Shown here piece by piece: positions 1 to 64,000 of a stretch of DNA of 64,000 nt (positions are counted from its first letter, which is position 1; each line of letters starts with the position of its first letter). The position numbers and the translations under genes are program-made. The notes under the pieces are model-generated. The model had not been told where the DNA came from. It was given only the letters and a program-made list of their open reading frames with translations, and made no database searches. The stretch covers positions 2,552-66,551 of the forward strand of contig JAGHTZ010000023.1 in NCBI GenBank assembly GCA_018065065.1, written 5' to 3'. Source of the DNA: Candidatus Equadaptatus faecalis. GTDB taxonomy: Bacteria > Synergistota > Synergistia > Synergistales > Synergistaceae.

Positions 1-1
1 C

Positions 2-466
2 TTTAAGAGACAGATAGCCGAAGGGGGACCTGTTACCGTAACGGACAAGAACATCATCCGCTACTTCATGACCATACCGGAAGCAGTGTCACTCATACTT
101 CAGGCTTCGCACTACGCCGAAGGCGGGGAAATATTTGTCCTTGACATGGGAAAACCGGTGCGCATCGACGACATGGCGCGTGACCTCATAAAGCTCTCCG
201 GCTACACGCCCGACAAAGACATAAAAATCGTCTACACAGGGCTCCGCCCGGGCGAAAAACTCTTCGAAGAACTTCTCATGAGCGAAGAAGGAATGCGCAA
301 AACGCGCAACAACCTCATCTACGTCGGCAAACCGATACAATTTGACGAAGCAAAACTCGAAGCGCAGATTGCCGAACTTGATGCCGCAAGCGCCAACGAA
401 AGCGAAAGAATAAAACAGGCAGTCGCGGAAGTAGTTGATACGTATAAAATCAGCAATAAGCAGTAA
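2..466 (+). CDS. CapD/PglF/WbpM-family NDP-sugar 4,6-dehydratase, C-terminal part (5-prime end outside the window)
   Basis: The frame is open from base 2. The translation FKRQIAEGGPVTVTDKNIIRYFMTIPEAVSLILQA...GGEIFVLDMGKPVRIDDMARDLIKLSG matches the conserved C-terminal region of CapD-type polysaccharide biosynthesis proteins. Confidence 0.8.
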   Translation, partial: FKRQIAEGGPVTVTDKNIIRYFMTIPEAVSLILQASHYAEGGEIFVLDMGKPVRIDDMARDLIKLSGYTPDKDIKIVYTGLRPGEKLFEELLMSEEGMRKTRNNLIYVGKPIQFDEAKLEAQIAELDAASANESERIKQAVAEVVDTYKISNKQ

Positions 467-505
467 GCTATAAGCTGCAAGCGAAAAGCAAAGTGCAAAG
501 TACAA
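451..505 (+). repeat. Heptanucleotide NNNAAGC tandem repeat, site A
   Basis: AATAAGC AGTAAGC TATAAGC TGCAAGC GAAAAGC AAAGTGC AAAGTAC overlaps the stop codon of the CapD-like gene. The same family occurs at 32598-32792, 42711-42822 and 58146-58198. Confidence 0.7.
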
Positions 506-550
506 TTATTATTCATTCTGCATTATGCATTGATTTAAATTGAAGAGGGA

Positions 551-1798
551 ATGAAAATGTTTAAGGGAACGAAAATTCAGCCGTTTGAAAAGAAAGTATG
601 GCTCTCAAGCCCCACAATGCACGGGGAAGAGATTAAATACGTAACGGAAGCGTACGAAACAAACTGGATGTCAACGGTCGGCGAAAACATCAACGAGGTC
701 GAGCGCCTTGCCTGCGAATACACAGGCGCAAAATACGCCGTAGGGCTTTCTGCGGGAACGGCAAGCCTTCACCTCTCAATGAGGCTTGCAGGGGAAAAAG
801 CGTACGGCAAGCCTGCTGCCGGACACGGCGCGCTTGAAGGAAAACGCGTATTCTGCTCCGACATGACCTTTGCCGCAACGGTCAACCCCGTTGCTTACGA
901 AGGCGGAATACCCGTGTTCATAGACACAGAGCGCGACTCATGGAACATGGATCCTCAGGCGCTTGAACGCGCGTTTGAAATATATCCGGAAGTAAAAATA
1001 GTTGTCATTGCGCATTTATACGGCACGCCGGGCAAAATAGGCGAACTGAAAAAAATAATCGATGCTCACGGCGCGATACTCGTTGAAGACGCTGCTGAAT
1101 CTCTTGGTGCCACGTACAAAGGAAAACAGACCGGAACCTTCGGCGAATACAACACCATATCGTTCAACGGCAACAAAATCATAACAGGTTCTTCCGGCGG
1201 CTGCTTCCTGACGAACGACAAAGAAGCGGTGGACAAAGTCCGCAAATGGTCAACACAGGCGAGAGAAAACGCTCCGTGGTATCAGCACGAGGAGCTCGGC
1301 TGCAATTACAGAATGAGCAACGTTATAGCCGGAGTTGTGCGCGGACAATTCCCGCACCTTAACGAACACATAGCGCAGAAAAAGGCGATATACGAACGCT
1401 ACAAGGAAGGGCTGAAAAATCTCCCTGTTGAAATGAACCCGGTACCTGAAAACTGTGTGCCGAACTACTGGCTTTCATGTCTGCTCATAAAGCCGGAAGC
1501 AATGTGCAGACAGACACGCGGGGAAACGGACGTATGCTTCGTGCCTGAAAGCGGAAAAAGCTGCCCGCATGAAATACTTGACGCAATCAGCGGCATAAAC
1601 GCCGAAGGGCGTCCGATATGGAAACCCATGCACATGCAGCCTGTGTACAAAACACATCCGTTTGTCATGCGCAGCGGAGCAGCGGAAAGCGCAGGGGAAG
1701 ACATATTCAGCCGCGGACTCTGCATGCCAAGCGACAACAAAATGACGGAAGAACAGCAGGAAAAAATCATTGAAGTAATCAAAAAATGTTTTGATTGA
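551..1798 (+). CDS. DegT/DnrJ/EryC1/StrS-family PLP-dependent sugar aminotransferase (PglE/WbpE-like)
   Basis: 415-aa ORF with typical DegT features: LSAGTASLHLSM, VEDAAESLGA and SFNGNKIITGSSGG (PLP lysine region). ATG 557 has better RBS spacing than ATG 551. Confidence 0.85.
   Translation: MKMFKGTKIQPFEKKVWLSSPTMHGEEIKYVTEAYETNWMSTVGENINEVERLACEYTGAKYAVGLSAGTASLHLSMRLAGEKAYGKPAAGHGALEGKRVFCSDMTFAATVNPVAYEGGIPVFIDTERDSWNMDPQALERAFEIYPEVKIVVIAHLYGTPGKIGELKKIIDAHGAILVEDAAESLGATYKGKQTGTFGEYNTISFNGNKIITGSSGGCFLTNDKEAVDKVRKWSTQARENAPWYQHEELGCNYRMSNVIAGVVRGQFPHLNEHIAQKKAIYERYKEGLKNLPVEMNPVPENCVPNYWLSCLLIKPEAMCRQTRGETDVCFVPESGKSCPHEILDAISGINAEGRPIWKPMHMQPVYKTHPFVMRSGAAESAGEDIFSRGLCMPSDNKMTEEQQEKIIEVIKKCFD
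1745..1798. repeat. Left copy of a 54-bp imperfect direct repeat (functional 3-prime end of the aminotransferase gene)
   Basis: ACGGAAGAACAGCAGGAAAAAATCATTGAAGTAATCAAAAAATGTTTTGATTGA is compared with 8720-8773. 31 of the first 32 nt are identical and overall identity is about 81 percent. Both copies encode TEEQQ.KIIE.IK.CF. followed by a stop. Confidence 0.8.
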
Positions 1799-1852
1799 CA
1801 AATTGAATGATAGCAGGTGTGTAATATTATACTGCATGAACGCGATAAAACT

Positions 1853-1861
1853 TGTTATAAT
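1853..1861 (+). promoter_or_regulatory. Putative extended -10 promoter element (TGTTATAAT) for the first island operon
   Basis: A TGnTATAAT match lies 45 bp upstream of the ATPase start codon. The -35 element is weak. Confidence 0.35.
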
Positions 1862-1905
1862 AGTCTCGTGTTACAGATGATTCTTATCGACAGGAGTGAG
1901 ACTGT

Positions 1906-2931
1906 ATGTTTAAGAGCGTAAGCGTGAAAAATTTTGGAGCGTTAAAAGAGGTATCTTGGAGAAGATTAAGCAGCATAAATCTTGTTTTGGGAGAAAACGG
2001 TACAGGCAAGAGTTTTTTGCTGAAAGCTATGTATGTTGCTTTACGCACGTGTGAGGCATATAAACGCGGCAATGACAAAAGAGATTTTGGCGACATACTG
2101 TCAGATAAGTTGTATTGGACATTTCAGGCAGAGAAGATTGGGGATATAGCAACAAAGAGTAAAGATAAAAAAGACAGCCTGAATTTTTGCGCAGCGATAG
2201 ACGAAAGTACAAAGTTATCATATTCTTTTGGCCGTGATACAGAAAAACAAATTAAAAACATTTCGGGCATTCCGTCTGTAAATAGATCTGCAGAATCGAT
2301 TTTTCTCCCTGCAAAAGAAGTTGTTTCTTTACAAAAAGTCATAATAAAATCACGGGAACAGGACAGACTGTTCGGTTTTGACAACACCTATTATGATTTA
2401 GCCCGTGCTTTGAATAATCCGACGATGCGCGGGCGCTCGTCTGACAGAGTAGCAGATGCCAGGAGCCACCTTGAGGATATGCTTGGCGGCAGACTTGAAA
2501 AAGATGAGGATACACAGAGTTGGTATTTTAAGGATCAAAACGCCAAAAAGTTTTTAATCGGTGTTGTTGCCGAAGGAGTAAAAAAAGTTTCGATTTTAGA
2601 TATATTGCTTGGTAACAGATATTTATCTCCTGAATCTGTCGTTTTTATAGACGAGCCAGAGTCAGCGTTGCACCCTGCGGCGATTTCAAAGTTTATGGAT
2701 ATAATTTACGAGTTGTCGCTCACCGGCATGCAGTTTATTATGGCAACACATTCCTATTTTGTCCTTAAAAAACTTTATCTGCTGGCGACAGAACATCAGT
2801 GCAGTATTCCGGTTCTTTCTTTAGGCAGAGAAAGACATGATACGTATGATTTGAAAGACAGTTTGCCGGATAATCCAATTGTAGCTGAGTCAATCAAATT
2901 GTACGAACAAGAGGTCGACCTTGTGCTATGA
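1906..2931 (+). CDS. ABC-type (AAA15/AAA21-like) ATPase, candidate defence component
   Basis: Walker A is GENGTGKS, Walker B/D-loop is VVFIDEPESALHP and the H-loop is MATHS. An AGGAG-like RBS precedes the ATG. The region is AT-rich. Confidence 0.75.
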   Translation: MFKSVSVKNFGALKEVSWRRLSSINLVLGENGTGKSFLLKAMYVALRTCEAYKRGNDKRDFGDILSDKLYWTFQAEKIGDIATKSKDKKDSLNFCAAIDESTKLSYSFGRDTEKQIKNISGIPSVNRSAESIFLPAKEVVSLQKVIIKSREQDRLFGFDNTYYDLARALNNPTMRGRSSDRVADARSHLEDMLGGRLEKDEDTQSWYFKDQNAKKFLIGVVAEGVKKVSILDILLGNRYLSPESVVFIDEPESALHPAAISKFMDIIYELSLTGMQFIMATHSYFVLKKLYLLATEHQCSIPVLSLGRERHDTYDLKDSLPDNPIVAESIKLYEQEVDLVL

Positions 2932-3431
2932 GAGGTGTGCGTACAATAGAAGAATCGGGAATGCATTTTATATGCCCTGAAAATGGTAGTTTCGAAATTG
3001 AAAAATATACACAAACGTCAAAAGTTCACCACGTGCGCTCGGTAGAATTTTTGTTGAAGCGCAATGGCGCAGTGTTGTTTATTGAAGCCAAAAGCAGTAT
3101 TCCCGGAACAGACGGAGAAGGGTTTCAGGAATATATTGCTGCAGTGACAGAAAAATTTATACATTCCCTTGGAATGTACGTTGCTGTATTGTTGAAGAGA
3201 AGAAAAGTTACAGGAGAATGGGAATTACCGGATAGTTTAAAGCAAGTTGATTTAAGCACTGTTCAGTGCAAATTTGTCCTTGTTGTGAATGGCGCCAGTC
3301 CTAATATATTGTTAAATGTTGAAGATGCTCTTCGGACATCAATGTATCCTGTACAGCAAATTGCAAAGTTTGAAAGCCATCCGATAGCAATAGATGACGT
3401 GAAAGCAAGGCAGAAAGGTTTGATTGTATAA
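2928..3431 (+). CDS. Small hypothetical protein with a PD-(D/E)xK-like motif (possible minimal nuclease)
   Basis: Its start overlaps the ATPase stop (ATGA). The segment VEFLLKRNGAVLFIEAKSS has the acidic residue plus ExK spacing typical of restriction-endonuclease-fold and DUF4263-like cores. The call rests on this motif only. Confidence 0.45.
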   Translation: MRGVRTIEESGMHFICPENGSFEIEKYTQTSKVHHVRSVEFLLKRNGAVLFIEAKSSIPGTDGEGFQEYIAAVTEKFIHSLGMYVAVLLKRRKVTGEWELPDSLKQVDLSTVQCKFVLVVNGASPNILLNVEDALRTSMYPVQQIAKFESHPIAIDDVKARQKGLIV

Positions 3432-3491
3432 TATAAGCGAGTGTCTGCATATACAGATACAAAAATATGACGATGAGAAGTGAAATGAAGA

Positions 3492-4874
3492 ATGTCTATA
3501 AATGAATTAAAACCAACCACGGAGAATATCGCGGAGTGCTTTGTAAAAGATATAGTTAGAAGACAGGAAGCAGTCCTTGGTTTTGTTGATGTGTTGGATG
3601 CTACGTCAAAGCACTCAATTGCAGTAGACGGACGATGGGGAAGCGGCAAAACCTTCTTTGTTAAGCAGACGAAATTGTTGCTTGACATTTGCAACAAACA
3701 GGTAAGCAAAGTTGAGTTGTCGGAAAATATCTTGTTTGACCTTAATGGAGTAATATATAAGCATTGCCACCCCAATCCAGGTATAGTTGACGCAGAATGG
3801 AAGCCAATGTTTTCAGTATATTACGACGCTTGGACAAATGATAACGATATAGATCCTCTGATATCAATAATTTATTGCATAGCAAAAGGCATCAATGAAG
3901 AAAACTGTCTGAAAACAACTCAGGTTAATTATCTCAGATCTGCTGCCGATATAATTAAATGCGTTCAAGGGTGGAGTGTCGGTGAACTGCTCAATGTTTT
4001 TAATACAGAAGACCCCTTGTCTGCAATAAAAAGTCAAAAAAGTTTAGAGGAACGAATTAATGAATTTTTGGGAATAATTACAAATGAACGGGGCGAGAAG
4101 ATAGTTATATTTATAGATGAACTGGACAGATGTAAACCAAGTTTTGCCGTGAAACTGCTTGAAAGAGTGAAACACTATTTTGATAATGAAAGAGTAATTT
4201 TTGTTTTTTCCACAAATCTTGAGCAACTTCAGCATACAGTCAAAAAATTCTACGGCATTGATTTTGATGCAACTCGCTATTTAAACAGATTTTTTGATTA
4301 TGTTTTTGAATTGCCGGAAGCAGATATGGAAAACTATCTTTATACACTGCAAAGAGAAGTAAAGTATGATTATGATTTTATCGGCAGTGAGATAATGAAG
4401 ATGTATAATTTGACATTGAGAGATGTTGCTCAATATTACAGAATGTTAAAATTTGCTTTTGATCCTGCTCAATTAAAAACGGGATTAAAACCGTGGGCAG
4501 AAAAGAAAACTGTGCGTATGGCTGTTTCGGTCTTTTTGCCGATATTGTTTGTTCTGCGTATGACGGATAATAGTGCATATAATGACTTTATAAACGGCAA
4601 ATCTGCGGAGTATTTTGAAAAGCTTATCTGCTCTAAAAAACTTAAATCACGTGCGCGTACAATATTTTGTGCAGGCAGTATGGGAAATGACAGCGATGAG
4701 GATTTAAAAAATATTGTTCGTGATGTGTATTCGGCAGTGTTTATTGAGAGATATGAAGATATAAAAGAACAGTATCTGACTAACTCTTTTGTGTTTACGC
4801 AAAATACAAAAGAATGTATATTTGATATTATCTCAGGACTGTCTCTTGATAAGAATATTGCGTTATTGGAATAG
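3492..4874 (+). CDS. KAP-family P-loop NTPase
   Basis: It has the diagnostic DGRWGSGKTFF Walker A and the IVIFIDELDRC Walker B. A hydrophobic segment, VSVFLPILFVL, lies in the C-terminal half. Confidence 0.8.
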   Translation: MSINELKPTTENIAECFVKDIVRRQEAVLGFVDVLDATSKHSIAVDGRWGSGKTFFVKQTKLLLDICNKQVSKVELSENILFDLNGVIYKHCHPNPGIVDAEWKPMFSVYYDAWTNDNDIDPLISIIYCIAKGINEENCLKTTQVNYLRSAADIIKCVQGWSVGELLNVFNTEDPLSAIKSQKSLEERINEFLGIITNERGEKIVIFIDELDRCKPSFAVKLLERVKHYFDNERVIFVFSTNLEQLQHTVKKFYGIDFDATRYLNRFFDYVFELPEADMENYLYTLQREVKYDYDFIGSEIMKMYNLTLRDVAQYYRMLKFAFDPAQLKTGLKPWAEKKTVRMAVSVFLPILFVLRMTDNSAYNDFINGKSAEYFEKLICSKKLKSRARTIFCAGSMGNDSDEDLKNIVRDVYSAVFIERYEDIKEQYLTNSFVFTQNTKECIFDIISGLSLDKNIALLE

Positions 4875-5278
4875 AGCGTTCAAGCAAAGAGCCGCGTAGC
4901 AAACGAAATTTAATGTTATACAGGAAAAAAGAACATAAATGTTGTCGCGCGTAAGTTTTTATTTACGATACAATGGTTTTAATGCTATCATGGTATTGTG
5001 TTTGGGCATGGCTTTTTGTGTTACATGTCAGAAAAAGCGCAAATGCTCTGCCTGCTGTCAAACGACAAAATGACAGCGGAATAGTAGGAGAAGATTATTG
5101 AAAAAATCTTTAAAAAATAATAACCTTGGATAATAGATATACGGGACAATACTTTGAACTGTACGACGTAACAGATTTGTAAATGATAGAAGCTACCTAT
5201 TTGCTGAGTACGTTGTGGGATAAAAATGTTAATTGAATCTGTGGTCGTTAAAATAAGTAGGAGTGGAGGTCTGTTACT

Positions 5279-6907
5279 ATGGGAATAATAAAAGTAACTG
5301 AAATGCAGATTAATGAATTTAGAATTTTTAGAGATGTAAATATAAAGTTTGGTAAGATGATAACGGCAATTGCAGGTAGCAACGGAACTGGAAAGTCTAC
5401 GTTGCTAGCGTTGTTGGGTAACACGATGGAGTATAGACGGACTTCTTCAAAAACAACATATTTCAAACCTAAGCGTTATAGAACAGAGTTTAGTGAAATT
5501 ATCCATGGTTCCTTAACTTATGACAAACACGGTAGTAATTTGTTAAAAGTCAGTTTTGACGATGGCGACTATAGGATTTGTAGAACCACGTGGCAAACTG
5601 ATAAGGAAGCTCCTGGCGGTAAGCGTTTTAGAGTTATACCAGAAGTAAAGATTAATACTGAGACAGGGGCTAAAAAAAGCTCAAAGAAGAAAGAGATTCC
5701 TGTTGTATATTTAGGACTCTCAAGACTATATCCTATAGGAGAATCTCAAAAAGTTACGCCACATAGTATTACTTTGTCAGATATTGACCAAGAGGGTATC
5801 GAATGGATAAAGTCGAAAGCCAAAGATATACTGTACATGTTCAATAACGATAACATAAATGGGGTTACTAAAATAGACCTTGGTGATGTTGAGCATAAGA
5901 CAGGAATTGGATTTAACACGGAAAATTATGACTATATTACTAATTCAGCTGGGCAGGATAATGTTGGACAGATCCTTTCCGCTCTATGGAAGTTTAAGGC
6001 GCTACGAGATGAGCTGATGGAAGAATACCACGGCGGGGTTTTGCTGATAGATGAGATAGATGCAACATTACACCCTGCATCGCAGAAAAAATTGTTAAGT
6101 GTGTTGATAGATGCCGCAAGGCACTTTGAGATACAAGTTATTTTTACTGTGCATAGTCTTTCGGTAATAGAAGATTTGATTGAAAAATCACAACATGTCA
6201 ATGATAACATAGTGTTAAATTATCTGACAAACGCTAATGGAATGTTTGAAGTTTTCTTACAACCAACAATATCTCAGATAAAAAATGAACTTAATGCATC
6301 AATTACTCCATATGGACGTCAAATTAAATTATATACTGAGGATGCTGAAGCAAGATGGATGTTGAAAAAACTCTTATCTAAATTTGGGACGGAGTATACA
6401 AGTAGCGTTCGCATAGTTGACGATATGTGTTGCGGCAATACATTCCTCATATCGCTATATAAAGTTGATAAACCAGTATTTTCAGATGTTATTACAGTTT
6501 TGGATGGAGATAGTGTAGATGATTTGCGTAAAGCAGGGATAGATAACGATAACCCTCATTTTATGGTCTTGCCTATCGAAGGTAAGAGTCCTGAGAGTGT
6601 GTTGTTAGATTTTTTGATTGACGAACTTGAGCCCGAGTCAGATTTCTTTGCACAAAGTTGTGTAAGAGAAACTGGTTTTATAAAACAGAATCTTCGTGCT
6701 ATAAGAGATGACTTAGAAAGAGGTATTTATCCTAAGAGGGATATACTAAAAAAGTGGTTTAACAATACGAAGTCGATAATGGAAGATAGCCATCTATTCG
6801 ATTTTTGGTATGAGGCACATCAAAACGATGTTGTTAGATTCAAAGAAAAATTCACAAAATGTTTTAATATGTTGGCAAAAAATCTTAGAGTTAGAGTGAT
6901 AAAGTGA
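5279..6907 (+). CDS. OLD-like fused ABC ATPase plus putative TOPRIM/DUF4435-like domain
   Basis: Walker A is GSNGTGKST, the signature-like motif is SAGQDNV, Walker B is VLLIDEIDATLHP and the H-loop is TVHS. The C-terminal part has IKLYTEDAEARW (a conserved Glu) and ITVLDGDS (a DxD motif) as in TOPRIM. A strong RBS, AGGAGTGGAGG, precedes the start. Confidence 0.7.
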   Translation: MGIIKVTEMQINEFRIFRDVNIKFGKMITAIAGSNGTGKSTLLALLGNTMEYRRTSSKTTYFKPKRYRTEFSEIIHGSLTYDKHGSNLLKVSFDDGDYRICRTTWQTDKEAPGGKRFRVIPEVKINTETGAKKSSKKKEIPVVYLGLSRLYPIGESQKVTPHSITLSDIDQEGIEWIKSKAKDILYMFNNDNINGVTKIDLGDVEHKTGIGFNTENYDYITNSAGQDNVGQILSALWKFKALRDELMEEYHGGVLLIDEIDATLHPASQKKLLSVLIDAARHFEIQVIFTVHSLSVIEDLIEKSQHVNDNIVLNYLTNANGMFEVFLQPTISQIKNELNASITPYGRQIKLYTEDAEARWMLKKLLSKFGTEYTSSVRIVDDMCCGNTFLISLYKVDKPVFSDVITVLDGDSVDDLRKAGIDNDNPHFMVLPIEGKSPESVLLDFLIDELEPESDFFAQSCVRETGFIKQNLRAIRDDLERGIYPKRDILKKWFNNTKSIMEDSHLFDFWYEAHQNDVVRFKEKFTKCFNMLAKNLRVRVIK

Positions 6908-7812
6908 TGCACTATACGCCGCTGCGCTATCCCGGAGGAAAAGCAAAATTATACAAATTCTTCTGTGGACTAATTGAAAATAATTTTACTGATGCACCAA
7001 ACTATGCAGAGCCTTATGCTGGTGGTGCAGGTTTGGCGTTGGCGTTACTCATGACGGGAAAAGTCAAGAAGATATATATAAATGACATTGACAGAGCTAT
7101 ATATGCTTTTTGGTATACACTACTGAATGAAACGGACAGGCTTATTGATAAAATAAAGACAGTAAATGTATCTCTTGAAGAATGGGACAAGCAACACCTT
7201 ATACAGGGAAATAAAGAAACTGCAGACATTTTCGATTTAGGTTTTTCAACATTTTTCCTAAATCGTACAAACAGGTCAGGTATCATAAAGGGTGGAATGA
7301 TTGGTGGCAGAGGGCAAAATGGTGTGTGGAAATTGGACGCACGGTTTAACAAGACAAATTTAATAAGCCGTATCAAGGCTATTGCTGACTATAGGCTGTA
7401 TATTAATATCAGTAACATAGATGCGTTGCAATTTTTGCGTAATATGGGCAATACTGGCACAATGAACACGTTATACTATTTAGACCCGCCATATATAAAG
7501 AAGGCCACTGGATTATATTCACACTCTTATGGTGATGCAGACCATATAAAAGTTGCAAAAACAGTAAAAACATTAGACGCTAAGTGGATTGTTTCTTATG
7601 ATGCAGAGAATATTGTTGAGAAACTTTATTCAGGGTATCGCCAAATCACATATGACTTGGGGTATTCAGCAAGAACTGCGCGAACAGGAAGAGAATTTAT
7701 GGCATTTTCAGTGGACTTGAAGATACCCGAAGAGATACAACAGGCAAAGAAAAATATCTCTATCCCTAATATGAGCAATATAATTTTCTGCAACTTAAAT
7801 AATATGATATAA
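6904..7812 (+). CDS. Dam-family (D12 class) N6-adenine DNA methyltransferase
   Basis: Motifs present are LRYPGGKAKL, EPYAGGAGLAL (AdoMet binding) and YYLDPPY (catalytic DPPY). ATG 6907 overlaps the TGA of the upstream ATPase (TGATG). Confidence 0.85.
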   Translation: MMHYTPLRYPGGKAKLYKFFCGLIENNFTDAPNYAEPYAGGAGLALALLMTGKVKKIYINDIDRAIYAFWYTLLNETDRLIDKIKTVNVSLEEWDKQHLIQGNKETADIFDLGFSTFFLNRTNRSGIIKGGMIGGRGQNGVWKLDARFNKTNLISRIKAIADYRLYINISNIDALQFLRNMGNTGTMNTLYYLDPPYIKKATGLYSHSYGDADHIKVAKTVKTLDAKWIVSYDAENIVEKLYSGYRQITYDLGYSARTARTGREFMAFSVDLKIPEEIQQAKKNISIPNMSNIIFCNLNNMI

Positions 7813-7850
7813 AGCGGGTTGAAATTTAAATTTAGTGAAGGTATGATAAG

Positions 7851-8708
7851 ATGATACAAAAACTTGATTTGTTTGCAAAAATGTATGAAGAAGCAATTAA
7901 TAAAGGAGATGTTAACATTGCCAGAATACACGAAGAATTGTTCAGTAGAGAACTCGAACATATTTTGTTAAATTACAACCCTAATGATATAGTTGAAAGT
8001 TTTATAGATATTATAAAACCTAAAACATTTCCTACTATTTCTGTTAAAAAAAATGAGATATTTTATCGTGCACGCAGGGGGCACGATACAGTAAGTGGCG
8101 CTATTGATGATTGTGATGGGACTTTTGTAATGCCACACCATGCGCACGATATTGAAAAAGTACCGCCTATGTTAGCACCAGGTGGGCGATTTAATAGGTC
8201 TGGTACATCCTTTTTATATATAGCATCTGATGTTCATACGGCTATAGCTGAAGTGCATGCACAGGTTGGCGAAATTTGTAGCATTGGAACATTTTGCTGT
8301 AAAAAAGATATAACACTTATTAATTTATCTGATAAAGCGAAATCACCCAAAATAAACTTGTGGTGTAATGTTATATTACAACCTATATATCCAGAGAAAT
8401 TGCATATATATAAACTGACACAATTTGTTACAGATGTATTTGTCCAGTCCGGAATGAGAGGATTTTATTTTAACAGTGTACAGACAGATACTGGAAAGAA
8501 TGTGGTTTGTTTTGCTAACGATGTTTTCGAGTTAGAAAAATACAGTGAAAAACTGTATTACATAAAAAAGGTTAGTTATGCTATTGAAGAATATAAAGAT
8601 TGGACTGAAAAAATAGACGTGAAATTGCTTAATTCGTATAATAGTGAAGAAGATGAAGAAAGAGATAGAAAAATAGATTATTTAGCAACTTTGGTAAAAA
8701 ACAAATGA
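7851..8708 (+). CDS. RES-domain protein (NAD+-targeting toxin family) with an N-terminal extension of about 70 aa
   Basis: The R-E-S signature is present: FYRARRG, GGRFNRSGTSFLYIASDVHTAIAEV and GFYFNSVQTDTGKNVVCF. No Xre-type antitoxin ORF lies upstream. Confidence 0.75.
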   Translation: MIQKLDLFAKMYEEAINKGDVNIARIHEELFSRELEHILLNYNPNDIVESFIDIIKPKTFPTISVKKNEIFYRARRGHDTVSGAIDDCDGTFVMPHHAHDIEKVPPMLAPGGRFNRSGTSFLYIASDVHTAIAEVHAQVGEICSIGTFCCKKDITLINLSDKAKSPKINLWCNVILQPIYPEKLHIYKLTQFVTDVFVQSGMRGFYFNSVQTDTGKNVVCFANDVFELEKYSEKLYYIKKVSYAIEEYKDWTEKIDVKLLNSYNSEEDEERDRKIDYLATLVKNK

Positions 8709-8773
8709 TATTGGCAGAAACGGAAGAACAGCAGAAAAAAATCATTGAAACTATAAAAGCCTGTTTTGAATAA
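8705..8773 (+). pseudogene. Remnant 3-prime end of an aminotransferase gene (right copy of the direct repeat, 8720-8773)
   Basis: It translates as MILAETEEQQKKIIETIKACFE*, compared with ...NKMTEEQQEKIIEVIKKCFD* at 1745-1798. Its TAA overlaps the ATG of the sugar transferase (TAATG), as expected for an ancestral coupled junction. Confidence 0.7.
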
Positions 8774-9486
8774 TGGAAAGAAAGATTACTTTTTACGAAA
8801 AATATGTGAAGCGGCCGATGGACTTCTGCCTTGCATTAGGTGCAATCATAGGCTTAAGCCCAGTTCTGCTTATCACCGCGTATCTGGTGAAAAAGAAACT
8901 CGGCTCTCCCGTATTGTTCAAACAGCCGAGACCGGGCAGAAACGAAAAAATATTCAACCTTTACAAATTCCGCACCATGACGGACGAACGCGATGAAAAC
9001 GGCAATCTTCTGCCCGACGACGTCAGACTTACGGACTTTGGAAAAAAACTTCGCGCCACCTCGCTTGACGAGCTGCCGGAGCTTATAAACATACTAAAAG
9101 GCGACATGGCAGTTGTAGGTCCCCGTCCCCTGCTTGTCAGGGATATGCTCTTTATGACTGACGGACAGAGAAAACGTCACAGTGTGCGTCCGGGGCTTTC
9201 GGGGCTTGCGCAGGTAAACGGAAGAAACAACGTTACTTGGGAAGAAAAACTTGCATGGGACTTGAAATATCTTAAAGGCATCACCTTTTGCGGTGACTGG
9301 AAAATAATTGGCGTCACTTTCAAAAAGGCGTTTGCGAGAGAAGGCATAAACACGGACGGAATGGACACGGCGGAAGACCTTGGCGACTGCCTGCTTCGTG
9401 AGGGTAAAATTACGCAGCAGGAATACGATGAAAAAATGTCTGTTGCCAAAATGATGTTAATGCAATTTGAGAACGGGAGAGTTTAA
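8773..9486 (+). CDS. Undecaprenyl-phosphate sugar phosphotransferase (small PglC/WbaP C-terminal-type bacterial sugar transferase)
   Basis: An N-terminal re-entrant helix is followed by PVLFKQPRPGRNEKIFNLYKFRTM and LDELPELINILKGDMAVVGPRP. Confidence 0.85.
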   Translation: MERKITFYEKYVKRPMDFCLALGAIIGLSPVLLITAYLVKKKLGSPVLFKQPRPGRNEKIFNLYKFRTMTDERDENGNLLPDDVRLTDFGKKLRATSLDELPELINILKGDMAVVGPRPLLVRDMLFMTDGQRKRHSVRPGLSGLAQVNGRNNVTWEEKLAWDLKYLKGITFCGDWKIIGVTFKKAFAREGINTDGMDTAEDLGDCLLREGKITQQEYDEKMSVAKMMLMQFENGRV

Positions 9487-10276
9487 TTTGAAGGATCTCG
9501 TTTCCGTAATCATGCCGTCATACAATACGGCAGAATATATCGGAGAGTCTATAAAGTCAGTTTTTGCCCAGACGTATGAAAACTGGGAACTGATAATTGT
9601 TGACGATTGTTCGACAGACAGCACGGACGGAATTGTTGCCGGATTTAACAGCGACAAGATACGCTATTTTAAAAACGAAAAAAACAGCGGTGCGGCGGTT
9701 TCAAGAAACAAAGCCTTGCGTGAGGCAAAGGGGCGTTGGATTGCGTTTTTGGACAGCGATGACATTTGGGAGCCGCTGAAACTGGAAAAACAGATCAGGT
9801 TTATGGAAGAAAACGGATATGCCTGTTCGTTTACTGATTACCGGATATGCTTAAACGGAAAATGGATGCCATATATCAATACAGCCCCAAATATTGTTGG
9901 TAAGGTAAGATTGTATAACTATTGCTACTTTTCAACAATTACAGTTATGTATGACAGAGAAAAAATAGGGTTAATTCAAATAGCTGATTTACGTAAGAAT
10001 AACGATTACGCCATGTGGCTGCAAATAGTCAGTAAATCCAAATTTTACAGATTACCTGAATGTTTGTCGTATTATATCAAACATAATGACTCTGTCTCAG
10101 GCGGAAGTAAATACAAGTTAATAAAATGGCATTACATATTGTTTAGAAAAGGCCTCAATAAAGGTAAAGTATGGTCTGCATTGCTTACTGTTAATAATTT
10201 ATTTTGGGGTGTTATAAAAAAGATTACTTACAAACAAACCACGGAGAGTAAAATCCCAGAATTATTCAATAGATAG
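9467..10276 (+). CDS. Family 2 glycosyltransferase
   Basis: VSVIMPSYNTAEYIGESIKSVFAQTY and IIVDDCSTD with a later LDSDD motif are typical of GT2. Confidence 0.8.
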   Translation: MRTGEFNLKDLVSVIMPSYNTAEYIGESIKSVFAQTYENWELIIVDDCSTDSTDGIVAGFNSDKIRYFKNEKNSGAAVSRNKALREAKGRWIAFLDSDDIWEPLKLEKQIRFMEENGYACSFTDYRICLNGKWMPYINTAPNIVGKVRLYNYCYFSTITVMYDREKIGLIQIADLRKNNDYAMWLQIVSKSKFYRLPECLSYYIKHNDSVSGGSKYKLIKWHYILFRKGLNKGKVWSALLTVNNLFWGVIKKITYKQTTESKIPELFNR

Positions 10277-10293
10277 AAGGAGAGAAATATAAC

Positions 10294-11616
10294 ATGTCAC
10301 TTTATCAGGATTTGCTGGACAGAAAAGAGAAATTGTCGCTTGTAGGGCTCGGCTATGTAGGTATGCCGATAGCGGTCGCGTTTGCGGAGAAGGTTGACGT
10401 AATAGGCTTTGACCTTAACGCAGCGAAGATTGACCTGTACAAACAGGGCTTTGACCCGACGAAAGAGGTTGGAGACGAGGCAATCAAAAAATGCAAGGTC
10501 GATTTCACGGCAGACGAAAAACGTCTCCGTGAAGCGAAGTTCCACATCGTTGCCGTCCCCACTCCCGTTGACGATGATCACAAGCCTGACCTTTCACCGG
10601 TTGAGGGCGCAAGCCACATTCTCGGAAGAAACCTTACAAAAGGCTCTATCGTTGTCTATGAGTCAACGGTTTATCCGGGAGCAACGGAAGAAATCTGCAT
10701 ACCTATTCTTGAACAGGAATCGGGGCTTAAATGCGGCGTTGATTTCAAAATAGGCTACTCCCCCGAAAGAATAAATCCGGGAGACCCTGTTCACCGCCTT
10801 AACAACATCAAAAAGGTTGTTTCCGGAATGGACGCGGAAAGCCTTGAAGAAATCAAGAACGTGTACGATTTGGTAATTGAAGTCGGGACTCATCCGGTTT
10901 CAAACATCAAAACGGCAGAGGCAATTAAGGTCGTCGAGAACTCACAGCGCGACATCAACATCGCGTTTATGAACGAAATGGCAATGATTTTCGACATCAT
11001 GGGAATTGACACCAAAGAAGTGTACGATGGTATGAGAACGAAATGGAACGCGCTCGAATTTACGCCTGGTCTTGTTGGCGGCCACTGCATAGGCGTTGAC
11101 CCGTATTACATCATTTACAAGGCGGAAAAAATGGGCTACCACAGCAAAGTCGTGCTTGCCGGACGTCAGATAAACGACAGCATGGGCGCTTTTGTCGCAG
11201 ATTCCGCTCTCCGTCAGATGGCGAAGGTTGGAAAAACACCGAAAACGGCAAAAGTTGTCATTTTCGGTATGACGTTCAAGGGCGACTGCCCGGACATACG
11301 CAACAGCAAGGTTGAAGATATAATTAAACGGCTGAAAGAATGCGGCATAGAGCCTGAGGTTGTAGATCCGATTGCAAACGTTGAGGAAACGAAACGCGAA
11401 TACGGCGTTGACCTCAAGCCGCTTTCGGAAATAAAAGATGCCGACTGCATTATCGTTGCCGTTTCGCACAGGCAGTTTGCGGAAATACCTGTTGAGCAGC
11501 TGAAAAGCTACTTTAAACCGGAACTGCCGGATAACGAGAAAATACTGCTTGACGTCCGCGGAATTTACGACGTAGATCAGCTCAGAAAATCAGGAATAAC
11601 GTTCTGGAGACTGTAG
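10294..11616 (+). CDS. UDP-N-acetyl-D-glucosamine/mannosamine 6-dehydrogenase (WbpA/WecC family)
   Basis: A Rossmann motif LVGLGYVGMP and the catalytic region GGHCIGVDP are present. The gene sits among WbpB/D/E/I homologues. Confidence 0.85.
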   Translation: MSLYQDLLDRKEKLSLVGLGYVGMPIAVAFAEKVDVIGFDLNAAKIDLYKQGFDPTKEVGDEAIKKCKVDFTADEKRLREAKFHIVAVPTPVDDDHKPDLSPVEGASHILGRNLTKGSIVVYESTVYPGATEEICIPILEQESGLKCGVDFKIGYSPERINPGDPVHRLNNIKKVVSGMDAESLEEIKNVYDLVIEVGTHPVSNIKTAEAIKVVENSQRDINIAFMNEMAMIFDIMGIDTKEVYDGMRTKWNALEFTPGLVGGHCIGVDPYYIIYKAEKMGYHSKVVLAGRQINDSMGAFVADSALRQMAKVGKTPKTAKVVIFGMTFKGDCPDIRNSKVEDIIKRLKECGIEPEVVDPIANVEETKREYGVDLKPLSEIKDADCIIVAVSHRQFAEIPVEQLKSYFKPELPDNEKILLDVRGIYDVDQLRKSGITFWRL

Positions 11617-11635
11617 AAGCATTAGGAGAATAAGT

Positions 11636-12718
11636 ATGTTGAAAGTAGTTTCTTTAGTCGGTGCCCGTCCGCAGTTTATTAAAGAGGCCGTGCTGAACAA
11701 AGCCATACGCGAAAAAAACGCATGGCAGCATATTCTTGTACATTCAGGACAGCATTATGATTTCAATATGTCAGGCACATTCTTTGACGAGCTTGGAATA
11801 CCAAAGCCTAATTATTATCTTGGCGTAGGCTCCGGAAGTCATGCAGTACAGACGGCAGACGCTTTAATCAAATTTGAGAACGTGCTGACAAAAGAGAAAC
11901 CGGATCTTGTGCTTGTGTACGGAGACACAAATACTACCCTTGCAGGTGCTTTGGATGCGGCAAAGCTGCATATTCCTGTTGCCCACGTTGAGGCAGGTCC
12001 CCGTACGTACAACAAACTGTTTCCCGAAGAAGTGAACCGCGTACTTACCGACCATATATCGGATTATCTGTTTGCCTGCACTGAACTTAACGTTAAAAAC
12101 CTTGAAAAAGAGGGAATTACAAACGGGGTGTACAATACGGGAGACGTAATGTACGATTTGTATCTTAAAGTGCAGCCAAAGCTTGACACAAAAGCAGAAA
12201 TGTCAAAATATAGTCTTGCTGAAAACGGCTACGTGCTTGCTACAATTCACAGGGATTTCAATACTGATGATAAAGCACGTTTTGAGACTATATTAAAAGG
12301 CTTGAACACGATTGGAAGAACGCAGAATTTAAAAATTGTGTACCCTATGCATCCGCGGGCAAGGAAAATGGCGGAGCAGTTCGGTTTTGAGGAACTGCTG
12401 AAAGAATTAATCGTGACAGAGCCGCTTGGATATCTTGAACTGATGTCGCTTTTGCAGGGCGCAAAGTTTGCTGTTACCGACAGCGGAGGTTTTCAGCGTG
12501 AGACCTACTGGGCAAAGAAAAGGGCAATCCTTCTCATGCCGCAGGGCTGGGAAGAAATTACAAGCACCGGCTGGCATCTTCTTGAAAACGGTGTTGTGTC
12601 TCTTGATTGGGAAGCCAAAGCGGAAGAGCTTCAAAATGAAATTGAATATCCCTGTGATATTTTCGGTGACGGCAGTGCAGCCGAAAAAATCGCGGATATC
12701 ATAGTGAAAGAGGTGTAA
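11636..12718 (+). CDS. UDP-N-acetylglucosamine 2-epimerase, non-hydrolysing (WecB/WbpI family)
   Basis: Conserved segments are VVSLVGARPQFIKEA, HSGQHYD, VYGDTNTTLAGAL, VAHVEAG and DSGGFQRE. Confidence 0.85.
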   Translation: MLKVVSLVGARPQFIKEAVLNKAIREKNAWQHILVHSGQHYDFNMSGTFFDELGIPKPNYYLGVGSGSHAVQTADALIKFENVLTKEKPDLVLVYGDTNTTLAGALDAAKLHIPVAHVEAGPRTYNKLFPEEVNRVLTDHISDYLFACTELNVKNLEKEGITNGVYNTGDVMYDLYLKVQPKLDTKAEMSKYSLAENGYVLATIHRDFNTDDKARFETILKGLNTIGRTQNLKIVYPMHPRARKMAEQFGFEELLKELIVTEPLGYLELMSLLQGAKFAVTDSGGFQRETYWAKKRAILLMPQGWEEITSTGWHLLENGVVSLDWEAKAEELQNEIEYPCDIFGDGSAAEKIADIIVKEV

Positions 12719-12722
12719 ACTA

Positions 12723-13856
12723 ATGCAGTTTCGTGATTTGAAAAGACAATACGCGGTATTGAAAAATGATATAGACGCAGGGATAAGCGAGGTAATAGAA
12801 AACACGTCGTTTATTTCCGGCAAAAAGGTAGCCGAGTTTGAAGAGCAGCTTGCGGCATACGCGGGAAGAAAATACTGTGTGGCGTGCGGAAACGGAACAG
12901 ACGCTTTGACAATGGCTCTTATGGCGTTGAATATCGGCAAGGGTGACGCTGTTTTTGTCCCTGATTTCACTTTTTTTGCAACCGGCGAAGTCGCCTCGTT
13001 CCTCGGTGCAGTGCCTGTATTTGTTGACGTTGATCCCGTTACGTTCAATATGGACGCTGCAAGCCTTAAAAAGGCAGTAGAGGCGGTCGTTAAAGAGGGT
13101 AAACTGAAACCGAAGCTTGTTATCCCTGTTGATTTGTTCGGGCTTCCTGCCGATTTTTCTGCGCTTGAAGCAATCGCAAAGGAATACGGAATGTTTGTGC
13201 TTGAAGATGCCGCGCAGGGTTTCGGCGGAGAGCGCAGAGGCAAAAAAGCCTGCTCGTTCGGAGACATTTCCGCAACGTCGTTTTTCCCTGCGAAGCCTCT
13301 CGGCTGCTACGGAGACGGAGGCGCAGTGTTCACGGACAACGACGGGGTGAACGCGTATCTCCGCTCCATCGCCGTTCACGGCAAAGGCACAATGAAATAC
13401 GACAACGTGAGAATAGGCTGGAACTCGCGCCTTGACACGATACAGGCTGCAATTCTTCTTCCTAAATTCAAGGCATTCGCTGATTACGAGCTGGACAAAG
13501 TCAATGAAGCGGCGAAGAAATATAACGAGCTTTTTGCAGGGCTTGAAAAATTTGTAACTGTGCCTGAAATACCGGAAGGATATCTTTCAAGCTGGGCGCA
13601 GTACACGGTTAAGGTCAAAAAACGCAGCGAGCTGCAGACGTTTCTCAAGGAAAAAGGCATACCGTCTATGGTATACTATCCGAAGCCGATGCACGAGCAG
13701 AAAGCCTTTGACGGACTTACTCAATATACTGACTGCCCGAATACGGAAAAGCTTTGCACGCAGGTTCTTTCCCTGCCTATGCACCCGTACTTTGAAGACG
13801 GCGAAATTGAGTTTGTTGTTAATGCATTAAAAGAATTTTACGAAGTACATCACTAA
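12723..13856 (+). CDS. DegT-family aminotransferase (WbpE-like)
   Basis: Conserved segments are GNGTDALTMAL, LEDAAQGFG and SFFPAKPLGCYGDGG. Confidence 0.85.
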   Translation: MQFRDLKRQYAVLKNDIDAGISEVIENTSFISGKKVAEFEEQLAAYAGRKYCVACGNGTDALTMALMALNIGKGDAVFVPDFTFFATGEVASFLGAVPVFVDVDPVTFNMDAASLKKAVEAVVKEGKLKPKLVIPVDLFGLPADFSALEAIAKEYGMFVLEDAAQGFGGERRGKKACSFGDISATSFFPAKPLGCYGDGGAVFTDNDGVNAYLRSIAVHGKGTMKYDNVRIGWNSRLDTIQAAILLPKFKAFADYELDKVNEAAKKYNELFAGLEKFVTVPEIPEGYLSSWAQYTVKVKKRSELQTFLKEKGIPSMVYYPKPMHEQKAFDGLTQYTDCPNTEKLCTQVLSLPMHPYFEDGEIEFVVNALKEFYEVHH

Positions 13857-13865
13857 AACAAAGCG

Positions 13866-14423
13866 GTGATACAAATGGAAAACAAAGATTATTTCGTTCA
13901 CGAGTCAAGCTACGTTGACGAAGACGTCATAATAGGAAAAGGCACGAAAATCTGGCACTTCTGCCACATTCAGAAAGGCGCGAGAATCGGTGAAAACTGC
14001 TCTTTTGGGCAGAACGTCAACGTTTCAAACAACGTGAAAATCGGAAACAGGGTAAAGGTTCAGAATAACGTTTCGCTTTACGAAGGGCTTGAGATAGAAG
14101 ACGGTGTTTTCTGCGGCCCTTCCTGCGTTTTCACGAACGACCTTACGCCGCGTGCAGAATATCCGAAAGGACACGAAGGCTATAAAAAAACGCTCATAAA
14201 ACGCGGCGCGACAATAGGCGCAAACGCGACAATAGTCTGCGGGCACACGCTCGGCGAATACTGCATGGTGGCGGCAGGGGCAGTCGTTACAAAAGACGTG
14301 CCCGCATATACGCTTGTCGCCGGCTGCCCTGCAAAAGCAATCGGCAAAGTTGACGAATACGGAAATATTACAATGAGAGTAAAACCCGAAAAAGTCAGTA
14401 TTTCCAGAGAGAGAGAGAGTTAA
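13866..14423 (+). CDS. Hexapeptide-repeat N-acetyltransferase (WbpD-like)
   Basis: 185-aa left-handed beta-helix repeat protein directly after the WbpE-like gene. ATG 13875 is an alternative start. Confidence 0.75.
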   Translation: MIQMENKDYFVHESSYVDEDVIIGKGTKIWHFCHIQKGARIGENCSFGQNVNVSNNVKIGNRVKVQNNVSLYEGLEIEDGVFCGPSCVFTNDLTPRAEYPKGHEGYKKTLIKRGATIGANATIVCGHTLGEYCMVAAGAVVTKDVPAYTLVAGCPAKAIGKVDEYGNITMRVKPEKVSISRERES

Positions 14424-14481
14424 AGAACCTCTTTAAAGGAAAGATTTTGCATTATGCGGCTGCCGAAAGGATGGCTGCATA

Positions 14482-15375
14482 ATGAAGTACAACGTTGGAG
14501 AAATTTATCCGCAGTTTGATTTTGAAATTACCGGAGCGTCATATACAGGCTGCCCTGTCGATAACACAGTAATGTTTGTGTCAAAGAAAGTCGGGCATCT
14601 TGTAGAAAATCTCAAAGGACACAAAAACTGTCTTGTGTTTGCCGAAAACGGGATAGAAATTTCTGAAGAAATACGCAGAAACAACGGTTTTGTTTTCACG
14701 GATAACCCTTCACTGGAATATGCGAAGTTTGCAAACATTCTTGCGGAAAGAGAATTTGAAGCCGAGAGAGCAAAAAAATACGAACTTGTTAACGGTTATT
14801 ACGTCGGCGAAAACGTTGAAATAGGCGAAAATGCATACATAGAGCCTGGATGCGTTATAGGTCACGGCGTTAAAATAGGAAACAGCGCGAGGATATTTGC
14901 AGGGGCAATTATCAAGAATGCTGTAATCGGGGATAATTTTTATTGCAACGAGAATGCCGTTATAGGTACGCAGAGTTTTACAATGGCAGATGACGAACAG
15001 GGAAATAAGTTACGTATTCCTGCTCTCGGCAAGGTGCTTATCGGCAATAACGTTGAAATCGGTGTCGGCGACAACATTTCGCGAGGAACCTGCGGAAACA
15101 CTATTTTGGAAGATTTTGTCAAGCTTGACGTTCTTGTTCACGTCGGGCACGACGCGCATCTTCACAAAAACGTTGAAATAACGGCAGGCTGTATAATCGG
15201 AGGTTTTGCCGACCTTGCCGAAAAAGCCTATATGGGCATAAATTCGGCGGTGAAAAATCGTAAAAATGTTGGTAAAAATGCTATGGCATGGGTGCGGTTG
15301 TTATTCGTGACGTTGAGGACAATAAAACGGTTGTCGGCAACCCGGCGAAGGAACTTATCAAGAAATGACGAATGA
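14482..15375 (+). CDS. LpxD-like hexapeptide acyl/acetyltransferase with a probable frameshift in the last ~30 codons
   Basis: Hexapeptide repeats run through the ORF. After ...VGKNAMA the reading frame gives WVRLLFVTLRT. The adjacent frame reads MGAVVIRDVEDNKTVVGNPAKELIKK* (stop at 15366-15368), which is the canonical family C-terminus. Confidence 0.65.
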   Translation: MKYNVGEIYPQFDFEITGASYTGCPVDNTVMFVSKKVGHLVENLKGHKNCLVFAENGIEISEEIRRNNGFVFTDNPSLEYAKFANILAEREFEAERAKKYELVNGYYVGENVEIGENAYIEPGCVIGHGVKIGNSARIFAGAIIKNAVIGDNFYCNENAVIGTQSFTMADDEQGNKLRIPALGKVLIGNNVEIGVGDNISRGTCGNTILEDFVKLDVLVHVGHDAHLHKNVEITAGCIIGGFADLAEKAYMGINSAVKNRKNVGKNAMAWVRLLFVTLRTIKRLSATRRRNLSRNDE

Positions 15376-15405
15376 CTAGTTACGAGTGACTAATGAGGAC
15401 GAAAA

Positions 15406-16074
15406 GTGTCACAAAACATTATGTGGTTAACGAGGAGAGGATTCATTTTGAACAAAAAACTTTACGATAACATATATATGATATTTGTGATATATGTTAT
15501 AGCGTGCGTGAGTATTATTGCGTTTATTGTTTGGGGTTATGCGAATATTTATTATACACCTTGGGATACATATTTTCGAAGTAGTATAGGTGGGATATTA
15601 GGTGGTATAGGTGCATTACTTGCTGTCTATATTACGGTAAATAGTAATATCTATATACAAGAGCGAAATCGCAAAGAAGCAGATTTAAGGCTGAAAGAGG
15701 AAATTCAAAAAAGAGAATTGGGTGAAAAGAAAATATTAGTGGAAAAGCTTCGTAGAGATATATGTGAATATATTGTACACATAGCTGATTATCATTACGA
15801 TCAAAACGTTGTTGAGAATATTCATAATATCAGTGATACTACAAGAAATAATAAACTTGTAGCAAATGCATTGTATTTTAGCTTATTAAGCACTTTTGAT
15901 GATTTAGAAAATGCGGCAAATCTTGTAAGAATAATGAAAAAAATACACAATAATGCTGGACGAATGATAAATGGGGATATGAACTGGATTGATGCCGAGT
16001 CAATTAACTTTATGGAGGCGTTTGCAGATTTTTCGAAATGTTTTGTTGCAGATAATATAAAAACATGGAGTTGA
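15406..16074 (+). CDS. Hypothetical membrane protein: 2 predicted TM helices plus a charged/coiled helical C-terminal domain
   Basis: The hydrophobic helices are IYMIFVIYVIACVSIIAFIVWGY and IGGILGGIGALLAVYITV, followed by a KE-rich segment. The likely start is TTG 15448, after the RBS GAGGAGAGG. The gene is very AT-rich. Confidence 0.55.
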   Translation: MSQNIMWLTRRGFILNKKLYDNIYMIFVIYVIACVSIIAFIVWGYANIYYTPWDTYFRSSIGGILGGIGALLAVYITVNSNIYIQERNRKEADLRLKEEIQKRELGEKKILVEKLRRDICEYIVHIADYHYDQNVVENIHNISDTTRNNKLVANALYFSLLSTFDDLENAANLVRIMKKIHNNAGRMINGDMNWIDAESINFMEAFADFSKCFVADNIKTWS

Positions 16075-16103
16075 TATTATTAGTTTAAGAAACAAATGTA
16101 TGG

Positions 16104-17189
16104 TTGCCTAATATGAGAAAAATTTATTGTACTGACAAATATAAAGCTTATCAAAAGAATCGACAAAAAGATGAGTTATTGTATAGCAGGAGAAAGCATA
16201 TAGCTAATAATAAGTACAATCAGTATATTGAAAAGCAAAGATTAGCTGCAAAAATTAAATATAAAGCATCAAAAGTTAAATGTGATGATGAGAAACAAAA
16301 CCGTGTTAAACTAGATGCACCCGCAAATTTTTCATTAAAGGAAAATACTGCGGAGGTCTTGTTGTTCCTTAGTGGTCTGATTCATTATATAAATACGCGG
16401 CAACCAATTTATCTTAACTTAAAAGACGTTAATAACGTAGCAGTGGATACCTTATTAGCCATAGTTGCAATTTTTGATGCCAGGAATATTAGAGATGTAA
16501 GAGGTAACTATCCGGATGACAGAAATGCATACAGGTTAATCAAGGATTATGGTTTTTTTGATGCAATACATGCAAAATCTATATTAGATGTACATTCTAT
16601 GGATAGAAATATATTTTCAATTAAGTCTGGGACGAAGGCTGATTCAGGTATTGTAGATGAGATAGTGGATTTTGTTAATCTTGACAATATAACATACATG
16701 ATTGTAAAAAAAATGATATATGCAACGCTATTGGAAATTATTGGTAATGCCAACGAGCATGCATATAGTAGTGGTAATATATTTGGTTTGAAAAAAAATT
16801 GGTATTTGTGTGTGCATAAAACAGATTCATCGATTTTATTTACTGTTTTGGATAATGGGTTTGGCATAGTTAGAACCATCAAAAGAAAAACATCCGAAAG
16901 GGCAAAAGAAATATTTAGCATTGTTAGATATTTTGACAAGATTCAAGATACTGATTTGCTCAAAGCAGCGTTTGTAGAGTCTGGTCGCAGTGAAAGTGGA
17001 CATAGATACAGAGGCAAAGGACTCCCTACAATTTATAGGAGAAGTATTGTTAATGGTCAATTTACTGATTTTACGGTTATATCAAATAAGGCAATGTTAA
17101 ACATTGCAATGGATGGAACAATTATTCCAACAAACTTGACTGAGAGTTTTAATGGGACATTATTCTCATGGAAAATAATACTAAATTGA
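16104..17189 (+). CDS. GHKL-superfamily (HATPase_c-like) ATP-binding protein
   Basis: The N-box is LLEIIGNANEHAY, G1 is VLDNGFGI, G2 is YRGKGLPTI and the C-terminal motif is NGTLFSWKI. A basic N-terminal region of about 200 aa precedes these motifs. ATG 16113 is an alternative start. Confidence 0.65.
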   Translation: MPNMRKIYCTDKYKAYQKNRQKDELLYSRRKHIANNKYNQYIEKQRLAAKIKYKASKVKCDDEKQNRVKLDAPANFSLKENTAEVLLFLSGLIHYINTRQPIYLNLKDVNNVAVDTLLAIVAIFDARNIRDVRGNYPDDRNAYRLIKDYGFFDAIHAKSILDVHSMDRNIFSIKSGTKADSGIVDEIVDFVNLDNITYMIVKKMIYATLLEIIGNANEHAYSSGNIFGLKKNWYLCVHKTDSSILFTVLDNGFGIVRTIKRKTSERAKEIFSIVRYFDKIQDTDLLKAAFVESGRSESGHRYRGKGLPTIYRRSIVNGQFTDFTVISNKAMLNIAMDGTIIPTNLTESFNGTLFSWKIILN

Positions 17190-17194
17190 AATAG

Positions 17195-17530
17195 GTGATA
17201 ACAATGGTTGAAACAAAAATGATTAACATTGCTAAAGATTATACGGTAACACCTGGCTTTAGACTTAAATCACAGGGGGAGTACTCTGGAGAGGATTTCA
17301 GAATTAAGTTTTTGGAACCGATTTTTGAAAAAAATCCAGATTCTTTGGTAGTAGTGAATTTAGATGGAGTAAAAGGGTATGCGATATCATTTTTAGAAGA
17401 AGCATTTGGTGGCTTAGCTAGAAAATTTACTGAGATTGATTTTAATGAGCATATTAAAATAATATCTACTGAGGAACCGTATCTTGTTGATGATATCAGA
17501 GGATATATTCAAAATGCGAAAAATTGCTAA
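17195..17530 (+). CDS. STAS-like DUF4325-family protein
   Basis: GEYSGEDFRIKFLEPIF...LVVVNLDGVKGYAISFLEEAFGGL matches the pattern I recall for DUF4325 (an SFldEaFg motif). The gene lies 5 bp after the GHKL gene. Confidence 0.6.
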   Translation: MITMVETKMINIAKDYTVTPGFRLKSQGEYSGEDFRIKFLEPIFEKNPDSLVVVNLDGVKGYAISFLEEAFGGLARKFTEIDFNEHIKIISTEEPYLVDDIRGYIQNAKNC

Positions 17531-18074
17531 AACATACATACGCATAGGTTTACCTTTATTAACTATAACTATTTGTGCGGCTATATCATGGCGCAATTTG
17601 GAGGGATGTCGTTTTTGGGATATCACCTGTTCCACAATATTGAATATAATCTTTTTAGGTGGTTTTGTGGTATGGTTTACGCATATTAATAATATGTCTG
17701 TGCGTAGAATAGAGTTAATGTGTCAAAATATTGAACACCTTAAAACTAAGTATTTACAGATTCAGGACTTGATGTTAAAGGAAAGTTGCGATAGCAATAT
17801 TAACAGAACAACAACACAAAATGCTGTATACTTATTAAAAAGTGCGTATATATATAAACAATGTCTTTTTGCGTTGATTAGCAAAGAATCAAGTAGTGAT
17901 ATTATTGTACAATATATGGACGATGTTGAGAAACATCATACAGGATTGAGAAATTACATTGACATATATGAGGACATTAAAGATGATAAACGGAGAGAAA
18001 TTAATAACAAAATTGTTAAACATATTGTAAATATAATTAATGATGTTGATTTTATAAAGTTAAATATGTTCTAA
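17484..18074 (+). CDS. Hypothetical membrane protein: 2 predicted TM helices plus a helical C-terminal domain
   Basis: The TM helices are IGLPLLTITICAAISW and ILNIIFLGGFVVWFTHI. The likely start is ATG 17514, which overlaps the end of the DUF4325 gene. The architecture resembles the 15406-16074 product. Confidence 0.5.
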   Translation: MLMISEDIFKMRKIAKTYIRIGLPLLTITICAAISWRNLEGCRFWDITCSTILNIIFLGGFVVWFTHINNMSVRRIELMCQNIEHLKTKYLQIQDLMLKESCDSNINRTTTQNAVYLLKSAYIYKQCLFALISKESSSDIIVQYMDDVEKHHTGLRNYIDIYEDIKDDKRREINNKIVKHIVNIINDVDFIKLNMF

Positions 18075-18101
18075 AATACTTACGCATAATTTTTAAATGA
18101 G

Positions 18102-19184
18102 GTGTTTCAAATGAAATACGCATTAATCGGCTGCGGAAGAATAGCAAGAAATCATATCAAAGCGGCGGTGGAAAACGGACTGGAAATAGCTGCTGTCTGT
18201 GATGTTATTTCGGAGAAGATGGACGCAATTCTGGAAAACGCCGGACTTGATAAAAATTGCGCCAAGCATTATATAGACTATAAGCAGTTGATTGCCGAAA
18301 ACGATATAGAGCTTGCAAGCATTGCAACAGAAAGCGGAATCCATGCTGAAATAGCAATCTACTGCATTGAGCACGGAATAAACCTGATTATAGAAAAACC
18401 GATGGCGATGAACGTGCGCGACGCGGACAAGATTATAGAACTTGCGGAAAAACATCACGTCAAGGTTTCAGCCTGCCATCAGAACCGTTTCAACGTGGCG
18501 ATTCAAAAAACAAGAGCAGCTCTTGAAGCCGGACGCTTCGGAAGGTTGTCGCACGGCGGAATTTACGTCCGCTGGAACCGTGACGGCGGATATTACGACC
18601 AGGCAAAGTGGCGCGGAACATGGGCGCAGGACGGCGGCTGTCTTATGAACCAGTGCATACACGGCATTGATCTGCTTCGCTGGATGTTCGGCGACGAGGT
18701 TGTTTCCGTCTACGGTCAGACGCGTCAGCAGTTCCATGACTATCTTGAAGCGGAAGACATCGGAACAGCGGTTGTTACCTTCAAAAACGGTACAGTTGCC
18801 ACAATAGAGGGAACTGTCAACGTTTATCCGAAAAACCTCGAAGAAACGCTATACATCTTCGGCGAAAAAGGTACTGTAAAAATCGGCGGCACTTCAACGA
18901 ACAACATTGACGTTTGGGACTTTGCCGACGAAACGGAAGCGGACGCAGCCAACAAAGGGCTGAAAGAAGCAACGAGCAACGTGTACGGCAACGGACACAT
19001 CTCGCTCTTTGCGGACGTCATCGACGCCATAAAAAACGACCGCAAGCCTTACGTTGACGCCGTTGCTGGACGCAACGCGCTTGAGGTGGTGCTTGCGATA
19101 TACAAATCGCAGAAAACAGGTCAGCCTGTAAAATTCCCTGTTGATTTTGCAAGCACGGAAATGAAAACGGAGGATTTGAAATAG
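18102..19184 (+). CDS. Gfo/Idh/MocA-family oxidoreductase (WbpB-like UDP-GlcNAcA 3-dehydrogenase)
   Basis: YALIGCGRIARNH Rossmann N-terminus and an EKPMA motif are present. The likely start is ATG 18111. It completes the WbpA/B/D/E/I set. Confidence 0.8.
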   Translation: MFQMKYALIGCGRIARNHIKAAVENGLEIAAVCDVISEKMDAILENAGLDKNCAKHYIDYKQLIAENDIELASIATESGIHAEIAIYCIEHGINLIIEKPMAMNVRDADKIIELAEKHHVKVSACHQNRFNVAIQKTRAALEAGRFGRLSHGGIYVRWNRDGGYYDQAKWRGTWAQDGGCLMNQCIHGIDLLRWMFGDEVVSVYGQTRQQFHDYLEAEDIGTAVVTFKNGTVATIEGTVNVYPKNLEETLYIFGEKGTVKIGGTSTNNIDVWDFADETEADAANKGLKEATSNVYGNGHISLFADVIDAIKNDRKPYVDAVAGRNALEVVLAIYKSQKTGQPVKFPVDFASTEMKTEDLK

Positions 19185-19186
19185 AA

Positions 19187-20299
19187 ATGACTAAGGTCTG
19201 TCACGTTACGTCAGTGCATAATCGGTATGACCCGCGCATTTTCCATAAGGAGTGTACGTCGCTTGCAAATGCAGGATACGATGTCACATTGCTTGTTGCT
19301 GACGGAAAGGCTGACGAAACACGTAACGGAGTAAAGATAACTGCAATAGATTTCAAGCCGAAGAACCGCATTGACAGGATTTTACATTCCGGAGCCAAAC
19401 TTCTTGACAAAGCTTTGGAAATAGACGCGGAAATATATCATCTTCATGACCCTGAATTGTTGCCTCTTGGTAAAAATTTGAAACGGCATGGCAAAAAAGT
19501 AATCTTTGACAGTCATGAGGATGTTGCCGGACAAATTCTTGGAAAAAAATGGATTCCAGCTGCGTTAAGAAAACCGCTGAGTGTAGTCTATTCTGTTTAT
19601 TCCTCAGCACTGATGAAAAATTTTGATGCCCTAATTGGTGTTACGCCGTCATTGGTGGATAAATTGAAGGCAATTAACCCAATGACAGTTATGGTTACTA
19701 ATTACCCGATTATTACAGAGAATATTGCTCAAAAAATATGTAAATGCGAAAAACCGACGTTTGTATTTGCAGGTGGTATATCCGAACAGTGGTGCCATGA
19801 AATGATTTTAAACGCACTGGAAAATATTGATGTAAAATATCTGCTGATGGGATTGGCGGAAGAATCATATCTGCAAAAACTAAAAACATATCCTGCATGG
19901 GACAGGACAGAATATCTTGGAAGTGTACCTCATGAAACTGTTAAAGAAAAGTTGCCTTGTTGTTACGCCGGATTTTCCGTATTGCTTCCTTCAGATAATA
20001 CAGCCGGAAACACCGGAACGCTTGGCAACAATAAACTGTTTGAACAAATGCAGGCAGGACTTCCTGTAATTTGTACAGATTTTGTGTTGTGGAAACAGAT
20101 TATTGATAAATATCATTGCGGCATAACAGTTACGCCAACTAATGTTGAAGAAATTGCGAATGCAATACGCCGGCTTCTTGACCATCCGGAAGAAGCAAAA
20201 CAGATGGGAGAGAACGGGCGCAGGGCTGTAAAGGAAGAATTTAACTGGAATATTGAAGAAAAGAAACTGCTGAAACTGTATGAGGAAATTGCGGGGTAG
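19187..20299 (+). CDS. GT4-family (GT-B fold) glycosyltransferase
   Basis: 370-aa ORF with a C-terminal E-x7-E-like region (NKLFEQMQAGLPVICTD). Confidence 0.75.
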   Translation: MTKVCHVTSVHNRYDPRIFHKECTSLANAGYDVTLLVADGKADETRNGVKITAIDFKPKNRIDRILHSGAKLLDKALEIDAEIYHLHDPELLPLGKNLKRHGKKVIFDSHEDVAGQILGKKWIPAALRKPLSVVYSVYSSALMKNFDALIGVTPSLVDKLKAINPMTVMVTNYPIITENIAQKICKCEKPTFVFAGGISEQWCHEMILNALENIDVKYLLMGLAEESYLQKLKTYPAWDRTEYLGSVPHETVKEKLPCCYAGFSVLLPSDNTAGNTGTLGNNKLFEQMQAGLPVICTDFVLWKQIIDKYHCGITVTPTNVEEIANAIRRLLDHPEEAKQMGENGRRAVKEEFNWNIEEKKLLKLYEEIAG

Positions 20300-20303
20300 A
20301 ATA

Positions 20304-20603
20304 ATGTTTGTTCTTATGGTTTCAAGAGGCTATCCAAGCGAAAAATATTCGCTGCACGGGATTTTTGAATTTGACCAGGCAAAGGCTTTGGCAAAAGTCG
20401 GCTGTAAGGTCATTTTTGCCTGTGTTGATTTGCGTTCGCTTCGCCGTTGGCGCAAATGGGGCTATGAACGGCTGATTAAAGTCGGCGTGGTAATTTATGC
20501 CATAAATATTTCTCTTATTCAGAATACCAAAACTATTGTGTCATTCTTTGGAAAATTTATGGCGCTAATTGTTATACAGAGGGAAAGACATGTTATATCA
20601 TAA
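20304..20603 (+). pseudogene. Truncated N-terminal fragment of a glycosyltransferase
   Basis: MFVLMVSRGYPSEKYSLHGIFEFDQAKALAKVGCKVIFACVDLRSLRRWRKWG looks like a GT N-terminus. It ends after about 100 codons, where the AT-rich wzy block begins. Confidence 0.6.
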
Positions 20604-21963
20604 GTTTACTGATGACACAACTGCATTGAAAATAATACGGCTATTTGCAATAAAATATTTATACGTGTATCTTGCAATAGATATACTAGGTAAGTTGTGG
20701 TATTCGGGAACTTCCGGATATCAGATTGATTTTAATATTCACAAAGAGTATGTCGCGAGTGTAGTATTTTTTGTGTTGTCATGGTTGCATATTAGACTCA
20801 AAAGTCATAATAAGTTTACTGATACTGTTGTGCATATATTATTTTTGTTGTATTTTATCCCACTTAATAGTGCGTTTGCACTTAACAATTTAAGTTGGGA
20901 ATTTTTTGTATATAGTTCAGTTTATTTGTTTTTGGTACAGTTTGTGGTTTGTATACCATTTTATAAGACTGCCTCATATAGTACAGAGCCAGAATTTAAT
21001 TTTGCTGATGCGCAGAGACCAAATAAAAGAAAAAAATTACAACAGTTTTGCGTTTGTATGTGCATAGGATTTGTTTTTATTAAATTTATCTATAACGGTA
21101 TGTCTTTTACAGTATCCTTATCGGATGTATATATCTTAAGAGAAGCGAATCACCAGCGTGTATTAGCGATGGCAGGAGGAATACTGCCATATATGATAAC
21201 GGTGTGGCAAAATACCATAATATATGCGGTTTACTTTGGTATGTATTGTGCGTTGAAATACAAGAAAAAAGTAGCCTTGTTGGTCACGCTGTTATGCGTG
21301 CTTGCGATGTTTTCTATTGATGGCAGCAAGGCTGTCATATTTTTCGTCGTTGTTGTGTATTTTGTGTATTGGTGTGACAGAAATGGTATGTTAAATCGCT
21401 TTGATAAAATGGCAGATATTGGTTTATTGCTTTTTATGGTATTATGCTTGCTTATATATAAAGTGTGTGAAAATTTTTTGCCGTATATATACATTATCCG
21501 TCGAGAAATGTATATGCCTGCGTGGATTAATGGCATGTATTATGATTTTTTCTCAACAAATGCAAAATTATTATGGTCTGACCGCACTTTTTTGCTTCAG
21601 AGGTTAATAACATCTCCGTATAAAGAAAGTATTCTTGACATAATCAGCAGAGAATATTTTCATGGCGCAGTCCGAACTCCAAATACAGGAATGTTTGCTG
21701 ATGCATATATGCAGTGTGGGGTACTGGGTGTATTAATATACCCTATTTTGTATCGTTTGATATTTAAATGGGCAGGAAAAATATTTAAAGAATATGGGAA
21801 CGGAATTGAGGTGCTATTTGGTATTTTTTTAGCTATACAACTGACAAATATCCCATTACTGAATACTGGAATAATTTTAAGTCTCGTTTTTTTTGCATAC
21901 GTTGCGCATATGTTACCTAACGTTGTCGTATGTAAGCATAAAGATAACAAGAAGAAAGGATAG
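20569..21963 (+). CDS. wzy: O-antigen polymerase-like polytopic membrane protein (Wzy-type)
   Basis: More than 10 predicted TM helices, strongly AT-rich, and located between glycosyltransferases and wzx. The likely start is ATG 20590, after the RBS GAGGGAAAG. Confidence 0.6.
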   Translation: MLYRGKDMLYHKFTDDTTALKIIRLFAIKYLYVYLAIDILGKLWYSGTSGYQIDFNIHKEYVASVVFFVLSWLHIRLKSHNKFTDTVVHILFLLYFIPLNSAFALNNLSWEFFVYSSVYLFLVQFVVCIPFYKTASYSTEPEFNFADAQRPNKRKKLQQFCVCMCIGFVFIKFIYNGMSFTVSLSDVYILREANHQRVLAMAGGILPYMITVWQNTIIYAVYFGMYCALKYKKKVALLVTLLCVLAMFSIDGSKAVIFFVVVVYFVYWCDRNGMLNRFDKMADIGLLLFMVLCLLIYKVCENFLPYIYIIRREMYMPAWINGMYYDFFSTNAKLLWSDRTFLLQRLITSPYKESILDIISREYFHGAVRTPNTGMFADAYMQCGVLGVLIYPILYRLIFKWAGKIFKEYGNGIEVLFGIFLAIQLTNIPLLNTGIILSLVFFAYVAHMLPNVVVCKHKDNKKKG

Positions 21964-21972
21964 CAAAAATAC

Positions 21973-23154
21973 ATGAAAGTAGTTCATATAATGCAAGACA
22001 CGGCATTTACCAGAGATATCGTTAGTTTTTATGATGCTTTTTTTGATGTGTACGAACACGGTATTTTGTATTTAACGGAAAAAGGTTCTCCAAGTTTAAT
22101 TGACAGCACTATACATATTGGACAACAGGAGATTTATGTAGAATCTAAGAAGTATATTAAAGTATTTAACCGTTCATTTCGGTTTCCTCCATCGATATAT
22201 TGTGCCACACAGTTGGCAAAACTTATTATTAATCTTGATTGTGATTATATTGTTATGCATTCGTTGTTTTGTCCAAACCTTTTCACACAGTTTTTCCTGT
22301 CGCTAAATAAGGATTTTTTAAGAAAAATGGTATGGATTGCCTGGGGCGGAGATTTGGATACGTGGAAACCTTGCGGAATAAGAAGTATACTGATAAATGC
22401 CTTTAGACGTCTTCGCACGAAATGTAATACTGTTGTCTGTATTTTCCCTCCTGATTGTGACGTGTATAAGACAGCTTTTCCAAATTCACAGGCGCATGTT
22501 TTTTATGCACCGTATTGTGGGGCGGCTATACCTGAAGAGTATAAGTCCTATAGGTCGGTATCACGTTTGGAGCAAACAATTAAAGAAAAAGATTACGTGT
22601 TTGTGCAGATTGGGCATAGCGCAACACCGGAGCTTAAGCATATCGCAGTATTGGAAAAATTATCAAGATATAAGGAAGAAAATATCAAGTTGTTGATACC
22701 CCTTTCTTACGGTGATAAAGACTATGCAGACATGGTGGAAAAGAAAGCAAAAGAAATTTTTGGCAACAAAGCAGTGATACTAAAAGAGTTTATGCCTGCT
22801 CGCGAATATTTCGCTCTCACAAAACGTGTTGACATAGCAATATTTAATACATATCGTCAAATAGGATTAGGAAATATTAACAGGTTGTTGTTTAGAAATG
22901 TCAAAACTTATATGCCGGAAAATAGCGTAATGTATAATTATTTTACAGAAACCGGAGTGCCAGTTCAGAAATTATCGGATTTAGACAATATCAGTTTTGC
23001 GGAATTTTCAAAACCGGTTAAAACAAAGGACGAAGAAGCTTTTATGAAATATATTGATAGTCTTTCTGATAAAGAATTACACGTAAGGCTTTGGCAGAAT
23101 GTGTATGATGATTTACGTAACAGATTGTCCGAAAATAAAAAGATAAAGGAATAA
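21973..23154 (+). CDS. WecF-like GT56 4-alpha-L-fucosyl(Fuc4NAc)transferase family protein
   Basis: It aligns by eye with E. coli WecF blocks: VWIAWGGDL with WHIWGADL, IGHSATPELKHIAVLEKL with VGNSGDRSNEHIAALRAV, LLIPLSYG with VVVPMGYP, and YRQIGLGN with ARQQGIGT. Confidence 0.65.
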   Translation: MKVVHIMQDTAFTRDIVSFYDAFFDVYEHGILYLTEKGSPSLIDSTIHIGQQEIYVESKKYIKVFNRSFRFPPSIYCATQLAKLIINLDCDYIVMHSLFCPNLFTQFFLSLNKDFLRKMVWIAWGGDLDTWKPCGIRSILINAFRRLRTKCNTVVCIFPPDCDVYKTAFPNSQAHVFYAPYCGAAIPEEYKSYRSVSRLEQTIKEKDYVFVQIGHSATPELKHIAVLEKLSRYKEENIKLLIPLSYGDKDYADMVEKKAKEIFGNKAVILKEFMPAREYFALTKRVDIAIFNTYRQIGLGNINRLLFRNVKTYMPENSVMYNYFTETGVPVQKLSDLDNISFAEFSKPVKTKDEEAFMKYIDSLSDKELHVRLWQNVYDDLRNRLSENKKIKE

Positions 23155-23155
23155 A

Positions 23156-24598
23156 ATGCCTTCAATCACCAGCGGTATCTATTGGAAGCTCCTTGAGCGC
23201 TTCGGCGTATCTGCCGGACAGTTTGTTTTGCAGGTTGTTCTTGCAAGGCTTTTGTGCCCTGCGGATTACGGCGCGCTTGCGATTATGATAATTTTCACCG
23301 CGCTGGCAAATATTTTCGTTCAAAGCGGTTTTAATACGGCTCTTATACAGAACAAGGACGTTACTGACGAGGATTATTCCTCAGTGTTTTGGGTTTCGCT
23401 TGGAATAGCCTGTGTACTGTATGGTCTGCTTTTTGCTGTTAGCCCGTTAATTTCTGATTTTTACAATATGCCGTTACTGACACGTCCGTTCAGAATTTTG
23501 GCTTTAATGCTTATACCAGGTGCCTTAAATTCCGTCCAGCTTGCGAAAATCAGCCGTGAGATGGATTTCAAGAAGGTTTTTTACAGCAACGTTGCCGCTG
23601 TTTTTATAAGCGGTGCACTTGGAATTGCAATGGCGTACTGCGGGTTCGGACTGTGGGCGTTGGTTGCGCAGTCCCTTGGTAACGTCGTTGTCGCCTGTAT
23701 AGTTATGTGGTTTACCGTCAAATGGCGGCCTGTGCTTGTCTGCAATTTCCACCGCATACAAATATTGTTTGCTTATGGCTGGAAGCTGCTTGTTTCAGCT
23801 TTGCTTGACACCCTTTATCAAGACTTGCAGGGGCTTGTGATTGGTAAAAAATACAACGCAGAAGCTCTTGCCTATTTCAACAGGGGAAAACAGTTTCCGC
23901 AGTTTCTTATGGGTGCCATAAACGGCGCGATTATGAGCGTTATGCTTCCTGCAATGTCCTTACGTCAGGACGAAAAAAGCGCAGTTAAGGCGCTTACGAG
24001 AAAGTCAATGACCTTCAGCGCGTTTATCATTTTCCCGCTTATGGCAGGGCTTGCCGGAGTTGCGCGTCCGCTTGTTCAGCTTCTGCTTACCGACAAATGG
24101 CTGCCGTGCGTCCCCTATCTGCAAATTTACTGCTTTATATTTGCTTTCTGGCCGGTACATACCTGCAATCTGCAGGCAATAAACGCAGTCGGACGAAGCG
24201 ATTTGTTTTTGAAGCTTGAAATAATCAAGAAAAGCTACGGAATTGTTGCTTTGACTATTGCCGTGTTATTCTTTGACACGCCTATTTACATTGCTTTAAC
24301 CGGAGTGATAACAACTATGATAAGCTGCTTTGTCAATGCGTCACCGAATAAAAAACTCATCGGCTATTCATATTTTGAGCAGGTAAAAGATATTGTTCCG
24401 ATTTTCTCAGCGGCAATGCTGATGTTTTTCTGTGTTCTTGCACTGGGAAAACTGCAATTGAATTTAATTTTTCTGCTGTTTATTCAGACGATTACAGGTA
24501 TAATTACTTATACATTATTTGCAGCGCTGTTCAGAATACCGGCGCTGTTTGAAATGAAAAACATGGCGATGAGGTATATCAGGAGAGATAAAAGATGA
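23156..24598 (+). CDS. wzx: Wzx-type oligosaccharide flippase (MOP superfamily)
   Basis: 480-aa protein with about 12 TM segments and the typical polysaccharide biosynthesis protein N-terminus, WKLLERFGVSAGQFVLQVVLARLL. Confidence 0.8.
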   Translation: MPSITSGIYWKLLERFGVSAGQFVLQVVLARLLCPADYGALAIMIIFTALANIFVQSGFNTALIQNKDVTDEDYSSVFWVSLGIACVLYGLLFAVSPLISDFYNMPLLTRPFRILALMLIPGALNSVQLAKISREMDFKKVFYSNVAAVFISGALGIAMAYCGFGLWALVAQSLGNVVVACIVMWFTVKWRPVLVCNFHRIQILFAYGWKLLVSALLDTLYQDLQGLVIGKKYNAEALAYFNRGKQFPQFLMGAINGAIMSVMLPAMSLRQDEKSAVKALTRKSMTFSAFIIFPLMAGLAGVARPLVQLLLTDKWLPCVPYLQIYCFIFAFWPVHTCNLQAINAVGRSDLFLKLEIIKKSYGIVALTIAVLFFDTPIYIALTGVITTMISCFVNASPNKKLIGYSYFEQVKDIVPIFSAAMLMFFCVLALGKLQLNLIFLLFIQTITGIITYTLFAALFRIPALFEMKNMAMRYIRRDKR

Positions 24599-25170
24599 CA
24601 AATACCAGCTTTTATTCGGAATCGGAGTTGAAAAAATTAGGGCTGAAATGTTATGGCAAAAATGTGCTTATAAGTAGAAAGGCAAGTATTTACGGGGCAG
24701 AAGATATTTCCATCGGCAATGATGTAAGAGTAGATGATTTTTGTATTTTGTCCGGTAAAATCGCGTTAGGAAATAATATACATGTTTCTGCATATTCTGC
24801 TGTTTTTGCTGGTAATGTAGGAATTGAGATAGATGATTTCGTAACGATATCTTCGCGTGTGATGATATATGCGATAAATGATGATTATTCAGGTCTTTGT
24901 CTGACAAATCCCACAATTCCTGCAACATATAGAAATGTAATCAGCGGGAAAGTAATATTCCGAAAGCATGCAATTATAGGCAGCGGCTGTACTGTGTTGC
25001 CGGGGGTAACAATTAGTGAAGGTGTTGCGGTGGGCGCTATGTCGTTGGTTAACAAAAACCTTGATGCTTGGGGCATTTATGCAGGGGTTCCGTGCAGATA
25101 CATAAAACCACGTGAAAAGAAATTACTTGAATTTGAAAAACAGATGAAAGCTGAACGTAACGATGACTAA
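24595..25170 (+). CDS. Hexapeptide-repeat sugar N-acetyltransferase
   Basis: 191-aa LbH repeat protein, translationally coupled to the flanking wzx and aminotransferase genes. Confidence 0.7.
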   Translation: MTNTSFYSESELKKLGLKCYGKNVLISRKASIYGAEDISIGNDVRVDDFCILSGKIALGNNIHVSAYSAVFAGNVGIEIDDFVTISSRVMIYAINDDYSGLCLTNPTIPATYRNVISGKVIFRKHAIIGSGCTVLPGVTISEGVAVGAMSLVNKNLDAWGIYAGVPCRYIKPREKKLLEFEKQMKAERNDD

Positions 25171-26266
25171 AGTCCTTGTTACACGCTCCTCAATGCCTGA
25201 GTTTGAGGAGTATTGCGAAGAGATTAAGAATCTCTGGGACAGCCATTGGCTGACGAATATGGGTGCAGAGCATAAGGCTTTTCAGGCGGAGCTTGAGAAG
25301 TTTTTGGATTGCCCGAATGTTGTGCTTTACACGAACGGACATCTTGCGCTTGAGAATGTTCTTGCCGCGCTGCAGCTGCCGAAAGATGGAGAGGTTATCA
25401 CCACTCCGTTCACGTTTGTTTCCACAACTCACGCCATTGTCCGTAACGGACTGACGCCTGTTTTCTGCGACGTTAATCCTGACGATTACACGATAGACGC
25501 CGGCAAGATTGAAGCGTTGATTACGGACAAAACTGTTGCCATAGTCCCTGTTCACGTTTACGGCAACGTGTGCAACGTTGAGAAAATTCAGGAAATTGCA
25601 GACAGACATAATTTGAAGATCGTTTACGATGCAGCTCATGCGTTTGCGGTGAAATACAAGGGCATATCAACTGCCAATTTCGGAGATGCCTCGATGTTCA
25701 GTTTCCACGCCACAAAAGTTTTCAATACCATTGAGGGCGGTGCTGTGTGCCTGAAGGACACAAAGCTTGTTGAAACGATGAACGATATGAAAAATTTTGG
25801 CATAAGAGGTCCCGAACGCTGTGTGTTTGTCGGCGGCAACGCAAAGATGAACGAGTTTCAGGCGGCTATGGGCATCTGCAATCTCAGGCATTTGGAGCGA
25901 GAGATAGGCAAGAGAAAAGTCGTTGTGGAACGCTACAGGGAAAGACTTTCGGGGGTTGACGGTATAAGGCTTTGCAAGCCGCAGGACGGAGTGCAGCCTA
26001 ATTACGCGTATTTCCCTGCAGTTTTTGACGGGTATAAATATACGCGTGACGAGATTTTTGACAAACTTGCCGCGGAGGATATAGTTGCCAGAAAGTATTT
26101 CTATCCGCTGACGAACGCTTTTGAGTGCTACGCGGAACTTCCGACAGCCGGAGCTGAGAAAACGCCTGTTGCGGCGCACGTTGCGGACAGGGTTTTGACT
26201 TTGCCGCTTTATGCAGATTTGCCGCTTGAAATTGTTGATAAAATCTGCGATATTATTTTGAATTAG
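25163..26266 (+). CDS. DegT-family dTDP-4-amino-4,6-dideoxyhexose aminotransferase (WecE-like)
   Basis: YTNGHLALENVL, YDAAHAF and SFHATKVFNTIEGG are present. Its neighbours are rmlAB and the WecF-like gene. Confidence 0.8.
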   Translation: MTKVLVTRSSMPEFEEYCEEIKNLWDSHWLTNMGAEHKAFQAELEKFLDCPNVVLYTNGHLALENVLAALQLPKDGEVITTPFTFVSTTHAIVRNGLTPVFCDVNPDDYTIDAGKIEALITDKTVAIVPVHVYGNVCNVEKIQEIADRHNLKIVYDAAHAFAVKYKGISTANFGDASMFSFHATKVFNTIEGGAVCLKDTKLVETMNDMKNFGIRGPERCVFVGGNAKMNEFQAAMGICNLRHLEREIGKRKVVVERYRERLSGVDGIRLCKPQDGVQPNYAYFPAVFDGYKYTRDEIFDKLAAEDIVARKYFYPLTNAFECYAELPTAGAEKTPVAAHVADRVLTLPLYADLPLEIVDKICDIILN

Positions 26267-26281
26267 GGGACGTGAGATGAG

Positions 26282-27148
26282 ATGAAGGGTATTATTCTTG
26301 CAGGCGGTAAAGGAACAAGACTTTATCCGATGACGAGGGCTGTATCAAAACAGCTGCTGCCTATTTATGACAAGCCGCTTATTTATTATCCCCTTTCTGT
26401 TCTGATGCTTGCGGGTATTCGCGAAGTGCTTATTATTTCCACCCCTGATGACATTGACGGTTACAAAAAACTGCTTGGCGATGGCACAGAACTTGGAATG
26501 AATTTTGAATATAAAATTCAGGAAACACCGCGCGGCCTTGCAGACGCTTTCATTCTCGGCGAAGAATTTATAGGCGACAACAACGTCTGCCTTATTCTCG
26601 GCGACAATGTCTTTTTCGGTCAGGACATGACTAAGGTGCTTAAACAGGCTATGGAAAACAAAACGGGCGCAACAGTTTTCGGTTATCCTGTTAAAGACCC
26701 TCGCTCGTTCGGCGTTGTGGAATTCGACAAAGACCACAATGTTGTTTCCATTGAAGAAAAACCAAAGGAACCGAAAAGCAATTATGCTGTTCCCGGGCTG
26801 TATTTTTATGACAACAGAGTTATAGAAATCGCAAAGAACGTGAAACCGTCTGCACGCGGTGAAATAGAAATTACGGCTGTCAACAATGCCTATCTTGAAA
26901 TGGGAGAGCTCAAGGTTACGCTTCTTGGCAGGGGTATGGCATGGCTTGATACAGGCACTCCTGAAGGAATGCTGAAGGCTGCGGAATTTGTCGAAGCTGT
27001 TCAGGACAGGCAGGGCTTTTACGTTTCCTGCATAGAGGAAATTGCATGGCGCCGCGGTTTTATTTCAACGGAGCAGCTTGTTAAACTTGGCAGCAAACTA
27101 AAAATGACAGACTACGGCAAATATCTGCTGGCAATAGCGAAAGGATAA
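26282..27148 (+). CDS. rfbA: Glucose-1-phosphate thymidylyltransferase
   Basis: [53 protein letters not shown] is the canonical RmlA sequence. Confidence 0.95.
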
Positions 27149-27152
27149 CAAA

Positions 27153-28172
27153 ATGAAACTTCTCATTACCGGTGGTGCCGGATTTATAGGCAGCAACTTT
27201 ATATTCCATATTCTTGAGAAATACCCCGAATATGACGTCCTCTGCGTGGACAAGCTGACCTACGCGGGCAATCTTTCCACGCTTGCGTCGGTCATGGACA
27301 ATCCCCGTTTCAAATTCTTCAAAACAGACATCTGCGACAGGGCGGCAATATACAAAATATTTGAAGAAGAAAATCCGGATATTGTCGTCAACTTTGCGGC
27401 GGAGTCCCATGTTGACCGCTCAATAGAAAATCCGGGAATATTCCTTGAAACAAACATCATGGGAACGGCAGTTCTCATGGACGCCTGCAGAAAATACGGC
27501 ATAAAACGCTATCATCAGGTATCAACCGACGAAGTGTACGGAGACCTTCCGCTTGACAGACCTGACCTCTTCTTCACCGAAAAAACGCCCATACACACAA
27601 GCTCGCCGTACAGCAGCTCAAAAGCCGCCGCAGACCTGCTTGTACTTGCGTATCACAGAACCTACGGGCTGCCTGTAACAATATCGCGCTGCTCAAACAA
27701 CTACGGACCTTATCATTTCCCCGAAAAACTTATACCGCTTATGATAGCAAACGCTCTGAACGACAAACCGCTGCCTGTCTACGGCAAAGGAGAAAACGTT
27801 CGTGACTGGCTCTACGTTGAAGACCACTGCGAAGCAATAGACCTGATAATACACAAAGGAACAGCCGGCGAAGTTTACAACATCGGCGGACACAACGAAA
27901 TGAAAAACATAGACATAGTGAAACTTATCTGCAAAGAGCTGAACAAACCTGAAACGCTCATAACCTACGTAACTGACAGAAAAGGCCACGACCTCCGCTA
28001 CGCTATAGACCCGGCAAAAATACACAGCGAACTCGGCTGGCTGCCGAAAACAAAATTTACCGACGGCATAAAGAAAACGATACAGTGGTACCTGGACAAC
28101 AAACCGTGGTGGGAAGAGATAATCTCAGGGGAATATCAGAACTACTACGAAAAAATGTACGGGAACAGGTAA
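27153..28172 (+). CDS. rfbB: dTDP-glucose 4,6-dehydratase
   Basis: [13 protein letters not shown], the YSSSKAAAD catalytic motif and the family C-terminus are present. Confidence 0.95.
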
Positions 28173-28180
28173 TTTTGTCC

Positions 28181-28340
28181 GTATGATAAAGCAGCAGCCG
28201 GTTCATGTAGAACCGACTGTTTATAGTCTGTTTTGCGTAAGTAGTGTTGGAAATGAGAGACAGCAGCAAAACATAGGGCAAGCGTATCAAATTTCAAGGC
28301 TGTTGCTGTTGAGCAGAAACGGCAGCAATCCTATTGAATT
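28181..28340. repeat. Left copy of a ~160-bp direct repeat (contains a terminator-like hairpin at 28195-28219)
   Basis: GTATGATAAAGCAGCAGCCGGTT...GGCAGCAATCCTATTGAATT is nearly identical to 29834-29994, with only scattered mismatches. Confidence 0.85.
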
Positions 28341-28352
28341 TTTAGCGGCAGT

Positions 28353-28559
28353 ATGCCTGTACTGCGTGATACAAAGGTTGCTAAGAATTATCTGGACGAA
28401 ACAGAACTGAAACTGCTGAATAATCTTGTATCAGGTTATTTTGACATAGCTGAAGTGAATGCTATAGAGCATAAACCGATGTATATGAGGGATTATATTG
28501 CGCAGCTTGACGCCGTGCTTTCATCGGGCGGAAGAAAACTTTTGGACAATGCTATGTAA
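28353..28559 (+). pseudogene. C-terminal fragment of a RhuM-family protein
   Basis: VAKNYLDETELKLLNNLVSGYFDIAEVNAIEHKPMYMRDYIAQLDAVL matches the RhuM C-terminal region. Only 68 codons are present. Confidence 0.6.
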
Positions 28560-28592
28560 TTGCCCTGACAATTTGCTGCTTATTAAACAGCG

Positions 28593-29423
28593 TCAACTTG
28601 GCTTTGCAAGAGCAATTTTTTCTGCTTCTGCCAGGACGTTCAACTGATATTCCGCAATCTGTTTCAGTGCTTGATACCTTTCTGCCTTGCCCAACCCTGC
28701 TTTTATCATTTCTGCGTTGTGCGTCTCAAGGTTTGACAAGACGGTAAGTTCAGATATTGAAGCATAATCCCTAAGATTTGATTTTTTAGCAAGTTCTGGA
28801 TTGCTATCCCTCCATGCTTTAGCAGTACAGTTAAAAATGATTACGTTTAAAAGATCCGCTTCGTCCGCATACATTATCCACTCAAGATTACGGCTGAGCT
28901 TGCTTTCGGGTACAATGTATTTTTTGACTGCATCGGTATGTATCAGATAGTTATTTTTGGAAAGAAGTCTTTTAGCGCTCCACTCAATTTTGAGTTTGTC
29001 GTTTTCAGCGTCTTTCAATCGCTGATATTCTTTTATCAAGTACAATTTAAACACAGGGCTTATTGCAGAGCCAAATTCAAAAGCAATATCCTTGTGTGCA
29101 AACGTTCCGCCGTAACGTCCGTTTTTCACATACATTCCGATTGCGTGCGTCTGTTCAATCCATTCTTTTGCGCTTAACGTAAATGTATGCAGTCCGGCCT
29201 GTGTTCTAAAGTGGTCGAATTCGACCACTTTAAAATCAGTATTGTAAATCATCTCCCAAGTTCCAAGAAATTCAAGAGTAGTTCTTGAACGCATCCAGTT
29301 TTTTATAACATCGGCAGCTCTGGAAGAATCTGTTCGGGCACGCGCCATATCAGTAAGACTGATATAATCATCAATTACCGTTACGAAAAACTTTTGTACA
29401 GTAAGTTGTGTTGTTTTTCCCAT
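28593..29423 (-). CDS. KilA-N domain-containing protein
   Basis: FFVTVIDDYISLTDMARARTDSSRAADVIKNWMRSRTTLEFLGTWE is a KilA-N DNA-binding domain. The start is set at the ATG preceded by AGGAGG; the ORF track extends to 29474. Confidence 0.7.
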   Translation of the reverse strand: MGKTTQLTVQKFFVTVIDDYISLTDMARARTDSSRAADVIKNWMRSRTTLEFLGTWEMIYNTDFKVVEFDHFRTQAGLHTFTLSAKEWIEQTHAIGMYVKNGRYGGTFAHKDIAFEFGSAISPVFKLYLIKEYQRLKDAENDKLKIEWSAKRLLSKNNYLIHTDAVKKYIVPESKLSRNLEWIMYADEADLLNVIIFNCTAKAWRDSNPELAKKSNLRDYASISELTVLSNLETHNAEMIKAGLGKAERYQALKQIAEYQLNVLAEAEKIALAKPS

Positions 29424-29583
29424 TACAGCCTCCTGTTCTGAAACACCTTGCGTTTCATGGTCTCTGCCCTTCATATTTCATATTTTAATTTTAGTCTTTT
29501 TCTCTGCATTCTACCATCTGCCTGTCGCAAGCAACCCACTATTTTCCGGAAACTTCTATATTCTACTTCCTACCCGCTGCCCT

Positions 29584-29739
29584 CTAATCTCTTCGCAGCC
29601 TCCAACCGGCAAGCATAAGAGTTGAAAGCGGATAATAAATCATCGGTTTGTCATATACCGGAAGCAGTTGTTTTGACGTTACCATTGTAAGCGGGTAAAG
29701 CCTTGTTCCTGCGCCCCCTGCAAGAATTATGCCGTTCAT
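29584..29739 (-). pseudogene. 5-prime fragment of a second, divergent rmlA allele in inverted orientation
   Basis: [45 protein letters not shown] is followed by unrelated residues and a stop. A GGAGG RBS is retained. Confidence 0.75.
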
Positions 29740-29833
29740 TGCGATACCTCCGTGCGATATACTTTTGGAAATTATACTACAAAGAAGCAAACTATGAGAA
29801 TTTGTTTAGTAAGTTGTTGTTATGTTTTTGCCT

Positions 29834-29994
29834 GTATGATAAAGCAGCAGCCGGTTTGTGTAGAACCGGCTGTTTATAGTCTGTTTTTGCGTAAGTGGTG
29901 TTGGAAATGAGAGACAGCAGCAAAACATATGGCAAGCGTATCAAATTTCAAGGCTGTTGCTGTTAAGCAGAAAGGGCAGCAATCCTGTTGAATT
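29834..29994. repeat. Right copy of the ~160-bp direct repeat
   Basis: See 28181-28340. This copy carries a perfect hairpin, CAGCCGGTT-N7-AACCGGCTG. Confidence 0.85.
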
Positions 29995-30103
29995 ATTATG
30001 GTAATGTTACCGTTTTCATACAATAGGATTATAACATATATAAGTTGACAAACAATACAATAACGATATAATAACAATAGTGAAATGATGGAGGTGCATG
30101 ATT

Positions 30104-30370
30104 ATGGCGACAACTACGATTAATATCAGAATAGACAGCGATATCAAACCTCAGTTTGAGGAGTTTTGCAAGAATATCGGTATGAGTATGTCGGGCGCTT
30201 TTAATGTTTTTGCCCATCAGGCAGTCAGGGAACAGAAAATTCCGTTTAGTATCACTGCCGGTGACAGATTTTATTCTGCGCATAACATTAAGTCTCTTGA
30301 AAAGCTTGTTTCCGATGTCAAAAGCGGGAACGCAAAGCTGACAGAGCATGAGCTTATCGAAATTGACTGA
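30104..30370 (+). CDS. RelB/DinJ-family type II antitoxin with a YefM-like C-terminal tail
   Basis: INIRIDSDIKPQFEEFCKNIGMSMSGAFNVFAHQAV is a ribbon-helix-helix DinJ-type N-terminus. The C-terminal tail is ...KSGNAKLTEHELIEID. Confidence 0.75.
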   Translation: MATTTINIRIDSDIKPQFEEFCKNIGMSMSGAFNVFAHQAVREQKIPFSITAGDRFYSAHNIKSLEKLVSDVKSGNAKLTEHELIEID

Positions 30371-30422
30371 TGACGACACCGTTGAAATTTACCGCTGCCG
30401 TACACACTACGGAGAACATTAG
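30370..30422 (+). pseudogene. Stub of a YoeB/RelE-type toxin gene (internal deletion)
   Basis: An ATG overlaps the antitoxin stop (TGATG). In a different frame, 30381-30422 encodes VEIYRCRTHYGEH*, which resembles the YoeB C-terminus ...IAACRYHY. Confidence 0.45.
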
Positions 30423-30520
30423 CCATACGGCGGCATAATTACAGAAAATGCTGTTTTGCTGCACAAAACCGCTGTAATGTTGTATAATACTTTCATTCTG
30501 AGAACAGGAGCGGTTGTGTT

Positions 30521-31402
30521 ATGGAGAACAACGAACAGTATGAGGAAATATCCCTGCTTGATCTGCTTGCGATTTTTGGGAGGGGCAGAAAGTTTATTGC
30601 GTTGACTACGCTGATTTTTATGCTTGCCGGAGCGCTTTGGGTTTTTGTTGTAAAGCCTCCGAAGCTGAAATACAAGAGTACGATTCAGATGCTTGTGGTG
30701 TCGCCCTACGTTATTGACAACGAGAGTATGTCACTGAACGTACGCACCGATATGATTGTGGGAATTATCAGAAGCCGTTCGGTTACCGATATGCTTATTG
30801 ACCGTTTCAAACTTGACGTTGACAAGAAGAGCGGCAAGACAACCCCGCGTGACAGATTGTATGAAAACGGCGGTTATTTTGACGGAAAAACGGAAAATTA
30901 CAGCTGCCGAGGCGACCAGAACACGGGCGTTGTTACGCTTAACGTTACCGCCGAGAAGCCTGAAGAAGCTCAGGCAATGGCAGAAGCGGCGTACAAAAAA
31001 GCTGACGAAATTCTGAAAGAAATGGCGCTGTCTGCCGTTGATACCGCAAACAACGCCAACGACGAGAAGCTGGAGAAGGAAATTCAGGCGAAAATAGCGG
31101 AGGTTTCGGAGGCGCAAACCAAAGCGCCGCAGAAGATCAGCGAGCTGCTCGGCATGTATTCGGTGCTTATGGCGCGCGACGAGAGCTACAGGCTTAAGGG
31201 CAAGCAGCCTATTACGCTGCAGCTTCTTTCACCTGCGTCGCTTCCCGATGAACCTGCACCCCGCGGAAGGGGAAAAACGCTTGTTTTGTCCACAATGCTC
31301 GGCTTTTTCCTCGGAATTGCCGGAGCTTTTATGAAGTACGTATGGAGCACTGTGGAGCCTGAAAAGAAAGCGGAGTTGAAGGCGGCATTCGGGAAGAAAT
31401 AG
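30521..31402 (+). CDS. wzz: Wzz-like polysaccharide chain-length determinant (PCP family)
   Basis: The N-terminus is ISLLDLLAIFGRGRKFIALTTLIFMLAGALWVFVV with a TM helix. A coiled periplasmic region follows, then a Pro-rich segment and a C-terminal TM helix. Confidence 0.75.
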   Translation: MENNEQYEEISLLDLLAIFGRGRKFIALTTLIFMLAGALWVFVVKPPKLKYKSTIQMLVVSPYVIDNESMSLNVRTDMIVGIIRSRSVTDMLIDRFKLDVDKKSGKTTPRDRLYENGGYFDGKTENYSCRGDQNTGVVTLNVTAEKPEEAQAMAEAAYKKADEILKEMALSAVDTANNANDEKLEKEIQAKIAEVSEAQTKAPQKISELLGMYSVLMARDESYRLKGKQPITLQLLSPASLPDEPAPRGRGKTLVLSTMLGFFLGIAGAFMKYVWSTVEPEKKAELKAAFGKK

Positions 31403-31422
31403 TCAGTACCGCAAAAAATAAG

Positions 31423-31444
31423 CGGCGCGAAAGCGCCGTTTTTA
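31423..31444. terminator. Bidirectional rho-independent terminator between wzz and folE2
   Basis: The CGGCGC-GAAA-GCGCCG hairpin is flanked by an A-run upstream and a T-run downstream. Confidence 0.6.
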
Positions 31445-32212
31445 TTTTGTTCTTTCGATTGCCGCGAAGGCGTTGTGGTTGTGAATGCTTTCGTGGCTTG
31501 TTATTTCCACGCGGAACCATTTTACCCTGCCGTCAGACTGCAGCCTGAGCGCGGTTTCGCGTACGAAGTCTTCAACGAAGCGAGGCGTTTCGTAGGCGTG
31601 TTCCGTGACGAATTTTTCGTCCTCGCGTTTGAGCAGGGAGTAAACAGGAGCGGAAGCGCAGTCGTCCGCGATTTCGGCAAGCTCTTCAAGCCAGAGCAGT
31701 CCTTCCATGCGGACAGAGATTTTTGCGTGAGCCCTTTGATTGTGCGCGCCGAATTCAGATATTTCCTTCGAGCAGGGGCACAGCGTCTGAACAGGCGCGA
31801 TAAGTGTCGTTGCTATGTCAAAGCTGCTGCCTTTCAGCGAGGTTTCAACTATCGCATCGTAGCGCACGCGCCCTTTTGCGCCGCTGACAGGCGCCGTTTT
31901 TGTTATGAAATACGGAAACGCGAATACGGCGTGAGCTTCGTCTGCGCTGAGTTTTTCTTTAAGCGCGGCAAGCAGGGAGCGCATGTTGTGCAGCGTTATG
32001 TTTTTTTCCTGCGCGGCAAGCAGCTCGATAAAGCGGCTCATGTGCGTTCCGCGGTAGTCGTGCGGAAGCAGCACGGAGAGCGAAACTTCGGCAACTGTTT
32101 CCTGCGTGCCGTTTTCCCTGTCCATAACGGTAACCGGCCAGGAAATGCCGCTTACCCCGACCTTGTCTATTTCTATGTTTCTTGCATCACGTTCGCTCTG
32201 TACGTCTTTCAT
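31442..32212 (-). CDS. folE2: GTP cyclohydrolase I type 2 (FolE2/MptA family)
   Basis: MKDVQSERDARNIEIDKVGVSGISWPVTV is the typical FolE2 N-terminus. The start ATG overlaps the queD stop (ATGA); the ORF track extends 16 codons further. Confidence 0.85.
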   Translation of the reverse strand: MKDVQSERDARNIEIDKVGVSGISWPVTVMDRENGTQETVAEVSLSVLLPHDYRGTHMSRFIELLAAQEKNITLHNMRSLLAALKEKLSADEAHAVFAFPYFITKTAPVSGAKGRVRYDAIVETSLKGSSFDIATTLIAPVQTLCPCSKEISEFGAHNQRAHAKISVRMEGLLWLEELAEIADDCASAPVYSLLKREDEKFVTEHAYETPRFVEDFVRETALRLQSDGRVKWFRVEITSHESIHNHNAFAAIERTK

Positions 32213-32574
32213 TTCAAATCTTCTCTCCTGCATGCGACGGATGAGGTTTCCGTTTCCCATATTTTTATTTCAAACAGCCGGCAGTTCGGTTTTTCGAGAG
32301 GCTTGTCAAGCGTTTTGAATATCCAGAGCGCTATGTTTTCTGTCGTCGGCTGTTCAAGTATGTCGTTTATATAAGCATGGTCGAGCTTTGAAAGCACGAG
32401 TTCTTTTACCGTGCGTTTCACTTCGGCAAAGTCGGTCACCATGTCTTCGTTGTCCGGCGTGCCCTGAAGCGTTACTGCAAGGCGGTAGGTATGTCCGTGC
32501 AGTTTTTCGCATTTACCGTGATAGTTGACGAGGTTGTGCGCCGCGTCGAATTTAAATTCCTTTGTTAAAAACAT
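32209..32574 (-). CDS. queD: 6-carboxytetrahydropterin synthase / 6-pyruvoyl-tetrahydropterin synthase
   Basis: FKFDAAHNLVNYHGKCEKLHGHTYRL carries the zinc-binding His motif of QueD/PTPS. Confidence 0.85.
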   Translation of the reverse strand: MFLTKEFKFDAAHNLVNYHGKCEKLHGHTYRLAVTLQGTPDNEDMVTDFAEVKRTVKELVLSKLDHAYINDILEQPTTENIALWIFKTLDKPLEKPNCRLFEIKIWETETSSVACRREDLK

Positions 32575-32597
32575 AATTCAGCCTCTTTTCAATGCAG

Positions 32598-32792
32598 CAC
32601 AAGCATTAAGCTGTAAGCTATAATACGAGCAATAAGCTATAAGCGCTAAGCCTTAAGCTATAAGCGTTAAGCAATAAGCTATAAGCTACAAGCATTAAGA
32701 CCATAAGCGCCAAGCTATAAGTATTAAGTTTTTTCTTACTGCGTTCAGCTTACTGCTTACAGCTTATAGCTTTCAGCTAGCAACTTGCAGCC
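32598..32792. repeat. Large NNNAAGC heptamer array (about 18 units) followed by an inverted arm, site B
   Basis: The forward arm (32598-32728) reads AAGCATT AAGCTGT AAGCTAT ... AAGTATT AAG. A T6 spacer follows, then the reverse-complement arm (32735-32792), CTTACTGCGTTCAGCTTACTGCTTACAGCTTATAGCTTTCAGCT... Confidence 0.8.
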
Positions 32793-32893
32793 AATAATTC
32801 ACAGTCCGCCGCTTGTTTTTATTATATTATAAAAATGCTGAATAGATAGTATAATTAAAAAAGAAATTTAAGACTCGTGGCGGAGGGAAGCAG

Positions 32894-33532
32894 ATGATAA
32901 GAACGGTGCTTTTTGATTTTGACATGACGCTCGTTGACAGCAGTTACGCGATAGCGCACTGCACCAATCTGCTCGCGGAGCATTTTGGGCTTCGCAGGCT
33001 TTCGCGAGAGGAAACGCTTGCCATAATCGGTATCCACATAGAAAAAGCGTGGGCAAACGTCTGGGGCGATTTCAAGCAGGAATGGCTGGATTATTACAGG
33101 GCGAATTTCGGCGTTAAAGAGGACGCGCTCATACGGGTTTTTGACAGCACGGTTCCGACACTTGAAAAACTCAGAAGCATGGGCATAAAAACCGGCGTGG
33201 CTTCCAACAGGCATTATGCCCTGCGTCCGATAAAAAACCTCGGGCTTGAAAAATATTTGGACAGTATTGTTGGTATCAGGGAAGCGGCGAATCCAAAGCC
33301 TGCCCCCGACATTATTCTGAAATCGCTTGCGGAACTGCGTACTCTCAAAGAAGAGGCTGTCTATGTCGGAGATACCGATACGGATATGAAAACGGCAAAA
33401 AACGCCGGAGTACGCGCAATAGGCATGACGACCGGAAATTTTACGCGCGGGCAGCTGTTTGAAGCAGGCGCGGATTTTGTGTGCGGCGACCTCGCGGAAA
33501 TTCTTGAAATAATTGAAAAAGACAATAAATAG
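32894..33532 (+). CDS. HAD-superfamily hydrolase (phosphoglycolate phosphatase-like)
   Basis: Motif I is VLFDFDMTLVDS, motif II is GVASN and motif IV is VGDTDTDMKTAKNAG. Confidence 0.75.
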   Translation: MIRTVLFDFDMTLVDSSYAIAHCTNLLAEHFGLRRLSREETLAIIGIHIEKAWANVWGDFKQEWLDYYRANFGVKEDALIRVFDSTVPTLEKLRSMGIKTGVASNRHYALRPIKNLGLEKYLDSIVGIREAANPKPAPDIILKSLAELRTLKEEAVYVGDTDTDMKTAKNAGVRAIGMTTGNFTRGQLFEAGADFVCGDLAEILEIIEKDNK

Positions 33533-33568
33533 TGTGCAATTTATACAGCAGAATACGGAGTCTGACTG

Positions 33569-34519
33569 ATGGTAAGAAAATACGACGTTGAGGAAGCAAA
33601 CAGGGGAAACAGCATTGCCTACTGGCTTGCCTTAATTCTTATAGTTGCCTGCTGGCTGCTCGCGTTCAAGTGCTACTTCCGCAGCTATGAAAACCAGCAT
33701 CCGGATATCGCGTGGGCGGCGCCGGGAAGCAACAGGCGCACGGAGCAGGCTGAAGGGCTGTTCCTTTGGGATGAAATGGTGTTGAGTGCTCCTGTCGCCG
33801 GCAAGGTCTATTATCCGCATGGAGAAGGTCCCGTGCGTGTGAGTTCAGGACAGACAGTCGCGAAAATTGTGAGTGCTTCCGGTGCTGAGAAATACGTCCG
33901 CGCTTTTCAGCAGGGTTATTTTGTCGCGGGTACTGACGGCAGCGAAGGCAAGTGGCGTTATTCGCTGCTGTGGCCTGAGCTTAAAGAAGACCTGCCCGAA
34001 ATATCTCCCGTTACGCTTCACCATGACGGAGACGCGGTTGAAGAGGGAGCGGCGATAGGCAAAATGATTCCCCAGCCGCAAAATCTGCGCTTCATAGGGC
34101 TGATTGACAAAGGCTCCGTGCTGAACAAACAGCTTGAAAAACAGCACCTGCGCCTTATGATGGACAGCGAAGATACTCCGCTTTTGACCGACGTAAGCAT
34201 TTCGGTTGACAGCGGAAAAAAAGTTAAATTTCTTGTAACCGTTCCATGGTTTGAACCCAGTGTTGTGCTTAACCGCAGGGGTTTTGTCACTGCGGAATCG
34301 GGAAGGCTTGAAGGCGCTGTAATTCCGCGCTCAGCCGTTACCGAGAGAAGAAACGTGCAGGGGGTTTATCTGGTGCGCGGCACCAGGGTTTTCTTTAAAG
34401 AAATTAAGGGTGAACTGACGGAGGACGGCAAGTTTATAGTGACAGAGGGAGTATTCGCAGGAGACGCCATAGTTGAAGACGCGGAAAAGACCAAGGAAGG
34501 AAGAATCCAGATTTGGTAA
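33569..34519 (+). CDS. Membrane-anchored HlyD-like (barrel-sandwich) hypothetical protein
   Basis: One N-terminal TM helix is followed by LSAPVAGKVYYPHGEGPVRVSSGQTVAKI, which resembles a lipoyl-like hybrid motif. The call is weak. Confidence 0.35.
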   Translation: MVRKYDVEEANRGNSIAYWLALILIVACWLLAFKCYFRSYENQHPDIAWAAPGSNRRTEQAEGLFLWDEMVLSAPVAGKVYYPHGEGPVRVSSGQTVAKIVSASGAEKYVRAFQQGYFVAGTDGSEGKWRYSLLWPELKEDLPEISPVTLHHDGDAVEEGAAIGKMIPQPQNLRFIGLIDKGSVLNKQLEKQHLRLMMDSEDTPLLTDVSISVDSGKKVKFLVTVPWFEPSVVLNRRGFVTAESGRLEGAVIPRSAVTERRNVQGVYLVRGTRVFFKEIKGELTEDGKFIVTEGVFAGDAIVEDAEKTKEGRIQIW

Positions 34520-35208
34520 ACATTAAAGAGAATACAGACGCAGTACGCGCGAAAATAGAGGAAGCCGCAAAGAAAGCAGGGCGCTGCGCTTCGGAAATAA
34601 AGCTGATGGGTGTTTCAAAATTCCATCCGTTTGAAGCCATGCGCGAAGCGGCGCAGTATGTTGACCTGCTCGGAGAAAACCGCGTGCAGGAGGCTGTTTC
34701 AAAGCGGCTGCTTTGGAAGGAATCGCCTTTTGACGCGCCGTGGCACCTCATCGGACAGCTTCAAAAAAACAAGGCAAGGCGCGCATTGGAGACTTTTGAC
34801 CTCATTGAATCCGTTGACAGTTTTGAGCTTGCCTCGCTGCTGAACAGAATTCTGGAAGAAACGGGCAGGAAATTCCCCGTTTATCTTGAGATAAACATGT
34901 CGCACGATGAAAACAAAAGCGGTGCGGAAGCGGAAAACGCGCCGGAAATGCTTGAAAAAATCATGGAAAACTGTCCCCGTCTTTCGGTGGAAGGGCTTAT
35001 GACCATGGCGCCGCTGAACGGTGACGAAAGGGCGGTGCGCCGCGCTTTTTCGGGGCTCCGCACGCTTGCAGAAGAGCTCAGGATACGAAGCGGACTTCAG
35101 CTTCCCGTGCTTTCAATGGGAATGAGCGGAGATTTTGAATACGCCATTGAAGAGGGAAGCACGCTGGTGCGCGTCGGAACCGCTATTTTCGGCGAGAGGG
35201 AGTATTAA
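34513..35208 (+). CDS. yggS: YggS-family pyridoxal-phosphate homeostasis protein
   Basis: IKLMGVSKFHP (PLP lysine), HLIGQLQKNKA and LSMGMSGDFEYAIEEGSTLVRVGTAIFG are present. The TTG start overlaps the upstream stop. Confidence 0.85.
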   Translation: MVNIKENTDAVRAKIEEAAKKAGRCASEIKLMGVSKFHPFEAMREAAQYVDLLGENRVQEAVSKRLLWKESPFDAPWHLIGQLQKNKARRALETFDLIESVDSFELASLLNRILEETGRKFPVYLEINMSHDENKSGAEAENAPEMLEKIMENCPRLSVEGLMTMAPLNGDERAVRRAFSGLRTLAEELRIRSGLQLPVLSMGMSGDFEYAIEEGSTLVRVGTAIFGEREY

Positions 35209-35214
35209 TTTACT

Positions 35215-35305
35215 CACTTTCGCTTCGCGATACTTAGAAAAGATTAACTTTCGCTTCGTGGCACTTGAGAACAGTCACTTTTGTTTCGCAACACTTATAA
35301 ACTGG
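35215..35305. repeat. Three tandem ~30-bp imperfect repeats upstream of divIVA
   Basis: The three units are CACTTTCGCTTCGCGATACTTAGAAAAGATTA, AACTTTCGCTTCGTGGCACTTGAGAACAGT and CACTTTTGTTTCGCAACACTTATAAACTGG. Confidence 0.7.
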
Positions 35306-35316
35306 AGGGATTTTGA

Positions 35317-36210
35317 ATGGATAATCTGCTTACTTCTCAGGACGTTTTGCACGCAGGGTTCAAAAAAGCAATACGCGGTTACGACACAAACGAGGTTGAC
35401 CGTTTCCTTGACGACGTTGTTGACGCGCTGCGGCAGTATGCCGAAAAAATCAGCCGGCTTGAGCGCGAATGCGAAAAGAGCAGGGAAAAGCTTGCCGAGT
35501 TTGAGCACGTGCGTTCGGTTATGCACGACACTCTCCTGATGGCGCAGAAAAGCGCGGAAGAAAAAACCGCTGCTGCCCGCGTGGAAGCTGAAAAGATAAT
35601 CGCGGAAGCAGAAAAGCGCGCCGAAGAAATACGCAGCGGCGCATACAGCGAGAAAAAGGAGCTCTGCGAGGAGCTTGAAAGAATAAAAGAAGTCAGAAAA
35701 CTTTACATGTCGGAGGCAAGAGGCTTTGTGGCGCGTTTTGACGAGTTGCTCTGCCGCTGTGCTTCTCCGACGCCTGTTTCCGAAGAAGCAGAGAGTTTTA
35801 TAAAGCAGAACGCTGAAATTACGTCTGAAGAAGAAGCGGTGCAGGAAGAACCGGCGGAGGAAACGGCTGCCGGGGAAATTCAGCCTGCTGAACCTGAAGA
35901 AATCAGGGAAACAAGTTTTGAAATTGAAAAAGCGTTTCAGCTGGAAGCGCCGGAAAAAGAAGCAGAGGCCACGCAGCCGGAGGAAGAAGAATTCAGGCTG
36001 TTTGATTCCGAAGAGCTTATTATGGCGGATTCGCGCAGTGAAGAAGCGGCGGAAAAAAGCGAGGAAGAAATTTCTGCCGAGCAGCTTGCCGGCGCTGAAC
36101 AGACTTCGTTTGCCGACGATAATCAGTCAAATCTGTTCGGCAGGGACGCAGAACCGCTGCGTCTGCGCAGAAATATAAACTACGCAAAGACTGACGATTT
36201 GGATGATTAG
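35317..36210 (+). CDS. divIVA: DivIVA-domain cell-division protein with an acidic low-complexity C-terminus
   Basis: LTSQDVLHAGFKKAIRGYDTNEVDRFLDDV is the DivIVA N-terminal lipid-binding domain. A coiled coil and an E-rich tail follow. Confidence 0.85.
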   Translation: MDNLLTSQDVLHAGFKKAIRGYDTNEVDRFLDDVVDALRQYAEKISRLERECEKSREKLAEFEHVRSVMHDTLLMAQKSAEEKTAAARVEAEKIIAEAEKRAEEIRSGAYSEKKELCEELERIKEVRKLYMSEARGFVARFDELLCRCASPTPVSEEAESFIKQNAEITSEEEAVQEEPAEETAAGEIQPAEPEEIRETSFEIEKAFQLEAPEKEAEATQPEEEEFRLFDSEELIMADSRSEEAAEKSEEEISAEQLAGAEQTSFADDNQSNLFGRDAEPLRLRRNINYAKTDDLDD

Positions 36211-38283
36211 GTGAAGAAAACAGAAACTGCCGAAAAAAAATCTGACGGCGGCTTTCTTGCCGCGCGGCTTGACACGCTTTCCGGCGTAGGCGAAAAACGC
36301 AGCCTGCTGCTGGAAAAGCTCGGTTTGCGCACGGTCAGCGACCTCATAGAATTTTTCCCGAGAAAATATGAAGACCGCAGAAACTTTACAGCCGTTTCTG
36401 CGCTGCAGGAAGGTACAAAAGCCGTAATTTTCGCTTACGTTTCGTCAATCGAAAGACACAGAATCCCCGGAAAAAAGCTGGATATGGTTACAGCGGTGCT
36501 GCAGGACAGCAGCGCGGAGATACGCGCTTTCTGGTTTAACCGCAAGGGGCTTGAATATTTGCTCAGGGAAGGCGACACCGCCGTTTTCTGCGGCGAAATC
36601 GTGAGCTACGGCAGCCGTCTGCAGCTTTCCAACCCTGAATTTGAGGTTACAAAAAATCCGAAAAAATCTGTCTTAACAGGCATAATTCCGATTTATCCGT
36701 CAACGGAAGGGCTCAAAGCGCACTGGTTCAAAAAGCTTATGTCCGAGGTGCTGGAAAAAGCTCTGCCGCTTACGGAAGAAATTATCCCCGAAAAATTTGC
36801 AAAAAAACGTTCACTTATGCCGCGCGCGAATGCCGTAATGCAGCTGCACAGACCTCTTGACGAAGCAGGCTGGCGCGAAGCCCGCCGCAGATTTGCCTAC
36901 GAAGAGCTTTTTATAGTTCAGGCAGGGCTTGCGCTTCGCAGACACGCGCTCAAAAGCTGCCGTTCGGCAGCAAAAATCATTCCCGGAAAAATTTACGAAG
37001 CGTTTTCCGCTTCGCTTCCTTTCAGCCTGACAGGCTCTCAGCAGCAGGCGCTGAAAGAAATATTTGCCGACACGTCTTCGGAAGAGCCGATGTCAAGGCT
37101 TCTGCAAGGCGACGTGGGCAGCGGAAAAACTCTTGTTGCTGTCGGTCTTGCCGCTGCCTGCTGTGATTCGGGTGTGCAGTGCGCGGTTATGGCTCCAACA
37201 GAAATTCTTGCGGCGCAGCTGTACGCGGAAATGGAAAAACGGCTTTCGCCTCTCGGCGTAAAAACGGCATTTGTAAAGGGCGGACAGAGACTTTCGGAAC
37301 GCAATGCGATAATCAAAGGCGCGGGAAACGGCGAAATAAACGTTATTGTCGGCACACAGGCTCTGCTGTTTGACAGGGTGAAATTTAAAAATCTCGGCGC
37401 GGTTGTCATTGACGAGCAGCAGCGTTTCGGCGTGGAGCAGAGAAAAGCGCTCGTCCGTCAGGGCAAAGCGCCGCATCTGCTGATGATGTCCGCCACCCCG
37501 ATTCCCCGCAGCCTTGCGATGACGCTGTTTGCCGACCTTGACATATCGCTGCTGACAGACAGGCCTGAAGGCAGGAAGAAAATTGAAACGCGTGTGACCG
37601 ACCTGAAACAGATGGCAGTTCTGCTGCAGTTCCTGATTGACGAAGCCGCAAAAGGCGGGCGCGTGTACTGGGTGTGCCCGAGAGTTGAAGAAAGCGAAGC
37701 TTCAACAGCGGCTTCCGCGAAAAAACGCTTCGCGTTTCTCAAAAAACACCTGGGAAGACTCGGCGTAGGGCTTGTCTACGGCGGAATGAGCGGCGATGAA
37801 AAAGAAGAGGAGCTGAAAAAATTCCGCGGCGGAGAGACAAAAATTCTTGCGGGGACAACCGTTGTGGAGGTTGGAATAGACGTTCCCGAAGCTTCCGTAA
37901 TGGTGGTGGAAGGCGCAGAACGTTTCGGACTTTCGCAGCTTCACCAGCTGAGGGGAAGAACAGGCAGGGGAAACAGACGCGGCGTCTGCATACTGCTTGT
38001 TGAAAATCTTGAAAACGGCATACCTGACAGGCTTCAGACGATGCTTGATACGGACGACGGCTTCAAAATAGCGGAAGCCGACCTCGAGCTTCGCGGCAGC
38101 GGCGAAATTTCAGGTTTTGCCCAGCACGGGCTGACGGAATTTAAATTTGCCGATTTGAAAAAAGACCTTACGCTTATCCGCGAAACGAGGGAAGACGCCG
38201 CGGAGCTTGCGGAAAGCTGCGAAATCGAAAAATATCCCTCCCTGCTTGAGGCGGTAGAGAAACGCTTCCTGCAGAACGGCTGA
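36211..38283 (+). CDS. recG: ATP-dependent DNA helicase RecG
   Basis: The start is GTG. Helicase motifs are LLQGDVGSGKT, VIDEQQRFGV and MSATPIPR, with a wedge/OB N-terminal region and QLHQLRGRTGRG. Confidence 0.9.
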   Translation: MKKTETAEKKSDGGFLAARLDTLSGVGEKRSLLLEKLGLRTVSDLIEFFPRKYEDRRNFTAVSALQEGTKAVIFAYVSSIERHRIPGKKLDMVTAVLQDSSAEIRAFWFNRKGLEYLLREGDTAVFCGEIVSYGSRLQLSNPEFEVTKNPKKSVLTGIIPIYPSTEGLKAHWFKKLMSEVLEKALPLTEEIIPEKFAKKRSLMPRANAVMQLHRPLDEAGWREARRRFAYEELFIVQAGLALRRHALKSCRSAAKIIPGKIYEAFSASLPFSLTGSQQQALKEIFADTSSEEPMSRLLQGDVGSGKTLVAVGLAAACCDSGVQCAVMAPTEILAAQLYAEMEKRLSPLGVKTAFVKGGQRLSERNAIIKGAGNGEINVIVGTQALLFDRVKFKNLGAVVIDEQQRFGVEQRKALVRQGKAPHLLMMSATPIPRSLAMTLFADLDISLLTDRPEGRKKIETRVTDLKQMAVLLQFLIDEAAKGGRVYWVCPRVEESEASTAASAKKRFAFLKKHLGRLGVGLVYGGMSGDEKEEELKKFRGGETKILAGTTVVEVGIDVPEASVMVVEGAERFGLSQLHQLRGRTGRGNRRGVCILLVENLENGIPDRLQTMLDTDDGFKIAEADLELRGSGEISGFAQHGLTEFKFADLKKDLTLIRETREDAAELAESCEIEKYPSLLEAVEKRFLQNG

Positions 38284-38420
38284 CGACAGATTTGCAAATA
38301 TGGCGATAAAGGCTTAAAATAGTCGGTGCGTGCAGCACAGCATATGTGCTTTAATCCTAGATTCAAACAGACTACGAGCAGCATAACTCTGAACCATGAC
38401 AATTAAATGAGGTGAAAGAA

Positions 38421-39950
38421 ATGATATTTGCAATAGGATTGGCGTGCCTCGCAGCAGGTGCGCTGATTGGATTTGCCGCACATCGGGCGGCAGAAAAAAA
38501 GAAATACAAGAACGCAAGGACAAGCGCCGAGACGGTACTTGTTGAAACGAAACGCAAAGCGGAACAGACAAAACGCGAAATTGTGGCGGAAGGCAAGGAA
38601 GAGGTTCACAGAATGCGTCAGGAGTTTGAGCGCGACACGAAAGATCGCAGAGCGGAAATTCAGCGCGCGGAAAAAAGGCTTGACCAGAAGGAAGAGAACC
38701 TTGACAAAAAACTTGACAACGTGAGCCGCAAGGAAGATGAACTCAGAAACCGCGAAATACAGATTCAGGAAAAGGCTAACAAACTCTCAGCCCGCGAAAA
38801 CGAGCTGGTTGACAAGCTTGAACAGATTGCGAGGCTTACAAGGGAAGAAGCCAAGGCGCAGCTGCTGGCACAGGTTGAAACCGAAGCACAGCACCAGATA
38901 GGTATTCGCCTTAAGGTTCTTGAAGAAAAAGCAAAGCGCGAAGCGGATAAAAAAGCACAGGACATAATTGCCACAGCCATCCAGCGCTGCGGTGTTGAAT
39001 TTACATCAGACGCGGTTGTAACCGCCGTTGCCATTCCCTCTGACGAAATGAAGGGGCGCATAATAGGCCGCGAAGGGCGCAACATAAGAACGTTTGAAAC
39101 GCTTACCGGAGTTGACCTCATAGTTGACGACAGCCCCGAAGTTGTTACGCTCAGCAGCTTCGATCCTGTGCGCCGCGAAGTGGCGAGAGTCTCGCTTGAA
39201 AGACTTATTGCTGACGGGCGCATTCATCCCACGCGTATTGAAGAAATCATAGCCAAGGCAGAAAAAGACGTTCAGGAACAGGTGCTTGAAACAGCCGACG
39301 CCGCCCTTATGGAAGTGGGCGTCAAAAACATGAACGACAACCTTGCCGAAATACTCGGACAGCTTCGTTTCCGCACGAGCTACGGACAGAACGCGCTTCA
39401 CCACAGCCTTGAAGTTGCCCATCTGTCGGGCATACTTGCCGCAGAACTCGGAGTTGATCAGGCACTTGCAGCACGCGCAGGCCTGCTTCACGACATCGGC
39501 AAAGCTGTGGATTTCAAAATTGAAGGTCCCCATGCGCAGATCGGCGCAAACCTTGCGAAACGCTACGGCGAAGACCCTGTTGTTATCAACGCCATAGCAG
39601 CGCACCATGAGGAAGAAGAAGCAAAGACAATCTATGCCGTAATAGTCGCGGCGGCTGACGCTATAAGCGCCGCGCGTCCTGGCGCCCGCAGGGAAAGCCT
39701 TGAAGCCTACGTCAAGAGACTTGAACAGCTTGAAGAAATCGCGAAAGGCTTTGAAGGTGTCGGCAAGGCGTTTGCAATTCAGGCAGGGCGCGAAGTCAGA
39801 GTCGTTGTCGAACCTTCCGTAACCGATGACGGCGCAATGCAGAAACTTGCATACGACATAGCGCGCCGCATAGAAGCGGAAATGCGTTATCCGGGGCAGA
39901 TCAAGGTAACGCTTGTCCGCGAAACGAGAGCTGTTGACTACGCCAAGTAG
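38421..39950 (+). CDS. rny: Ribonuclease Y
   Basis: It has an N-terminal TM helix, a coiled coil, a KH domain (GRIIGREGRNIRTFE) and an HD domain (HSLEVAHL, LLHDIGKA). Confidence 0.95.
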   Translation: MIFAIGLACLAAGALIGFAAHRAAEKKKYKNARTSAETVLVETKRKAEQTKREIVAEGKEEVHRMRQEFERDTKDRRAEIQRAEKRLDQKEENLDKKLDNVSRKEDELRNREIQIQEKANKLSARENELVDKLEQIARLTREEAKAQLLAQVETEAQHQIGIRLKVLEEKAKREADKKAQDIIATAIQRCGVEFTSDAVVTAVAIPSDEMKGRIIGREGRNIRTFETLTGVDLIVDDSPEVVTLSSFDPVRREVARVSLERLIADGRIHPTRIEEIIAKAEKDVQEQVLETADAALMEVGVKNMNDNLAEILGQLRFRTSYGQNALHHSLEVAHLSGILAAELGVDQALAARAGLLHDIGKAVDFKIEGPHAQIGANLAKRYGEDPVVINAIAAHHEEEEAKTIYAVIVAAADAISAARPGARRESLEAYVKRLEQLEEIAKGFEGVGKAFAIQAGREVRVVVEPSVTDDGAMQKLAYDIARRIEAEMRYPGQIKVTLVRETRAVDYAK

Positions 39951-40742
39951 GTGAGCCGGTTGAGAATACTTTTTATCGGCGACATTGACGGACGTCCGGG
40001 AAGAGAAGCCTGCAAACAGGCGATTCCCAAGCTTCGCGAACAGTTCGGCGGCTTTGACTTTGTAATCGCCGACGGCGAAAACGCGGCAGGAGGCTTCGGA
40101 CTGACTGAAAAAGTCATGAACGAGCTCTTTGACGCCGGAATAGATGTCCTGACTAACGGCAACCACGTGTGGGACAAAAAAGACTTTGTCCCCGTGCTTG
40201 ACGGTGAGCCGCGTATACTGCGACCCGCAAACCATCCTGAAGGCACCCCCGGCAGAGGCTTTGCGGTGTATGAAAAAAACGGCGAAAAGCTGGCGGTAAT
40301 GTGCCTGCTCGGCAGAGCCTTCATGCCGCCGCTTGACTGCCCGTTCAAATGCGCGGACGAACTGCTTGCCAAAAACGGCGTTTCTGCGGTTTTCGTTGAT
40401 TTCCACGGCGAAGCAACGTCGGAAAAATACGCGTTCGGACGCTACGTTGACGGGCGCGTTTCGGCAGTTGCAGGAACTCACACGCACGTGCAGACGGCAG
40501 ACGAACAGGTATTTGCCGGAGGCACGGCTTACATTACGGACGCAGGAATGACAGGCGGACACGGAGGAATAATAGGCATGAGCTATGAATCGGTACTGCC
40601 GAAATTCCTTTACGGGATTCCCTGCAAATTCGAAGTCTGTGACACAAACGTCCGTTTTCAGGCAGTTGTCATAGACATCGACGGCGAAACGGGCAGGGCA
40701 ATGAATATAACGCGCGTTGACCTGCCGTGCGAAGCTGAATAA
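39951..40742 (+). CDS. ymdB: YmdB-like metallophosphoesterase (TIGR00282 family)
   Basis: RILFIGDIDGRPGR, ADGENAAGGFG, NGNHVWD and GTHTHVQTAD are present. TTG 39960 is an alternative start. Confidence 0.85.
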   Translation: MSRLRILFIGDIDGRPGREACKQAIPKLREQFGGFDFVIADGENAAGGFGLTEKVMNELFDAGIDVLTNGNHVWDKKDFVPVLDGEPRILRPANHPEGTPGRGFAVYEKNGEKLAVMCLLGRAFMPPLDCPFKCADELLAKNGVSAVFVDFHGEATSEKYAFGRYVDGRVSAVAGTHTHVQTADEQVFAGGTAYITDAGMTGGHGGIIGMSYESVLPKFLYGIPCKFEVCDTNVRFQAVVIDIDGETGRAMNITRVDLPCEAE

Positions 40743-40754
40743 GCAGAACCATTA

Positions 40755-40784
40755 ATGACCGGACAATCGTCCGGTCATTTTTTG
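40755..40784 (+). terminator. Rho-independent terminator after ymdB
   Basis: A perfect 10-bp stem, ATGACCGGAC-AATC-GTCCGGTCAT, is followed by TTTTTT. Confidence 0.85.
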
Positions 40785-40989
40785 ATTCAGTATATTTATC
40801 ACCTGCTTAAATTGGGTGATAAATTGGGTGATAAATTATTGTTTAACTTGCCGGTACCATAACAACCGTTATTTTTATCTCTTTAGCAAAACAGACAAAA
40901 ACTTTCTAAACGCAAGCAATATTAAATATTAACTTATCACAATCAAACATTTTCGGCAAAAACAGCTTAATAACATAGAATTGTTAAAC

Positions 40990-41018
40990 TTGCCGTAAAA
41001 CAGAAAATGTGGTATAAA
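40990..41018 (+). promoter_or_regulatory. Putative sigma-70-type promoter for the NSS transporter gene
   Basis: TTGCCG, a 17-nt spacer and TATAAA lie about 40 bp upstream of the start codon. A near-duplicate TTGTTTAACTTGCCG box occurs at about 40839. Confidence 0.4.
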
Positions 41019-41036
41019 CTCTCTTCGTTATTTTGA

Positions 41037-42416
41037 ATGCTGAAAGGACGTGCACTCATGTCGGAAAAGAGAGAACAGTGGGGCAGTAAATTCGGAATGC
41101 TTATGGCGGCGGCAGGGTCAGCCATAGGTCTTGGCAATATATGGCGCTTCCCCTACATAACAGGCAAGTACGGGGGCGCGGTATTTGTTTTAACGTACCT
41201 CATCGTTGTATGCTTAATCGGGCTTTCGCTTATGATGGCGGAACAGGCGATAGGTCGCGCCGGAAAATCAGACGCTGTAGGCAGCCTACTCAAGCTCGGC
41301 GGAAAAAAATGGTCGATAGTCGGCTGGATGGGCTTTATCGTTGCCTTTGTCATACTTTCCTACTATGCGGTTATTGCCGGTTGGACACTCGCCTATTTCT
41401 GCGCGTCAGTTGACGTGTTCGGCAGCCTTTTGCAGGGTGCGGCGCAAGGCAGAGCGGCTGATTTGTTCGGCAGCTTTGTAGCTAACCAGTACTACTGCAT
41501 AGCATTTTTCCTTGTGGTAATGTTTGTCACCTCGTCAATAGTTTACAGAGGCATTGCGGAAGGCGTTGAAGCAAGCTGCAAAATTCTCATGCCGACACTC
41601 TTTGTCATACTTCTTCTGCTTGTTGTCCGCGCAGTCACCCTTCCGGGAGCTTCAAAAGGCATCAGCTTCTACCTCAAGCCCGACTTCACAAAACTCACGG
41701 CAGAGGGCATACTTGCCGCAATCGGACAGGCATTCTATTCACTCTCGCTTGCGATGGGAATAATGATCGTCTACGGCAGCTATTTTACGAAAGACACAAG
41801 CATACCGCATTCGGCATGCACAATATCGCTGCTCGACACCTCGGTGGCGTTCCTCGCCGGACTTGTAATATTTCCGAGCGCCCTTGCTTTCGGCATAGAG
41901 CCGAACGCGGGAGTTGCCCTCACCTTCATCACGCTTCCCAGCGTATTTGCGCAGATGCCGGCAGGAATGCTTTTCTCGGCGGGCTTCTTTATGCTTCTGT
42001 TTATTGCGGCTCTTACCTCGTGCATTTCGCTCTTTGAAGTTGCCGTCGCTTTCGGCATAGACCATCTCGGCTTTGAACGCAAAAAATCAACAGTCGTTAT
42101 GGCAATCCTCATCACGCTGCTCGGAATACCCTCAGCCCTTTCCGTCGGCGGACATTTCCCGAAAATCTGCGGCATGGACTGCCTTGATTTCTTTGACTAC
42201 GTTACAAACAACCTGATAATGCCGATAGGCGGCATACTCCTCACAATCTTTGCCGGCTGGGTATGGACGGAAGGCGCCAAAGCAGAACTCACCAACCACG
42301 GCAAATACGACTTCAAGCTGTACAAGGTGTGGCTCTTTATCTGCCGCATAGTAGCGCCGATAGCGATATTCGTAATCCTTGCCGCGGACATCTACGGAAA
42401 ATTCTTTAAGAAATAG
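41037..42416 (+). CDS. Sodium-dependent transporter, neurotransmitter:sodium symporter (SNF/NSS) family
   Basis: GSAIGLGNIWRFPYITGKYGG is the NSS signature and the protein has about 11-12 TM segments. The likely start is ATG 41058. Confidence 0.9.
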   Translation: MLKGRALMSEKREQWGSKFGMLMAAAGSAIGLGNIWRFPYITGKYGGAVFVLTYLIVVCLIGLSLMMAEQAIGRAGKSDAVGSLLKLGGKKWSIVGWMGFIVAFVILSYYAVIAGWTLAYFCASVDVFGSLLQGAAQGRAADLFGSFVANQYYCIAFFLVVMFVTSSIVYRGIAEGVEASCKILMPTLFVILLLLVVRAVTLPGASKGISFYLKPDFTKLTAEGILAAIGQAFYSLSLAMGIMIVYGSYFTKDTSIPHSACTISLLDTSVAFLAGLVIFPSALAFGIEPNAGVALTFITLPSVFAQMPAGMLFSAGFFMLLFIAALTSCISLFEVAVAFGIDHLGFERKKSTVVMAILITLLGIPSALSVGGHFPKICGMDCLDFFDYVTNNLIMPIGGILLTIFAGWVWTEGAKAELTNHGKYDFKLYKVWLFICRIVAPIAIFVILAADIYGKFFKK

Positions 42417-42454
42417 CGGACAGCGCAAAGTTAAAAAATTCAAAATGCAAAATC

Positions 42455-42490
42455 AAAACGGTTTGGAATTGCTCCAAACCGTTTTAATTT
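42455..42490 (+). terminator. Rho-independent terminator after the NSS transporter gene
   Basis: AAAACGGTTTGGA-ATTGC-TCCAAACCGTTTT is followed by AATTT. Confidence 0.7.
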
Positions 42491-42710
42491 GTAAAAAACC
42501 GCAGAGTTGAGCTAAACTTGCAGTGCGTTCTTCATTTTTCATTAGTCATTGCTTCTCTAATCCGTCATTCTGCGGAAGTCCGAAGGACTTAGCGCCGAAC
42601 CCAGCGTCGTTGGTTCTTCTTTCAAAGCCTTAAAAAGTCACTGGATCCTGCGCTGCTCCTGACGGAGCCCGCAGGATACCCCTCCGGGGCACGCGAGACA
42701 AAGATTTTTT

Positions 42711-42822
42711 GCTTACGGTTTTCAGCTGTCGGCTTAATGCTTACTGCTTATTCTTCACTTTGCACTTTACACTTCATTTAGATTTTGCTTTTGCTTGCAG
42801 CATATAGCTTACAGCATACAGC
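42711..42822 (-). repeat. NNNAAGC heptamer-family repeat, site C (AAGC orientation on the minus strand, immediately 3-prime of alr)
   Basis: The reverse complement reads GCTGTAAGCTATATGCTGCAAGCAAAAGCAAAATC...GTGTAAAGTGCAAAGTGAAGAATAAGCAGTAAGCATTAAGCC. It shares strings with site A (AATAAGCAGTAAGC, AAAGTGCAAAGT). Confidence 0.7.
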
Positions 42823-42826
42823 GTTA

Positions 42827-43912
42827 CTACACGTACTTTCTTTCCACCCGCTTTGATATATTGCACACAATTTCATACCCGATTGTGCCTATTTCATGCG
42901 CCATATCGTCCGCCGTATATCCTTTGCCCAGCAATATAACCTCATCGCCGCGCTGAACGCCCGGAATATCAGAAACGTCAACAGTCAGCTGATCCATGCA
43001 GACGCGTCCGGCAAGAGGAGCTTTTCTGCCGCGGATAATGACGCAGCCCTTGTTTGAAAGCGCGCGGCTGTAACCGTCCGCATAGCCTGTCGGAATTGTC
43101 GCTATCCGCGTTTCTTTCTCTGCCTTGAAAGTTCTTCCGTAGCCGATAGTTTCTCCCTCATGCACGGTCTTAACCATCGAAACTACAGATTTCCATTCAA
43201 GCGCGGGGCGTATTCCCTCAGGCAGAATATTTGCGTAATCCGGCTTCAGCCCGTAAAGAATTATGCCGAGCCTCGCAAGACTGCCGTACGGCTTCTGCCG
43301 CAATGCGCCCGCGGAATTCATACAGTGGACGTAAGGCAGCTTCAAATCAGCGGCCTGTTCGCAAACTGCGCGGAATTTTGCCAGCTGTCCCTCGGTGAAG
43401 CTCTGTTCCGAAGGTGTATCTGCGACGCAAAGATGGGTAAAAAGTCCCGTCAGATTAAAACGCTTCGCGTATTTTCTGATTATTTCGCCGCAAAGCTCAG
43501 GGTTGTCTGCGTCAAGACCTATGCGGTTCATGCCGGTATCAAGCGCGAAATGCGCGGTAATGCCCTTGTCCGCAAGAGCCTCTGCATAATCTTCGTCAAG
43601 CAGCGCCTGTGTGATATTGTAATTTACAAGACGGTCGGCCTCCTCCGGCGGAGTATAGCCGAGAATAAGAAGCTGCCCGGAAATTCCGGCATTGCGCAGA
43701 TTAAGCGCTTCGTTAAGATTTGAAACGGCGAAATTGCGGCAGCCTGCAGCCTGCAAAGCCGAAGCTGTCTGCGCGTCGCCGTGTCCGTACGCGTCAGCCT
43801 TGACGACTGCCATAATTTCATAGCCGTCAGAAAGTTTTTTAATTTCCTTTTTGTAAATTTTGTAATTGCTGACAACAGTATCGAGATTTATCTCAGTCCA
43901 ACAGCGTCTCAC
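42827..43912 (-). CDS. alr: Alanine racemase
   Basis: AVVKADAYGHG (PLP lysine) and the full-length family pattern are present. The start is set at the GTG preceded by GGGGGA. The 574-aa ORF in the track is an artificial upstream extension with no ATG near the homology start. Confidence 0.9.
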   Translation of the reverse strand: MRRCWTEINLDTVVSNYKIYKKEIKKLSDGYEIMAVVKADAYGHGDAQTASALQAAGCRNFAVSNLNEALNLRNAGISGQLLILGYTPPEEADRLVNYNITQALLDEDYAEALADKGITAHFALDTGMNRIGLDADNPELCGEIIRKYAKRFNLTGLFTHLCVADTPSEQSFTEGQLAKFRAVCEQAADLKLPYVHCMNSAGALRQKPYGSLARLGIILYGLKPDYANILPEGIRPALEWKSVVSMVKTVHEGETIGYGRTFKAEKETRIATIPTGYADGYSRALSNKGCVIIRGRKAPLAGRVCMDQLTVDVSDIPGVQRGDEVILLGKGYTADDMAHEIGTIGYEIVCNISKRVERKYV

Positions 43913-44107
43913 AGCGTTTCCCCCTGTCCGCAGGTTTTGCCGAAAGAAATTATATACCCAAAACAACACAAATGGGATAGAGAGCAAAACTGCGTGAATT
44001 ATGCAGGTTAGTTTTATTATTGGCTCCTGCTGTTTTTTTGTCAAATTGCGCCGTTTAATGGTATACTTAACGGCAGAGCCAGCACGCGTACGGGTGCAGT
44101 TTTTGTT

Positions 44108-44950
44108 GTGCAGACGCGTCGCCGCGGAAGTCTGAGAGGGGTGAACGTTTTGGGCAGAATCGCGCTTATAGCCGGTGAGGGTATGCTTCCTGTTTCCATC
44201 GCAAAACAGCTTTCGGAACAGGGTGATGCCCCTGTGCTTTACAATCTGAGGCATGATTTTGAAGAGCTCAGGGCGTTTGTCTGTGAGGTCGTTGACATTC
44301 AGAAGCCTAATCTCGGCGCCGCGATAAAGAGCATGAAAAAACTGGGCGTTGACAGGATAATTATGGCGGGGCGCGTGCCGAAGTCGCTTATGTTCAAACC
44401 AGCCCTGCTTGATTTCACTTCGCAGAAATTTCTTGCCGGTCTTCTGTTCCGCGATGACCATTCCCTGCTCGGCGCTATTGTCGATTTCTTTGAGAAGCAG
44501 GGTTTCAAGGTAATAAGCTACAAGGACATTGTTCCGCAGCTGGTTGCGCATGAGGGTTTTATTGCAGGGCGCGAGCCTTCGGAGAGCGAACTTGAGGACG
44601 TCAAATACGGCGTTGAAATATGCAGCAGCCTTGTTCCTCTTTCATTCGGGCAGTCTGTTGTTGTGAACAAAGGGGCGGTTATTGCCGTTGAGGCTATAGA
44701 GGGTACGGATAAAATGATTCTCCGCGCGGGAGAGCTGACAAAGGGCGGCGTTGTCGCAAAGCTGATGCGCCTTGACCAGGACGAGAGATACGATATTCCT
44801 ACGGTTGGTCCCCAAACGCTTGAAAACATGGCGGGCGCTGGTCTCACCTGTCTTGCAGTTCACGCGGGGCATACGATGATTATGGATTTTGACAAGTTTG
44901 AGGAAATTGCCAAACGCGAAAAGATTTCCGTTATCGGGGTTGTAGGATGA
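44108..44950 (+). CDS. lpxI: UDP-2,3-diacylglucosamine diphosphatase LpxI (DUF1009 family)
   Basis: RIALIAGEGMLP and GQSVVVNKGAVIAVEAIEGTDKMILRAG are present. The true start may be a GTG/TTG near 44138-44150. Confidence 0.8.
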   Translation: MQTRRRGSLRGVNVLGRIALIAGEGMLPVSIAKQLSEQGDAPVLYNLRHDFEELRAFVCEVVDIQKPNLGAAIKSMKKLGVDRIIMAGRVPKSLMFKPALLDFTSQKFLAGLLFRDDHSLLGAIVDFFEKQGFKVISYKDIVPQLVAHEGFIAGREPSESELEDVKYGVEICSSLVPLSFGQSVVVNKGAVIAVEAIEGTDKMILRAGELTKGGVVAKLMRLDQDERYDIPTVGPQTLENMAGAGLTCLAVHAGHTMIMDFDKFEEIAKREKISVIGVVG

Positions 44951-46089
44951 AGTCAGTTTTTTTGAGTTCTGCGGAAGCTTCAGGCGACCATTACATGGCG
45001 GAGATCGTCAAAGCGCTGCGCTTCGGCGGCTTTGACGGCGAGCTGTGGGGCATGGGAGCCGCAGAATCGCGCGCGGCAGACGTTGACGTGCTGTGGCGCG
45101 GCGAACAGCTTCAGCTGTTCGGGCTTACCGAGGTTTTTTCTTCGGTGCCGCGGGTTTTAAGACTGCTTAAGGAAACGGCGGATACGATAGTGCGCCGCAA
45201 TCCGGACGCGGTGGTTGTCGTTGACAGTCCCGATTATCATCTGCGGCTGCTTGCGAAGCTGCGCAAATACGGCTACACAGGGCCTGTATTCTACGTTTCG
45301 CCGCCTACGGTGTGGGCATGGAGAAGCGGACGCGTCAAATATCTGAAAAAATACGTGACGGAATGTTTTCCGCTGTACAAATTTGAGCATGATTATTTCG
45401 CGTCGCACGGCTGCAGTTCATATTGGGACGGTGCTCCGCTGCTTGAGGAGTTTGTAAAGCGCGGGGAGACGAAAATCCCCGGCGAGTTCGCCGGCAACGA
45501 CAGGATAGTCGCGTTTATGCCGGGTTCACGCCGCAGCGAGGTTACAAAGCTGGTTCCCGTTATGGAACAGGCTGCGGAAATTTTGTCAGCGCGCGGCTGG
45601 CAGCCGGTTTTTTCCGTTGCGCAGGGGCTTAACCCAGAGGCAAAGGCGCAGCTTGTAAAGACTTTGGACGAAAAACGGCTGAGGCATTTTGACGGTTCCG
45701 GACGGGAGCTGCTTGCAGCGGCGCAGTGCTCCGTAAGCGCAAGCGGGACAATTACCGTTGAGTCGCTGCTGCTTGAAAAGTATATGGTTTCTGTTTACAA
45801 AATGAACGCGCTGTCAGGCTTTATCGCAAATCTTATTGTAAAGCCGGGACTGCCTGCAGGCTGTTTTTCAATGACGAACATCATAGCGCAGGAAGAAATT
45901 TTCCCTGAGCTTTTCCAAAACGAGTGCACCCAGGAAGCCGTTGCGGACAAGGCTCTTGCGTGGCTTGAGGGAAGCGCGGAATTCCGCGCGGAGGTGCTTG
46001 ACAAACTGAAACAAACAAAGGCGAAGCTTGGCACCACCGGAGTTTATGAGCGCTGGGCAAAACGCATTATGGAGAGGATAGCATGCTGA
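44947..46089 (+). CDS. lpxB: Lipid-A-disaccharide synthase
   Basis: SAEASGDHYMAEIVKAL and VVVVDSPDYHLRLLAKL are present, with GT19 family length and synteny with lpxI, msbA and lpxK. Confidence 0.85.
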   Translation: MKSVFLSSAEASGDHYMAEIVKALRFGGFDGELWGMGAAESRAADVDVLWRGEQLQLFGLTEVFSSVPRVLRLLKETADTIVRRNPDAVVVVDSPDYHLRLLAKLRKYGYTGPVFYVSPPTVWAWRSGRVKYLKKYVTECFPLYKFEHDYFASHGCSSYWDGAPLLEEFVKRGETKIPGEFAGNDRIVAFMPGSRRSEVTKLVPVMEQAAEILSARGWQPVFSVAQGLNPEAKAQLVKTLDEKRLRHFDGSGRELLAAAQCSVSASGTITVESLLLEKYMVSVYKMNALSGFIANLIVKPGLPAGCFSMTNIIAQEEIFPELFQNECTQEAVADKALAWLEGSAEFRAEVLDKLKQTKAKLGTTGVYERWAKRIMERIAC

Positions 46090-47852
46090 AACTGGCAAAC
46101 AAAGAGTCCTGGAGCTCTTACATACGGCTTCTGAAATACTGTGCGCCCTACAAAAAACGGCTTGTGCTTGCCATAATTTCAATGGTTCTGGCTGCTGTTT
46201 TCAGTATTCTTCCGCCGTGGCTCCTTAAAAACGTTATTGACGACGTGCTTATCAAAAAACAGATCGGCATGCTTAATCTTATCGTGCTTGCGGTCATTCT
46301 GCTTTACGTCGGCAAGGCGGTTTTCAACTACGCTCAGCTTTATCTTATGACGTGGGTAGGCCAGCGCGTGCTTATAGACCTGCGCCTTGAGCTTTACGAC
46401 CGCACGCAGAGGCTTTCTCTCGGCACCCTGTACAGTCACAGAAGCGGAGAATTTTTGTCGCGCATCACAAACGACGTTGGCACGCTTCAGAATATTCTGG
46501 CGTCTTCGCTTGTTGACCTTATAGTTCAGGGTTCGACCTTCATCGGAATTGTAGGCTTCATCTTCTATCTCAACTGGAAGCTGACGCTTATCACCTTTGC
46601 CGCCTGCCCCGTAGTGGCTTTCGCGATTGACAAAACGTCCGCAAAGCTGCGCCAGGTCGGCAAAACAATTCAGTCAAGGCTGGCGACGGTTGCCGCCATT
46701 GCCCAGGAAGCAATTTCCTCAATCAAAATAGTCCGCTCTTTCGTTACGGAAGAGGAAGAATACCGGCGTTTCAAAGAGGAATCGTACAGCCACTTCCGCG
46801 CGGTTATGAGAGGCACGCAGTACAAGGGCGTGCTGCAGGGCGCCGTTGAGGTAATTCTGATTACCGCTCTTGCCTTCGTACTCTGGATGGGCGGTTACTC
46901 TGTCATCTCAGGAGACCTTACGGCGGGCGAGCTTGTTGCCTTTGTAACCTACATCGGGCTTCTCGGTCACCCGCTTCAGGCGCTCAGCAATTCCTTCAGC
47001 AGCATACAGCAGGGCGCCGCATCGGCTGACAGGGTTTTTGAGATAATAGATATGGACAACGAGGTTGAAATCGCGGAAAATCCCGTTACGCTTTCACCCA
47101 TGCACGGCAGCATAAAGTTTGAAAACGTGTGGTTCGGCTACGATGCGGAAAATCCTGTGCTGAAGGGCATAAATCTTGAAATTAAAGCGGGCGAAACGGT
47201 GGCGGTAGTCGGGGCTACGGGCGCCGGAAAATCTACGCTCGGCGACCTAGTAATGCGTTTTTATGACCCGCAGCAGGGCGCGATTTACATAGACGGAACA
47301 GATCTCAGACAGCTTGATTTGAAAAGCTACCGCCGCAGAACAGGCGTTGTACAGCAGGATCCTGTGCTTATGAAGGGCACTCTCGCTCACAACATAGCCT
47401 ACGGCTTCCCTGCGGCGACGCAGGACGACCTTGTCCGCGCCGCGAAAATTGCTGACATTTACGATTTTATCGACGCTCTGCCGGAGAAATTTGAAACAGA
47501 GGTCGGAGAACGCGGCGTAACGCTTTCAGGCGGACAAAGGCAGCGCGTTGCAATAGCCCGCGCAGTTGTCAGGGATCCGAAGATACTTATTATGGATGAA
47601 GCAACGTCGTCGCTTGACGCTCTCGTTGAAAAACAGGTGCAGCAGGCAATGAACAACGCAATGGAAGGGCGCACCTCGATAGTTATCGCGCACAGGCTTT
47701 CGACAATACGCAGCGCCGACAGGATTATCGTTCTCAGCGGCGGCAAAATTGTCGAGCAGGGCACCCACGACGAACTGCTTGCCGCAAACGGGCATTACAG
47801 CAAACTTTACGCGGCAAGCAGCGCGGAAGGAACTGAAACATGTCAAGAATAG
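46083..47852 (+). CDS. msbA: Lipid A export ABC transporter permease/ATPase (MsbA-like)
   Basis: Six TM segments precede the NBD. The NBD motifs are GATGAGKST, LSGGQRQRVAIARA and ILIMDEATSSLD. Confidence 0.8.
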   Translation: MLKLANKESWSSYIRLLKYCAPYKKRLVLAIISMVLAAVFSILPPWLLKNVIDDVLIKKQIGMLNLIVLAVILLYVGKAVFNYAQLYLMTWVGQRVLIDLRLELYDRTQRLSLGTLYSHRSGEFLSRITNDVGTLQNILASSLVDLIVQGSTFIGIVGFIFYLNWKLTLITFAACPVVAFAIDKTSAKLRQVGKTIQSRLATVAAIAQEAISSIKIVRSFVTEEEEYRRFKEESYSHFRAVMRGTQYKGVLQGAVEVILITALAFVLWMGGYSVISGDLTAGELVAFVTYIGLLGHPLQALSNSFSSIQQGAASADRVFEIIDMDNEVEIAENPVTLSPMHGSIKFENVWFGYDAENPVLKGINLEIKAGETVAVVGATGAGKSTLGDLVMRFYDPQQGAIYIDGTDLRQLDLKSYRRRTGVVQQDPVLMKGTLAHNIAYGFPAATQDDLVRAAKIADIYDFIDALPEKFETEVGERGVTLSGGQRQRVAIARAVVRDPKILIMDEATSSLDALVEKQVQQAMNNAMEGRTSIVIAHRLSTIRSADRIIVLSGGKIVEQGTHDELLAANGHYSKLYAASSAEGTETCQE

Positions 47853-50119
47853 TACGGAGTTATTTAAGCTACACGAGAGGAGAATCGCCGGCGTCGCCAT
47901 GGAATCTGCTTTATCCGACGCAGTTTGTGACGCGTGCCTGGATGAGGCTGCGCATTTTCCTTTTCGAACGCGGAATTTTTACGACCGTTGAGCCGAAGCT
48001 TCCAGTTGTCAGCATTGGAAACAACTCGTTCGGCGGCACCAACAAAACCCCGATGTGCGAGTATATTGTCCGTATGTTCCACGAAGCCGGAATAAACGCC
48101 GGTCTTGTCAGCCGCGGCTACAAAACAAAGCATCCGGAACCGATATGGATAGGGCAGGACGAAGACAGCTTCCGCAGGGATATAGCGGGTGACGAGCCTC
48201 TTATGCTTGCAAAGCGCCTGCCCGGAGTCAGCATTGTTGTTGCCAAGAACCGTGTAAAGGGCGTTGAACTGCTGTCAGATTTAGGTGCGGAAATTGCCGT
48301 TACGGACGATACTTTCCAGCACAGACGCATGGCACGCGACGTTGACGTGGTGCTTGTTGACGGCACCTGTCCGTTCGGCAACGGCCGGGTAATTCCCGCA
48401 GGGCTGATGCGCGAGCCCAAAACCGCGTTCGGCAGGGCAGACATGGTTGTAATAACAAAAGCTAACCAGATTACGGAAGAATCGGTGCGCAATACAAGGA
48501 CAGAACTTGAAAAATACGTTTCGCCTGAGAAAATTTTTGTGGCGGAAATAAATTACGATTCCTGGCTTGTGTATGAAAACGGCAGCGAGCCTGTTACGAA
48601 GCCGATAATTGAAAAACCGAAAGGAAGCTACGTCGTGTTTTCCGCGATAGGCAATCCTGAGGGTTTCTACCGCTACGTCGCGGGACGCGGAATAACTGTT
48701 GCCGCCGAACGCACCTATCAGGACCACCACGAATTTACGGCAGAGGACGTTGACAAACTTAACGACCTTGCAGAGAGGCTTGGAGCTTCAGGCTTTATCT
48801 GCACCGAGAAAGACACTATGAATCTGCCGAAGGACGCAAAGCTCAAGCTTCCGGTGTACGTGCTGCGGATTTCCGTAGTAATGCCGGAAAAGGAACGTTT
48901 CCGCGAAATGCTTTGCGAAAAGCTGAGACCGCATCTTATGGTGGCTTCAAATGGCTACGGCGAAGACGCAATAGGAGTAATTCTGGCGAAAAAGATGCGC
49001 GAGCGCTTTAAGTCCGCGGCAATCTCGGCGTTTGCCTTTGTAGGCTCCGGAAAGCATTACGAAAAAGAGGGAATAGAGGTTGTTTCCCCGTCTGTGGAAA
49101 TGCCGAGCGGAGGCATTGTAAAGTACAACGTAGGCGAGCTTGTCAACGATTTCAGACACGGGCTTGGCACGTCAATTAAACGCCAAATAGCGACGATGAG
49201 AAAAATAGGTAAAGATTACCGCACGCCGGTGTGTGTCGGCGACGTCTATCTTTTCTCCAACGTTCTCTGGGGGCAGGGTGTAAGCCCCGTGCTGCTTGCA
49301 ACGGCAAAATCGGTGCATCTCAGCGGACATTACAGGGTTGAACGCTTCCTGCTCAGAAAACGCAGCAGACGAGTCTGGACAAGAGATGCCGAAACGGCGC
49401 AGGAACTGACTGCCGACGGTGTCAGCGCGGAATTCTGCGGAAATCCTGTCATGGACCTTATCAACGACAGCGACAAAGGCGTTGAATGGAAGGACGACAA
49501 ATCAGCGAGAGTTGTGCTGCTTCCCGGCAGCAGACCGCGCGCCTACAACGACATAAGTCTTGTCATAGAGGCGGCGAGGGAGCTTTCAAAGCGTGTTCAG
49601 TGCCAGTTTGTAATGGTTCCCGCGCCTACAACCAACTGGACAAAAATGGCAGGAAGCCTTGAAGGCTGGACGCTTTCGGCGGACGGAACAGAGCTTTCCT
49701 GCAAAGAAACCTCGATATATATCCACACGCACGGTCAGGTAACAGCCGCCGCGACCGGAGCTGACCTGCTCATAGGGCTCGGAGGTACTGCAAACCAGCT
49801 TTGCGCAGGGCTTGGACTTCCTGTCGTTTCAATAATGGAAACAGGAAAGCTGCGTCAGAAAAAACTGCTTCAGGAAGCGGAAGTGCTTGTTGACGCAAAT
49901 CCTGCCGCTCTTGCCGACGCCGCGCAGAAAATACTTGAAGACCCTGAGCTGTGGAAATCCATGAGCGAAGCCGGAATAAGACATCTCGGCGGACAGGGTG
50001 CGCTTGACAGCGTTGTGCAGTACTGTGCTTCGGAACTTGGCTGGGACAATCGCTGCTCAGTCTACGAAAAATTCAGAAATTACATTGACGCGTCATCTGA
50101 AACTGGAAGGGGCGAATAA
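47840..50119 (+). CDS. lpxK: Fusion protein: tetraacyldisaccharide 4-prime-kinase LpxK (N-terminal) plus an LpxB-related GT-B-like domain (C-terminal)
   Basis: The N-terminal ~340 aa carry VVSIGNNSFGGTNKTP (P-loop), GLVSRGY and GDEPLML. The C-terminal ~400 aa begin VASNGYGEDAIGVILAKKM, like the family annotated as lipid-A-disaccharide synthase-related protein. Confidence 0.75.
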   Translation: MSRIVRSYLSYTRGESPASPWNLLYPTQFVTRAWMRLRIFLFERGIFTTVEPKLPVVSIGNNSFGGTNKTPMCEYIVRMFHEAGINAGLVSRGYKTKHPEPIWIGQDEDSFRRDIAGDEPLMLAKRLPGVSIVVAKNRVKGVELLSDLGAEIAVTDDTFQHRRMARDVDVVLVDGTCPFGNGRVIPAGLMREPKTAFGRADMVVITKANQITEESVRNTRTELEKYVSPEKIFVAEINYDSWLVYENGSEPVTKPIIEKPKGSYVVFSAIGNPEGFYRYVAGRGITVAAERTYQDHHEFTAEDVDKLNDLAERLGASGFICTEKDTMNLPKDAKLKLPVYVLRISVVMPEKERFREMLCEKLRPHLMVASNGYGEDAIGVILAKKMRERFKSAAISAFAFVGSGKHYEKEGIEVVSPSVEMPSGGIVKYNVGELVNDFRHGLGTSIKRQIATMRKIGKDYRTPVCVGDVYLFSNVLWGQGVSPVLLATAKSVHLSGHYRVERFLLRKRSRRVWTRDAETAQELTADGVSAEFCGNPVMDLINDSDKGVEWKDDKSARVVLLPGSRPRAYNDISLVIEAARELSKRVQCQFVMVPAPTTNWTKMAGSLEGWTLSADGTELSCKETSIYIHTHGQVTAAATGADLLIGLGGTANQLCAGLGLPVVSIMETGKLRQKKLLQEAEVLVDANPAALADAAQKILEDPELWKSMSEAGIRHLGGQGALDSVVQYCASELGWDNRCSVYEKFRNYIDASSETGRGE

Positions 50120-50121
50120 AA

Positions 50122-50979
50122 TTGACGGAAATTAGGAAAATTAACGCCGGAAACGTTGAAATCGGAAACGGAAAGCTTGCGGTTCTTGCAGGTCCATGTG
50201 CGCTTGAAAGCCTTGAACTGGGACTTGAGATCGGCGCCGAAATGAAACGGCTCTGCGAAAAATACGGCTTCGGCTACGTATTCAAGGCCTCTTTTGACAA
50301 GGCAAACCGCACGTCGATAAAAAGCTACAGGGGCCCGGGGCTTTCCAAAGGTCTTGAACAGCTTGCCGAAATAAAGGAAAAGCTTTGTGTTCCCGTTGTA
50401 ACCGACATACATGAGCCCTGGCAGGCGATGCCGGCTGCCGAAGTCGCGGATCTGCTTCAGATACCAGCCTTTCTCTGCAGGCAGACAGACCTGCTTGTCT
50501 CTGCCGCAAAAACAGGCAGAGCGCTGAATATAAAAAAGGCGCAGTTCATGGCTCCCGAAGACATGAAATCCGTTGCGGAAAAATGCCGTGAGTCGGGAAA
50601 CGCTGACGTAATGCTCTGCGAACGCGGTACTGAGTTCGGCTATCATGAGCTTTCCGTTGACATGCGTTCGCTTGCCGTTATGAGAAGCTTCGGCTGCCCG
50701 GTCTGCTTCGACGCAACGCACAGCGTTCAGAAACCAGGCGGAAGCGGAAATTCGAGCGGTGGGGACAGGCGCTTTGTCCTACCGCTGATACGCGCTGCCC
50801 TAGCGATAGGCATAGACGCGCTGTTTGCGGAAGTGCATCCTGACCCCGCAAACGCCAAAAGCGACGGACCAAACATGATTCCTCTTGAAAAAATGGATTT
50901 TGTACTGTCGCAGATAAAAGAATTTGATTCAGCAGCGCGCAGGACAGGTTTTGCGCAGCTGGACTGGGCGGAGGTGTAA
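50122..50979 (+). CDS. kdsA: 3-deoxy-8-phosphooctulonate synthase
   Basis: LAGPCALES, KASFDKANRTS and FDATHSVQ are present. The start is TTG. Confidence 0.9.
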   Translation: MTEIRKINAGNVEIGNGKLAVLAGPCALESLELGLEIGAEMKRLCEKYGFGYVFKASFDKANRTSIKSYRGPGLSKGLEQLAEIKEKLCVPVVTDIHEPWQAMPAAEVADLLQIPAFLCRQTDLLVSAAKTGRALNIKKAQFMAPEDMKSVAEKCRESGNADVMLCERGTEFGYHELSVDMRSLAVMRSFGCPVCFDATHSVQKPGGSGNSSGGDRRFVLPLIRAALAIGIDALFAEVHPDPANAKSDGPNMIPLEKMDFVLSQIKEFDSAARRTGFAQLDWAEV

Positions 50980-50982
50980 AAA

Positions 50983-51990
50983 ATGAGTCTTCCGTACGAA
51001 CGCAAAGAGAAAAATCTGCCTGACTCTCTGCTGCTTGCCACCGCAAAAGGCATTCTTGCCAAGGAAGCGGAAGAGCTGGAGAAAGCGGCGGAAAAAATAG
51101 ACGCAGACGTTGTTGAAGCGGCGCGCGTAATCAGTCGCTGCAAAGGCAGACTTGTAGTGTCAGGGCTTGGAAAATCGGGACATGTTGGCAGAAAAACGGC
51201 AGCAACCTTTGCATCTCTCGGTGTTCCTGCATTCTTCCTGCACTCTGCGGAAGCGTGGCACGGCGATTTGGGCATGGTCTGCCGCGAAGACGTAGGCTAT
51301 TTCATAAGCAACAGCGGCGAAACAAAAGAGCTCATAGACCTTCTGCCGCACTTCAAACGCATAGGAGCTCCTGTCATAGCGGTTACCGGCAATCCTGAAT
51401 CCACACTTGCAAAAGACGCTGATTTCCTTCTCAACACTCACGTTGAAGCTGAAGCAGACCCTCTCGGGCTTGCGCCTACAAGCAGCACAACGCTGCAAAT
51501 GGCAATGGGGGATGCGGTTGCCGGAATGACGACGCTTCTGCTCGGACTTGAAAAGGAAGATTTCGCGCGTTTCCATCCTGGCGGTTCTCTCGGGAAGAAA
51601 CTGCTGCTCCGTGTCGGCAATCTTATGGCGAAAGACGCGGAACTTCCGGTAGTCAGCGAGAGCGCTCTTGTTTCGGACGCTCTGTTTGAAATCACGAGCA
51701 AAGGCTTCGGCGCGACAGCCGTTGTTGACAAAAACGGCGTTACGGAAGGTATTTTTACGGACGGCGACCTACGCCGCCTAATGGAGAAAAAGGGCGACGG
51801 AGCGCTGAAATGCTCCGTTACCGAAGGCATGACAAGAAATCCCAAGGTTGTGCGCGAAAATGACCACGTTACCGCAGCTCTCAACCTTGTTGAAAAATTT
51901 GAAATTTCGGCGCTGCTTGTGGTGAACGACGAAAACAAACCTGTCGGCATGCTTCACGTGCACGACATTCTGAAAGCAGGGGTGGCGTAA
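50983..51990 (+). CDS. kdsD: Arabinose-5-phosphate isomerase (KpsF/GutQ family)
   Basis: A SIS domain (VSGLGKSGHVGRK) is followed by tandem CBS domains. Confidence 0.9.
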   Translation: MSLPYERKEKNLPDSLLLATAKGILAKEAEELEKAAEKIDADVVEAARVISRCKGRLVVSGLGKSGHVGRKTAATFASLGVPAFFLHSAEAWHGDLGMVCREDVGYFISNSGETKELIDLLPHFKRIGAPVIAVTGNPESTLAKDADFLLNTHVEAEADPLGLAPTSSTTLQMAMGDAVAGMTTLLLGLEKEDFARFHPGGSLGKKLLLRVGNLMAKDAELPVVSESALVSDALFEITSKGFGATAVVDKNGVTEGIFTDGDLRRLMEKKGDGALKCSVTEGMTRNPKVVRENDHVTAALNLVEKFEISALLVVNDENKPVGMLHVHDILKAGVA

Positions 51991-52092
51991 ACGTCTCTTC
52001 TCAAAACGATATACGGGCCTCTTGCAGACCTTGTATTCCGTATAACGCTGAAAAAAAACAGCCGCCGGTACACTGAAGGCATTGACGAAAGA

Positions 52093-53259
52093 ATGGGAAT
52101 GCCGCAGGCGGAAAAGTTGTCCGTGCTTAAAGGACGGCCGCTTTGGATACACGCGGTGTCTGTCGGCGAAGTGCAGGCGGCTTCGGCGCTTATCAAAGAG
52201 ATCAGGACGCGCGGCTTCAGCCGTCAGATAGTGCTCTCCACAACCACGGAAACGGGAAAGGCAATGGCGATGCGCCTTTCGGAAGGTCTTTTTGACCTTC
52301 ACGTCTATTATCCGTGGGACAACAGAAAATACATACGTTCGGCGCTTGACAGGATAAACCCTGCGGCGTTCATTGTGCTTGAAACCGAAATATGGCCGAA
52401 CATGCTTTGGGAGCTGCAGGCGAGAAAGATACCGGCGTTTCTCGCAAACGGCAGAATATCGGAAAGAACCTGGAAAAATATACAAAAATATCCCGTTGCG
52501 AAAAAACTTTTCAGTGAGCTGTTCGGCATCTTTGACGGAATATTCCTCAGGGAGCAGCTGGATTTTGACAGACTGCGCGCGCTCGGCATATCCGAAGAAA
52601 AAATAAAAGTCACCGGCGACCTGAAAATCGACGCCCTGCTGAACAGAATTCAGCCCGAGGCAAAAGAAAAGTGGCAGACGTTGCTTCACGCGGAAAAAGG
52701 GCAGCTTTACGTTGCTGGCAGCACACACACCGGTGAAGACGAAATCGTTGTGTCCGCGTTTGAAAAGCTTAAGGAAACGTCGCCGAATGCAAGGCTTATC
52801 CTTGCCCCGCGTCATCCCGAACGCGCGGAAGCGCTCTGCACGCAGTTTAAGAACAGCTTCAAAATCTGCAGACTCTCGGAGCTGACGGAAGATTTTGAAA
52901 TAGTTGTAATAGACAAAATAGGCGTACTTTTCGAGTTTTACGGCGTTTCCGAAGCGGCATTCATAGGCGGCAGCTTTACGGACAACGGCGGACAAAACAT
53001 ACTGGAGCCTGTTGCCTGGGGAACTCCGGTGCAGTACGGACCTCACATGGAAGACTTTGCGGAGGCGTCGCAGGAATTTCTGTCGCGCGGAATCTCATCT
53101 CAGCTGAACAGCGCGGAAGAGCTTGCTGAAACGTGGTGCGCAATAGCGGAAGGAAAAACAGATGTTGAAGCGGTGCGTGGGCAATGCAGGCAATACTTTG
53201 CCGAAAAGGCGGGCGCTGCCTGCAAAATATGCGACGCTGCTGCCAAAAGCATGGAATAA
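52093..53259 (+). CDS. waaA: 3-deoxy-D-manno-octulosonic acid transferase
   Basis: LWIHAVSVGE and AGSTHTGEDE are present. Family-like sequence continues in frame upstream to 51991 with no canonical start codon (see findings). Confidence 0.8.
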   Translation: MGMPQAEKLSVLKGRPLWIHAVSVGEVQAASALIKEIRTRGFSRQIVLSTTTETGKAMAMRLSEGLFDLHVYYPWDNRKYIRSALDRINPAAFIVLETEIWPNMLWELQARKIPAFLANGRISERTWKNIQKYPVAKKLFSELFGIFDGIFLREQLDFDRLRALGISEEKIKVTGDLKIDALLNRIQPEAKEKWQTLLHAEKGQLYVAGSTHTGEDEIVVSAFEKLKETSPNARLILAPRHPERAEALCTQFKNSFKICRLSELTEDFEIVVIDKIGVLFEFYGVSEAAFIGGSFTDNGGQNILEPVAWGTPVQYGPHMEDFAEASQEFLSRGISSQLNSAEELAETWCAIAEGKTDVEAVRGQCRQYFAEKAGAACKICDAAAKSME

Positions 53260-53290
53260 AAGGGCAAAAAACAGCAGGGAGGCTGCATTT

Positions 53291-54511
53291 ATGAACATAA
53301 ACAGGGAACTCATCGGAAAATTTTACGACGAACTTGACGAACGTTCAAAAGAAACGCTCGACGCTTCCGTAAAAAAAGCAGTTGAAGCAAAAAAACGCGG
53401 CGGCAAAATCGCAGTCGTAACAGGTTCAGGCCCCAATCTTCACGAAGGCGTCACAACGCTTGTCGCCGAACTCATCAGCAAAGGCATAGTTGACGGCGTA
53501 ACCACAAGCTCTGCCGTTATCAACCATGAGATGGGCGGAGTGCTTGACAGAGTCAAAATGTGCGGCGCTGCCCAGCTCGGCTTTGACGAAAAAGTCATGC
53601 CGCGGGGCAACGTATTTGAATTTACCGACATGACTGACGAACAGCTTGACGAACTCGGAAAAGAAATGCTGCTTGACCGTGAACTGCTTGCAAAACGGCA
53701 TGACGCGGAAGGTCATTTCGTAACGAAAGCAGCGGCAAACATGGCGTATCCGATGGGACTTCGCACGGAAATGCTTGCGGAAGAAATCCATTCGCTCTGC
53801 CGCCAGTGCGGACTTCCTTTTGAACAGGTGGCAGGCTGGGGCTGCGACAAACGCACGATGCTCGGTGCAGGTGCCGAAAACAACGTTCCCGTGCTTGTCA
53901 CAATACCGCAGCTTGTAGGCGGAGGACACGTAGGAATGGCAGTCGGCGACAGTATTCCCGTTGCCGAACGCTCGCGTCGCATAGCCTCAATGCTTCGCGA
54001 CTCCGACATCATAATCGAATCCGCAGTTGCTTTAACGCAGGAAATCCACGATGGTCCCTTTGAAACCTATACGGGACACGGGATATGGAGCTGGTGGCAG
54101 AAGGAATCTGTCTACAGCCTGCGTGAAAAAACGCTCATCCGTTTCGATCTCGACGAAAATCTGCGCAAAGCACAGGATCTGCAGAAAAACAGCGCGATGA
54201 TACAGGAAGCGATAAGCAAAGGACTTCCTAAAACAAAAATATCCAAAATACCGTTCCGCATGGAAATGTCTGCTTTTGCGCGACACGAGGGGAGTCTTCC
54301 GGTAATCGGCGACATTGGAATGATATGGCCGGTATTTGCGCTCAAGGTTGCCGATGAACTCGGCATAACGCTTGACTTCATGAGCTATAAACAGGAAACG
54401 GAAGACGGCAAAGCAATGCGTGAATGGATAGTTGAAAACGTCAGACCGCTTGACCGTAACAAAATGCTCGAAAAGTTCTCAAAATGGAAAGGAAAAGTAA
54501 GCAATGCCTAA
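53291..54511 (+). CDS. Hypothetical protein with deoxyhypusine-synthase-like N-terminal pattern
   Basis: KIAVVTGSGPNLHEGVTTLVAELISKGIVDGVTTSSAVINHEMGG resembles the DHS-family motif (SG...G....i..Li..g.vD.ivTT.a). A GGGAGG RBS precedes ATG 53291. The similarity is weak. Confidence 0.35.
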   Translation: MNINRELIGKFYDELDERSKETLDASVKKAVEAKKRGGKIAVVTGSGPNLHEGVTTLVAELISKGIVDGVTTSSAVINHEMGGVLDRVKMCGAAQLGFDEKVMPRGNVFEFTDMTDEQLDELGKEMLLDRELLAKRHDAEGHFVTKAAANMAYPMGLRTEMLAEEIHSLCRQCGLPFEQVAGWGCDKRTMLGAGAENNVPVLVTIPQLVGGGHVGMAVGDSIPVAERSRRIASMLRDSDIIIESAVALTQEIHDGPFETYTGHGIWSWWQKESVYSLREKTLIRFDLDENLRKAQDLQKNSAMIQEAISKGLPKTKISKIPFRMEMSAFARHEGSLPVIGDIGMIWPVFALKVADELGITLDFMSYKQETEDGKAMREWIVENVRPLDRNKMLEKFSKWKGKVSNA

Positions 54512-55238
54512 ATTTCTCGGAATAATTCCGGCGCGTTACGCGTCGTCAAGACTGCCCGGCAAACCTCTGGCGGACATAAACGGAAAAACGATGCTTGAAC
54601 ATGTGTACCGCCGTGCCCTGATATCAGACGTTTTCTTTCGTATAATAATTGCCACCGACGACAAACGCATATACGAAGCGGCTGAAAAATTCGGTGCGGA
54701 AGCCGCAATGACGCGCGAAGACCATCCGAACGGCACCAGCCGCGCGGCGGAAATAGCCTCGGCGATAGACACCGACTACGTAATCAACATTCAGGGAGAC
54801 GAACCTATGCTTGACCCCCGTCTTCTTCGCGAGCTTGCCGACGGCATAGCTGCTGACGAAAGCGCAGACTCTGCTACTGCCTGCATGGAAATTACGGACG
54901 AAGAAGACATAAACAACCCGAACATCGTAAAGGTTGCCCGTGCGCTCAACGGCAGGGCGCTCTACTTCAGCCGCTCGCCGCTGCCCTACAGGCGCGAAGC
55001 AACAGGCTGCAAAATATACGAACACATAGGAATCTACGCCTACAAGAAAGACTTTCTGATGAAACTCATAACGCTGCCCGACACACCTCTGCAGCAGACG
55101 GAAAGCCTTGAACAGCTCAAAATACTTGAACACGGTTACTCTATGGCTGTAATACCTACCAAATACCCGTCTGAAGGTCCCAACATCAACACCCCGGAAG
55201 ACCTTGAGCTTGTAAGGAAAATACTTGCAGGCAAATAA
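54504..55238 (+). CDS. kdsB: 3-deoxy-manno-octulosonate cytidylyltransferase
   Basis: GIIPARYASSRLPGKPLADINGKTML and VINIQGDEPML are present. Confidence 0.9.
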   Translation: MPKFLGIIPARYASSRLPGKPLADINGKTMLEHVYRRALISDVFFRIIIATDDKRIYEAAEKFGAEAAMTREDHPNGTSRAAEIASAIDTDYVINIQGDEPMLDPRLLRELADGIAADESADSATACMEITDEEDINNPNIVKVARALNGRALYFSRSPLPYRREATGCKIYEHIGIYAYKKDFLMKLITLPDTPLQQTESLEQLKILEHGYSMAVIPTKYPSEGPNINTPEDLELVRKILAGK

Positions 55239-55256
55239 GGCGTACTGCAGCGGCAG

Positions 55257-56453
55257 ATGAGTATCCCCATGCAGTTTCCGGGACTTTTCAGTCTCATAAT
55301 ACTGCTGACCGACGACAACCCTGCCCATACGGAGCAGAGTCTTGCCGTTGCCTGCAGCCTCTCAGACATCACCGGCGCTGAAATAGCGAGCTTCAGCGTA
55401 CCAAAGCTCAAGGGACTGCGCCGTTTTATTGCAGGTAAACGCAAGGTGCAGCTGCTTACCGGACGCAGGGAAGAAACGCTCTCATGGCTGAACTATGCAA
55501 AAGGGGGAACGCTGCTGCATTCGGTATCGGCGCTGTTTAAGCAGAGGAAAATAAAAGACAACTCGTCAAAAACAATCATTATCTCTGCCGGCAGTGAAAC
55601 AGCGGCATACAACCTTGCCGTAGCGTCTGCGTGGAACGTCGCATGCTCAGTAATAGGAAATCCTGAAGGCGTAGGAACGAAGCCATTTGAATTCGTGATA
55701 ATTCCGGAATACGAAAAACAGCCGGCAGAACCCAATATACTGAAAATTGTCACGCCTCCCAACAACATCGGCGGGAAAGAACTTGACGAAAAAGCGAAGG
55801 CGCTGCTTGAAAAACGCAAGGCTGACGGCAGCAGAATATGGCCTCTGCTTGTAGGCGGAAGCGGAGCAGACAACAGCATGGATCCTGAAAAGCTGAGGCT
55901 TTTGGCTGCAAAACTTGCCTGCAGGGCGGAAGCCTGCGGCATGCAGATATATGCGGGAACCTCTTCACGCACGGACAGGAAATGTCTCGCTGTCCTGCAG
56001 AAACTGGCAGAGCAGAACGAAGCCGTGCATTGTCTTTTGCCGGAGGAATACGGCGAAGACCTGCATTATGCCCTTATGGGAATAACTGACACGGTTTTCT
56101 GCACGGAAGACCTCTTCGGCGAAATATCGGAAGCTGTCACCGCAGGCAGAAAAGTTGTGCTTCTGCGTACTGCCTGCGCGAAGGGATTGAAACAGAAAAT
56201 CAGCCGCCTGACAGGCAGACTTGTAGAAAACGGTGCTCTGCAGCGCTTCCGGGCACACGGAACTGCAAGAAACAACCTGGTCTACGACAGATTCAAGCGG
56301 CACGGCAAACTTCAGGAATTTGAAAACTGGCTGCTTTACTGCGGCACAAAAGAAACACCCTCATCCGGCCTTGACGGGGAAACCTCCGTATGGAGAAACT
56401 TCAATGAAGCGCGGCGCGCGGCAAAATGGATTGCAGAAAGCCTGGCTGAATAA
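55257..56453 (+). CDS. ELM1/DUF1022-family putative glycosyltransferase-like protein
   Basis: The N-terminal IILLTDDNPAHTEQSLAVA resembles the DUF1022 motif (vLsDgkaGhenQslGlA). The gene sits at the end of the Kdo cluster. Confidence 0.45.
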   Translation: MSIPMQFPGLFSLIILLTDDNPAHTEQSLAVACSLSDITGAEIASFSVPKLKGLRRFIAGKRKVQLLTGRREETLSWLNYAKGGTLLHSVSALFKQRKIKDNSSKTIIISAGSETAAYNLAVASAWNVACSVIGNPEGVGTKPFEFVIIPEYEKQPAEPNILKIVTPPNNIGGKELDEKAKALLEKRKADGSRIWPLLVGGSGADNSMDPEKLRLLAAKLACRAEACGMQIYAGTSSRTDRKCLAVLQKLAEQNEAVHCLLPEEYGEDLHYALMGITDTVFCTEDLFGEISEAVTAGRKVVLLRTACAKGLKQKISRLTGRLVENGALQRFRAHGTARNNLVYDRFKRHGKLQEFENWLLYCGTKETPSSGLDGETSVWRNFNEARRAAKWIAESLAE

Positions 56454-56575
56454 GGCTGAATAAAAGGCTGAATAAAAGCGCGGAACACGCGCTGCATACA
56501 AATCGTCAAAAGCAAATATTTGTGCTACAATATAGCGGTAGCGAAATATTAAAACTGCGGAAAGGCGGTCGTCAC

Positions 56576-57637
56576 ATGAAGAAAATTATAACGGCATTAT
56601 TAACGGCATCTCTCATAGTCACTTGTGCAGCTTCAGTCGGTTTTGCGGTGCAGAAAACGTCTGCAAAGACAAGCACGAAAACAGTTGCGAAAAAGACGGT
56701 TGCGAAAAAGACAGCTGCAAAAACAGCAGCGAAACCTGCTCAGAAAACAAAGCAGCTCCCTCAGACACAGTGTAAAATATTGCCGGGGCATACTGAAACT
56801 GCCGACACACTGCTTGTAACTGCCGAATGGCTCAAAAATAATCTTAACAACGTTATCCTTATTGACTGCCGCTTTGCAAGTCTCTATCAGGCAAGCCACA
56901 TCCCCGGAGCAGTCAGCGCACCGTGGACGTACTTTGTGAACACCACCGCGCCCAACGGAAGCGAAGAATACGGAACAATCCTTCCCGCAGAACAGCTTGC
57001 CAAGAAAATCGGCGCTCTCGGCATCAACGGAAACCGTCAGGTTGTATGCTACAGCGACACAGGCGACTGGGGGCAGGGAGCCTGGACTGTCGCGGTTCTC
57101 CGCATAGCCGGCATAACCAACGCCAAAATGCTTGACGGCGGAATCTACGTATGGAAAAATGCAAAATATCCGCTCACGAACAAACCGTCGAAGAACAAAG
57201 CGGTGCCGTTTGCCATACAGCAGTCTGTCAAAGACGAATACGTTATCCTTACCGACGGAGTGCAGGAACTGATGGGAAAACCGACAACAGTTATAGCCGA
57301 CGTTCGCACGCTCCCCGAATATGAAGGGAAAATCGCGCCGTTCAAAGAAAAACGCAAAGGACATCTTCCGGGAGCAATCCACCTTCCGATGGACAACTTC
57401 GTGGACATAGCGAGCGGACGCTTTAAAACAGCGGACGAAATCAAAGCGGAACTTGAAGCAAAAGGCATAACGAAAGACACAGACCTTGTACTTTACGACA
57501 CCTGCGGAGTACGTGCCGGTTTTGCCGCAATGGCGTGCAGAATGGCAGGCTTCGGCAAGGCAAAATTCTACGATAACGGCTTCCAGGCATGGGCAGGAAA
57601 CAACATGATGCCGATAGAAGTCACGGAACAGCAGTAA
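56576..57637 (+). CDS. Secreted tandem-rhodanese sulfurtransferase with a K/T/A-rich low-complexity linker
   Basis: A signal peptide, MKKIITALLTASLIVTCAASVGFA, is followed by KTSAKTSTKTVAKKTVAKKTAAKTAAKP. Two rhodanese domains follow, one with an active-site-like YDTCGVRAG motif. Confidence 0.75.
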   Translation: MKKIITALLTASLIVTCAASVGFAVQKTSAKTSTKTVAKKTVAKKTAAKTAAKPAQKTKQLPQTQCKILPGHTETADTLLVTAEWLKNNLNNVILIDCRFASLYQASHIPGAVSAPWTYFVNTTAPNGSEEYGTILPAEQLAKKIGALGINGNRQVVCYSDTGDWGQGAWTVAVLRIAGITNAKMLDGGIYVWKNAKYPLTNKPSKNKAVPFAIQQSVKDEYVILTDGVQELMGKPTTVIADVRTLPEYEGKIAPFKEKRKGHLPGAIHLPMDNFVDIASGRFKTADEIKAELEAKGITKDTDLVLYDTCGVRAGFAAMACRMAGFGKAKFYDNGFQAWAGNNMMPIEVTEQQ

Positions 57638-57671
57638 GACACAAGCGGCTTAAATTTGAAACGCAAACAGG

Positions 57672-57701
57672 CGCCTGTTGCAGACAGGCGTCAGTTTTTT
57701 A
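57672..57701 (+). terminator. Rho-independent terminator after the rhodanese gene
   Basis: CGCCTGT-TGCAG-ACAGGCG is followed by TCAGTTTTTT. Confidence 0.7.
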
Positions 57702-57742
57702 TTTATTTAACGGCGAAAAAGGGTTAAAATGTAGCGTACGAG

Positions 57743-58090
57743 GTGATGGATTTGTCAATTTCAGGCTGCTGCGGAACAGACTGCGAGGCGTGCGAAGCAA
57801 GAAGAGCGACGCTTCAGAAAGACGCCGCCGCTCTGGCAAAGCTTGCCGTTGCGGAAGAAAACGCCGGAGGAGGTTCCTTTGTCCTGCCGTCGAAGCTCAA
57901 ATGCACAGGCTGCCTTGAGCCCGGCGTAAAAAGCATACGCTGCCAGCAGTGCAGAATCCGCATGTGTGCACAGGAAAACCGCATACCGCACTGCGGCTTC
58001 TGCGAAAACTTTCCCTGCGAACTCACAGGCGACGCGTGGGAAGCAATACCTGAATACAAACACAACCTCGAACAGCTAAAAAGCAGATAA
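57743..58090 (+). CDS. DUF3795-family Cys-rich protein
   Basis: The pattern CCGTDCEACE...CTGC...CQQCRIRMCA...CGFCENFPC is present. Confidence 0.65.
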   Translation: MMDLSISGCCGTDCEACEARRATLQKDAAALAKLAVAEENAGGGSFVLPSKLKCTGCLEPGVKSIRCQQCRIRMCAQENRIPHCGFCENFPCELTGDAWEAIPEYKHNLEQLKSR

Positions 58091-58145
58091 AAATACAGCA
58101 GACAGCAATGGCGCTGACGCGCCGCAGACAGCAGACGGCAGACAT

Positions 58146-58198
58146 ATGCTATAAGCTGCAAGCTATAAGCTATAAGCTAAGTGCTAAATGCTAAGTGC
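58146..58198 (+). repeat. NNNAAGC heptamer-family repeat, site D
   Basis: The sequence is ATGCTATAAGCTGCAAGCTATAAGCTATAAGCTAAGTGCTAAATGCTAAGTGC. Confidence 0.7.
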
Positions 58199-58468
58199 GC
58201 TCTTAAAGGTTCTAAATGCCGACAGCCAGATGACCGTAGGGAATATCGACCGTAGGGAGAATACAGCCAACAGCCGTCAGCGCGAGCGAAGCTAGCAATA
58301 CAGCGGCGCGAAGCGCCAGCGGGCTTTACGTTTTTAACTTTAATGAAGGCTTGTGAAGCAAGCCCGCCATAATTGGTTTTTATGGTAACTGATTTTTTTG
58401 GTAATTGTACTTTATAGTCATTGGTTCTTACGGTAATTGGTTTTTTACAACGAAAGGAAGCGGTAAAC

Positions 58469-59314
58469 GTGTTTAAAATTCTGAGCAAAGAAAAACTTGC
58501 CCCCAAAGAATACAGCTTTTGGATAGACGCGCCGCGCATCGCCTCGCACGCGAAGCCGGGGCAGTTTGTCTCCGTGCGCGCTTCGGAAACAGGCGAACGC
58601 ATACCGCTTACGATAGCCGACTTCGATGCGGAAAAAGGGCGCATACGCCTTATATTTCAGGTGGTGGGAAAAAGCACGGCTCTCATGTCGCAGCTTGAAG
58701 CCGGAGACGAAATAAAAGACGTTGCAGGGCCTCTCGGCAAAGCCAGCGAAACAGACAAATTCGGCACGGTGCTTCTCATAGGCGGCGGCATAGGAATAGC
58801 CGCGATATACCCGATACTCCGCAGACTGAAACAGCTCGGCAGCAGGGTAACAGCAATACTCGGCGCCCGCACGGCGGAGCTTGTCATACTGCAGGAAGAA
58901 TGCAAAAAATACTGCGACGAGCTGATAATCACAACCGACGACGGTAGCCTTGGCGAAAAAGGGCTTGTCACCGACGCGATGAAACGCCTTGCACAGCGCG
59001 GAGAAAAGCCTGACCGCTGCTGGTGTGTTGGTCCTTCCGTAATGATGAAATTCTGCCAGAAAACGGCTAAGGAACTCGGCTGGCCGATATGGGTGTCGCT
59101 CAACCCCCTCATGCTTGACGGCACAGGAATGTGCGGCTGCTGCAGGGTAACGATAGACGGCGAAATCAAATTTGCCTGCGTGGACGGCCCCGAATTTGAC
59201 GGGCACAAGGTTGACTGGACAGAATTTATGAACCGTCTTGCGCAGTACAGGGACGAAGAAAAAATCTCCATGGAAAAATACGAAGCGGAAACGGGTGAAA
59301 AATCATGGCTGTAA
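58469..59314 (+). CDS. Sulfide dehydrogenase-like / NfnA-type FAD- and NAD-binding oxidoreductase subunit
   Basis: The N-terminus FKILSKEKLAPKEYSFWIDAP, RIPLTIADFD, GGGIGIAAIYP and a C-terminal GTGMCGCCRV cluster are present. The start is set at GTG after AAAGGAAG. Confidence 0.75.
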   Translation: MFKILSKEKLAPKEYSFWIDAPRIASHAKPGQFVSVRASETGERIPLTIADFDAEKGRIRLIFQVVGKSTALMSQLEAGDEIKDVAGPLGKASETDKFGTVLLIGGGIGIAAIYPILRRLKQLGSRVTAILGARTAELVILQEECKKYCDELIITTDDGSLGEKGLVTDAMKRLAQRGEKPDRCWCVGPSVMMKFCQKTAKELGWPIWVSLNPLMLDGTGMCGCCRVTIDGEIKFACVDGPEFDGHKVDWTEFMNRLAQYRDEEKISMEKYEAETGEKSWL

Positions 59315-60714
59315 CGCAGAAAAACAAAACCCCCATTGCAGAGCTGAACCCTGCCGAACGCGTCACAAACTTCAAAGAAGTCTGCCTCGGCTACACGGCG
59401 GAAGAAGCGAAACGCGAAGCTGAACGCTGCCTGCAGTGCAAAACGAAGCCGTGCATTTCAGGCTGCCCAGTAGGCATAGACATTCCCGGCTTCATCCGCG
59501 CTCTAAGGGAAGAAAGCGCCGAAAAAGCGGCGGAAATAATAGCTGAGCAAAGCTGTTTTCCTGCGGTGTGCGGCAGGGTATGCCCGCAGGAAAAACAGTG
59601 CGAAGGCGTATGTACGGTCGGAAAAATCAAAGACTGCGAACCTGTTGCGATAGGCAAACTTGAGCGCTTCGTTGCTGACCGCGCGCTCGAAAAAGGCGTG
59701 AAAACCGCAGCGCTCTCGGAAAAAAACGGCAGAAAAGTCGCGGTAATAGGCTCAGGCCCCTCTGCCTTGGCGCTTGCAGGCAGCCTTGCCAAAAAAGGCT
59801 TTGAAATAAAAATATTTGAAGCGCTTCACGAAGCAGGCGGAGTGCTTCTCTACGGCATACCCGAATTTCGTCTGCCGAAAAAAATAGTTGCCGCTGAAAT
59901 CGAAAAACTGAAACAGCTCGGCGTTGACATCGAATGCAACGTCGTAGCCGGAAAAACCGTAACGCTCGACGAACTCCGTGCGCAGTACGACGCGGTGTAC
60001 ATAGCGATAGGCGCAGGCACGCCGCACATGCAGGGCATACCGGGCACCTCGCTCAACGGCGTATATTCGGCAAACGAATATCTGACGAGGATAAACCTCA
60101 TGAAAGGCTACAAATTCCCCGAAAGCGACACGCCCGCAAAACGCGCGCGCAGCGTTGTAGTCGTCGGCGCCGGAAACGTTGCCATGGACTCCGCGCGCTG
60201 TGCCAAAAGGCTTGGCGCGGAAAGCGTCACGCTTGTCTACCGCCGCTCTGTCGAAGAAATGCCCGCGCGAATAGAAGAATACCACCACGCCGTACAGGAA
60301 GGCATAGAATTTGCGTGGCTCACAAACCCTGTTGCCTACCTCGGCGACGAAAACGGCAGGCTTAAAGCAGTGCGCTGCGTCAAAATGGAACTCGGCGAAC
60401 CTGACGAAAGCGGACGCAGACGCCCCGTGCCCGTCAAAGACAGCGAATTTGAAATACCCTGCGACCTTGCGGTTGAAGCGATAGGACAGGGCCCCAACAG
60501 AATACTGCTTGACGAAGCGCCTGATCTTGCGCTCAACAGACGCGGCTACATAGAAGTTGACCCCGAAACGGGCAAAACCTCGCTTTCCGGAGTATATGCC
60601 GGAGGAGACATAACGACAGGGGCGGCAACCGTTATAGGCGCTATGGGGGCTGCCCGCCGCGCATCGGCAGCTATTGAGGAATATCTGAAAAATCCGGCAG
60701 AAACGAAAAAATAA
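59305..60714 (+). CDS. NADPH-dependent glutamate synthase small-subunit-like oxidoreductase (GltD/NfnB type)
   Basis: Fe-S motifs are CLQCKTKPCISGCP and CGRVCPQEKQCEGVC. Dinucleotide folds are VAVIGSGPSALA and VVVVGAGNVAMD. Confidence 0.85.
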   Translation: MAVTQKNKTPIAELNPAERVTNFKEVCLGYTAEEAKREAERCLQCKTKPCISGCPVGIDIPGFIRALREESAEKAAEIIAEQSCFPAVCGRVCPQEKQCEGVCTVGKIKDCEPVAIGKLERFVADRALEKGVKTAALSEKNGRKVAVIGSGPSALALAGSLAKKGFEIKIFEALHEAGGVLLYGIPEFRLPKKIVAAEIEKLKQLGVDIECNVVAGKTVTLDELRAQYDAVYIAIGAGTPHMQGIPGTSLNGVYSANEYLTRINLMKGYKFPESDTPAKRARSVVVVGAGNVAMDSARCAKRLGAESVTLVYRRSVEEMPARIEEYHHAVQEGIEFAWLTNPVAYLGDENGRLKAVRCVKMELGEPDESGRRRPVPVKDSEFEIPCDLAVEAIGQGPNRILLDEAPDLALNRRGYIEVDPETGKTSLSGVYAGGDITTGAATVIGAMGAARRASAAIEEYLKNPAETKK

Positions 60715-62396
60715 TGTACGTAATTCCGGCGCCTCTTGCGATAATCCTTGCAACGCTCCTGCTTGCTGCCGGAAGCTTCTTCTTTGAAAACAAAAGAAAA
60801 TATTTCGGGCTTGCGCTGCTGCTCGGAATTTTAATCTCAACGCCGTGGTTTGTCCGCCTTGCAATATTCTCCGAAATAAACTACGCCGACGGGCTTCTCT
60901 ACGTTGCGTACAGCTTCAGCTGCGCGTTCTTCGCGGTAATATTCTTCGGAATTTCCTCAAGACTGCGCTTCGCAAAACCTCTCAACTGCATACTCTTTAC
61001 GCTGCTGCTTATTCCCTGCGGCGTCTGCTTTGCCTACGGCATAAGCTGCAAAGCGGTACTCAACGTTGACGCTCTCATAGCGATATGGCAGACAAACCTC
61101 AAAGAGGCGTGCGAATACGTGCGCGAATACGCGACAGTCACAAACGCGCTGCTTTTGTGCGTTCTGCTTGCGGCGGTATACGCGCTCTTCCTCCGCCTTT
61201 CAGACAGCAGGCTGACGCTCCCCGGCAAAAGCAGAAAAGAAAAAAAAGCGGCGCTCGCCCTGCTTGCGCTTCTCCTTGTCTGCGGCGGCGAACTGTGCTA
61301 TAAAACGAGCATGAACAGCATATCCATGGTCTATGCCAACGCGCTCAAAAGCGTGAACGAATACCGCCTCTTCAAAAAAACAGCACAGGAAAGAAAAGAA
61401 GCTCTTGCCGCCTCCGGACAGCTTGCGAAAATACGAGTCAGCGAAGGCGGGGGAATATACGTCCTCGTAATCGGTGAATCCCACAACAGGGACTACATGT
61501 CCGCATACGGCTATGCAAAAGAAAATACTCCGTGGCTTTCGCAAATGAAAAACAAAGAAAACTGCATACTTTTCACGCGCGGCTGCTCGTGCCACACACA
61601 GACAATTCCGGCGCTCTCCTGCGCCCTCACCGCGAAAAACCAGTACAACGGGGCGCAGCTCTCGGAAGCCGTATCGGTACTCGAAGCCGCGGAAGCTGCC
61701 GGTTACGAAACGGCGTGGCTCAGCAACCAGGTAAAATACGGCATGTGGGACACCCCTGTATCAGTCATAGCCTCCTCTGCGAAACAGCAGGTATGGCTCA
61801 ACGAATGTACCGGCAACACAAGCTTCACCTCGGTTTATGACGGGGAACTTGTCAGCGCGCTCGGCAAAATAAAAATCAAAAACAAAATGCTGATAGTCGT
61901 GCATCTCATGGGCAGCCATATAGACTACGACCGGCGCTGCCCGAAAGAATACGCGAAATTCGGGACAGAAACTGACGAAGCCGCATACTGCAACAGCGTG
62001 CTCTACACAGACGCGGTGCTCAAAGGCATATACGAAAAAGTCAGCAGCCTGCCGGACTTCAAAGCAATGCTCTATTTCTCCGACCACGCCTCCGTACCCA
62101 AACAGAAGCTTGACCACGACTCCGCGCGGTTTGTCTCCTCAATGACGCACATTCCAATGTTTGTCTGCTTCAGCAAAAAATACGCGGCGGCGCAGCCGGA
62201 AAAAGTCGCGCAGCTCAGACGCGCGGCAGACAGCTGCTTCACAAACGACCTCATATTCAACCTTCAGCTTGCGCTCATGGGAATAGAAATCCCGTTGCTG
62301 TACGAAAAAGAAAACGACCTTGCAAGCAAAGCCTACAACGCAGACCCCGACCGCTTCCGCACCTCATACGGAGAACGGAAAATAGACAAAAGATAA
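60714..62396 (+). CDS. Phosphoethanolamine transferase (EptA-like sulfatase-family LPS-modifying enzyme)
   Basis: Five N-terminal TM helices precede the sulfatase domain (VLVIGESHNRDYMSAYGY, HLMGSH). Confidence 0.7.
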   Translation: MYVIPAPLAIILATLLLAAGSFFFENKRKYFGLALLLGILISTPWFVRLAIFSEINYADGLLYVAYSFSCAFFAVIFFGISSRLRFAKPLNCILFTLLLIPCGVCFAYGISCKAVLNVDALIAIWQTNLKEACEYVREYATVTNALLLCVLLAAVYALFLRLSDSRLTLPGKSRKEKKAALALLALLLVCGGELCYKTSMNSISMVYANALKSVNEYRLFKKTAQERKEALAASGQLAKIRVSEGGGIYVLVIGESHNRDYMSAYGYAKENTPWLSQMKNKENCILFTRGCSCHTQTIPALSCALTAKNQYNGAQLSEAVSVLEAAEAAGYETAWLSNQVKYGMWDTPVSVIASSAKQQVWLNECTGNTSFTSVYDGELVSALGKIKIKNKMLIVVHLMGSHIDYDRRCPKEYAKFGTETDEAAYCNSVLYTDAVLKGIYEKVSSLPDFKAMLYFSDHASVPKQKLDHDSARFVSSMTHIPMFVCFSKKYAAAQPEKVAQLRRAADSCFTNDLIFNLQLALMGIEIPLLYEKENDLASKAYNADPDRFRTSYGERKIDKR

Positions 62397-62470
62397 AACG
62401 TAGTTTTTATGATGTATTTCCTCTTGACTTTCTCTTGTTTTGTTTTATAATCTACACTACTTTGGTAGGG

Positions 62471-62935
62471 ATGGTGAATTTAGTGTCGATAAATCAGAAG
62501 TGTCAGTACGCGCTGAGGGCTCTTTTCGAGCTTGCCGTAAAAAATTCCGGCGAGCCGTGCAAGATTGGCGCCGTTGCGGAAGCTCAGGGAATCCCCGTGC
62601 GTTTTCTGGAAAATATCCTGAACAGTCTGAAGAGCGGCGGTTTTGTCGCTTCTTCGCGCGGCAAGGACGGAGGCTACGTGCTTGCAAAGCCTGCTTCGGC
62701 TATTACGGTCGGCGAGGTTATCCGCTTTGTGCAGGGGCCTTTTGCCCCTGTTGAGTGCGCCGCGTCGGGCAGTGATTTGTGCGCGTTTTCCGACGACTGC
62801 GTTTTTCATCCGCTTTGGGAGAGGGCGCGGATTGCTTTGGAGCAGGTGTACGACGGCACTACTTTGGCTGATTTGGTGGACGAACAGAAAAAACGTGCCG
62901 CGTTTTGCGCAGGCTGTAAGAAAAATAACCAATAA
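62471..62935 (+). CDS. Rrf2-family transcriptional regulator (IscR-like)
   Basis: KCQYALRALFELA, GIPVRFLENILNSLKSGGFVASSRGKDGGYVLA and a spaced Cys cluster (C..C....C) are present. Confidence 0.85.
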   Translation: MVNLVSINQKCQYALRALFELAVKNSGEPCKIGAVAEAQGIPVRFLENILNSLKSGGFVASSRGKDGGYVLAKPASAITVGEVIRFVQGPFAPVECAASGSDLCAFSDDCVFHPLWERARIALEQVYDGTTLADLVDEQKKRAAFCAGCKKNNQ

Positions 62936-62955
62936 TCTGTTACGGAGGCAATAAA

Positions 62956-64000
62956 ATGAGAAAGGTTTATCTGGACAATTCGGCTACTACGAAGGTTGAC
63001 GACGCTGTTTTGAAGGAGATGCTGCCGTTTTTCAGCGAGGCTTACGGCAATCCTAACAGCCTTCACAGTTTTGGCAGGGACGCCCGCGCGGCGGTTGACA
63101 AGGCGCGTTCGCAAGTGGCGGCGCTTATCAACGCCAGACCGCAGGATATCGTTTTCACGGGCGGCGGCAGCGAGGCGGACAATCTTGCGATAAAGGGCAT
63201 TGCCTTTGCGCTGAAGGACAAGACGAGAAATCACATAATAACAAGCGCAATAGAACATCACGCCATGCTTCACACGATTGACTGGCTGTGCAAAAATTTC
63301 GGTTTCCGTTCAACGGTTCTGCCTGTTGACAGCAAAGGGTTGGTCAGTCCCGAAGCGCTGAATGACGCGATATGCCCGGAGACTTTCATTGTTTCCGTTA
63401 TGTTCGGCAACAATGAAATAGGAACAATAGAGCCGGTTCAGCAGCTTGGAGAGATTTGCCGCAGACGCGGGGTTCTGTTCCATACGGATGCCGTTCAGGC
63501 AGCCGGACACGTTGATATAGACGTTGAAAAACTGAATATAGATATGATGTCCATGTCCGCGCACAAGATGTATGGCCCAAAAGGCGTAGGTGCCCTTTAT
63601 ATCCGCAGGGGTTTGAAGCTTGCAAGCCTTGTTCACGGCGGGGGGCAGGAGTTTGGGCTTCGCGCGGGCACCGAAAATACTGCGGGCATAGTCGGTTTTG
63701 GCAAGGCTGCGGAGCTTGCTAAGGAACGTCTTGCGTCAGGCGGCGCTGACAATGAGAGACGTCTGCGCGACAAGCTGATTGACGGTCTGCTTGAAAGAAT
63801 TCCGGAGCTTATCGTCACAGGCGACCGCGAAAGCCGTCTGCCGTATCACGCAAGTGTCTGCGTGCGCCACATTGAGGGCGAGGGCATGCTTCTGCTTATG
63901 GACGCGGAAGGCATTGCCGTTTCCAGCGGTTCCGCCTGTACGTCGGGCAGTCTGTCGGCAAGCCACGTTCTGCTTGCGACAGGTTTGACCGCCGCCGTTG
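62956..64000 (+). CDS. nifS: Cysteine desulfurase (NifS/IscS family), 3-prime end outside the window
   Basis: The gene is not in the ORF track because no stop lies in the window. A GGAGG RBS precedes MRKVYLDNSATTKVDD...NPNSLHSFGR...GGGSEADNLAIKG...SAHKMYGPKG...SSGSACTS. Confidence 0.9.
   Translation, partial: MRKVYLDNSATTKVDDAVLKEMLPFFSEAYGNPNSLHSFGRDARAAVDKARSQVAALINARPQDIVFTGGGSEADNLAIKGIAFALKDKTRNHIITSAIEHHAMLHTIDWLCKNFGFRSTVLPVDSKGLVSPEALNDAICPETFIVSVMFGNNEIGTIEPVQQLGEICRRRGVLFHTDAVQAAGHVDIDVEKLNIDMMSMSAHKMYGPKGVGALYIRRGLKLASLVHGGGQEFGLRAGTENTAGIVGFGKAAELAKERLASGGADNERRLRDKLIDGLLERIPELIVTGDRESRLPYHASVCVRHIEGEGMLLLMDAEGIAVSSGSACTSGSLSASHVLLATGLTAAV

Follow-up and report, generated by a model that had tools for sequence, protein, structure and literature searches.

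A dispersed family of intergenic NNNAAGC heptamer arrays, partly arranged as inverted pairs, in Candidatus Equadaptatus faecalis

Repeat sites of the analysed window

The stretch of 64,000 nucleotides analysed here, referred to as the window, lies on one (C46) of the 100 contigs of the source genome (G000), an assembly of 1.6 Mb with 48% G+C. Four intergenic sites with tandem 7-bp units ending in AAGC had been reported in a first-pass annotation made from the letters alone; all four are present, and the genes that it had named next to them (CapD-like, queD, HAD, alr and DUF3795) were recovered under the same names. The features of these sites are listed below, with positions counted from the first letter of the window.

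Up to 466: end of the CapD-like gene (Polysacc_synt_2)
451-505, plus strand: AAGC arm overlapping the end of the CapD-like gene, with other unit types continuing the period-7 register as far as 531
32209-32574, minus strand: queD, 6-pyruvoyl-tetrahydropterin synthase (PTPS) gene (PF01242, E 7e-38)
32598-32729, plus strand: forward arm of the main array, about 18 NNNAAGC units, consensus W-D-T-A-A-G-C
32729-32734: T6 spacer, the loop between both arms, also present in the sister species
32735-32792, minus strand: inverted arm of the main array, about 8 units (NNNAAGC on the minus strand), partly degenerate, ending at about 32791
32894-33532, plus strand: HAD hydrolase gene, in the opposite orientation to that of species G001 and G002
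42711-42822, minus strand: degenerate arm beginning about 4 nt past the alr stop
42827-44551, minus strand: alr
57743-58090, plus strand: DUF3795 gene
58146-58177, plus strand: AAGC arm of 4-5 units, starting 56 bp past the DUF3795 stop
58176-58215, plus strand: TAAGTGC-type heptads and a CTTAAAGGTTCTAAA module, both of which also make up the arms of one PF05635 cassette of the sister species
58370-58442: array with a 16-bp period (TAATTGGTTCTTATGG), found by TRF just upstream of the next gene

As a whole, the pattern AAGCN3AAGCN3AAGC was seen 17 times in the window, vs. 0.04 expected from 100 dinucleotide shuffles. The largest array is found within the divergent promoter gap between queD and HAD, 23 bp from the queD start codon. 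Its first AAGC is at 32601 and, when the window is read directly, some 18 forward units extend to 32729 with a single 9-bp interruption (32619-32633), followed by the six T and about eight inverted units, which is the composition that had first been proposed. TRF, in agreement with it, gives period 7 for both halves (32607-32721, 16.6 copies; 32735-32778, 6.3 copies), together with a 21-bp super-period (80% matches). The inverted arm folds against the forward arm, and the resulting hairpin, with a folding z of -2.1 to -2.4, is real but loose. The long imperfect hairpin predicted for this site is retained as far as folding is concerned, whereas the variable positions of paired arms are not complementary beyond chance. 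A promoter/terminator scan of the main site located one promoter-like site (32798-32825), which is not in the array, and detected nothing resembling a terminator at the array; the G+C-rich stem and subsequent U tract of an intrinsic terminator were not found there. Since an independent assembly, that of the sister species G003, has the same array at the orthologous locus, the array is not an assembly artefact.

At the three other sites, the AAGC orientation is that of the gene that has just ended (CapD-like, alr and DUF3795; three out of three), as had been noticed from the start. The overlap with the CapD-like gene is such that its TAA stop codon (464-466) is also the TAA of one repeat unit. 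GCAGACA-type heptads occupy positions 58095-58145, just before the AAGC arm at 58146, and the 16-bp-period array at 58370-58442 is of the same kind as the inverted arms flanking a PF05635 gene elsewhere in the genome (G000:C89:1791-2105). Concerning the alr site, a 400-bp spacer (window 42417-42710) separates alr from the SNF symporter gene; it is a mosaic of dispersed short hairpin modules recurring elsewhere in the genome. The alr ORF itself (42827-44551) codes for 574 aa, with alanine racemase domains from residue 221; either the protein has a 220-aa N-terminal extension or its true start lies further in.

Census of the repeat family in the genome

The genome-wide census of the motif proposed in the first-pass annotation was run in several ways. 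A sensitive scan gave 122 arms, comprising 617 units, at 91 loci. When the 256 tetramers were compared at periods of 5 to 12, AAGC/GCTT at period 7 stood out clearly as the most phased, forming 80 arrays of four or more units, and a four-unit pattern matched the genome 190 times vs. twice for the reversed control. The excess was equally apparent without any given motif: period 7 accounted for 299 TRF arrays and 9.2 kb, several-fold the figure for any other period, and the self-identity of the intergenic DNA peaks at lags of 7, 14 and 21. Only two of the 122 arms were located within confident genes, for a genome whose coding share is 79-88% according to our own rough gene caller, so that the description of a dispersed and strictly intergenic family was borne out.

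The anatomy of the units was established on 77 AAGC-type regions drawn from period-7 regions that had been found without any motif reference. In the core AAGC columns, the majority base is present in 82-84% of the units, vs. 56-65% in the other three columns. The unit consensus is [T/A][A/G/T]T-AAGC; 42 different triplets are used, C being almost never found at the second position. By comparison, when five TAAGC units were sought in 185,579 species genomes, the matches listed were mostly runs of one identical unit in other phyla. Since these listed matches are for the most part homogeneous microsatellites of unrelated phyla, the scan says little about the relatives of the family.

For 39 of the 91 loci, a contig end is found within 600 bp, which indicates that the heptamer repeats break the assembly; in practice, such elements are an obstacle to short-read assemblies.

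No Rfam 15 family matched the window at gathering scores and nothing of note was found in six array-rich loci, nor was any tRNA or tmRNA detected in the array-rich loci.

Pairing, folding and position of the arms

Arms occur in one orientation only at 68 of the 91 loci. Where both orientations are present, the order is forward-then-inverted at 22 loci and the reverse at a single one, which consists of overlapping AAGCTT palindromes. Long stems are predicted for the 22 paired loci: compared with dinucleotide shuffles, their mean folding z is -3.4, with z < -2 in 17 of them. These stems are loose. The complementarity of the variable triplets between paired arms is 0.40 vs. a null value of 0.48 and hence not above chance, from which it follows that the stems are made of 5-bp TAAGC/GCTTA helices split by small (2x2) internal loops and that the arms are not simple inverted duplicates. 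The loops enclosed by the AAGC pairs measure 15-130 bp and hold no gene.

The strand bias relative to gene ends, a check suggested at the outset, was assessed in the gaps between co-directional genes, where 40 sense arms were counted vs. 18 antisense arms. Thirty-one of the 40 sense arms are closer to the upstream stop than to the downstream start and 14 begin at most 16 bp from the stop, some of them including the stop codon. The bias is not confined to gene ends, however. Among single-orientation loci, 37 of 43 are closer to their 5'-side neighbour, with a median distance of 43 bp vs. 230 bp (p = 1.6e-6, a value to be read with the knowledge that gene calls are crude and that paralogous copies are not independent and inflate the statistics). 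This polarity holds for neighbours on the same strand (27/30) as well as for those on the opposite strand (10/13), whose gene starts the arms hug, and a non-coding structured element described below likewise has arms against its end. The general rule is that an arm directly abuts whatever stands on its 5' side. Thus, of the 3'-UTR association initially suggested for the family, the gene-end bias was confirmed, but not its specificity for 3'-UTRs, as shown by the opposite-strand gene starts; as for the main array, its place in a divergent promoter gap is at odds with a 3'-UTR reading.

Distribution among related species and copied modules

The four-unit pattern was also searched in the four other species of the genus (G001 to G004), with the following numbers of matches vs. 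the reversed control.

G000: 190 vs. 2
G003: 66 vs. 0
G004: 2 vs. 0
G001: 1 vs. 0
G002: 0 vs. 0

The family is therefore expanded only in the G000 species and in its 93%-identical sister G003. No arrays comparable to those of G000 were found with a five-unit pattern in 36 other genomes of the order; the five-unit matches of G023 and G033 are single simple arrays only, e.g. of AAGCCCC. A repair defect does not explain this lineage-specific burst, since each of the five species has intact MutS, MutS2 and MutL.

G003 is 93% identical to G000 over the segment alr-queD-array-HAD, in which the array is orthologous, both of its ends and the T6 being common to the two species. Between them, whole units have been gained, lost or replaced in either arm of the queD-HAD array, in line with the variation in unit number between relatives anticipated for slippage. 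In G004, queD and HAD have the same divergent order, but with an unrelated 118-bp spacer that lacks the array and in which the HAD promoter part is kept, while in G001 and G002 HAD is co-directional with queD, 45 bp apart. The array is located at the HAD inversion junction in G000 and G003, G004 being inverted without an array. The array of the alr site and the 400-bp mosaic spacer are both kept in G003 and G004, the array with a one-unit difference, whereas the entire spacer is absent from G002, which has only a terminator hairpin at this position. At the 58146 site, the sister species holds another insert between the same flanks.

Within G000, identical multi-unit strings, accompanied by the same non-repeat loops and flanks, are found on several contigs, recurring at five to six loci. 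At least three arm-loop-arm families are recognisable, each with four to six near-identical copies. The recurrent modules include a loop module, TTAGAACCTTTAA (24 copies), TAAGTGC heptads (18 copies) and a small hairpin, CCCAAAAGCAATTTTGGG (18 copies). The arrays are thus parts of larger copied mosaic elements. Two paralogous pairs of tiny genes (~70 and 79 aa; G000:C93:3238-4024 and G000:C55:4309-5032) have AAGC arrays on either side of each gene.

PF05635 cassettes

Genes of the PF05635 family, which is Avd-like (PMC10053308) and bears the name '23S rRNA intervening-sequence protein', number six in G000, 10 in G001, six in G002, three in G003 and none in G004, and only one of 14 control genomes had any. 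All six of the small PF05635 genes of G000 are enclosed by inverted flanks that outscore every one of 200 shuffles. Clear period-7 arms, of differing unit families, are present around four of the six, and arms with a 16-bp period around one. In the C27 cassette, with its gene at G000:C27:2570-2881, the arms consist of TATA-N-GC and TGCA-N-GC units, TATAAGC and AAAAAGC among them, and have the forward-then-inverted order of the AAGC pairs. The same arrangement was observed for the PF05635 cassettes of the other species.

A possible direct connection is suggested by G003, in which one cassette (contig C8) is located directly past a tRNA gene and has arms made of TAAGTGC heptads and a CCTTTAAAGG module. 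These arms match window positions 58176-58211 and three other G000 loci over 32-46 bp with 84-97% identity, all being short matches. At the orthologous site of G000, past the same tRNA (G000:C38:30097-30205), stands a 109-bp gene-less hairpin of a different heptamer family; the G003 cassette occupying its place measures ~750 bp (G003:C8:11400-12300, locus L212). Together with the differing inserts at window position 58146, this site shows that modules are exchanged at orthologous positions.

The proposed link between the AAGC arrays and the cassettes consists of shared modules and related units, none of the six PF05635 genes of G000 having pure AAGC arms. Conversely, no PF05635 ORF of the kind that characterises intervening-sequence cassettes was found in the loop of an AAGC pair. 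As the AAGC loops are gene-less and the six gene-bearing cassettes are elsewhere in the genome, the AAGC hairpins are at most gene-less relatives of the cassettes. The number of PF05635 genes does not track the AAGC expansion either: G001 has 10 genes and one match, G002 six genes and no match, and G004 possesses a few arrays and yet no PF05635 gene. The predominance of loci with a single arm orientation (68 of 91) also speaks against the link.

Comparison with known intergenic repeats

To our knowledge, intergenic heptamer repeats have been described since 1990 and no mechanism has been given for them. The STRR heptanucleotides of heterocystous cyanobacteria (Calothrix PCC 7601) are reportedly dispersed intergenic tandem heptamers, with several unit families per genome. 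STRR units are largely homogeneous within an array. In contrast to the AAGC family, the accessible part of the STRR literature describes neither a core-plus-variable pattern nor a pairing rule.

The closest parallel is offered by Xanthomonas, with 186 arrays of the GGGAATC type, and by similar GGGGA(T/C)T arrays in Nostoc PCC 7120 (Rehm et al. 2015, PMC4692102). The units are heterogeneous, with positions 1-4 and 6 conserved, and in 70 cases two arrays are convergent and close. The arrays are 89-93% intergenic, occupy tens to hundreds of loci with 2-26 units each, and differ in length and sequence between close species at conserved positions. Their mean distance is 28 nt to the 5'-side ORF vs. 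160 nt downstream, whatever the orientation of the ORF and with overlaps of the stop codon included; no link to mobile elements was reported (PMC4692102).

The AAGC family has all of these features, namely a core with free positions, an intergenic location, convergent pairs, closeness to the 5' side and interspecies variation, and the four traits that characterise bacterial heptameric repeats (excess, intergenic location, convergent pairs with 5' closeness, and variation between relatives) were all found. It differs from the Xanthomonas and Nostoc arrays in that its unit is A/T-rich instead of G-rich, its host is a Synergistaceae gut bacterium and its arrays are embedded in copied mosaic modules. 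A literature search found no earlier report of such heptamers in this phylum; the AAGC arrays are a non-G-rich addition, in a new phylum, to the known heptameric intergenic repeats. G-quadruplexes are impossible for the AAGC unit, which is without G runs. Since an A/T-rich family obeys the rules of the Xanthomonas and Nostoc arrays, these rules cannot depend on G-quadruplexes and point instead to a common process, for which the PF05635 cassette and the gene-less hairpin at the same site of two sister species are a concrete candidate.

Other heptamers are more distant. The TAACTGA repeats of marine Beggiatoaceae, cyanobacteria and Bacteroidetes are likewise abundant, intergenic, patchy, lineage-specific and strand-biased but, unlike the AAGC arrays, they have exact units, two to six per array, placed immediately ahead of start codons in sense orientation, and next to no inverted pairs, a single one being reported (MacGregor 2015, PMC4679880). 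Heptamers are the commonest long simple repeat in many bacteria, with slippage as the standard explanation (Mrazek 2007, as related in PMC4679880), and the genome paper of Geobacter metallireducens lists heptanucleotide elements.

Two other kinds of element share the hairpin layout. REP, BIME and REPIN elements are also intergenic, many-copied, hairpin-forming inverted doublets that build mosaics with short modules (PMC3116915), whereas the AAGC element repeats a 7-bp unit in tandem instead of being one imperfect palindrome, and no RAYT was found. Its initial separation from REP/BIME-type palindromes stands, as does that from CRISPR. The intervening sequences of 23S rRNA that contain an S23p/PF05635 ORF (Coxiella burnetii, Leptospira) similarly consist of a small gene between inverted arms forming a long stem; in Coxiella, the stem is cleaved by RNase III and contains tandem GACAGAT heptamers in numbers that differ from strain to strain (PMC4990558). 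The G000 elements differ from them by their location between protein genes or past a tRNA, and not in 23S rRNA as assembled, and the AAGC hairpins by the lack of a gene.

Origin and possible role of the arrays

The main rival to the explanation favoured below is plain simple-sequence expansion, in which heptanucleotide microsatellites would arise and grow in situ by polymerase slippage wherever DNA is unconstrained, with no element, mobility or function. The prevalence of heptamers among bacterial simple repeats (Mrazek 2007, as related in PMC4679880) speaks for it, as do the interspecies differences in whole units, the period-7 register that continues across changing unit types and local higher-order duplications, e.g. 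in a 25-unit array on contig C42. Against it stand the identical strings with their non-repeat loops and flanks at five to six loci, a conserved core next to three freely varying positions, a pair order of 22 to 1 combined with a strong 5'-side polarity, and whole inserts swapped at orthologous sites. Moreover, the heterogeneous arrays of G000 contrast with the TAAGC heptamers found elsewhere, mostly homogeneous among the matches listed, and the mismatch-repair genes are intact in the five species. Expansion in place is thus judged improbable, albeit deserving serious consideration. An RNA-level 3'-UTR element, in which (NNUAAGC)n past the stop codon would serve as a platform for a binder or as a three-frame stop block and control the stability or termination of mRNA 3' ends, appears unlikely. 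The sense bias (40 to 18) and the nearness to stops would be expected of it, the conserved core with free spacers is the trace that a sequence-specific binder would leave, and three units place TAA in every frame; yet the polarity extends to opposite-strand gene starts and to a non-coding element, the largest array is in a divergent promoter gap, three congeneric species with the same genes are almost devoid of the family, no terminator-like site was found at the array and no binder is known.

A DNA-level role is still harder to reconcile with the data. The arrays would here be either slippage-prone spacers that tune the queD and HAD promoters by phase variation, as had been considered at the outset, or iterated protein-binding sites. 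The heterogeneous units, with 42 different triplets, suppress slippage, the array is still alignable across flanks that have diverged by about 7%, most arrays are past stop codons rather than in promoters, and their neighbours are ordinary metabolic genes; neither homogeneous units in an ORF or promoter spacer nor, in the comparison of the sister species, rapid length change, the hallmarks of phase-variable contingency repeats, were observed. The array does not include the likely HAD promoter (32798-32825), which is conserved in a species lacking the array. Points in favour of a DNA-level role are the position of the main array between divergent genes, where the queD promoter must be in or beyond it, the super-period of 21 bp, equal to two helical turns, and the effect of heptamers on promoter use in Nostoc recO and recF reporters (bioRxiv 10.1101/2022.06.06.494920); such a switch or binding array is nonetheless considered very unlikely. 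Least probable of all, and already disfavoured, is a REP/REPIN-type element moved by a RAYT or by an IS200/IS605-type single-strand transposase: its hairpin-forming inverted doublets, intergenic location and mosaics with short modules are reminiscent of BIMEs and REPINs (PMC3116915), but the unit is a 7-bp tandem repeat instead of an imperfect palindrome of 20-40 nt. No RAYT/Y1 transposase (PF01797) matched in the five species, 6 of 14 control genomes scoring in the same search, and no TnpB was found in G000. A reverse transcriptase, present in G000 and G001 and not in G003, does not track the arrays.

The explanation that we favour, and which we place on the likely side by a small measure, is that of copied hairpin elements of the Xanthomonas/STRR kind, whose heptamer arms are resized by slippage and which are probably gene-less relatives of the PF05635 cassettes. 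The NNNAAGC arrays would represent the most expanded unit family among the heptamer-armed intergenic hairpin elements, and the gene-less AAGC hairpins would be miniature relatives of the cassettes. Judging from the repeated strings and swapped inserts, they may have spread by module copying or recombination, the arrays lengthening and shortening through replication slippage in a 7-bp register. In a transcript, paired arms are predicted to form a long, loose stem-loop just beyond the gene end. By analogy with the intervening sequences, RNase III could cleave this stem-loop; alternatively, it could protect the 3' end or insulate it. An RNase III gene is encoded in G000, but 5-bp helices with 2x2 loops are poor RNase III substrates, which counts against this part of the explanation. 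For the host, the elements would mainly be selfish or neutral passengers and not switches. No transposition machinery and no target-site duplication were found for them.

A more far-reaching proposal, possible but offered tentatively, is that heptamer arrays in bacteria, rather than being passive microsatellites, are in general the arms of a widespread mobile stem-loop cassette, of which the Avd-like PF05635 protein would recognise or help to build the 7-nt-periodic arms, with the gene-less units and the Xanthomonas and cyanobacterial heptamers as miniature, non-autonomous copies. Insertion of such a cassette just outside structured or coding ends would produce the universal 5'-side polarity without a G-quadruplex.

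A structured element next to the arrays

A multi-copy structured non-coding element, which is not part of the heptamer finding, lies directly beside many arrays, e.g. at G000:C48:7846-8614 (L017:846-1615). It was analysed on copies L165-L208, with alignments A2 and A3 and the model R1. Each genome has 8-22 copies or more. The modelled core of 165 nt comprises 49 predicted pairs, 36 of them with compensatory changes among 30 copies of the five species; in the alignment, 90% of the cells are paired, vs. 31-43% when the partners are slid. The element folds better on the strand that ends with ...GUAAUCCGGAGU, right before a sense-strand heptamer array. The covariance model detected it in each of the five species of the genus, while 28 other genera of the family gave no match; nor did Rfam or a plasmid collection. 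Its copies form two subfamilies plus mosaics, and many contigs end inside them. Divergent from a full copy of the element, and adjoining rpoB, is a single-copy gene (G000:C48:8784-10176) for an ISL3-like transposase with an N-terminal zinc-ribbon motif.
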